DNA of 53,087 bases, counting the filler, from Bipalium vagum (taxonomy: Eukaryota), in the NCBI GenBank assembly GCA_037834085.1. It is 3 parts of 3 records of this genome, joined end to end, with 100 filler letters (N's around TTAATTAATTAA, not from the genome) between each part and the next. Parts side by side here need not be neighbours in the genome. Positions count along the whole stretch, not along the records: positions 1 to 16,712 come from JBBMKC010091510.1; 2 more parts are not named here. The stretch is one strand, 5' to 3'. The notes under the pieces were generated by a model. It saw only the letters and a program-made list of their open reading frames with translations. It made no database searches and was not told where the DNA came from. Position numbers and translations under genes: made by a program. Shown here in pieces: positions 1-53,087 of the stretch (positions are counted from its first letter, which is position 1; each line of letters opens with the position of its first letter).

Positions 1-456
1 TTCTTGATCTTTAACCATCTTTAGGTAGTAATAAAACCCACCCTCCCAAATGAACAAATTGAGCTATCACGTTCAGCTTAAGAAAAATAATATTTTTGTG
101 GTTGTTTTTATATTTATTTATTGTTAATTATTTTAGGTTTCCTTATTTATTTATAGAATTTTTGTCTATTTTGCAGTGCAATTAAGAAAAAGAACTTTAA
201 ATCCATTATACTATTTAAAAAATCTTCATTTATTAATTAGAGTAATTGACAACCTTGGTGGGTTTCACAATTCGAACACTGTTTACTTATTTTACATTTT
301 GATAATATTCTTTTTCGTTATGTTTCGTTTTAACCATCTGAAAACTTGTTATCGACCAGGTTTATCAATTTTCTTAATGTTTATTGGTTGACAAATGATT
401 AATTTGTTTTATTCAGTTTATGTTAACGTTTTCAATTTTTGTTATTATTTTTTTAG

Positions 457-2073
457 ATCTACCCTATGATATGTCCAATGACCCGGCATCCAATAGCTTT
501 CTCACCGTAATGCTTGTAACTTATTATGTTGTGTTTTATCGATATATTTTTAAGTTCTGGAACAATACAGTCGTAAGTGATAACGGTCGCAAGTTTCTCC
601 ACAAGGATATTTTTATGAGAGGTTTGGGGTTTTTCGAATTGGAAATATATAATGCTTATAACACAATTTAGATAATGTATCAGGAACCCCTGAAGATCCG
701 TTAAATCAAATTTTTGTCGTTAATGAAGAACTGACTCTTTATGATAAAGAAGGCCAGCGAATTCAGTTGGTAGCGACAATTATCCGAAATCTGGCTTTTG
801 ATAAGTCTAATGGAAGGTTCTTGACTCAGAGCCATCAATGCATTCGATTTATTCTTCTTTGCTGTTATGCTTCCCATCTTGCCTTACATCATTTAGGTCT
901 GGAAATCATGTCAATGTTAAAGTTTCCAGTTCGTGGAATTTTATTAGAAACTTTCACACATCTCCTAGTTAATCTCACCCAAAGTGAAGATCGCATTGAC
1001 AGATTAAGAGGTAAGCGTTTTCATTTTATTTAGCTTTTTGAACAAATTGGTCACAATTTGCGTTCTGTACACTGGAAGGTTCAATAATGATAAGATAATT
1101 AAAGTTGATGACTTGTAACACTTAATTCGTCAGCTAATTCCTTAATCGACTTTTCTCGTGTTCATTTCAAATACATCGTTCAAATGGTCGTCACTTACGG
1201 CAGTGGTCGATTTTTCTCTTTCATTATTTTCAATGTTGAAGTCACCGGCTTTAAATCTCTGAAAATATTTTTGTATTGATCTTTCGCTTACATAATAATT
1301 ACCACATGCCTAATTAATATTTTTAGTTAGTTCTGATGCATTATGATGAAGCTTGAATTCATGAATAATGCAAAATCGAATATTTTGTTCAATTATTTCC
1401 TCGAAAATGGAAAAAGTAACACTGTAATTTCAAATTGAACTGCTTAATTTTAGAATTACATGAAAAAGCGAAATTGGCGCATCAGTTGATGTATTAAAAC
1501 AAATATTATCATAAAAATTGATTGATTAACAAATCTTTTGAAATAATAAAACTCATAAATATATCATTGGATGTGGGACAACCTGACATTTTTATTAATG
1601 TCCTTTCATATTCATATTTCAAAACCGTTTATCCTTTTACAAGATTTCGGTTTGCTAATCGAAATATTAATGCATGGGATGTGTACTTAAGACATTATGG
1701 GCGTATTGATTGATACAGTTTGTTATTTTCTGAAACGTTAACTTCTAAAAAAATGAGGTTGATAAAGAAAAATAGAAAAGAAAAATACACGTGTATGTTA
1801 GATGGAAATTTCAAATAAATTTCCAGGGGATAAATGGTAACAATATTATAACATCCGTTGTAAGTTTGTGAAAATAAAAGGACATTTAAGACTCAGTTTT
1901 ACCAGAATTCATTTGAATCGAATGGTCAGATGCTAGTTGGAGAAAGGGTATTTTTTTAGGAGGATGCGATAATTATCAAATTTAACCAGTCAAAAATTTC
2001 AATTTTAGATGACATATGTGCTAGTGACTACGCAAACTCTCAAAGATAATAGAGAAAAATAAAGGATAATATG

Positions 2074-2115
<42 letters not shown>

Positions 2116-5100
2116 TATTATTATCACTATTATTTAAGCACATGTAATCATCACTTTGTAAGAGTTAATCATCAACTAAAAAATTAGTAACCAAAATCCA
2201 CTTAATCATTAATCAGTTAACATTTCAAAGCATCGTTTTTATTTTTAAATATATTAAATAAATAAATAAATATTAAAAACCAAATATTAAATGGTAAAAG
2301 AATATAAAATATTTAGAGGAAATATAAATTTTTATGATATTTATATTAAATAATATTAGGTTGACAAGAAAGTTCGTGCGCTTTGTAATGAAGAGATAAA
2401 ATTAAGATATTTTATTGACAAAAACAATTTTAATCAATTATATGTTCACGGTTATTATTAATGATCTTTCCGCCACATTCATGGTGCATCTTAGTAAAAC
2501 ACCTGAGGTTTATTGGCAAAAAGTGTCAATTTACCCTCTGACAGACTCATCGTCATTGAATGTTTGCCTGTTAAAGGAATTCTGCAGCGACCGAAAAAAT
2601 GATAATCGGTAGGAGACAAGTCCGTTGAGTATGCAGGATGAGGCAAAACATCTAACTCAACGGGCAATAATTTGTTCTGGGTGACCAAAGATATAAGACC
2701 TTTTATCGACGAGTTGTTTACCAGTCTTGGACGCTTTTCGTGAATTGTATTGTTCACCTTTGTCAATTGGAAGCAGTACACATCGGAATTAATCGTTTGA
2801 CAAGATGATAACAGCTCGTAATAAATTACACCTTTTTATAATCACACAAAACAAAAACCTAGGTCTTCTTAGGACACTCCCTCCATTAGCGGTGATTTTG
2901 GTGGCTCACTAGGACGACTTTTTGTGGACCACATTGTCATAGACAACCCACTTTTCATCATTGATAACCAATTACTTATAGAATGGATTGTTTTCTTGCC
3001 GTTCAGCAACGAAACACATACTAGTATACGTACGCTATTCAGACATTGATTTGTGAAATAAATTCTAGATTACGCACAGTATTTTCTACCATTGTATACG
3101 ATGTATTGTTGTGATTTCCCGAACCGTGTTTATGGATTCCTTTCGATATTAGACTCAATATTGCTTGGATTAATTTGAGAAGAGTTGCCGGAGCGGGATG
3201 CATTGTTCATATCGAATTTTCTACAACTGAATGTGGTGAACCATTTTTTGACATACTCGTATTGATTATCTCCATATACTTTACATAATTTCCTAAAGCA
3301 TCCGAGACTCGATTACCTTTTTAAAATTAATATAATATTTATAAATATTATAATACTTACCTTTTTTCAAAATAAAACAACGAAATATGACGAAAATAAA
3401 ACTTTTTATCTTGCATAATGACATTTAATTATCGCGTAAAACTATCATATTATTTAAACAAAAACCGAATGATTAATTTCTGATAATTCGATTTACAAAT
3501 TCCAATATTAAAAAGCGCAGGAACTTTCTTGCCAACCAATTGATTTAAACCGAAGTAGAATGTTTTAAGGAAACATTTATTTTTTAAAAATCTCATCTTT
3601 AACATATTTTCACATAAAAACTGTTTTCTTAAAAATCAAAAGAAAAAAAAATTAATAAATTGGTTTTGGTCTGCTCGACGATTACAATGCTTTCTAAACT
3701 TATTCTTTTAAGCTGTTTTTCCTTTTTATTCTCTATAATATCTCATTTGCTATGTAGATTATATGAATATAAGTTTAATAAAATAATTTATTACTAATTA
3801 ATTATTATTATTATTAATTATTATTATGATTAATTGTTTTAAATTGATAATCTCAAAGATTAATTAAAAATCACTTAAACTCTTCACGAAAATTACAAAA
3901 ATGCGTAATTTAATATCTTCACTTAAGTCACTAATAATATTAAATTTCATACACCAATAATATTTGTTTTTATAATTTAAAGTGATAGTACAAGTTACTT
4001 AGTTCTCAATTTGAATAAGTGTTTTAACTACTGTCAATTGTCAGTAGATTTTTGTGAGTTAATTTAAACAAAAATTCAGAAAAAGAAATTAAATTAGTTA
4101 GAAATTTTCCATTAAGTAATTTTAAAAAACGTTTTTTTTCTTTAATAATTAAATAAATTAGTTAATTTTTATTATCATTAGATATTCTCTCAGAGAAGAT
4201 CACAAGAAACCTTAAAAATTGTCACCAAGCATTTCAATCAGCAAATGACATAAACCTTGAATTAAGTCTTAAAGATATTAATCGAATTAAAAAATATCAT
4301 TTACTTAATAGAATAAAACAAAAATAAATAATATATTATATTATATATTATTATATTATTTAATAATAATTGAAAGGAATTCTCATTTCGATAAATCTTT
4401 CTTTAAGGGACAATCGTTTTAGAAGAAAAAACATTTCTCTTTTTTCTCAGTAATTAACAAAATACAACCATAGGGAACTTTTAATTAAAACAAATGTATA
4501 ATTTATAACTGAAAGTCATTTGAAAATAGCCCCTCGAACATCTGTTAACACTTTAGATAATTTTATTAGAATGAATAACTTGAGTTAATTGCACTAAAAT
4601 GATTTGATTTTAATTCTAACGTACAAGATATATCGGAAAAGCATTTCCCCGTGGAAAGAAAATAAATTACACAATTTAATCTTTAAAAATAAATAAATAA
4701 CCAATAATATCTATTCAAATTAACATTTATTCAATTACATTATTGATATATTGAATTATTTTAGTATTATAATTATTTATTTTTATATTATGATATATTA
4801 ATATATTTCACTGATTTATAATTGGTTCTATAAATTTAATCATGTTTCATTGAACTACAAAAGTAAACGCCGACTTTTTAAGAACCCTTTTATTTATTTT
4901 CCGTTCAATAAATAAATGAAAGAATAATTTTTTCCGTTGCACTTTGAAATTTGTTTTTTCTTATATTTATTGTTTATCAATATTTAATTTAATTTAATAA
5001 GATTAGTTATTGATAATCAATATCCAATTAACGATGGCAGTTAGTGGATTTAAACCAATGATTAAATACCGATTTTTAAAAATATGTATGTTTACTGATC

Positions 5101-8100
5101 TCTTTTTCTGTCCATTGGTGGAAATGATGTTACAGCAATATGAAATAATGAGAAAAATAGTAATATCTTTTTTGTTCAACAAATATGAAAGAAGTGGTAG
5201 CTCGATGAGTCATGTAAGCAATCAATTTTGAGTCAAGTTTTGATTTGTTTCTGGGTTAGGTTTTTATATTTAAATTAATCAATAAAATTCGTTACAATCT
5301 GTTAAATTTTCGAATTCTTCATTACAATCAATGTTTTTGAAAATAAACTATTTGGTTGGCAACAAATATAAGTGCACAATTCTTATTTGCTTAGTATTTA
5401 TTGATTTTTACATTCATAAATGCAGCTAAAACCACATGAATATGATCAGTAAGTTAAATTTTGTTTGTGGTATTTGCAGCATCAGGACCCCAGATTTGGA
5501 CCTCACACAAATCCATTATTGGTTTTTGAGCGCGCTTAAGGCAAGCGCTTCTCATTACCAAAAACGAAAAATATACTTGAAATGGAAAAATGAATAAATG
5601 GAGAATGTTCCCGTTTTATTATTACGGTATTATTGAAGAGGTTTAAACAGAAAATATTATCCTTTCCACGAAGAATTGAGATAATGTTAAAAAAACTGAT
5701 TTTGAGAATATAATAGAGAAAAATACTTTTTTTCAATTTATGCTCTTTGTCATCAATAATATATTTTTTGTCCATTTTATTCTTCATTTACTTCTTTACT
5801 CGGTCTTGTTACAAATGGTATGTTATTTGATATGAGTTATTTAAATATTCACCATACCTAAGAGCTATTTACAATATGACAATGATTGATAAAATCAATA
5901 TGTCGCATGAACATCAACGGGGTTGATGCCGAGTTATATTATCAATAATCGTGTCGAGTGGCAGGTGCAATGGACAACAAACGATCAGAATTGAAACATA
6001 AAATTTTTTGTTTGATAATGGTATACCACGCATTCCAAACATTATTCGTGAAAAGTTTTGCACCAATTTTATTCTTCTGATCGGGCACCAAAAGATTATC
6101 ATTATATCTGGGACTTGAAGAACGTCTTGAATTTCGAAACATTCGCAAATGATAACAATTTGTAAATTTTAGTTGGAAACGTGTTTCGCATTAGACCGAT
6201 GACCTTTTATAACTAGGGCATCAGTGATCGACTTCATCGTTAGAAGTATGTGCTTCCGCATAATGGTGATTACATTAATACTTGATATATACTTCTCTCC
6301 TCCAATGCTTCACATTGTACAATGTTATAACTAAAGATTTTTTATTATTTTATTGGGAATAGTCCATTATGAATTAGTCCAACCAGGACAAAAAATAAAC
6401 CCAGTTATCTACTGTCAACAGTTGACAAGAGTACATCAGGTAATTGCAAGAAAGTGTCCCGAATTAATCAATAGGAAAGGCGTTGTGTTTTATCATGACA
6501 ACACCAGACCACATGTATCTTTCATGACGCAGCAAAAATTGAGGGATTTTGATTGGGAAATTTTCTTGCATCCTCCATATAGTCCTGATTTAGCACCGTC
6601 AGACTATCATCTTTTTCACTCATTGCAGGACTCCCTTAAAGGTGTCAAATTAAATTCAAAAGAGGATTGGGAAAACACTAATCTCTTTTTTCCCAATAAA
6701 TCAAAAAAGTTTTACAGTGACGTAATTGGCGATCAAAATGGTAATTATATAATTTAATAAAATTTTCAATTCGACTTTATTTTCTAACTTTTTTACTTAA
6801 CCAAAATCGCCGGAAACTTTTTAGACTATCCAATACTTTGTTTCGAACCAATTTTAAAACCGGGACATTAATCGGTACTTAACTAAGTCACATATTTTAT
6901 TTAATTTGACAAATACAGAGTCTGTTATCAATACATACATGTCAATTGTTTCTTATTACAGGTCTGGAAATTACCTCTTGTCTGTGTGATCCAACAATAT
7001 GCGCTGAAAATATCGAATTTTTGATTTGTCTTCCTAAATCGTTTTATACTTCATTGATTGCAACCCTTATAGTTCATGATTTACACATACTTGTTCTCGC
7101 CTTAGAAGTAATTTATGGACTATCGGAAGTGGATGCCATAATATGTCGCAAGTAGAATATCATGTTTTCTGAAAAAATCGATCATTAATATACAAAATTT
7201 AGACTAATCGACTGTTCATCAGAAACTTTGATCACTTTGTATACGTTACTTAATTTGGAAGCTCAAGTTCTGGGTACACAGAGTTTAATACGAATAAGAG
7301 TTATGCAGGGTCCAAGTACAGTTAATAGTTTTCCCAATGCCAGCAACCGATTCGGCTCCTCTACAATCAACCAAAGTCAGTCAGCCACCTCCTTGATGCC
7401 ACCTCCACCTGTTCCCCTTCACAAAGTTGCTATTTCAGCAATGTCAGTTGTAACTGGGACAAATGTAAAAATCACGAATACAACGGATTCAATGAGTGCT
7501 TTAAAATCAATTTCGAATCAAGTAATTCTCTTATTGTTTCTAATCAAATTATACAAAGGACACCTAATGCAATATTTTTCTGTTAATCAATAACCTTTTG
7601 TTAACTTCTTTATTTATCCAGAGAAACTGTTCACTCATAACAAAAAGTAATCCAGTCCTTCAACTTTCATCCAGCCCTGTTTCAGTGAGTACCACATCAG
7701 AAATGGCATCCTTAGTTTCGACAATAAGTCAATTGACTGAATCGGTTCTCATCAATTCCTGTCCAAATAAAACATTTTTGCAACCTCAAATCAATCTCAA
7801 TGTCCAGTACTCAATTCTTCCTCAGAAATTCATAACAACGAGTATTCCCAATTTCGTATCATCCACAAGTTTGGCACCAGCGAAACCTGTGGTGTCGAAT
7901 TATGCTTCGGTTATCAAAACATCATGCATATCAACACCTTTGCCGACCTTTTCAATGGATTCAACCAACAAGGATGAAACTGTAGATAGAAAGAACAATA
8001 ATTTCGACATGATCACATCGTCGACAGTCAGTCAAAACACCAGCAAATTATCAAGTACATCTGTAGTGGCCAGTTGTCCTTTGAATAAAAGCAACAATAT

Positions 8101-11100
8101 AAAGCATGTTGATTTATCAATCAAAGAGAACGAGAGCGCTCTTTCTGTGGTCAACAAACAGGATTTCGTTAAAAGCTGGCTCTTGAACAACTATATCGAA
8201 TTTCCTCAGAGCACTGTTCCGTTATTTGTCATTTACAAGCAATTACAAATCGCAGTCCAGAGCCACTTTAAGGACTCTGAAATGGTGACAGCGGAGGAAT
8301 TCCATAAATTGGTTCGGTAAATATTTAATATTTTTTCACAAAACCACTTTTTCCGTCACGTAATAGTTATGATACCAATGGAAACCGTTGTTAAATGATT
8401 TTGTTTTTGATGGATGGATTGTTTTTTAAGATTGCTGTTTCCCCAAGTTCAACTGATACAACTATTCACGCCCAGAGGAACGGTGGAGATCCACTACTAC
8501 AACTTGAAATCGAATCCAAAGAGCACCACGCTGGAATCACTGCTGGAAACACCGAAACTGAAACCAGTTCTTAACAATTCTCAAGAGAATAACATCTGTA
8601 AGATAAAAAACAATGTGCCTCATATCAATAATGCTCAATCCAATCACCTTTCCGATCCTGTTAGCAATGATCAGGTAAAACTATTTTGATGGAATTTATG
8701 TTTTTCTCTGTTACAGACGGTTTGTGTGTAACGTTTGAATTCCTTGGAATTTGTTCTTTGAAGAGAAAAAAATCTCAATTGAATATCATGTGCAGAACAT
8801 TAGAACAAGATTCCTTTTCATCTCTTAATTAAATAAACAGATAATTTAGTAAGTGCTGAGAGCGAAGCAAATGAGCAGTTCTAATTTTCTTTAATAGTGA
8901 TAAAGGAGTCCGTCGAAAGAATATCAGAGGCACTGGTTTTATTTTGTAAATGTAATTAAATTTTCAAAGCAAAGATTTTAATTATTGTTCGTGACAAAGG
9001 ATTTTACGTGAGATTTCATTTATCTTCACCCTGACCTATTTGTGAGGGTGGTGGATATTGGAAATCAATAATTCTTGACTTCTGCTCAGATGAATGTGGA
9101 AAATTTTGTGATAGTTGACAAGGAACTCCTAAATATTTTTGATAGATCGATCATTCCAAAGATCTTAATTTACTTATTTATTTATTTGTGGGTTTTAAAA
9201 TTTTTAAAGGATTATAAGGAGTACATATTACACCAGATAATAATTAAGATTCAATTAAAATTCAATAAAAAATCTGGGATCATGTTTTTTTTCCGAAATG
9301 ACTATCAAGTCTCTTTATTGACCGGTCTCAAATTTTCTCATCTTGATAATAAAGAAATCAATATTAAATTAATAAACAGCATAGTGATGGGTGTACCATC
9401 CGATGCAATTATGTTTTTAAGAGAAAAAAGTCTGTTGTTACTATCAGATAATTTATAATAATATTAAAATTAAAAATAATATTAATGATTTTACGAATTA
9501 TAAAAGATACTTTTCTACTAGAAGAAAATCCTTTTGAGAAATTCAAAATACCTCTAAAGAAATGTGTCCATTTATTACAATTTTGGGCTCTTGGCAGATC
9601 ACTAAGTCAGTTACTGAAGACACGGGCGTTTCAAAATCTGTCGTTATTAATTTCTATGCAGAAATGAGAAAAAAATGTAAGATTTTTTTCTTTGGAAAAT
9701 CCAATAAAAATGGGCGACCCCATATTCGTGCTCCTGATCATGAGTTATGGATTGTTGGTATCGTTGACGACTCCAAGAATGCAAACACATTTTTGAAGTT
9801 AGTAGGAGACAAGAAATTCCCACTTTACTACCCATTATAAGGGGCATCGTTAAGCGTGAATCCGTTATAATGAGTGCTTAATGGAGAGCATATTCCCAAC
9901 TGTCTAAAGATTAAAATTGTTTATCGAAGTATTAACCACAAGATGAGTTTTGCTGACAGGGAGACTAGTGCTCACAGGCAAAGATTTGAATCGATTTGGA
10001 GAAAACTGAAGATTAAGATCGTCTAAATAAAGACCGTCTATGGTGATCTCTTGGAAATATATAACCAAATGAATGAATATGGCACCAAAATATTCAATCA
10101 AGAAACTGCGAATCAATTTTTTATTTAATAAATTTGTAAATAGAAAATTATTTGTTTTTGTCATTTTTTGTGCTTCGTATCAAGTCTATTTTTTGACTGA
10201 GTCGATCAAAAAAACATGATCCAAAATCGTTTATTTTAAATAATATGTAATTCTCAGCAAATAATACATCGTTTTAATTAAATCAATAAATTAATAAAAT
10301 AAAGATTTGAAAATTCGATAATGTGATAATCACATTTATTTAATAATTCGATTTGTGATGTATTAATAAATAAATTATGGATTTCAAACATCTTGATTTT
10401 AAAATGATCATATTTGATAAGAAAACAAATATTGATACATAAAAGTTATCCATTTGTATGGATTTTAAGTACTATTTGTTTAAATATTGATTTAAAAATT
10501 GCGAAATTGAATCTAGAAAAATAAGTTCGTTATCTTCCAACTGCAAATTCTGGTCGAACAGGTTAATTCTCAGGTCGCCTAGGGGTTCCCAAACTCGCTG
10601 GGTCTCTTTGTAAAAATCCGACCGCATAACTGTGAATAAATCCGGCTGCGTAATCAATGGTTACTTCTGAATTTCGACTGATTATTCTGGTTCTGAGATT
10701 GATCTGTGGACTATTACGCTGGTTCTGCGGTTGATCTGTGGACTATTACGCTGGTTCTGCGGTTGATCTGTGGACTATTACGCTGGTCCTGCGGTGTATC
10801 TTTGGACTATTACTCTACTATTAATGGGAATAGCCATCTCCTTTTATAGGCGTAGAGATTGGTCTACGATCACCAATCCCTACGCTCGGAGATGGCTATT
10901 TTCCCCTAATAGCCAAGATAGTCTCCCTCCTGTCGAGGCTAATGGATTCCTGTCAGGAAATCCATTAGCCTGATTCCATGAAAAATTCCAACGGCGGGAT
11001 TTTGTCATTATAAAAATGACACAAAAAAAATTTTTTTTTCCTTAATTTTAAAATATTCTTATTAATATTATTTAAAAATTATTATTATTATTAAAAATTT

Positions 11101-14100
11101 TTTATTATTATTAATCAGAAATTATTATTATTATTAAATTTCCAAAATAATATAATTAATTTTTATTATTACTACTAATTATTATTCTTTTCAATATTAG
11201 TATAATAACTATTACCATTATTATTATCCTCATTATTATTGCTCCAAAACCCAACATTATTACTGAATTTTTCGATACTTACAAAGAGACATAAAGAACA
11301 TTGTGTATGTTATTATGACATACTACTTGCACTTTAATGAATAGGAAGTACAATCTTTTTTTAATAGAAAAATTTGAAGAGACAATCGAATGAAATTGTA
11401 AATGGTTTTCCTTCCGAGCCATCAGAATCCAACCATGTGATTTCAAAGAAACCAAGACTTGCAGATGATGGAGACCAATACAGTTCTCAGAAATCAATGA
11501 CGCCTATTGGGGAATTCAAAGAAAATCATCTCAAGAATTCAAAAGCCAATGGAATAGTAACGCTTCCTTCTATTCAGAATGATCTGAAAAATCATCTTCA
11601 ATCAGATCCTTCAGTTAAAAAAAGGTACTGTTATTTTTATATTAAACTAATGACATCGGATAGAAATAAAAATTATTTTGCTTCCAGTAACATTGAGAGA
11701 GACTTAATTTTAATAAAATAATTTTATTGATTATTGACAATCTTCATTGAGAGGGGGTTGTTAATTGAAAAGATATAAAGAGGAACTAAAAGTAATTATT
11801 TCTAAAATAATCCTGAATTAATTCTGATCAGGTTGCCTATGAGGGCGATGACGATGTCCTTGTTATAGGTCGTAATAGTTTTCAATCTTGAATTATCCTT
11901 TGGTATTATACTCTCGGAAAGAAGGATCTTAAGATGGATAATCATTAAAAAATGTTAAAAATATAATTCCGATTTAAAATTCATAATAATAACTATTCAT
12001 TCGGATTTTCTTTCTAAATCTTCGTTCCCCTTGTAAAATCTTTGTTTTCTCATTAGCGGGTTTGTATTTAAAATTGTTATTAATTATTGTTTTGATCAAG
12101 TTTTCACCGCATATCGATATTTCCATTATATTTTTTGTTGCTAAAAGTCTCTGGAACCAACATTCTCAATTTTTCTGATATTGATCTTTGGTAACCATAT
12201 ATTTTAATACAGTAAGATGCCTCTCAACTGACTTTCCTTTTGAAAGATACGGAAAAATTAAAAGGTACCAAAAATTAAACTTATTCACCTGAGATTAAAA
12301 TTTTTTCGAGAAAAGTATTTTTCCATTACATTTCACTCATTTTTACAATATCGGATACATTTGATTTAAAGCGCGCGAAAAATATTATATAAACAAATAT
12401 ATGAATATTAAAAAAAATCATTTTAAAAATAGAAATATCGTTTATTAAATCGTCATTTCTAACTTTTACCGCGAATATATCAGTTAGTTGCACTTTTCGT
12501 ATTTTAATAATGTAAATGGTATAGAATTGTGTAGTCTACTTTATCCAAAATAAGGGATGGTGACAACCATTTAAATTAATATATTTTCTATATGATTGAT
12601 TATGGACGGAGAACTTTTTTTCAATATAATGACGCTACGTTATAAAATACTTTTCACATTATTTTGAATTATGTTTCGGAATTAATGGGGTTTTCTTTAT
12701 CAATTAGCCATATCTCAAATGGGTTCATTAACGAAGATATGAAACCTGTGGAAATGAAAATAACACCGTCATCAGTTTCTCAAAATGGTTCTGAAAGTCT
12801 TGGTCATATTCCAAATGGAGATGCTGGAACTGTAATAGTTCCAAATCACAAAATTCATGTTGATATTTTGAACTCTAACGCAACACAAGTTATGATTAAA
12901 AATGAGAGCACCAATTATGTGGTAGATGATGCAAAGAATTCTTTATCAGAAGATATATCAACTCCAGACTCAACTCTGCAAAAGAAAACATATAGAAAGA
13001 CGAATTCCAATCAGTTAGGTCGTACAAGATCGAGGTTTCGGAATTGTCGCTCAGGTAACAGCGACAAACAGCGTAACTATTCCAATCATCGACCCCACAA
13101 CCTCTCTCATTTATATATATGCGAATGGGACAATTGCCTGCAAAGTTTTGATAAACCACAAAAGGTTTATGGGCATGTATATACAAATCATTTTATGACG
13201 CTTCGAACTGAAGTTCAGGTGAGATTTGACAATGTAAACAAATATATTTTTTGTGCTTAATTCAATTTTATTAGATAAAACATTGATTTTTCATAATCAC
13301 TTTTTCTTTTTAATCAATTTTTTTTGTTCTCATATATATTGGATTGTCGGTTAATTTTGTTCGGTTTTTAAGATTCTCATTTATTCTTCTCAAAAATTTT
13401 TTTTTGAACAAAAACAACAGTCAAAGTAATCAATAATATATTGATCATTATTTTTATGACTTTACTTATGATGCTCGTCAATGCCACGGCGAAAGACAGA
13501 AATCTGCAGTTGAGGGCGAGAGTAACCGAGCGAAAATCTTAGAGCGTTGATTTTTGTTTTCGCTCAAAAGATGTGAAATTCAATTACCGAATATTTTGAC
13601 CTTCTCCACCAATTTGACTCAACAGCAATTTGGTTCAATTGCTCTTCACCAAACGTTGAATATTGGTATGGTCCTAAACACCAAAATCCAAAAACACCGT
13701 TTTAGAAACTCGAAAACAAAATTGAGATGTTCTTTCCGATATAATATGAACTCAATACACACTGAAAATATGACATGCAGCTTTGGTGCCTTAAATTTTT
13801 GTTTGTAGAAAAGCAGAATGTATAGAAAGTGATCATTCTGTTCAATTTGACATTTCATTTTGAATGGCTGTTAATTACAAATTAAAACAAATGAAATTAT
13901 TAAATAGATACGCATATAGAATTAAAGATTCTCTATTGATTTCTTGTTAATCAATTGGGAAAATTATAATTTATATTTGAGCAATTTTTAATGTTAAAGA
14001 ACTGCTCGAAATTAACCGACAACCAAATAATTAAATTGTGCAAAAGAAATGGCCAGTTTTGACACGTATTTATTATATTTTTTATTAATTGAAATAAGAA

Positions 14101-16250
14101 CCACAAATAGGACATTTTCTCTACTAAAAAGTCTGCTCATATGTAGTTTTTTCGAGGAAAAAAATTTTGAAAGCAGTTTTATTATCTCCCGTTCGTTTTC
14201 CAGAAGAAAATTACAGACACCAGAAAAAATATTATGATTATTATTCCTTAATCTTTATAATTTTCTTGTGATCAATAGTAAGTTCTTAATATCCTCAAAT
14301 CAGCTTTGAATACAGTTTTCAATTAATCATTTTCAAGCAGTACTTGACGACTGTTTTGTTTCTCAATTTCCAATCATATTCAAGTTTTGTTATGTAACGT
14401 TTTTTGTGCATGAGAAATTAAAAAAATATTCTTATCCTATCAATTTTCAAGTACAACCAAAGATTATAATTAATCCTTGATATGTCCACCATAGTTTTTT
14501 TTCCAGTTATTATTATTAATACGTTAGAGTCGTTAATGATAAAAATCTATAATGATATGAAAGTTTTGAGCTCAATGATAGTATCAGAATAAATATGAAA
14601 GCCCAAAATTGTATGTACACAAGAAGATAATTCCCGCTCCTCTTTAATGCTCTTAAAATATTAATATTAAAACTTAAAATGTGTTCCTCTATTGATTTTT
14701 ATAAATTAATATTTGTGTATTATTTCCATTTTTGTACTTTTATTATTGGTAAAGTAAAGCTGACTTAAACTATTAATAAATAAAATTTTCCATTTTTCCA
14801 TTATTTGTTGAGAACGTTCAATTTTATTCACCCTCAAGGACGAGAATCATTTCTCGCAGCTTGAAACAAGCTTAGCTCTGCATCATTTCCCAATGAAGAA
14901 ATTAAAGTTAAAGATAAAACAATACTTTCATTGTTTCCAATAAATATGTAAATTTTTATATTTCTCTTGACAAAAGATCAATTAATCTCTCAGAGAAGGA
15001 TGAAATATGTCAGCTTTGTAAATTTCTATAATTAATATAAATGATGGCTCAACAAATTTTGTATTAAAATTAATTTTTCTTACAATAAAACTTTTATCTC
15101 TTCACGTTTCCGCAGTAGTGAAAATTTTTTCAAAATTTATTGTTGCCATAGGACTTTTTTTTCTTAATACTTTTTAATTAATTTTTTTTATTTTAATTTT
15201 AATTTTTATAATATTTTATTTTTATTAAATTTATCGATTATCGACTTATGGAAAAATAATTAATTAATTGATTTTAAAATTTAAGAAAAATCACATTTTT
15301 TTGAAGGCTGATAAAAAACGGATTTTACAACCCTTACACGTCACATCAAAAGAAATCTGTTTTCCGGAATATTATTTTACAATTATTGATTTATATATTT
15401 TTAATAATTTTATTTTATATTTTTTTTAATAATAACACGTGACTGTATTAACAAATTTGTTTTCTATTTAGAGTATTTGTCTGTGGTCCGGTTGCGATGA
15501 TAAGACACATCGAACCCCGTTACCTCTACTAAATCACGTCAATGAACAACACTGTAACAACGTTGCTTTAGAGGCTGCTAGACAGTTAAGACTGGCAAGT
15601 GAAAATGAGAAGACGGTTGTATCGGGTACGGATAATGCTCTGCCAGTTGTAGAAACGATATCATCATCCAAACTAATAAATATCAGCAAAAACAGCTCCA
15701 TTTCGAAAATATCATCTTCTGGTACCGAAATTTCTAGTGCATCAGTTTCGTCCCAATTAGTAACACAACCACAGATTTCCCAAATACTAAATAATCATAA
15801 CCTTCAGCCAGTAACGATTACATCTTCTATACAACTTCCCATGTTTCATCAAGTTAAAAAGGAGCCAAAGCTTTCCTTAACGCCAGAATCAATTTGCACA
15901 GTACCCAAAGTTATTGGGACTATATCTGATATCATATCGACCCCAATAGCAACTGTTCAACTTACTACACAGAATGAGTTATCTTCTTCCAATAATACTT
16001 CAATATCACAAATCAAAGAATCTAATGCCATTACTCAAATTTTATCAAAATTAAAACCTCAAACTTCTGTGACATTAACGAGTCCTTTGCCATCTAATAT
16101 TCCTTCAAATTCTTGTGATCCTGTAAAACCGGTAGAATCCATTCAATCCTCAAAACCATTGTTGAAAGAAGGTCCCGTTACAAAGCACATTAGAGTGTTA
16201 TCAGCCTTAATTTTGAGAAATCTCTGCAAACATTCTGGTACAGCAAGAAG
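457..16250 (+). CDS. ARID2: ARID2/BAF200-like PBAF subunit, partial multi-exon gene; exons 457-506, 555-621, 672-1010, 6962-7151, 7203-7521, 7622-8316, 8431-8674, 11368-11624, 12708-13218, 15472-16250
   Basis: All ten exons are GT-AG bounded and phase-consistent, giving about 1150 open codons. DKEGQRIQLVATIIRNLAFDKSN..CIRFILLC resembles ARID2 [30 protein letters not shown]. Also present: RFX-like FVKSWLLNNY..EFHKLVRLLFP, C2H2 fingers YICEWDNC..HVYTNH and ICLWSGC..HVNEQHC, and C-terminal EGPVTKHIRVLSALILRNL (human EGPITKHIRLTAALILKNI). Comparisons are from recalled family sequence, not a search. Confidence 0.93.
672..1010 (+). CDS. ARID2: ARID2 exon, ARM-like (BAF250-like) region
   Basis: tttag|AT acceptor at 671 and G|gtaagc donor at 1011; encodes EGQRIQLVATIIRNLAF...SEDRIDRLRG. 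Confidence 0.9.
1040..1410 (-). mobile_element. mariner transposase N-terminal (HTH) fragment, decayed
   Basis: Minus strand reads IRFCIIHEFKLHHNASEL..VSERSIQKYFQRFKAGDFNIEN..KELADEL with stops. Confidence 0.75.
2077..2133. repeat. (ATT)n microsatellite; similar tracts at about 16813-16890, 32354-32392 and 35320-35348
   Basis: Direct reading of the sequence. Confidence 0.9.
2356..3539 (-). mobile_element. Near full-length decayed mariner element with TIRs
   Basis: TIRs ttaggttgacaagaaagttcgtgcgcttt and aaagcgcaggaactttcttgccaaccaa; motifs NDEKWVVYDNV and HPAYSTDLSPTDYHFF; about 1.18 kb. Confidence 0.9.
6345..6833 (+). mobile_element. mariner transposase C-terminal part (D34D) plus 3' end
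   Basis: ORF 6353-6757 GIVHYEL..FYHDNTRPH..HPPYSPDLAPSDYHLF with 34 residues between the catalytic D residues; TIR-like end ..aactttttagactatccaa|ta. Confidence 0.9.
6962..7521 (+). CDS. ARID2: ARID2 exons 6962-7151 and 7203-7521, end of ARM-like region, split by a 51-nt intron
   Basis: LEITSCLC..HDLHILVLALEVIYGLSE..TLYTLLNLEAQVLG resembles ARID2 MEILGNLC..PDVLLVISTLEVLYMLTE..LVCLVSMDIQMFG; the intron gtagaa..tttag contains an in-frame TAG. Confidence 0.88.
7622..8674 (+). CDS. ARID2: ARID2 exons 7622-8316 and 8431-8674: Ser/Thr-rich linker and RFX-type winged-helix domain
   Basis: Phase-2 intron CG|gtaaat..aag|A joins FHKLVR to LLFPQVQLIQLFTPRGTVEIHYYNLK. Confidence 0.88.
9277..10222 (+). 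mobile_element. Merlin (ISXO2/IS1595-like) DNA transposon, decayed
   Basis: 15-bp TIR ggatcatgttttttt / aaaaaaacatgatcc; degenerate 8-bp TSD aaaatctg / aaaatcgt; frameshifted peptides LWIVGIVD..FLKLVGDK, SVIMSA*WRAYSQL and ADRETSAHRQRFESIWRKLK resemble ISXO2-like motifs (WVFGG, SDxWRAY, DPxTGAHTQxIESxW). Confidence 0.8.
10687..10812. repeat. Tandem repeat, 32-bp unit, about 4 copies
   Basis: ctggttctgcggttgatctgtggactattacg units start at 10687, 10719, 10751 and 10783. Confidence 0.95.
10805..11021. repeat. Cluster of three inverted repeats (hairpins)
   Basis: 10829-10841 pairs with 10888-10900 (13 bp perfect) around 10850-10863/10872-10885 (13 of 14); 10936-10951 pairs with 10955-10971 (16 bp, one bulge); 11003-11009 pairs with 11015-11021. 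Confidence 0.9.
12708..13218 (+). CDS. ARID2: ARID2 exon with first C2H2 zinc finger
   Basis: ttag|C acceptor and CAG|gtgaga donor; YICEWDNCLQSFDKPQKVYGHVYTNH. Confidence 0.88.
13339..14027 (-). mobile_element. Internally deleted mariner element with TIRs
   Basis: TA-flanked TIRs ttggattgtcggttaattt and aaattaaccgacaaccaaa; remnant QNDHFLYILLFYKQK resembles a mariner N-terminus. Confidence 0.8.
15472..16250 (+). CDS. ARID2: ARID2 exon with second C2H2 finger and conserved C-terminal helix
   Basis: tttag|AGT acceptor and AG|gtatga donor; SICLWSGCDDKTHRTPLPLLNHVNEQHC and EGPVTKHIRVLSALILRNLCKHSGTARR. Confidence 0.9.
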
Positions 16251-16341
16251 GTATGATTCTTGATCCATTTTATATTTACTTCACAAAGATGTATTTGTAA
16301 AGACATTCTTTAGATAAAAAGATCATGGAGTAGGAATAATA

Positions 16342-16712
16342 TTAGGTTGGAAACAAAGTTTTCGCACTATTTTTATTACGAATTATTTCATTGAAAATAT
16401 AACAAAAATAAAATAAAACAATTCATCAAAAGTCCCATATCAGTCAATAATGTAGTCACCGTTGTTCTCCAATACTTCTTTCCAACGATGGGGTAGATCG
16501 TGAATGCCTTTCTTGTAAAATTCCATTGGCTTGTTAGCAAAGAAATTTCCAACTGCAGTTTTCAATTCTTTATCAGTTCTACACTCTTTTTCTTTCAGGA
16601 AGTTCTGCAGCTCCCGGAATAAATGATAATCTTAAGGCGCTAGGTCGGGTGAGTATGGTGGGTGAGGCAAAACTTCCCATTTCAACTGCAAAAGTTTTTG
16701 ATGGGTGAGGTT
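16342..16712 (-). mobile_element. mariner 3' part, truncated by the assembly gap
   Basis: TIR ta|ttaggttggaaacaaagttttcgcac; QKLLQLKWEVLPHPPYSPDLAP*DYHLF..EFYKKGIHDLPHRWKEVLENNGDYIID*. Confidence 0.92.
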
Positions 16713-16812
16713 NNNNNNNNNNNNNNNNNNNNNNNNNNNNNNNNNNNNNNNNNNNNTTAATTAATTAANNNNNNNNNNNNNNNNNNNNNNNNNNNNNNNN
16801 NNNNNNNNNNNN
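16713..16812. other. Assembly gap with artificial spacer (N44-TTAATTAATTAA-N44)
   Basis: Exactly 100 nt; the 12-mer gives stops in all six frames; same structure at 34658-34757. Confidence 0.95.
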
Positions 16813-16815
16813 ATT

Positions 16816-16855
<40 letters not shown>

Positions 16856-17039
16856 TTAATAATAATATTATTAATAATATTAATAATATTAAGTCTCTTA
16901 AATAAAGTGGACCAAGTTAAGAGCTTAACGGTTAGAATGTTAGATATACCCACTTCTTTAGCAACCTCTCAAATTATAATTCAACAGTTTTCTAAAATAA
17001 AATTTTCTTCACTTCTTCCATAAGGTAAACGATGAAATA

Positions 17040-17410
17040 AAGACTTGCACTCAAGACATTGTATACATAATGATTGCACAAAACAATATTCAGAAAGTAA
17101 TTTTTGAAAAGTTTCAGGTCTAGATACAGTGCATAATAATTTAAGAAGTCTAAATTACGACTTGAAAACTCCAAAGTAATTTTTGAAAAGTTTCAGGTCT
17201 AGATACAGTGCATAATAATTTAAGAAGTCTAAATTACGACTTGAAAACTCCGAAGCTGATCCCAGAGAAAAGAAATTATTCCGAAACAATTAAACTTTGA
17301 AAACAAAAGGCATTACTGTTTGATACGTTGTGTGACTAATTTTCCGACTCTAAGATTTATTTGTAGATGAAGTTGGGTTCAACTTGTCCATTAGCGTTAC
17401 ACGACTTTTT
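17040..17410 (+). mobile_element. IS630/Tc1-superfamily transposase fragment, same family as 29640-30352
   Basis: Shares tacagtgcataataatttaagaa..ttgaaaa..aagctgatcccagaga with 29827-29891; ends near FVDEVGFN (first catalytic D). Confidence 0.7.
17094..17251. repeat. Perfect 79-bp tandem duplication
   Basis: 17094-17172 is identical to 17173-17251. Confidence 0.93.
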
Positions 17411-18099
17411 GATCAACCCATACACATATGTTAATACCTTAGATTTTAGAGAAAGTGCAAATGAATATCTAATTATTTTATTAGTAAAATTTTTAATTTT
17501 TTTAATGTGAATTCTTTTTGAATTTATGAGTAGTTTTAACAAGCAGCTTATGCTAAGATGATATAAAGGTATTAATTATAGCATTTAAAATTATTATTAA
17601 TTATTTGAAAATATGGTCTGGCGCTCTGGCTTCCGAGAGATCTCTATAACAGAGATAATTATAAATAAAATTTTAATACGTCAATAGTGGTTAACAAGCA
17701 TGAGTGAATTCGTTTTAAATTATTTATAATCCCTTGGACTATTGGGAATTGAATAATATTGACATTAGGTAAATAATTATTGAAATGGTTCCTAAGTAAA
17801 TGTGAAACATTCAATATTGTTCTTTTAGATGATAAAAGTTATACTAGTCTCGGTTCTGTAAAATATTATTTTAAATACGAATTTTGGTCGATTTATTTTG
17901 TTTAAATTAATTTCCGTCGTTGAAAATAAAAAGCGGTATTTATAAATTAATATATTCTTGAAAGGTGAAACTTACAGTAAGTTATGTATTTATCATACTT
18001 AATTAAAAATTAAGAATAAAGTCTAGTTTATGATATAATTTTATCACATTTTAGTCTTAAAATGTGAAACGAAAAAAACAGTATATTTTGACGTGTTCT

Positions 18100-19018
18100 G
18101 TTACATTATTTCTATATGAAATAAACTGTATAGGAAGACTTTAGAATATTGTTGGAGACTTATGGTCATTCTTCATGTCAGAAAGAACGTGCAAAGAATA
18201 TTTTCTGAGATTCAAAAGTAGCGATTATGATGTTGATGATAAGCTAAGCCCAGGTCACCCTAAAAAGTTAAACGATGCCAATTTGTGGAGCATTATTTGA
18301 GGTTGACTTAACTCTGACTATCAAAGAATATGAAAAAAAATTGATGTATTTCCTGCAACTGCTTCAAACTTTATGCTTGAAATGGTGAAGATCCAAATGG
18401 AAGGAAAATGGGTTCCATAAGATTTGACAAAATGAAATTGAAAATAGCTTCAACACTGAGTCACATTGCTTTCCGGACTCATAAAGAAATTTTAACTATG
18501 GCGAATAATAACTGCAGATAAAATATGAATTTGGAGGAATCTAGGTGTTACTTATTCTATCACCAAATGAGACCACCACAGAAGGTCAATACGAACAGTG
18601 ACTAATTATATTAAATATAGAAATTATGCTAAAATGACCTTTATTATGCAGCTATAGGCACAAAGTAATTCTACTGCATGACAATGCACGACAACACATC
18701 CAAAAGTGTGTAAAAGAAACACTTATGGTTGGATTGGAAAGTCCTACCGCATATAGTCTACAAACTATAACCATAACTAAAAGGAAATGAATTCTAAAAA
18801 ATAAATCGGTCACTAAATAGGGAAAAAAGCTCCTTAGTACCGTGACATTTAAGATATATTGACTTCTCAGTAACAATATGTCCGATTATCTCACTTCATC
18901 AGAGAATTATACTTAGAACAATGATAAAAAATATCGTAAAATGATAGTTTAATAAACGGATAGCAGAAAGGAAATTGATATTTTTGCAGTGGTACGAATT
19001 TTCATTCAATTAACCTAG
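18100..19018 (+). mobile_element. Decayed mariner element
   Basis: Remnants LLETYG, PGHPKK, GKWVP*DL, WRIITAD, KVILLHDNARQH; TIR-like end ..gaattttcattcaattaaccta. Confidence 0.8.
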
Positions 19019-19869
19019 TAATGATTTTATCTGTCCGAGCTTCAGTTTCAAAACTTATTTCAGTGTACTTGCGTATGACATTGAGTTATCATTTTGTCCT
19101 CGCAGGAGTTTTAAAATAATTGAAAATGGTTATTAGAGATTTTCTTCTTTAGATATTGAATTTTTTTGCCTGAGTGACAGAAGAGAAAATTATTTTTTTA
19201 TTTTCCGGATAAGGTGTCTAGTTCTAGGAACTTCCCATCTGATTGGGTAGAATAAAATGTAAATACTTCTTTCAGAATCTGAGATGGTCTTGATAGAGTT
19301 GATTGTCAAAATTTGATAATATCATTGGTGAGTCACATAGTTATTCTTTTCTGGAATTGTGTACAGCTCCCTGTCGAATTTTGAAAATCAATGAGTGCTT
19401 TTCGTGGGACCCAGACTGAAGTTAGAAAATACATAATATTAGATGATTAGTAACTTATTCGATTTTTTAAAATAACTATTTTCCTAATTTATTAGATGTC
19501 ATTTATGCTATTTTATGTTATCATTTTAAAACTTTTACCATATATTAAATGATCTATTTTTTTGTAAAGTTAAGTAGTACTTAAAGACATTTTTGGGAGC
19601 ATTGTGATAAAAAAGTGAGTTGTTACTAATGTGAATTGGATAGCTAGTTTAGAAACGCTGATATTTAGTAGTAGTATTTGAGACATTTATTGATTGATTG
19701 TTGCTGTTTTGTAGTAATTACAATGAATTACAATGTATTAATTCAATGAAGGTTTTAGAATTACGAGTTTGTTAATTAAATTGCTTAAATAGCAAAATCG
19801 TAACTTTTACACCGAATTCAAATATAAGATGTTGAGGTCAGATCATACAAGCTTGGTTAATCTAAAATA

Positions 19870-20420
19870 CAGTGGAGGTTGGATAATCCAGATTTGTCAT
19901 ACCCATACAGTTTCAAGTAATTTTTTGAAATTTAGAATTTTATTATTTGTTCAATTAGACTAATTCTGATCTTTGTCTATTTCGGAACAAAAACTCGATA
20001 GACTGCCAATCGATTTTTAATTTAATAACAAAGCTTGGATGACTTTAGAAATATTTATTGTATACTAAGACAATTTGATTTTCAAATTTAAAATCAGAAA
20101 AGAAAGATTGCACTATTTCTGTATTATAAGGCTCATCCTCAGTTAATATCACTAGAGAAAAGTGAAATTTTTTCTTTTACCGGCATATTCAACATCCAAA
20201 AAGCAACCTTTGTAAACATGACTTATTTCTTCCATAAAGTGTTGATCTCGTAAATATTTATTAAATCGAAAGTTACTCTGCTTTGAAAGGAAAATCGAAT
20301 TCTATTTTAATTTTCTGTATTGCCTTTATTAAAAATCTCTTGGGAAACTTGTTAAATACAAACTATGTAAAATTATTTTGGACAGGTCCAGTTTCATGAT
20401 ATATCGAATAAGAATAACCA
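19870..20420 (+). mobile_element. pogo/Tigger-like element remnant (DDE_1)
   Basis: ta|cagtggaggttggataatcc terminus; LPIDF*FNNKAWMTLEIF, KIALFL, AHP, STSKKQPL. Confidence 0.7.
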
Positions 20421-22199
20421 AGATGGGTATTAGCTTGATGAAACACATTCAATTGGAAAGGTTGAAAAGCATTTTTTTTTATTATTTTTGATTTCTAACT
20501 GTTAATTCAGGTATTTATGCAATTGTAAATCACGTCATACTTCGATATAACTTCAACTCTTGCTAAAGAATTTTTTGGTTGTTATGCAATCCATTTTTTA
20601 TCATTATTCCTTTAAGCTGTAGTAAAAAAATATAAGTTTATTTATCATAGAATGAGAAAGTTTAATGAAGTTTATAACTATCATTCACATCTTTGGTCTA
20701 ATACGAGTCTTCTTAATCACACAACCTAGTTTGTTATAATTAATTTTTACTTTATTGATCAATAGTGCTAATCAGATCACACTACCATTTTTTATATAAT
20801 ACATATTCATTATGTACTTTTCAATTTTTTAAAAAATATTTTCAAACTTAACCATATTTTAAGATACCATTTTGTGTAACATTTGTCTTTTTCTAGAAAT
20901 AAGAATTTTCTTCAGTTTATACCCTATGGTTTTCTATGAAAAGTGTTCAGGTGGATCATCATTTTACTCGGATATAATTTTCGAAGTTGAGATCTAATTC
21001 TGGAACTGCTTTCTCACATGTTATTTAGGAAAGATTTAATGTCTCCTTATATTCTAGTAAAATTTTTTTATTTGACTGATTTTTTAAAAATGTAAAAAAA
21101 TTATAATATAAAACTCAACATTTTCTTAAAAATAATTAATTATTATAAAATATTACAATATATACAATACGCCAAAAAAAATCCGTTCACTATTAAAAAA
21201 AGACAACTTTTTAAAAAACATTCATTAATAATTAATAAAGTCAAATTTCTTAGGCAATTCGTTATTGTCAATTACGACTTGGCATCTGCACATAGTAAGA
21301 ATGTTTTTATCATCACCATTGGTTGTCTTTTTCTTTCCCTACTAACCTTGCGTTTTTAATTTGAAAATTATATGAAATCTTTCAAAAACTTAGCAATTGA
21401 GGACTAAACTTTCCTAATTTTTTGATAAATTTGATAATTCCATGAAAGTCGAACTAGTAAGTACTGCCAACTTTATACATAATACTTGTCATATTAAAAA
21501 ACATAATAAAATATTTATTAAACATCAACATAATTCCTAATTAATTAAAAGACAAATATTCACATTGTATAATATATAATGTTAATAAATATATATTATG
21601 GTAAAAATTTTGATATTTTATATTTATATGAATAAAAAGTTCAGAAATACATAATATGCAAAGTGTGTATGTAGTTCTCGTATCATAGCATTAATATCCT
21701 ACGTAAAATAAATGCTAAAATATAATTCTTATTATTTTTAATCTTTGGAACTCATAATAAAAATTGTTTAAGTGAATACAAACTCTTCAAAAATCTAATT
21801 CTTATTCATTATTTATTTAATTAAAAAGATTAGTTACGGTCTTATTAAATCCTTGTCTTGAAATTACGTATATATATTTTATATAAATTAATTCACATTT
21901 CCAGTATACAGTGTGTTTAAAAATGTAACACAAAATTGTATCCCTTAAAATTATTTTTATTACTATACACGGAAGAAAAAAACAAAGAAAACTGTCAAAG
22001 AAAGTATTCGAAGTGTCATTCATCGGTTGGGCTTTTAAACGATTTTTCTATGGTTAAAGTTTAATTTGAATCCTTCTAAATGAAATGATCACTCGACCCC
22101 TTATAAATAAAAATAAAAAATAATTTCATTAACTCTTACTTATAGTTTTGGTTTAAAATATGTGTGCAAATAAAGTTGATCAATCTATACCATCATTTA

Positions 22200-23472
22200 C
22201 AGTTCAAAACGAAATCTTAAAAGACAAAAATGGAAACCATAATGAAAATTGTTTAAATATAAATAAAAAAATTGGATATTTAATTTATAAATAACAAATT
22301 TGGAAAAGGATAAAACCATAATAAAACTCAATAAATATACGAACCAATATAGAAGATGCATAATTGGTGCATATCAAAATAATTGCGACTGGAAGGGGTT
22401 TTGTTCAGTAATGAAAATTAACAAAAACATTGCCTATTGGAGGATTCGTGAAGGTAAGGAAAAGAATAATTATTGCATCATTATATACAATTAAAGTACA
22501 TAAGAAATATCCAAAAAAGATGAACAAAATTAATAAAAAAGACACCGAATATTTTAACTGCATTATTGAATTGGATTGAAACGGATTGCCAGAGTACTCT
22601 CACGGAGTGTGTACAGAAAATTTAAGAATAATTCAATGTCGATGTTTGTCAAAATACTATAAAAAATTGGTTAGATGAGAAGACAACCGTCCAAACTATA
22701 AATTCCCAAGTAAATGAGGGAGAAAATATAATTATTTAAATAATTTGTTAACCAGCTGATGAGAGACGTAATTTGGATAAATGATACAAATTTTAATTTG
22801 TTCGTTAAGCGAAAAGCGGCAGTTCGAAAATTTGCTGCCGATCCATATGTTATTGCGTTAAACTAAAAGGGATCGAATTTACATTGCATAGCTGCATGTC
22901 ATCTGCAAGACTGTTGAATTTACAATGTAAACGAGGCTCTTATAAAGGAAAAGTTTGCAAGATGTGATTCAGGCAATTGAGATCTTGAATGCAACACAGA
23001 AGACATTATGTCACTCACATTTGTTATTGACAATGCTCATGTGCATAGTCAGTTGGAGATGACTGTTAAAGAAAACAAAAATGTTAAATTTATTCGTTTG
23101 CCACCATAATTTTACTTGTTGAACCCAATAGAACCCAATTGAACCCAATTTTTTAGGCTGTAGTGAAGAATAAACTTCATGAAGAAATGCCAAATTTGAT
23201 GGCATATAGGACAATAATTGGTGGACTATTGGCAGCAGAATTCTGAATGAATTGAATTGAAAGAATTGCCTGTTTCGCAAAAGAAACTTTGTCCACTAAA
23301 AATTGATAGGATTTACCAAGAACATAGAACAATATTATTCTTCTGTACTTTAATTGAAATGCCTTGTTGAAGATTGATAATAAAGTTGTGGACTTTTGTT
23401 TTGAATTTTATATAAAATTGGTATTGTGTGTATTATTTATTTGTATAATTTCATAAGTTTCATTTTGGACTG
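22200..23472 (+). mobile_element. IS630/Tc1-superfamily element, about 1.27 kb, decayed, with TIRs
   Basis: ta|cagttcaaaacgaaatctta and taagtttcattttggactg|ta; remnants WINDTNFNLFVKRK, KGSNLHCIAA, DNAHVHS, FIRLPP..LLNPIE. Confidence 0.82.
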
Positions 23473-23559
23473 TAAATATTATAAAGCTGAATAAACTTTG
23501 TTAAAGTATTCTGATAAAGTTAGGAGATCATTAAAAAAAAGTTTGTTGTAGAATAAAAA

Positions 23560-23850
23560 TTGCTTTATCTGTAATTAATTCAGCTGAGCTGTTTCAAAGA
23601 TTCCGTGAAAAAAATTGACAATAAATGGTCCGCTTTTAAGGAGAATTAGTTTAAATGTATCGAAAAAGCAAATAAATGTGATTTGAGAACATCAACGGAT
23701 TGGTTGGATAAATTTAAGAGGTGGCATGTTATTAGTTGGACTGTTTGGTGTGGAGAGATGAAATTAGCGGATATTTTCCAGACTGAAAGCATCTGAAAAA
23801 ACATGATAGACAAAACTGGTTTATACTACAGGTCAATCAGGTATAAGCGT
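23560..23850 (+). mobile_element. pogo/Tigger CENP-B-type HTH fragment
   Basis: NGPLLRR..STDWLDKFKRWH and DKTGLYYR (cf. DETGLFY). Confidence 0.65.
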
Positions 23851-25574
23851 TAATATATCAATGTCGCTTTTAAGATTTTTTACAATTTGGGTGAATTGAA
23901 AATGCAGTACATGTCACAAATCTTGAAACTCATATTATTAAGAGTAGGTTCATAATTGATTTATGAAAAGAACATGGAATAAAAGTAAAAAAATAAGCGT
24001 TATTTGATTAAAAATAACTTTGAAATAGTTTTTCTTTGGACATTTTTTTCTATTTTTAATTTTATTTTTCTCAATCAATATATAACACGTTTTTGTGTCA
24101 ACTTCGAGTTTAGGCCATTTTTGAAATTTTGTGATCCAAAATAGAAGTTTGGATCACACCATAATATCGATACCCATATGGTTCTTAGAAACATCTTATC
24201 TTATTGATATCTTTAAATATTATTTGCTGAGATATCTAAACTTTTAGAATTTTTTTATTAACTGTTTTTCGGAAAATCTTATTGAAGATCAGGAATTTCT
24301 GGAACTACTTCAAAGATGAATTTAAGATATTCACAAATAAATTAGTAATTTTAAAGAATGGAGTTTCTATTATATTAGCATATAATATGATTTAGTATAT
24401 ACATATATGCTTTTCGTTAGTATAACATAAGTCAGTTGCAATAATCCAGATTATTTTATGATTGATTCAAAATTGTTAGAAAACGAAATGATCAAAACTT
24501 CTAAAGATAATTGATAGATGGTTCAAATTTAGTATGATCACTCAGCATAAAAATTTTAAATATCACAAAAACTGTTTATTTACAAAATTAAAACAAAATA
24601 ATTAATTGATTAATAAGGAATTATAAAATTAATCACTTATTATTTTAAAATTATGATATGTTTTGATTGCCAAAGATTTTTTTAAATTCTATTTTTACTA
24701 ATGTTACTATTGTATAATTTCGAATATTAATTCTGAATAAAAAGAATATAACAATCTTAACTATAAAATAAATTCTAATACAAAGATATGAGGTTTTTAA
24801 TTTTCAGAAATATTATAAACTGTCAAAATAAAAAGCTTTTATTAAAAAACAATTTAATGATTTAATTAATATAAAAAAATAAAATAAAAATTGAAATAAT
24901 TTTATGATAGAAAAACCAATTGATGGGGGTTTCAAAATAATTTTATCATGGTAATCATTGAAGAATTAAAAGTTAAAGGATTTTATGTAGTGTTAATTAT
25001 AAATTTTCATATTATTCAAGCCCGTCAATCTAGTACTTCACTATCAGGTCAGATTTAAATAAAATATTATATATTTTCATTTAATCTAAGTGAAATAAAA
25101 TAATACAGTAGTTTTACAAGTAATTATCGATCTAGAAAAGAATCATACAACATTTGTCTGAGAATTCAAGAAAATATTGATGCATTTGAATAATATAATC
25201 TCCAGAGGATGAATTAGAAATATATAATAATAAATTTTGACTCTGCTGAAAGACTAATATCCAGAAAAGTTTGTAAATTGATATATCAGGTCATTATTAT
25301 TTTGCTCTAGTAGTAATTTTTTTTAGGAAAATAACCGAACAAATATTCATTATTTGACGATCCTAAGTGCAAAATTACCCAAACAAAATCAAAAACATCA
25401 ACCTTAAAATTTGTTTAACTTTCGGTAAGGTAATAATTTTCTTTGGACATCATTTCACTACATACTTATTAAATTAATAAATTTTACAAAAAAAAATAAA
25501 CGTAAAAAATCAATAAAATTGCAAAAAAAACAGCTTTCTCCACGAAAAGTGGATATTTTTGTTTTACTTGGAAA

Positions 25575-26210
25575 CCCTCTTGAATTGCAGCGGCACCGGT
25601 TACGTTCTAGGAAATCATGAACAAATTGACAGGAGAAAGTGGTGGTAGTATATCTAGATGATATCTTAGTGTTTTCAAAATCGATTGCAGCTCACTATGG
25701 AATTCTTCACAGGATTTTAGGCAGAATTGAAGGTGCAAGTGTACAAATAAACCAAGAAAAGTGTTTTTTAGAGAGAACATATCAAATTCCTTGATCATAT
25801 TATTAACAAAGAAGGAGTGAAGACTTACCCATAAAAGAAAGAGGTTCTCGCGACATACAACAAGCCAAAGTGCATGAGGAGAATACACAGGTTTCTAGAA
25901 TTATGTAATTATTACAGAAAATTTATAAAGGTTTATGCAGTCAAAGCCTAGACGTTAGAGAAAATGTGTGGAGTGAATACCAAAAAGTTGGAATGAAACC
26001 AAGCTGTAAGAAGCATTTGATGGCCTAAAGATAGCACTCGCAACAAGTCATATTCTGAGCTTTCCGGACCGAAAAAAGGAATTTATTTTTGGAACCTACG
26101 TCGGTTTTGAACAATTTTCTATTTTTGCAAATATTTTAACGATTATCTGTACGGCAGGAGATTCTTACTCAAAACGGATCACAAGGTAATCATATTCGTA
26201 TTGGAAACAA
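25575..26210 (+). mobile_element. Ty3/Gypsy pol fragment (RT-RNase H), decayed
   Basis: YLDDILVFSKS..QEKCF, LCNYYRKFIK, AFDGLKIALATSHILSFPD, YLYGRRFLLKTDHK. Confidence 0.9.
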
Positions 26211-26833
26211 AATAAAGGATAACAGCACAGTTCCATACAATGTGAAAACAAAGAAGCATGACCGAAAATGCATTCTACACAACAGGAACGGCAAGCAAAC
26301 TAAACGCAATGGAAAAGCTGAAGGGATATATTTGAAAAGAGATTATGAAAATTTTTATATAATCTTAATAATTCAGTAAAATCGATAATTAAATTTTTTT
26401 AATTATTGATTTTAATGTAAGAGCAGAAATTTGAATAAATACATTTTAAAATTAATTTTGTTTTATAAATGGAGTTCGAACAAATTAAAAGTATATATAA
26501 TATTTATTTTGTTTAAAAAGACGTCAATTCTGAGAGTCTTTGCAGATATCATTAAGTTTAATATTGCCAAAAGTCAATTTATAAATAAATATATTTAATT
26601 TTATAAATATATAAATAAATATAATTTATCATTATTAAGATAACATAACTTAAAAGGATATTAATAATATATAAGTTTTCTAAATTCAAAATATTAAAAA
26701 TTAAAATTAATTTAATATTTATTTAAATTTAATGATAGCCATATCTGATTGATGTATCAGTTATAATACATTCGGAGGTCGAAAGTTTTTGAAAAAGTCA
26801 AAAATGTTACAGAAAATTCATAAATATCAAATA

Positions 26834-27343
26834 TCAGGTTGTGTAGTATGAAATTTGTAGGTAATGAAATTGCCAACTTTAATTGTTGTTTATTTGTTAT
26901 CTGCTTGATATTTTACCATTCTGTTTTTTGCGTTGGTAAATTATATATCTGTCTTGTTTGAAAATATCATTTTAATCTGATAAAGTATATATTAATTAAT
27001 AAAAATTTTTTTATTAAAAATGGATATATAACTTCTTAATCATCCTCCATACTTACCAGACATAGCTCCCACTGATTAATATTTCTTTCGCAATTATTAG
27101 ACAACTTTTTCGGTGGAAAACACAATTCAAATCTGACGATGATATAAAATTGGCCTTCCAGGAATTCCTTGACACTCGCCCGCCAGGGTTTTATAATGAC
27201 CGGCATGAACAAGCTGCCGCTTAAATGGCAAAAATGTGTAGACAATATGGTTGCCTATTTTAATGAATAGCATAATTTCTTTTATTTGTAATTTATTAAT
27301 AAACTTTGCTTTTCATTTTCAAATTTCATACTACACAACCTGA
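26834..27343 (+). mobile_element. Non-autonomous mariner deletion derivative (510 bp) with perfect 24-bp TIRs
   Basis: TA|tcaggttgtgtagtatgaaatttg ... caaatttcatactacacaacctga|TA; retains HPPYLPDIAPTD and KLPLKWQKCVDN. Confidence 0.93.
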
Positions 27344-29639
27344 TATATACAGAAAAAAAATCTTCCGTTCAATTCTTTATTACTATTATAAATATTCTGA
27401 ACCCAATTTCACATTTATCATTGGATTTTTTAATTGTAATGATTTAGTGATCTCTCGTTATGTTAATTAAAATTAATTTCTTTAAAAATAATTAACAAGA
27501 AATATTAATTAATTAATGTTAATTATTAAAACAAAAATTTAAATGAAATAAATTTCATAATTAGTCAATATGTACTATATGATGCAAATAATTTTTCCAT
27601 TCAGTTTATGGAAGAGGCCTTAATTATTTATTCATTTAAATGTCTATTTTACTTTAACTAAAATAAAAGTAAAACAAAGTCTGTGGATGATAGGAAATGT
27701 CGATACTGATGGCAAATGGAATGGAAAGTTAATACGAGTGAAATGGATTTGCAATTCGAACTGATGAAAAACCACAAGCGAACCAAGAGATAATTATTTA
27801 CAGCTGCTCTGTGGAAAAGAGGAAAATTACAAACTTCCCCATTCAAATCAGACGTGCTGGGAAATCTTTTCGACGAATTTAAATGGGTTAGATTAGGTTA
27901 AGTTTGAATTTCTATTGACCTATTCCTTTTAATTAGACAGGGAGAAACTCAATAGTCTCTGCTTCATCCTTTAGAAATTTCTCCAATACTTGAAATAGTT
28001 TAGAATTTTATTCGAGCTAAATTACAAAATATAAATAAATAAATAAATAATTTTTTTTTCTGTGATAAATGAGAAATTATTATTATTATTATTAATTATC
28101 AAATCCTCTGGACAGCCTCAGAGAGTTATCAGTTCTCAGTGGTTCTAATTAATTTATAACATGTTTTAATCAGTGGACATATTCCAATGATCTTGCCAAA
28201 ATCGACAGAAAAAAAAAGAATTATGGAAATTTTATTTATTAAAATTATCTTGATCTTTTGATGTCGATATTTGGTGAGTATCAGAAATAATGTCCGTTGG
28301 AAAAAATTGATAAAATGATAATTCTCACATTCAAGTCCTTTGGACGGACGTAATTTAATTGATACTTGAACATGGACGACTTTGACTGCAAACTTAGTAT
28401 GATTGGGAACTGTGGAGTAGGCAGAGTAGGAGACAAAAAATTACCCAATTTCTTTACAAGTGGTTCAAACAAATTGTTCGAAATCACTTTCATTATCCTC
28501 ATACTTTGAAATATTAATGTTTGTGAGGAAATTCAACACTTGATGATGATTTCTTTCCATTTGAGCCAACTCGTTAGGAAATCGTTATTTTATATTAGGA
28601 AATTTTTTCGCTGAAGAGTCAAGATAATTGGGATTTTTCGGCTTGGTCATATATATATTTAGTCTGACTAAAAGAGCTCTTTTGTTTGGGCACTTTTTAA
28701 TAAATTCACAATATCATAGTTATAAATAATATTAATAAAAAAGCATTTGTTTTATTGTACCATTTAATTGAAAGCTTGGCCACAATCCAGACTGAAAATT
28801 GTCCCTTTCTTCAACATTAAAAATATAATATTAATTTTCAACAGGCGACGCCGTTTTCATTTTACAATATTTCCCACATTTATCCATCATAAAATTTATA
28901 TTGTAATTTAAATATTATTTCTATCTATTAAAACAAAAAAATAATTAAATTTTCGAAAATATTTTCTCTCATTAAGTATTCATTACCTTTCCAATGTAAA
29001 TTAATTATAAAATTGAAATTATTAATTTTAAAAATTGTTTAACTGACAGCTGAAGAAAGCATTTTTATCAGACTGCAATTTCATCCTGGAATTTAGTGTG
29101 GAAATGAATTTCATAATGGGAATTTGGAAACCAGATAAAAAATTTATTGAAAAGGAAGACAATGGTGCTTTGTTTTGAATAGGCTAACATTAATTGAGAT
29201 TAGGAACATTTACAATTTCTCCCTTAAATTTTCCAAAATCGAGTAACTATCAGCATCCTTGGACTTATAACACAAAATCTTCGAACGGATCCTCTCTGTG
29301 AATTGAAGTAAATAATAAAAACTTCAGATAAAAATATTGAGTACTTTTATAAACAGAATTGGATATTGAAACACTTTTATGAGTCCTAATTTTATGGAAC
29401 CATATTTCTGGACCTGGGTGTTTGTTTTTTTAAAATATTTGGTGCTCCGAAAAAAACCCGGCGATTTTGCAAATATCATTTGAATCACATTTACAGAGTT
29501 TTTAATTCAAAATTGTTTGTTTTAATTCAAGTTGGAACAATTTTAGTTCAAATTCGTATTTTATTTATTATTCTCTATTTTTAAAATTGGCAAGGAAATT
29601 TATTGTATTTTATTCATTTCCTGATTTTTAGATTAGATC

Positions 29640-30352
29640 AGTTCAGTCTGCTATGGCGATTATGAGTGTATCGATGAAGAGATTACAAAAATGCAAAGAA
29701 TAAGCAATATACAATTATAAATAATGACTCAAGATACAGAATTGTCTCAAATTATCAGGATGGTATGAGCCAAAGTTCTAACTCCAAATATGAAAACCTA
29801 CCTGAAAGTACAATAAGCCACATAGCTACAGTGCATAATAATTTAAGAAATCTACATTACAACTTGAAAATTCCAAAGCTGATCCCAGAGATAAAAATGA
29901 TTCTAAAACAGTTTAGCTTCGAAAACAATATGCAATACTGTTTGATACATTGGATGAAGAATTTTTCGACTCTAATATTTTTATCCATGAGAGTTACTAA
30001 ATGTAGAGGAAATAATGGGTCAATACCACTAGAAATAGTTAACAATATTAAATCTATAATTGTAATTTTTTGCTGTGCTAATCAAGAACTGGAACGTCCT
30101 TTCATGACATTAATTACCAGCCGTACAATAGTAGCTCATTTCTGGGATACTTAAATATTTTTTTGAATATATTGAAAGCGAAGCAGTCAGTTAATATGTG
30201 CTTTAATGAACAACGTTCCTTTTCATAATTTTAAGAATATCAAAGAGATTTTTCAAGGAAAGATATATATTCAACAATACTTTTCACCCTACTCTCCAAT
30301 GCTGAACCCAATCAAAAATATGTTTCCGAGATGGATGAATTTTGTAAAAAAG
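29640..30352 (+). mobile_element. IS630/Tc1-superfamily transposase remnant
   Basis: ATVHNNLRNLHYNLKIPKLIPE, NVPFHN, FSPYSPMLNPIKNMFPRW. Confidence 0.75.
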
Positions 30353-30751
30353 CAATTTTGATGGTCTGATTCTTTAAGCTTTTGAACTACGGTAAGTTTA
30401 TAGGCTTTCATATGCAAATTTCCATGCATTATCCGCGACAAACTGGATTTTGAGAGGTTTGGTTCCTGTGCTCTGACTGATTGAGGTGCATTTATTGTCT
30501 TCAATACTTTCTCGTGTACTTGCAATATTTTCAGGTATACGCGCAGATCGAGGTCGTTAAGATTTTTGTCTATCTGCTACCGAGCCAAATGCTTCAAAAG
30601 CATTAACCAGATTGTAAATTTCTGGTTTTGATAGACATTTGTTTTTCCAAAATTTTGCATTTAATTTTTTAACGGTTTCTGAAATTAAACTACCGCTTTG
30701 ATAAAATATTTTGGCAATTTCTGTCCGTTGTTGCATATTATAATGATCCAT
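30353..30751 (-). mobile_element. rosa (DD41D)-like Tc1/mariner transposase N-terminal fragment
   Basis: MDHYNMQQRTEIAKIFYQSG..LVNAFEAFGSVAD..RPRSARIPENI..SLSRIMHGNLHMKAYKLTVVQKLKESDH is typical of DUF4817-HTH rosa elements; catalytic region absent. Confidence 0.75.
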
Positions 30752-30959
30752 ATTTAATTTTCAAATGTTTAGCTAGAATAATGTTAAATATCAATTTATT
30801 TAAACAAGAACTACTTAGTATTTAATATGTTAATAGGACAGTTTCTTTTGGTATATACAATTTTGAGCACGAACCTTTCCATCACTCTGGTTTATATAAG
30901 CATTAGCTCAATAGGTATTCTCCACAGTATCAATTATCTTCGTTAACATCCAATGAATT

Positions 30960-31200
30960 TATACACATCTCGAACAATTAATTTATTAGTTGTGACTTGA
31001 AGAAGTTAAAAACAATTTTTGATTTTGTCTCGGTTTTGGAACATTTTTTCTCTCAATGAGTGCTCCATCGATCGGAACAAATGATAATTAGAATGAAGCA
31101 AGGTAAGAGTTATATGACAGATGAGATAGAATTCGATTTTTTGCTTGGTGATTTTTGAAACTTGCGGTCGAGTTTTGTCATGAAGATAATTTCTCATCGT
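30960..31200 (-). mobile_element. mariner C-terminal fragment
   Basis: LHDKTRPQVSKITKQKI..SNYHLFRSMEHSL. Confidence 0.8.
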
Positions 31201-32353
31201 TTATTTATATCATGGGAAAATTGTTTATGAAACCAAAGGATAATTGAACCAAGAGAAAAAAATATCTTAAAAATAAAATCTGTTATTAATAATTACGGTA
31301 AATTTCGGGCACGGTAAAAAGGTGTTCAATATATATAAAAAATAAAAATTATAAATATTTTTTATATTTATTTTAATAATTGATATTTACATAATATTAC
31401 AGGATAATTAACAAACCAAAAGTATCTGAGAAACATTGCAAAATAATTCCGAGTTAAAATAATTATTATTTATTTTATAAGATTAAAAAAAATATAATTG
31501 TATTTGATAATTTTTAATTATAATTATAATTTCATTTTTTATTCCATTTTTACTAATGAATTATTATCAAATGAAAAGTTTAATAAATTTTATAAATTCA
31601 AAATATTTTTGAGATTTTTTTCTATTATTTTAATTTAATTTGCTTATTTAAAAAAATCCGATATCGATTAATAAAGATATTAATGAGAAATTTCAGTGAA
31701 AAAATATTTGAAAATCATAATTAAAAATTATTTTCTCTCAACATTTTCATTACTGACAGCATTTTATTTCCGAGTTGTCTTTTTAAGCGTGGTATAATTA
31801 AAATAATAAAAAGCATATTTTTTAATTATGTTTATAATTTATACAACTTATTCATACAAATAAAAAAATTATTATTTTTTTGTTACTATTACATTGATTA
31901 TTATTATAATTATTATTCCACGTAGATTGGATTTTTTTTTCTAATAATTAACTGAATTATAATGACTTCAAATAATAACAAATCATTAAATAAAAACACT
32001 GATGATGTCATAACTGATCAAAAAATGAAATCAGACAGTGAAAAGCTTCCAATTATTCTTTCGTCAGACACATCTGCAGAGAAGGACTTGATCACTCTTA
32101 GGAATCCAAAAGAGCCCTTCAGTTGAAAGATGGCTGGTAACAAAATTAGACATCAGCTTGCTAGATAAATTCTGAAGTTTGATCTAAAATCTTACTAGAT
32201 TCTTATTTACTCTAAGGAATTCGCTCTTGTTCAAGCTCTTTCCTAATGAGAATTAAGTCTTAATTCCTGTCATTCGATTTTCTCTGGAATAACATAGATC
32301 AATATTCCACTACGAACATTTTAATTAGAACTGATTTTTTATAATTCTTTTAC

Positions 32354-32393
<40 letters not shown>

Positions 32394-34657
32394 GCTATTA
32401 TTATATTATTTTTTATTAAAAATATAATTATATAATTATAAAGCCTAATTTAATAACCAAATAATAATTTATTTATAGCAAGCATAATTTAGGGATAAAA
32501 TTATCTTCGTAAATTATTTTTCATTTTGAAACTGATTTTGCCAATGTCCTGATAAATAGAATAAAACAGAGTGAAAAAGATGCAAAATGAGGCTGTTGAT
32601 AAATTTATTACATATCCTTTATATTTCCAAAGTTTATAAAAATAACAATTGGATGATAAAAATTAATTAATGGTAATTCGGATTAGCACCTCAATACTCA
32701 ACACAAAGACTCTTAATTAAGTAACTTAGATAAGTTGTGGGTGTGTAATATGTACTTTTAAATACAATTACGACGAATCGATTGTAATCAGAATTTGACA
32801 AAATTTCAATGATAATTTATCATCTACCAAACTCTATTTTATAATTTTTTGTAGAGTTCACTTTCTTAGAAACTAATGATAGCCTGAATAAGCCCTATGA
32901 TTATATTACGAATTGATTATACTACCTGTTGAGATTCTGAATTATATTCAAGATGGATTTAATTTATTTGATCATTGATCAAGAGAAATGAGGTGCGTGT
33001 CAAATATTTATTTAATAATACGGAAAACCATAATAAACAACAATGTTTACGTGTAGAGAGTAATATATTACGCTTTTATTATGTAAATCGTTACAGTAAT
33101 GTGAGTTGTTACAGGTTACGAAAAATGAAATGTATATATTAATATTAAAATAAAAATCATCTGATAAATATTATTAATAATACAAGGTTAATTTTAGTTT
33201 GGTAACAATAATATCAGATGAGTGACACAGAAAACACTTACTTTACAAGGTTACAAGAATTACAATATAAAGTTGACTAGTATTATGTAATAAATATTCT
33301 GAAATACTTTCTGGATACATATTTGAATGATTATACAAATGTTCACTGATCTAGTTCAAATTTTAGCTTTCGAATGCTTCGTGGTTGACTTCTGATGAGT
33401 TGACTTTGTTGAAAGATTTGTCTACTTAATGATGGAGTCACCACCCAGTTTCAATACAGTATGAGAAATTGAAAGTATTGAAAATTAGGACGAAGCTATT
33501 AGAAAATTTTGATGAAAGAAGAACAATATCTATTGAAAAAAAGATTTATAAAGCTAAGAAGAATATATAAGAAGACACTTGGAACAAAGTTACCGTTTGG
33601 GATTGAGTTATTAATAACATATAACAGAGTTGAGAATGTAGCACAATATCTGAAAGATGTTTAATTAAAAATATTAAAGGAATGGGTTCGTAAATTACGA
33701 TAATTTAAATAAGAATTTATTGTTTCAGATTGATATTAACCAAACAATACTAATACGACTCCGTTCCTCTACAAATAATAAATAACAGTACACAATTAAA
33801 ACATCAAAACTGACCAAGATCTTATGAAATCAATGACTCTCCGAAAACTTTATCTCAATCAGTTCAAATTTTAAAATATCTCCAATACCTTCATACCAAA
33901 TAATCTCCTTAAACGATACACTTAATGTTAAAATCGCTACCAGTAAAATAATTCATCAATAAAATTATATTCGATTCGGTATTAAAATGGATAATAATTA
34001 AATCAATTAATTTGAAACAGAGAGAAAATAAAATAAAATAAAATCTGTTAAACTAAATAAATGGAAATATAAAAAATAAGAATTTGGAAATTCTCACCAA
34101 ATATGAAATTGGCCAAGCTCCTGGATCAAATACGAGTTTCTTCGAAGGTCATTCGTGGTCGATCAAGCTTCACTGAGCCCGGTCGCATTAAAAAAAACCA
34201 TTAGGCATACCTTTAGTCTGACAATATAGACGTGCAATCAGAATTAACATAATTCAAATAGTTTTTATATATCTTACTCAAAAAATAATATCTCAAATCA
34301 CTTTTCGATATTTTTGCTTCTGTGCTCAACTGAAACAGTAAAACCAATTGTCATACCTCCAGTGTTGTGAGCTCATATAATTCTCTTTCGTTAAGGATTT
34401 GACGAAAGGAGGAGAAGAAAATAATAATAATAAGCAGAAATACCTATTCGTCCCGATCATGGGATCAAAGGATCTGCTTCCTCAGCGAGATCTTCCGCAG
34501 TTTTCAGCTTTAATCATGAAAATCAGTGCTGAGTATACCTGAGAGAAATATCCATTAAACTTATTAGAATAAAAACATCAAAAACCTATTAGTGGGTTTC
34601 CCTTAATTCATAACCTGCGTAGGCCTAAATAATAGAAATATTTTATTATTATTATTA

Positions 34658-34757
34658 NNNNNNNNNNNNNNNNNNNNNNNNNNNNNNNNNNNNNNNNNNN
34701 NTTAATTAATTAANNNNNNNNNNNNNNNNNNNNNNNNNNNNNNNNNNNNNNNNNNNN
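34658..34757. other. Assembly gap with artificial spacer (N44-TTAATTAATTAA-N44)
   Basis: Same 100-nt structure as 16713-16812. Confidence 0.95.
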
Positions 34758-35008
34758 ATAATAAATAAATAAATAAATAAATAAAATAAATATTTGAAAA
34801 CCAAATATATTTTTTTATTTTATTTATTGAAGTCATCAATTAGTGTCAAGTACAGAAAAATCAGTTTTTACTAGATAATTCTCAATTGTAGAAATAAATC
34901 ATTGATTAAGAAAATGATATAACAGATTTAAAAATTATAAGTGGAATATTAAATGGAATATTAAATTATCGATTGTAATTAATTGAAAAACAATCAAATA
35001 ATACATAC

Positions 35009-35317
35009 GCATGGAGGGAACAGCCATCATTATTCTAGAAAATACTACTTGACTTATTGCTATTACGGCGGCATTTCTTGAATTTCCTACCTTATTTCCA
35101 TCACCATCAATTAAGTTTATTCCATCAGAAATCTCGTTTGAGCGCATACAGGGAATATTAATACAATTTGCCATGATAACAGCAGCCAATGGAACCAATC
35201 TTGCAAAGATTGAAGGAAATCTCTAAATGACCAAGGAGGATATGTTGTTATTATTATTTGACACCATTGATATATTTAAAAATGATATCTTTCTTCCCTT
35301 TACTATTATTAACAATA

Positions 35318-35348
<31 letters not shown>

Positions 35349-38300
35349 TTATTGTTATGACTAATATTGTTATTATCACTAGTAGTGATACTATCACTAA
35401 TAATATTATTGCTTAGTGATGAACATATCAAATATTGAAAATAGGATAAAGTTTTGATTGCCAAATGCGCATAATTCTTAACCTCATAACTCTTAAAGCA
35501 AGCAGTGTCTCATATACTTTTTGTCACAATTTTAGATTCGAAAGTTGTAAGCAATTATGACACGAATAAATGCAAAGTATGAAATTTAAGTGAAACATTA
35601 TTTATATAGTTCACATAAAAATATAATTATGAAAACAATAATAAGAATTAATCAATTTTTGATTAAAAGATTAAAAGATTAATTTGTAAATTAGTGGAAA
35701 CAATGTTATACAGAAATCAACGTGTAAAACTGAAATTCTTTTTTAAATCTTTTATTCGTAAATTAATAAATTTTAAATTTTATTTTAATTTTTTGTTTAA
35801 TATTTCTAGTAATATTTATAATCATCATTGATAATTAAAATCATCGTTTAAATAAAATATAAATAATATTTATCAAGAAAATAATTATTTCCTTTGAAAT
35901 GAGAAAATTAAACAAAATGATAATATAATTAAAAACCTCAAAAAATAAATTTTAAACCATGACGAAACGATTTAGAATCAACCTGAATTATAAAAAATTT
36001 TGATCAATCCGTTGACAATTTCAATTAAAATGCAACATTAACTTCTTTGAATTCAACATAGTTTTGTGATGGGTAAAAAGAAAAAGAAGAAAAGGATATT
36101 TTCTTTAATTTTAAAAAGAAGCTTCTAGTCTAAGTATTTCCAAAGAGAAAAATTTTTTCATAATTTCAAAACGGTTTTACTGTAAATATTTTAATTTTTT
36201 AAAAATTTCCCATAAAACTAAAAAACTTTTCTTTTACTTTAAAACAGTGGTTCTCAACCTATTTTTTCTATGATGACCCATTTTCCTATTTTTAAGATTT
36301 TAGTCACCCCAAAGAAAATCAATATTACTAAAAATAACTTATAACTCATCATATTTAATAAAACCAATAAAACCAACCTATAATATTATTATTATCAGAT
36401 AATAACATTACCTATAAAATAGTTAACTGTAGTAGTTAAGGTAATTGTTGTCAGAAGTAGTTTAATCAGCATCATAAAACACGATTTTTCACATGCAATT
36501 ATTTGGACACCTACCATAATTCGGCGACCCCTTTAAAATGCTCACGTCCCGGGGTTGAGGACCACTGCTCTAGAACAATAATATTCTTTTACTCTAGAAT
36601 ATTATTGCTAAATATGTAGAACGCCTGATAATCAAATACCCTTTATTAAACAAAAATTTTAATTTTTTCAAGTTTTCCTTATTGGAAATTATCTTTTTCA
36701 AAGCAACAATATTTCCAATCAACTTTTAATCAAATTCAAAATAAATAATATAAATTAAATTAAATTAAACTGTTTTTTTGAGAAATAATTATTTATTTAT
36801 TTGAATGATTGAAAGCAATTAAAATTTAAACTGTAAAGGAAATTATGAAAAAAATTAAATTTAACATTTTTACTAAATTCCTCAGTTTAATCTTCAAATT
36901 AAAATCGATATTTGATTATAGAAAGTCTCTGATATCATTTTCCGTTTTCATACTTTCTTTTCACAGTCTTCATATATGAAATTGATATGAAAGATAAATT
37001 CGAAAAAATCATTTAAATCTTCAGAAAAATCTGTTTTAACTCCACCTCTTTTTAGTATTTAATCAATAAGGCTGAGGTTGAGTCCTTTGTGTCGTTTTAA
37101 AAATTTTTTTCAAAAAAAACCGTTTCTCATAACCATAAGTATTTCATACAGAGAAAATAGAAAATATAATAAACATAATATTTCTACGTGTTTCACAAAT
37201 ATTGGAAAAATATGAAAATCTATAATTATGAGACAATTTTGAGCATTTTTTTAAATAGGTGATATCATCATTTAAGAATATAAAATTAATTAGAGTAAAA
37301 TATAATTTTAAAAAAATACTTATTAATTCTACGAAACAGAACAAAATGGTGTTATGATATACTTGTCGCAAAATGTATTTTAGAATTAATAATGAAATAA
37401 ATTAAGTTGAAAATTATAGAAAAATATCACAGATGATGTAAATCGACTTCTGAATCCAACCTTTTGATTGATAAATTATATTAGGTGAAAAAATAGTTTT
37501 TTTTTCGTATTGTACTAGCGTGCTGCAAAATCTCGTGCTCAGAATCTGGAGTTCAAATTGAGGTGGCTTGTAAAGATTTTTTCTAATCAAAGCAAAGAGA
37601 TTGGTAATTTGACCAGATAAAAATGCTAGCAGATCGGTGGCGTTTGATCATTGAATTTTTTGAATAGTGTTGTAAATAAATCAATATAAAATTTTGACCT
37701 CGAACTTTAGCATCAACCTAGTATAAAAGAATTGAAAAATCGGAAGACCGATTTTCAATCATTGACTAAAATATCAAAATAAACTATTTCGAAATAATTT
37801 ATCGAAAAATTGATTATATCAATAATATTGTATGTCAATAATCACCGAACTACATCATGATCCATGCTAAGTAAAACTCTTCAAACATGGATTGACATAA
37901 AAATGAAATTTTGCTGAGTCCTGCTGGATTGGAAATTAATTATTTATTATGAACTCTGATCATCTAATAAAACGACTGATTCTGGTGAGTATTGTGATCA
38001 ATTAACAAGATTAAAGCAAACGATTGAAAAAACTCAATACCAAATTTGATAAACAGAAGACCATTGTGTTCCAGAACGACAATCCTAGTTCATATAAATC
38101 TTTGAAGAGCTGCGAACGATTGAACTAGTTGAGAGGCAAGTAATGATGCATCCAGCTAACATATTGAACCTGTAACTGCCATATTACCGTTTACTGTAAT
38201 CTCTGTAGAACTCTGCCAATAGGATAAAGTTCAGATCTATGCAGAAATTAGATGAATATTTATACAGTTTTTCACCAAGTGATTTTTCAATAATTGAATA

Positions 38301-41300
38301 ATGACTCGAATTGAAAAATGGTAACAGATCACCAAATATTATTATTATTAATACAATTCTATTTTTTCTATTCAATTTCATTTTTTATAAAATTTTTTCC
38401 TCCATTCAATATTTAATTCAGATAAAGAAAACGAAAGATCCGAAATAAATCGATTTTTTAAATTCTTGTTTCATTAAAAATTTAGGAAAACATCTCACCA
38501 TGTCATTAAAATACCAAAACTCTGGTCAATGATAATAAACAGAACTGTTCAACTTACGCTTATCAAATTTCTTTTAAAGTTAATCAATTTTACTAAAATT
38601 AAAAACGTCAAGACTGAAAATGTTAACAAAATTTTAGTTAAAAAAACAGAAAAACCTGAAAACCCTAATTACTACTGACAAAATTAATTATCAAAGTTCA
38701 TTGAACAATAAATTAAGTCTCAAAATTGATTACATTGTAATAATTTGTCAAGAAGATAATGGATAAATTATTAACATATTTACAATATAAGAAAAGTATT
38801 AATACCAACATGCACTTGTCTGTTAATAAAAACAGCTGTTGTTACGGCTCCCGTCGTAGCGAGGACATATGACGTACCAAGTCGCCTGTAATATTTCAGT
38901 TTAATAAAATCATCAATATGCGTTTTAGTGAAGCATTCTTTAATAAATTAAGTGGAAAATCGAAGACGCCCGTTAATGAAAAATTTCCTTATTATTTAGA
39001 AGAGTTTTAGAAATTTTCGAAACTCTTCCTAGCGGCTAAATTCTGTTGAGAGGTGCAATTGACCGTGTCTTTCCAACTTAATTTGATTATAGAAAATCAT
39101 TAAGCATAAGGTTGCAACAATAATTGAATTTAAGTCTAAATTGCTTCTTTGTATCATCATAATATTATAAAAAAAATAATGTTGAACAATAAAAATATCA
39201 ATTGAAAGACAGGTGTATTTAAAATAAACAATTACTGGTCTTGTCTTAAAGCATTTTTTCCAAATCTTCAACTTTACAAAAGAAAATATAATTTTGAAAT
39301 ACAAAATTTTGGTTTCCTTAGAAATATTCATTTTTATCAGAAAATTAAATTGAAAAATCGGTTCGTTTGATTCGGAAATCTCTTTTCAGCAAATATCACA
39401 CAAAAAATAAAGAAATCAATTAATAAAATAAAAATTGAATACATATATAAAAGAAAAGTATTAGGAGAAAAATTTCATTTCATATTTTAAAACAGGTGTT
39501 AAGTGTGAAATGAAAATAAATGGAAAGAAAATTAAAAATTAAAGATATTAAAAAAAAATAGAGAAGCTGATCAAATAATTTAGGATTCAAATATTTTTAA
39601 GAATAAATTTTTTAATGAATTTTTAAAAGTTTGATGCGACAAAATATCTTAAACCACTAAATTGACACAGTAAAGTATCTTTTATTAACTTCACAAGTTG
39701 TGAAAGTACAGTTAGTTAAATTTTTCAAATACAATGAACACTTGGACGGAATGTGATCTATTCCGAAAATGTTTAGCTTTGAAGTTTAATTAAATTTTTC
39801 ATAATGTAAATATTAATTAATTAACCTTTTAAAGAGGTTAGTTTATTTATTTCAAATAAATACAACTTTTCGTCACTTTGAATTTCCGATTTACTTCTTT
39901 ATTATAATTTTAAAGTTATCATTAATTCTGATTGAAGACAGATAACAAATGTATGCAGTATCATACTCAAGAACAGTCGATTTGAATGATTTTGACAAGT
40001 GGCCCACATGAAATTTTTTATTTTAATAATTAAATCGAAATCCACCAAAAAAAACAAAACACATAAATTGCAAATCACTTTTTAAATTAAGCCAGAGATT
40101 TTTCATTCATTATTTAACTTTGAAGAGAAAATCGTTTACAATTTTCAGCAGAAAAGATAGTGTCAAAAAGCAAAACTGGTTATTTTCTAATAGGCAGCAA
40201 ATAAAACTTGGTTGAATGAGTAAAAAATGAGAATTTATTAGATTTCTTAGCTTCAAGAAACTTATCTTGATCTTTAAGATCATCGGAATATCTTTTTCCG
40301 GATATCATTTAAGTTAAAAATTAACAGAATCCTACCAGTATTTATATAACATAAATATTCACGACTTCCGCTCACGATAATAAAAGCTATTTTGAAACTT
40401 ACCACTATTAAAAATTTAAGTTTCCAAAAATTATTGAAACCATATTGAGATTTAAAAATCAAAATATTTATGGCCCTTTTTTTTTAATTTTTAACAGTTG
40501 AACAATGAGATCTATTTTCACGAAAAATAAAATGGATAGATTACAGAAATACACTATAACAAATTATTACAACAATAATAAATTATAATAATAGAATTAA
40601 GAAAATACCTCACGTGTCAAATGCATGTTTTACAAATGAGTTATAATATATTAATATATCCGTTTGAGTGCAACTATTATAAAAATGAAATATTGAGTTT
40701 TTAGATTTTATTATTATTTTAAACCTAAATTAATATATAGATTTATTAAACGTAGTTTAGCTTTTTCATTCTAAAGTCAATAAAATTATCTTAAACACTT
40801 TAGAAACTGAATTAAAAAAATTTTCTGCATTCATCATATTTGTTTGATTTACTAGACAGATTTTTTGATAAACCAAATAAGAGATTCATTTATTATAGAA
40901 ATAAGCTGTTTCCAACAAAAGGAAATGAGAGCACTGCTCGACTCTTTAAATTCACAAATATAAGTTTTCAAAAAAATCGAATAGACACGTTAGGCGAAAC
41001 AAAGGATAGCTGGAATTTTTGTAAGTTTATAGATAAATTCCTAGAAAAATAATGCATCACATTTGCTTCGATAACCTTTCGACATTTATCTGCTAAATTC
41101 AAGATGCCATTATTTTAGAACTTCTGATTTTTCCGATCGAAAAACTAAAAAATGCAGTTTTCACAATCCTCTTTTGAAATTATTAACACTACATTAAGAA
41201 AATTCTGCAGAGACAGAAACAACTGCTAGACTAACAATGCTAAGTCTGGACTATGGAACCTGACAGACTTTTTCAATTTGGTGACTCAATAAAGATGCAT

Positions 41301-44300
41301 GTGGTTGGGCGTTGTTTTAATGAAACACCCTACCATTTCTACTGAGTAATTCATACCAGCTTTTTTCATAGTTTGGTTTAATCTCTCAAATTTCTGACAC
41401 TCTGAATACAGAATCAATTTGTTAAACACGTTCTAGCAGCTCATAATTTGTGATTCCTTTCAAATTCCAGAAAACAGACATCACATTTCTTGAAAACTAT
41501 CTTCGCTTTGCAATCGTTTGTTAGCTTCATCTTTTTTGGACCTCGATCTTTTTTTCAGATTATTATCATACGTCACTTTTCACCTACGGCTCAAGTTTAT
41601 TTCTTTTTAATAAAGATTGGGAAGTAGAGATTCTGCAGATGCGATTATTTTCGGATAAATTATGATGCATTCAAATATCAAGCTTTTCCAGATGATTTGA
41701 CAATTTCCAGTTTTTTGAAAAATGTCTATATTCTTAGCGATTTCATAAATGCTTTTGTACCCGTTTTGCTCGATTATTTTCATTATATAGTCATAATTAT
41801 CTCCGATTATATAGCGAGATAAATATTTCAACTCAAAGTTGTCTTGGCGAAATTGCAAACCACCCTAATACTGTTCTTTCTGATTTGACATCAAAACTCA
41901 TAAACTGCACATATTATTCTGAGACAATGGGTAGCATTTTCTCTTCCAGAAAATAAAAGTTCATAATACATTGCATTTTTATATTTTTCATTTTTTTAGA
42001 CATCTTTAATTAAGATAAACAAATGATATTAATATAATTTTTTATAATTATTGTTTTTAGTAATTGATTTTACTAATAGATTTATTTCAATTGAATTTCA
42101 AACTTATACTGCCTACAATTCAAATTAAAACTATCTATAATGAAAACATCAGAAACCTTTTAAGTCAACTAATTGTTCTCATAATTTATCTGATTATAAT
42201 TCTGACTTTTTCATGTCTCAAAAAAGAATAAATATAATCATTAAAATAACATTAAAAATATTTACTGAGGACTTATTAAAGAATCTCCAGAATTATTTGT
42301 ATAGTTCACGACAGCATTAAAAGACTGGTTAAACCATTGCCAGAATACAACTGCAGGAGTGCTCCTGAAATAAATTTTATTATTATAAATTATTTTATAA
42401 AATTTAATTTCAAATATCAATATTTTAAAATTAAATAATTCCTTCAAAAAATTTTCATCAATAATTAAATTATATTCAAAATTGACAAAAATTTAAAGTT
42501 TCAAAATATATTCAATTATTTTATAAAATCAATGTTTTTCATTGAATAAGAGGATACTTTAAATTTTATTTATAAATTGTTTCAATTAATTAATTTTAAT
42601 ATTTATTTTAATTATTTCCTGTTATTATTCAACTTCAATGGACAATATAATAGATATAACATCAATAAAACGAATAAACAATGAAAAACATGATTCGAAG
42701 GCGTTCGGAATCGAGTTTCGTGATTTATGTATATATTACATAAGTGCAAGAATTTTTCTCTTAATTAAATAACATCGGAAATATAATTTAACATTAAAAA
42801 TCAATTTTAATTACAACATTTTATCAGAAATTCTAAAGAGAATCGGAAATGTCGAATTTTAGAAATATAATCATGTTATGTTAAGTAATTTCATAAAGGA
42901 AAACCGAACATTTAGAGATTTTCTCCATTAATGGCATTTAACTAAATTCTTTTCATCAGTAGCTATACGTAAATACCGCTAATTTAATATCTGTCATTAT
43001 CATTATTTCGGTTGACCAGTTATATTATAAATTTCTTGTTTATGGAAAAACAAAGATTAAACCTATTTATTTAATACGATATCCAAAATTCTTATAACCT
43101 TTTGGATATTAAAAATATCATGAATTATTATTAATTATAATTAATTAGTTATCAATATCATTTTTTATTATTATTATTACTACTATTATTTATTAGTTTT
43201 TTATTAATTTATTATTATTTAAAAACGTACCACATACAATATAATAATTAAAATGTGTACTTTAGTAAATTTTATTTTTAAAATTAAAATTATGAAAAAG
43301 ACTGAAAAGATTTATAAATAACATCCAAATGATATTAGATAAGTAATTTTATGTATGATTATTATTATTAATAATAAATATCAATCATATTCTCTCAATT
43401 GAATTAGGAATATTAGAAAAGAAAATAAAAAATTCAAGCAATCTCCTTAAATTTATAAGTATGATTTATCTGATCTACCAATTTCACAAATTATTCATTG
43501 ATCAGAGTTTACACCAAGATCATCTTATATATTTCTACTGAATGAGATCAGATAAAAATGAAAATCAATAATACAATTGAATTTTAAATGAATTTTTAGA
43601 CATAAATTCGTATTTGTTCATCTTTGTTAAATATATTCAAACAATAAATTGTACTATGTTCTTATTGTTCTAAAAATCTTAAAATCAGTGCAAAATTATT
43701 TTGGAAAACAATGAATTCATATCTTATTAAAACTTGAAAAGTGTTGTCACTCATATTAATTTATCTCTTGATAAGGAAATAATAAAATATAAGTTTTTTA
43801 GAACACTGAAAGATTATTAATTACCAGAAATTAATTGTAAAAATTGAAGTAAATAACTTGAACTAATTATTTTAACAATATTACACAATGATTTGATTTT
43901 ACAATTAAACTTTTTATTAAAATAAAAAATGAAAATTTATTAAATCTTTTTTTACTAATACAATAATTTTACTACTAATAAAAATAAGTATCAAAAATAT
44001 AATTAATTTATAAAAAATATGTTTAGGATTTTTGACAAAATTTTAATAAAAAATAATAATTATAATTATAACTATAATAATTATAATTATAACTATAATA
44101 ATTATAATTATAACTATAATAATTATAATNNNNNNNNNNNNNNNNNNNNNNNNNNNNNNNNNNNNNNNNNNNNNNNNNNNNNNNNNNNNNNNNNNNNNNN
44201 NNNNNNNNNNNNNNNNNNNNNNNNNNNNNAATTATAATTATAACTATAATAATTATAATTATAACTATAATAATTATAATTATAACTATAATAATTATAA

Positions 44301-47300
44301 TTATAAATATAAAAATGATTATTATAATAATTATAACAATAAATAATAATTATAATTATAACAATAGTAATAAATTCTTTGTATCAATATAATAATAAGA
44401 ATTTTTAAACGTACTGGTTAACTTTTACCTGTTTGAATTATAAGGATTTTTATTTTTTAAAGTAATATTTTTTATGTAAGAATTGATTAAAATTATAATT
44501 ACTTTTGTATAATTAGTAATTAATTTAATAATTTCTTTTAATAATTGAATAAATTAACAAATAATTATTATTTAAATTTATTTATGTAACTCAAATTATT
44601 TTAAAATGAAAAATAATTTGGCAAAATAGCGGTTTTTGTTAGATAAAACCTAAAAATTGCCATATTTGAATAAAAATTATAATTTTAAAATTTATAATAA
44701 AATCTTTTTATAAAAATTCACAATGCCCTCTTAATTATAAACAATAAGATCAATTCATAATTTTAATGAGTCTCCTGTACTGAACAATGAATTCAGCTGA
44801 AAGATTTTTTATTATTCAAATTTAATGTCCACAGAGAATGATTTTTATCAACATTTTTGTTGTGAAAAGATAAATGTTCGTTTAACACTATGTCAAAATG
44901 TGGATTAAATGACGTCTCGACAATTCATTATCTAAGGTACTTTTAATCTAAACAGGATGCAGAGAACAATGAATTTCGTTGAAAATATGAATGTTAAGGG
45001 AATTAACAATTTAGTATTTAAAATAAATTAAAATGTAATTGTTAATACTGACTACTTGAAATTAGGATTACAATAATTTATCCAAATATTATATAAATAA
45101 AAAAAATTATAATTGAAATAAAATTTGTTTATATATTAAATTTATGTTACGTGTAATTTTTATTTATTTTTAATAAAAGTGAATGAATTTAATAATTCAA
45201 ATAATATTTAATATTTAATTTATAATAATAATATAATATCTTTAAATCAAAAACTTGTTAAACTTAAAATTAAATTAAAAAACAATAATTATATGTAAAA
45301 ATAATGTCATCACTATTCAATGAGTCTAAAAACCTTTATAAATAAAAATTATAACCATCTTTTGTTTTCAATTTGTGCTTTTGGCACCTATTATAAATCT
45401 TTGTTTTATTTTATTAGAAAAATAATCAATTAAATATCATTAAAATAATAGAAATAATAAAATAAGAATGAAAGTTAAAATTAATGATAATAACTAAAAA
45501 ATATTCAAATAGATTATTCAGGAAAAATACATTTTGTAAAATATGATGAGTGTAAGTGTTATTTAATTTTCGAATATTTTTACTTTTTCATTAACCTTTA
45601 CAAGGTTAGATAATATTATTTTAAACATTTTAATCAACTAATCAATTGTCAAAGGAAAATGAAACATTCGTTTTCAATTATTGGTTTAATTCATAAAACT
45701 AATTGATTGCATTTTTTATGTTTTTCAATATTACACATTATTTTTCAAAAAGTGAAAGTTGGAGTTTTACCTCTCTCTAATATCAGTGGGTTATGGTAAA
45801 GATTTGTTTGATTAATAGAGAAAATAAATTTCAATTCAAATTCTGTTTAACTAATTACATTAATTATTAGGTTGGTAAGATAAAAATTGCGTTTCTTATA
45901 CATTCAAACTTAACAATTAAATTTTTCAAGTCATATTTGTTTGAATGCATTAATTCATATAGATTTGAATGCGCAGAAACTGTTTTTCATTTCCATAGGT
46001 TTTACTTTATTATTATTACTAATTTCTAGTTTATATTATTTGTAGAAGGCAAATTAGCAAAATGCCAATTACAAGCAAATACACAAAAATTGTACTACTC
46101 CTAAAATCAATTAAGATTTTGATATGAATCAAGCAAAATGATCAACATACAACGAATCTTGAGCTTACAAAGAAACTAGGACGCAATCACCCGACAATTC
46201 TACACCACCTCCACTCACTTGGAAAAACATTGAAACTTGTTGAATTGTGACATCATGAGTTGAACGATTTTCAGAAAAATCGTACCTATGAAATGTGCTC
46301 CGCACTTTTGTTGCATAACAGTAACGATTTAATTCCTCATCGTAATATGATCTCGGATGAAAAAATGGATTACCAACAACAACTGGAAGCGGTCATCAGA
46401 GACTGAACATTCTCGAAACTCGAAATTGCACAAATAAAAAACAATGTCGATCTGATTCACAATAGTTTCTTAAATCAAGAAAAAATTCGAACATCAGAAA
46501 GATATTGTCAAGATTTCGGTGAAATGAACTGGATATTGCAATCTTTGTACCCCGCATTATTCAATAGGAAAAATAGAATAACTATTCAAGACAATTTTCA
46601 ACTACCAGTTGTAAAAAAATCCCTAAATGATTTGGAATATAAAAGTCTACTTCAACCAGCATATTCACCAGATCTATCGCTTACAGACTTTCTTTATTTA
46701 TCTTATTTTATGACCTCAATCCTTTATGTTTAGTAAAAAGTAATTTGTAATTCCAGTGTTGAATTACATTAATCAAATTGGTTTGCGGTAAATGTTTGAC
46801 TTCCTCACATTTTTAGCTTAAAACAGAGATTAATTAGACTATTTTGTATTAATCATTTTATTATCTAAAGATACCATACTTTAAATGAATCCTTACCAGT
46901 GGATAATATATAGAAATAAAGAGATTTCTGAAGTATTTTTAAAATGAAGTCATTGATTTAATATTAATCTTAAAGTTGAAAAACGTTTAATATAGCTCTA
47001 GTTTCGATCAGGTCAACGTTAATTTTTGTTAAACTTTTCATCAATTCTAACTCATTATTAGTGGAAAATCAATAAAATTCCAACTTTCAGCAAAAAGAAA
47101 AATTCTTCTATATCTTGCTTAAATAATCCTCAAGTAAAAATTACTTTAATCACAAAATTAATTGAAAATGGATTTTTTCACAGTAAAAGAATTATTCATA
47201 TTTTATCTGAACTTTAAAGTGATACAATATCGAAAATGTTTATGAAACTTAAAAGTCTATACAATCGATATTCAAAATAATGACTTCCATACAATTGTAA

Positions 47301-48687
47301 GTTTTCTCTCACTACATAAACAATTTATTATTTATACAAATTTTCCACTAAAAATTATAATAGTTAAAAAAATAAAACATTAGGTGGGAAAAGTTTTTTC
47401 GGTTTTCTGAAAACAAAAAAATTAAATATAAAAAGTTGAATAAGTGTTTATTTAAACCATATATGAACTTTTATATCGACAATCTTCGTCCTTTTTTCAA
47501 GTAGAGTCATTATTATCACTCAATTTGACTATTTACCCTAACATGAATGATGATTTAGTTTGAATATTTTTCGTCATTCTTAATAAGTTTTTCTTAATTT
47601 TAGAAGCAGGGATACAGATTTAACAATTTATCCTATAATTTTTTTAGGGTTAAGAAATGATCCAAATCAAAATATCACACTGCCTTTTAATAGATTTTTT
47701 CTAATACTTTTAAAAAGATTTTGGTCTTTTTTAAATCATTAATAATGTATAAATATGTTCAAATTCATTACTTTCATAAAAAAAATATCATATTGAACTA
47801 AAAAACAAAATAATATTTATACAATTGTTAATAAATAAATTGCTCGATAACAAAAAGTATTTCAAATAAAAGTGAAAATAATAAAAGCTCTAAAGCTAAA
47901 AATTTAAAAAATTTAATGTAATTTAGTAAATTTAAATCAACAGGTTAAAATGTATTATCAATATATTAATGATTCTTGTTATTAAAATTAAGGTTTCGAT
48001 AAAATGGTTTAAAAATTTATCGATAAGAAATTTAAATTATCCTTGACTTATAAAAAAAATTATGAAATATTTTTTGAAATCAAAACTTTTTAAAAAAATT
48101 ATAAATTTAATTATAATACATTAAGAATAATATTAAAACGTGGTTTTACTTTTCTCATAAATAAATCATAGAAAAAATTTGAAGTATTGCTATTTTAATT
48201 ATTTCACATATACGATTAAAAATATGGAAATACTTAAGAGAAATTATTACCACACTACTTTATTATTTATCGTCTATTTATTTATTCATTTTAGTTAATG
48301 ATACTTAATTGAATCACATTTAAAATATGAATGAAATAAAATAAGTAAATTCATTATTAACTTATAAAAGCTCATAAGACATCCTGTAATTACAATATTT
48401 GCAGGAACCTGAAATGACATACGGCCTGGTAATATCATTTTTTTCCCAGTATCAGGATGAAAAGCTGAGTCGTACATAGTCTTATATTCCCATAATTTAT
48501 CTTCTGATATATGTGAAAGTTTATCACCCTTCCTGTATGCATCAATAATTGATTTGGCCTCGTCTAATTCTTTATCAGTTCTAAACGCATTTCGAGGGTT
48601 TGTCGTAACAAAGAAATGCTTAGCTCTTCCAATAAAAGTTGATTGATCATATCTTGGTTTTTCTATGTTCACTCTATGTTCAGGCAT
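35009..48687 (-). CDS. SFXN1: Sideroflexin (SFXN1/3-like mitochondrial carrier), 3'-incomplete; exons 48687-48362, 42364-42266, 38885-38810, 35222-35009
   Basis: Phase-consistent GT-AG exons encode [34 protein letters not shown] / [23 protein letters not shown] / [17 protein letters not shown] / [34 protein letters not shown], all sideroflexin signatures. The SFXN1 versus SFXN3 assignment is not resolvable. Confidence 0.93.
36245..36567. mobile_element. hAT (Charlie/Buster-type) MITE, 323 bp
   Basis: TIR cagtggttctcaacc / ggttgaggaccactg (14 of 15); degenerate 8-bp TSD ctttaaaa / ctctagaa with central TA. Confidence 0.85.
37850..38340 (+). mobile_element. Decayed mariner transposase C-terminal half
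   Basis: [38 protein letters not shown]. Confidence 0.7.
41060..41960 (-). mobile_element. Decayed mariner transposase
   Basis: [35 protein letters not shown] and further frameshifted mariner-like segments. Confidence 0.65.
44055..44305. repeat. AT-rich minisatellite (21-bp unit aattataattataactataat) spanning a plain 100-N gap (44130-44229)
   Basis: The same unit occurs on both sides of the gap. Confidence 0.9.
45868..46700 (+). mobile_element. Decayed mariner element, 3' end missing
   Basis: TIR ta|ttaggttggtaagataaaaattgcg; [43 protein letters not shown]. Confidence 0.85.
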
Positions 48688-49096
48688 GTTTGAAATAGTA
48701 AAACTTTTAAAAATGAGCTCTAAATAAATTTATAATTATGCACGTTATTAAAGCCGATATAAAAATATTAATATTACATTGTTGAATTTAACTAAGAATT
48801 TGTTTCTATTAAAATTACAAATATTAAAATTACAAATATTTAAATCAATTTCAAGACATTGAGGTCACAATATAAAAAATTATTAAAACAAGATTCACGA
48901 TTATCAAAATTACTTATTTTATAAAAAAGTTTTCACTTTTAAATGTCATTAATAAAGTTTTTTAATTTATTGAAATCTCGATTTTTACTTAATTTTCTTA
49001 AATAAAAATGTATATAAAATATTAAAATACATACAATACAATACTAAGGCCTACATCAAATAAAATCGAATTCAGATTTTCATTAAATATATAATA

Positions 49097-49273
49097 CAGT
49101 TAAACCTCTTTATAAAGACACCCCTCTGGAGCGGCCAAGCTGTCATTATATAGAGATTTACCAATTTTGAATAATTCAGTGGATAAAAACAGTTAAATCT
49201 CTTTAAAACGATACTCCTCAGAACGACTAAACTGTGGTTACATAGAAGATGTCGTTATATAGAAATTCCACTA
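49097..49273. mobile_element. Short pogo/Tigger-like MITE(s), apparently two related units in tandem
   Basis: ta|cagttaaacctctttataaagacac..tgtcattatatagagattt and cagttaaatctctttaaaacgatac..tgtcgttatatagaaattccacta. Confidence 0.55.
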
Positions 49274-50159
49274 CAATCTATGAACTAATTTGGTACTTTA
49301 TATAATACTTTAATAATATTTTAATATTTTTAATAATATTGTTGGGATCCATAGAAAAAGAGGTCAGAGCACTCTCAGCGTCCCTTAGCAATTCAAAACC
49401 AAGGCTTACAAAGTAGCCGGAGCAGCAACAAACGAACCAAAACCTGATGGTCCGCAGTTCTTCCCCAAAGCTCATAATTGATATTTAATAATTGAATTTT
49501 TTTGTGAATTTTGCATGAAAAAACCTTGTTAGCCTTACTTTCTTTATATTTATGGCTCCTTATGTAATTTTATATTTTTAACTTAATAATATTTTAATTT
49601 ATAATTTCTTTTTTAATTAAGATAAATAAATAATTTAATAATAAATATAAATTGTGGGTTGAAGTTTATTAAAATGTAACCCACAAAATTAATGAATAAG
49701 CTTGATTCAGAAAATGAAACTTACTAAAAATACATTAATATGAGTGAATATTAAATTGAAGATGGATATATTTAGTAAGTTCTATTATATAAGAACTTTC
49801 CTTAAATAACAACAGCCCACTTTATTGTTGGAAAGCTTTATTTTGAACCAATCCAGAATTCAGAAATGTGAAAATCAGGAGTATAAAAGCTCCTGGTTTT
49901 CGCATTCAATTTGCACTTAACTTCGTCTTAACAAATTTAGTAGATAATAAAAAAGTAAATAAAACCAATTTTCGCTATTTTATAAACCGACCTCTTTTGA
50001 GTCAAGCAAATTAAATAATTAACACTCAACAGATTCAGATCAAATACTCTGAAATACGTTCTTTTTATTTTCTACTTTCAGTTTTTTGTTCTCTTTGCAA
50101 ATCAATTCTGCTTTGCTCTAGGCTGAACCCACCTAGCGAAACACCGTATCTGAACAACA

Positions 50160-50365
50160 ACAGAACCAATTAATCTCAAACCGTTTGGACAGCCGATGAA
50201 TCTAGCGGAAAAGATACAAGAGACTGTTAAGAAACCTAGACGATAATGGAATTATTAAGAAATGTAAATCCCCTTAGAACACACCGTTGATTTGCTTGTG
50301 GAAGAAGGAGAAGAAAAATATCCGACTATGCTTGCATTTTCCGCAGTTGAATAAAGTGACGGACC
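50160..50365 (+). mobile_element. Ty3/Gypsy reverse transcriptase N-terminal fragment
   Basis: EPINLKPFGQPMNLAEKIQETV / LDDNGIIKKCKSP*NTPLICLWKKEKKNIRLCLHFPQLNKVT. Confidence 0.85.
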
Positions 50366-50489
50366 TAGGTAATGCATACTATCAGGTGAAATTAGAGGAT
50401 ATAAGAACTTATTTGTACAGCATTGTATTATTTAAATTAAGTTAAAATTTAACTAAATTTAATTTGTTTATATAATTCAAAATTATTGT

Positions 50490-50911
50490 TGACCATAATT
50501 AATTGCCGCACTAAATTGAATTTGGATTTTCTTTATCAATTTTAATTTTATACTTAAAATTTTTACAATATATAATAAGTGAGAATTAATAATTATAAAA
50601 ATTTAAACAAAAAGTCCGACATTGAGAAAGGGATGATTAAGGCCTACCACGAAGCCGGAAAATCAAACAGATGGATCGGAAATAAGTTAAACAGAAATGA
50701 AAGCTCCATAAGATATTATTGGAAAAATGGAGAAAGCGAAAATCGTAAGCCTGTCTCAAAGACAAAGATTTCACCCAAAATGAAACGATTGATTATTCGC
50801 AAATCCAGCAATAAATCGAATTCAAACTCGACAATTAAACATGAACTTAACTTAAACGTAAGCAAGGAGACTATCCGCCTTGTTATCAACAATTCCCAAG
50901 TCTTAAAATAC
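50490..50911 (+). mobile_element. Tc3/Tc1-like transposase DNA-binding N-terminus, truncated
   Basis: SDIEKGMIKAYHEAGKSNRWIGNKLNRNESSI..KISPKMKRLIIRKSSN..IKHELNLNVSKETIRLVI; similarity stops at about 50911. Confidence 0.8.
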
Positions 50912-52913
50912 TGTGGAGACTACAACCAGGTCAAGCCCCTAGTCAAGCGCAGAATTCAAATCAACCAAGCCAAGAGCAACCATTCCCAATCAAAACATAT
51001 TCAAACCAATCCAAACCAAAAACTGATCGCTAATATTGTGCTTATATTTACATTGACATTATTATCCTAAGAGTGTGCTTATTCTTACATTAACATTATT
51101 TTTCATATTGTGTGATTAGTATTTCCTTCAATTTTATTTGATTCTCTCAGTGTAAAAATATTAACATTATTTTCTTTGGTTTTATGTATAATTTGATATA
51201 TCCTAATTTGATATTTTCAGTGTAAAAATATGTATTGTATAATCGTTCTTGATTGATTTGTATAAATAAAAATAAACAATAAAATAATAAATTAAGCAAT
51301 AATAAATAATGAAAAAGAATAATAAGAAATATCATAATAAATAATATATTGATAATAAGATAATGCATATATAAATAATATCTTGAAGAATAGCATTAAC
51401 AGTAGTATTATTTATGTGTAAGCGCAGAGTAATATATATTATTATTAATGATTATAGTATTTATTTATCTATTAATTTATTAAAGTAAAATATAGAAAAA
51501 TTTATAATAAAGTAACATAAAGTTACTAATAATAGAAAATAGTTAAGAATTTTTATATTGGAAAATAAGAAAGTGGTAAAAATAGGAAAGAGAAGAACAG
51601 TAGAATTTTAATAAGGAAAAGAAGATTACTATTTATGGAAAAGATAGTAAAAAGAACAGTATAAAAAGAACAAGAAGACGCACAAAATTAAATAAAAAGA
51701 ATTACAGTTACGACTATTAGCAAATACAAGTTTATTCACAGAATTATCATCCCACCAAAGTTTTTATCAAAATCAAGGACCGTGCTACCATAATTCAAGT
51801 TTGATCGCCAAGTTTTCATTCTGCTGTAACCGAACCACCACGCAACGTAGAAACGGATCAACCGATATTCACCAACAACCTCGCTGAAATCTGAAGATTA
51901 GCCATAGAACCACCACACAACTTAGAAACGGATAAAAGGAGTAAAAACTAGCAATAAAAAAGAAAAGGAAAACGTAAATAGAGAAAGAATACAACAGACA
52001 TCAAACAAAAGGCAAGGCGCGAATCAAGAGAAAAAGAATATTTTGTTTATGATTTTGAAATAGTAAATTTTGTTATTTTTATTATTGTTAATAACTTGTT
52101 ATATTACCATAACAAAGTTGGTAGATATAAAATTAATATCAGTAGTATTAAAGTAACACTTAATTTGATAATTATTTTATCTGTTAGAAATTACAATAAT
52201 TTTACAACTTGTTGCACCAGTGTAACAAAGTTTGTTATTATAATATTTTTATATCTAAAATTTCAATAATAATAACCATTATAAAAACTAGCTTGGAACT
52301 AAAAGTTCACAAGACTAATCTCGATTGTCAGTAAATATAATATACCATTTGATATTTGATATTCCTTTTTATTTAATTAAACAGGCGTGTCTTGCTATAC
52401 AAGACACAGTTTGTCCATAATAAATAAGTAAATACTTAGGCCAGAACCTGATGATTATCTATTTTTTTCACTTTTCCGCTGCTTATAATTTTTTATTTTT
52501 CCTTTCATATTTCACACGCTAAGTAGGTCGGTGAGATATATTTTTCTTCTTAATCGAGGACCTCTGAGCCTAAGAGCGAGAGGATTTTTCCTAAATAATA
52601 AATACAATTAATAAAATCAAATCAATCAGTCAAGATCGATATCACTTATTTGTGATCTTAAACTTTGAACAAAATAAAAGTATTAATGTCGATTCATTTT
52701 CTCAGATAATTTAACTAATTATAACCGAACACCAAAGTCAGCAACCTTCACACGTTAAGACCTAAGAACTAAGAATTAATTGTGAATAAGAATTTTTTGT
52801 GAATAAAAATAGATTTTTTGGAAATTGTGGCGATATTTTCTTGATATTTTTATTCTTTGTTTAATATAGTTGGTTATATTTTGATTTTTCAATTATTTTT
52901 TTAAATTTGCACT

Positions 52914-53087
52914 TAGTACTGTGAAACGCATTTTGAGAAAGTATGGCTTATCGGGACGAATTGCAGTGAAGAAACCATATTTAAACGAGCGACATATAAA
53001 AAATCGTTTGAAGTGGTGCAGAGATTATAGCAAACTGCTTCCTTCTTTTTGGAATGAGATGATTTTTTCTGATGAAAGTCGCATAGA
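52914..53087 (+). mobile_element. Tc1-family transposase fragment, runs off the window
   Basis: STVKRILRKYGLSGRIAVKKPYLNERHIKNRLKWCRDY..WNEMIFSDESRI. Confidence 0.9.

What the first reader, a model, noticed from the sequence alone, without database searches (positions are those of the whole stretch)
10530..11021. Unexplained structured module in an ARID2 intron: 32-bp tandem repeat followed by three consecutive hairpins
Seen: a block clearly GC-richer than its flanks with no recognisable transposase. It contains an imperfect 24-bp duplication (about 10614-10660), about 4 copies of a 32-bp unit (10687-10812, not a multiple of 3) and a roughly 120-nt bulged stem-loop (10805-10923; 13-bp perfect and 13/14 stems, 8-nt loop). 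The 5' foot of that stem (gactat) is contributed by the last repeat unit. A 16-bp hairpin (10936-10971) follows, which could be enclosed by cctgtcg/cggcggg with G-U pairs on the + strand, and then a 7-bp hairpin (11003-11021). Inference: a structured non-coding RNA or hairpin small-RNA precursor, or the terminus/origin of an unrecognised mobile or virus-like element (iterated repeats beside terminal hairpins). I cannot assign a family.
Basis: partly seen in the sequence, partly recalled or inferred. Interest (0 to 1): 0.7.

Follow-up and report, generated by a model that had tools for sequence, protein, structure and literature searches.

The report
Broken end-repeat of envelope-carrying retrotransposon
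The hairpin-and-repeat block is the broken leftover end (long terminal repeat) of a very common jumping gene that carries a virus-like envelope gene; its hairpins surround what is likely the element's promoter, so it is an ordinary remnant of a known kind of element and probably not a new RNA gene.

Summary
The repeats and hairpins are real (z -9 to -11), but the block is no stand-alone module. Window 10567-11256 (minus strand) is the first ~690 bp of a ~940-bp LTR; the last ~340 bp are lost. The own-genome search gave 2,360 candidates (40 scored). Whole copies end TG..CA; 24 of 40 solo copies have an exact 4-bp target duplication (control 2.2%). Other copies run into a tRNA-Trp primer site and an internal region ordered gag - unknown ORF - env (PF24664) - protease - RT - RNase H - integrase - exonuclease-like ORF. 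One contig holds env and protease in one 902-codon frame. This GAG-ENV-POL order is published for flatworm, nematode and bryozoan Ty3/gypsy errantiviruses (PMC13524379). The big stem holds a TATAAAAG box in its bulge. The 32-bp array is subfamily-specific (7 of 98 copies), and its pairing with the stem foot arises from an 18-nt deletion in this copy. Covariation is weak, Rfam blank. Side lead: the ISG20/REXO4-like 3' ORF.

The parts
10567..11256 (-). LTR remnant (first ~690 of ~940 bp; predicted U3 and part of R; the last ~340 bp with the predicted poly(A) signal, U5 and the CA end are missing)
   Evidence: BLAST of whole LTR copies against the window; family search
11250..11256 (-). 5' terminus of the LTR (TG start)
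   Evidence: shared end of whole copies
11257..11260 (.). candidate 4-bp target duplication (the other copy was lost with the far end, so it cannot be tested here)
   Evidence: inferred from 24 of 40 solo copies
11022..11249 (-). AT-rich simple-sequence part of the LTR (distal U3, predicted)
   Evidence: shared with family copies
11003..11021 (.). 7-bp hairpin, present exactly in 24 of 101 copies; not a family constant
10936..10971 (.). 13+3-bp palindrome (H2), family-wide, no two-sided changes
10905..10925 (-). 18-nt deletion at 10914/10915 that removed one arm of a family hairpin (H3) and freed the other arm to pair with the last repeat unit
10829..10900 (-). bulged stem (H4+H5): two inverted CCAAT pentamers (10858-10862, 10873-10877) in the inner stem, TATAAAAG (10841-10848) in the bulge; predicted core promoter
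   Evidence: sequence; folds; TATA motif in 39 of 48 LTR rows; promoter role inferred
10687..10813 (-). 32-bp x 4 tandem array starting about 28 nt downstream of the TATA box; subfamily-specific
   Evidence: 7 of 98 copies
10606..10653 (-). imperfect 24-bp duplication, in 15 of 98 copies
10567..10605 (-). part of a GC-rich block that continues in whole copies; the remnant breaks off inside it
9480..10250 (+). neighbouring, separate dispersed repeat with broken transposase-like frames (Merlin/ISXO2-like motifs, recalled; no Pfam hit)
   Evidence: 998 candidates, 40 scored; translations; Pfam blank

Best explanation
Window 10567-11256 is a one-side-truncated copy of the long terminal repeat of a high-copy Ty3/gypsy retrotransposon that carries an envelope gene between gag and pol; it lies antisense in an ARID2 intron, was likely left by recombination between the two LTRs of an inserted element and then shortened by a deletion, and its hairpins are palindromes around a predicted TATA/CCAAT promoter. 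Shown: dispersed family, TG..CA ends, 4-bp target duplications, a primer site complementary to host tRNA-Trp, and the gene order in single contigs. Inferred: RNA polymerase II would start about 25-30 nt past the TATA box, where the variable repeat array begins, so the array would be the 5' end (R) of the transcript and the hairpins would be U3; the arrays likely grow by slippage or template jumps of the reverse transcriptase; this copy has lost its predicted poly(A) signal and is probably inert.
For: 2,360 first-look candidates, all 40 scored contigs match. Copies share both ends and have unrelated flanks. 40 solo candidates: 24 exact 4-bp duplications, 13 with 3 of 4, 2 with 2, 1 with 0; shuffled pairs 2.2% exact; 5-bp duplications 0 of 40; length 799-1125 bp; 4 copies attached to internal sequence were set aside. 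13 of 30 loci from the LTR-end pattern continue into an 18-nt primer site and a shared leader; the site complements the host tRNA-Trp gene plus CCA at 17 of 18 and a partial variant copy at all 15 genomic positions. Pfam: zf-CCHC 2e-12, PF24664 7e-18, protease, RVT_1 4e-27, RNase H, rve. Env lies upstream of protease on the same strand in 13 of the 39 other contigs scored; one stop-free frame of 902 codons holds PF24664 (1e-69) and protease. L277 shows env-PR-RT-RH-IN-extra ORF-LTR, L283 shows LTR-gag, L093 has LTR pieces on both sides of its internal region. Six public proteins have env ahead of a protease domain in one chain, four of them through to integrase.
Against: This copy's own target duplication cannot be tested. 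The polypurine tract is short and imperfect in the two junctions seen. No single contig examined holds a whole element. Start site and poly(A) site rest on motifs only (its 48 rows include some loci twice). The loci are the best-scoring hits, not a random sample. A few subfamily-level stem changes keep pairing on the sense strand, which a pure DNA-promoter reading does not need.
Confidence: 0.95

Rival explanations
1. Same LTR origin, but the stem that encloses the TATA box is a selected RNA structure at the 3' end of the element's genomic RNA (the 3' LTR copy of U3), used in strand transfer, packaging or 3'-end formation. This adds to the best explanation and does not replace it.
For: In 104 copies the common variants in H4/H5 mostly keep pairing on the sense strand: C-G 59 / U-G 21 / U-A 14; U-G 43 / C-G 36 / U-A 18; G-U 68 / G-C 31; G-U cells outnumber A-C cells 96:45 and 110:27. 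The sense strand folds better than the antisense in 47 of 50 copies. One subfamily has an inserted sequence in the H2 loop that is itself a hairpin.
Against: On 22 of these copies: covariation score reached by 23 of 500 shuffles, double-change cells by 31, double-change pairs by 87, all inside what relatedness alone gives; only H4 has two-sided changes. These are about three or four events, one passes through an A-C mismatch held by 14 copies, and H2 carries common mismatches (A-C 16, 12; U-U 32).
Confidence: 0.3
2. A host non-coding RNA or microRNA-like precursor has been co-opted at this intron.
For: Long near-perfect stems, z -9 to -11; an intronic position would put the + strand in the ARID2 pre-mRNA (inference).
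Against: Every well-kept family copy folds as well, so folding says nothing about this locus. The copy is truncated and deleted; 92% identity to its nearest copy in the core. Best Rfam score inside the block 16 bits against gathering scores of 49-52.
Confidence: 0.03
3. A non-autonomous DNA element (MITE, Helitron/Helentron-type) or a virus-like origin with iterons.
For: Tandem repeats with nearby hairpins and a neighbouring DNA-transposon-like repeat resemble such elements (recalled).
Against: TG..CA ends, 4-bp duplications of varied sequence, primer site and gag/pol linkage; the neighbour is a separate repeat that ends some 300 bp away.
Confidence: 0.01

Closest known systems
GAG-ENV-POL Ty3/gypsy errantiviruses with HSV/gB-type env of Platyhelminthes, Nematoda and Bryozoa (Chary and Hayashi 2026, PMC13524379), especially Smed_errantivirus_1 of Schmidtea mediterranea
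   Same: Gene order gag-env-pol; class III fusion-type env (PF24664, the chuvirus/gB-like type); multi-copy. The Smed_errantivirus_1 env row seen in supplementary file 3 shares motifs and cysteine spacing with this family's env (compared by eye, not aligned).
   Different: The paper's table gives tRNA type 'none' and no LTR coordinates for its six Schmidtea elements; here LTR, 4-bp duplication and a tRNA-Trp site are defined. The word 'exonuclease' does not occur in its main text; this family has an extra ISG20/REXO4-like 3' ORF.
Nematode endogenous retroviruses of Sacco et al. 2022 (J Gen Virol, doi 10.1099/jgv.0.001739)
   Same: Flipped env/pol order, as cited in PMC13524379. A continuous gag-env-pro-pol frame and extra ORFs are recalled, not read.
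   Different: Paper not held; relationship not tested.
Bdelloid rotifer LTR retrotransposons Juno/Vesta with a DEDDy exonuclease ORF3 (Rodriguez et al. 2017, PMC5408684)
   Same: An exonuclease-family ORF downstream of pol in a Ty3/gypsy element.
   Different: There it is RNase D-like DEDDy with intact catalytic residues and stands in place of env (passages); here it is ISG20/REXO4-like, comes in addition to env, and seems to lack catalytic residues.
Unnamed public polyproteins P0001-P0006 (ENA)
   Same: Single chains with env ahead of pol domains; env 41-44%, RT 57-60%, integrase 63% identical.
   Different: No match to the exonuclease-like ORF in these chains; their DNA surroundings were not seen.

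Membership tests
LTR of an LTR retrotransposon | Dispersed family with shared TG..CA ends | tested here: met
   the window copy keeps only the TG end
LTR of an LTR retrotransposon | 4-6 bp target-site duplication | tested here: met
   24 of 40 exact 4-bp, control 2.2%, (family level; not testable for the window copy)
LTR of an LTR retrotransposon | Primer-binding site next to the 5' LTR, complementary to a host tRNA 3' end | tested here: met
   13 of 30 loci; tRNA-Trp 17 of 18
LTR of an LTR retrotransposon | Polypurine tract before the 3' LTR | tested here: inconclusive
   same junction in two contigs (L093, L100), short and imperfect purine run; the polypyrimidine pattern search gave 1 hit
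LTR of an LTR retrotransposon | Same repeat on both sides of the internal region | tested here: met
   L093 has the LTR end before gag and the LTR start after the last ORF; both are partial
LTR of an LTR retrotransposon | Promoter and poly(A) activity | not testable with these tools
   motifs only: TATA 39 of 48 rows, AATAAA 160-179 nt from the end in 34 hits
Ty3/gypsy | pol order PR-RT-RH-IN with gypsy-type RT | tested here: met
   (order shared with BEL/Pao; Pfam RVT_1, RT_RNaseH_2 and rve hits; no RT tree was built)
GAG-ENV-POL HSV/gB-type errantivirus | gB/chuvirus-type env between gag and pol | tested here: met
GAG-ENV-POL HSV/gB-type errantivirus | RT groups with the published flatworm clade; env cysteine configuration | not tested
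GAG-ENV-POL HSV/gB-type errantivirus | Intact, near-identical multi-copy elements | tested here: inconclusive
   all internal stretches examined are broken or cut by contig ends; the assembly has 272,664 contigs
Structured ncRNA / pre-miRNA | Match to a known RNA family | tested here: not met
Structured ncRNA / pre-miRNA | Covariation above control | tested here: inconclusive
   23, 31 and 87 of 500 shuffles reach the observed values
Structured ncRNA / pre-miRNA | Processed transcript | not testable with these tools
   needs RNA data for this organism
DEDD exonuclease (3' accessory ORF) | Sequence likeness to ISG20/REXO4 | tested here: met
   PDB 1wlj E 1.4e-5, profile 2.2e-7, Atlas RNase_T clusters 0.92-0.95; no Pfam hit
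DEDD exonuclease (3' accessory ORF) | Four acidic catalytic residues | tested here: inconclusive
   the ExoII Asp aligns to Ala; the ExoI Glu looks replaced by eye (motif recalled); model unusable, pLDDT 33

The most novel reading that the evidence does not exclude
This flatworm-type gag-env-pol errantivirus family carries, besides env, a 3' gene for a catalytically dead ISG20/REXO4-like exonuclease fold with no homologue found outside this genome, which could act as an RNA-binding counter-silencing or RNA-export factor that recognises the selected stem around the TATA box in the element's own 3' RNA end.
Probability: 0.12. Interest if true: 0.6.

Novelty: new member of a known kind. Interest (0 to 1): 0.25.

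Why it matters
As given, the finding is ordinary: a decayed LTR in an intron. Its use is to tie an LTR, a 4-bp target duplication and a tRNA-Trp primer site to a flatworm-type GAG-ENV-POL errantivirus family, for which the published table lists no LTR or primer for six Schmidtea elements, and to flag an extra exonuclease-like gene. It also shows how strong folding scores in AT-rich animal genomes can come from palindromic LTR promoters.

Tried and rejected
Rfam: five matches with E up to 10 in 9500-12000, all far below gathering scores. RNA data: no RNA holder listed. Laying the one listed run (contigs, kind unknown) showed a 451-nt contig over 10146-10596 without differences, with only 30 letters past the left junction, one short of the tool's bridging rule; summed depth is no copy number. 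Polypyrimidine pattern for the polypurine tract: 1 hit, unrelated to the internal region. The primer-site 18-mer has 227 genome hits, but only 4 of the 30 fetched follow this family's LTR end; other LTR families share it. AlphaFold on the exonuclease-like domain failed (pLDDT 33), so no fold search was run. No outside homologue for that ORF among 5,647 candidates of 367-1169 aa; longer and shorter proteins were not searched. The H3 count (103 of 104) is unreliable because the loose pattern also matched the window copy; one search is used instead. The first TSD table listed alternative ends per locus and was replaced by one rule-chosen pair per locus. Pfam found nothing for the unknown ORF between gag and env beyond weak PIN-like hits below cut-off, nor for the neighbouring transposase-like frames. 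Paper searches for hairpin-plus-repeat gypsy LTRs (0 papers with all six terms), for planarian LTR work (nothing on point in the 12 listed of 140) and for ISG20/REXO4 in retrotransposons (1 paper, whose passages report no such case) found no prior description; most subscription journals are not held. Helitron/MITE, SINE and hammerhead readings were considered from memory and dropped once ends, duplications and primer site were seen.

Full report
Observation. The described features are in the sequence. TRF finds a 32-bp unit x4.0 at 10687-10813; a 24-bp pair at 10606-10653 is 75% identical. 10800-11025 folds at z -9.2 (+) and -11.1 (-), with 0 of 200 shuffles as good. Rfam has nothing near a cut-off. 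Exons on both sides match ARID2, gene on the + strand.

It is part of a large dispersed family. A search of the own genome with 10500-11050 gave 2,360 first-look candidates; all 40 scored contigs match, nearly all starting at window 10567. Read on the minus strand, whole copies begin TG and end CA. Choosing one end pair per locus by motif fit, 40 solo copies measure 799-1125 bp; 24 have an exact 4-bp flanking duplication, 13 have 3 of 4, 3 have fewer; pairing flanks of different copies gives 2.2% exact; none has a 5-bp duplication; 4 copies joined to internal sequence were set aside. The window copy spans 11256 to 10567 and lacks the last ~340 bp; no other piece of the family was found in the window.

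It is an LTR. A pattern for the LTR end next to CCA gave 39 hits, 16 with the same junction; 13 of the 30 fetched continue into an 18-nt site and a shared leader. The site complements the 3' end of a host tRNA-Trp gene plus CCA at 17 of 18 positions and a partial variant copy fully. Downstream lie gag with zinc knuckles, an ORF of no known family, an envelope gene of Pfam PF24664, and protease, RT, RNase H and integrase. Env precedes protease on the same strand in 13 of the 39 other contigs scored, and contig C1054 holds env ectodomain, membrane segment, tail, protease and the approach to RT in one stop-free frame of 902 codons. Single contigs show LTR-gag (L283), env-PR-RT-RH-IN-extra ORF-LTR (L277) and LTR pieces on both sides of an internally deleted region (L093). 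All internal stretches examined are broken or cut off. The polypurine tract is weak.

Anatomy of the block. On the element's strand the order is AT-rich sequence, small hairpins, H2 (10936-10971), H3, then the bulged stem H4/H5. H5 consists of two inverted CCAAT-containing arms; the bulge is TATAAAAG (10841-10848), found in 39 of 48 LTR rows, and AATAAA falls 160-179 nt from the LTR end in 34 hits (some loci count twice), in the part this copy has lost. About 28 nt past the TATA box family conservation stops and tandem arrays begin, with periods from 9 to 33 by subfamily; the 32-bp unit occurs in 7 of 98 copies, the 24-bp pair in 15 of 98, the exact 7-bp hairpin in 24 of 101. That the TATA/CCAAT unit is the promoter and the array the start of R is inferred from standard LTR layout (own knowledge).

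Is the fold selected? Partly possible. In 104 copies the common H4/H5 variants keep pairing on the sense strand, and that strand folds better in 47 of 50 copies. But on 22 of these copies the covariation measures are reached by 23, 31 and 87 of 500 shuffles, the events are few, one goes through a mismatch, and H2 tolerates frequent mismatches. I give selected RNA structure 0.3.

Comparison. PMC13524379 (abstract, section 5 part 1, section 8, passages, rows of supplements 1 and 3) reports GAG-ENV-POL Ty3/gypsy elements with HSV/gB-type env in Nematoda, Bryozoa and Platyhelminthes, and cites Sacco et al. 2022, which I could not read. Its Smed_errantivirus_1 env resembles this env by eye; no alignment or tree was made. 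Six public proteins carry env ahead of pol domains in one chain. Earlier scan notes call the host a flatworm; I did not test this beyond the env likeness. Exonuclease ORFs in LTR elements are known from bdelloid rotifers (PMC5408684, passages), there of DEDDy type and in place of env.

Side lead. The ORF between integrase and the 3' LTR resembles ISG20/REXO4, has 152 matches in this genome at about 43-90% identity (150 of 1,046 candidates scored), appears to lack catalytic residues, and had no outside homologue in one search. The searches found no description of this type beside env.

Verdict. A truncated LTR of a new family of a known kind of element; confidence 0.95; interest 0.25.

Noticed in passing
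L093:3717-5003, L277:5671-6110, L282:1574-3577: 3' accessory ORF of the parent element with an ISG20/REXO4-like domain, apparently lacking catalytic residues, followed by an acidic/basic low-complexity tail; a second family in the genome has it at about 50-57% identity.
   Followed up: partly
L100:532-2015, L094:691-1777: About 450-500 codons of unknown ORF between gag and env, no Pfam family above cut-off.
   Followed up: partly
window 9480-10250: Second dispersed repeat in the same intron (998 candidates) with broken transposase-like frames; Merlin/ISXO2-like motifs recalled, no Pfam hit.
   Followed up: partly
window 6335-6754: Mariner-type transposase fragment (Transposase_1, E 9e-6) in another ARID2 intron.
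   Followed up: no
L103-L132: The same tRNA-Trp primer site has 227 exact genome hits and follows at least four other LTR-like ends, so several families use it; the common site differs from the intact tRNA-Trp gene found by one base.
   Followed up: no
window 10096-10131 and 10363-10398: 36-nt inverted pair, 72% complementary, between the two repeats; possibly another small element or chance in AT-rich DNA.
   Followed up: no
window 17094-17255: 79-bp tandem duplication, 98% identical, in another stretch of the pack.
   Followed up: no
L162:2702-2919 and L193: Diverged LTR subfamily with a 24-bp x ~10 array after the TATA box and two two-sided changes in H4; in L162 an LTR piece abuts the middle of env.
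   Followed up: partly
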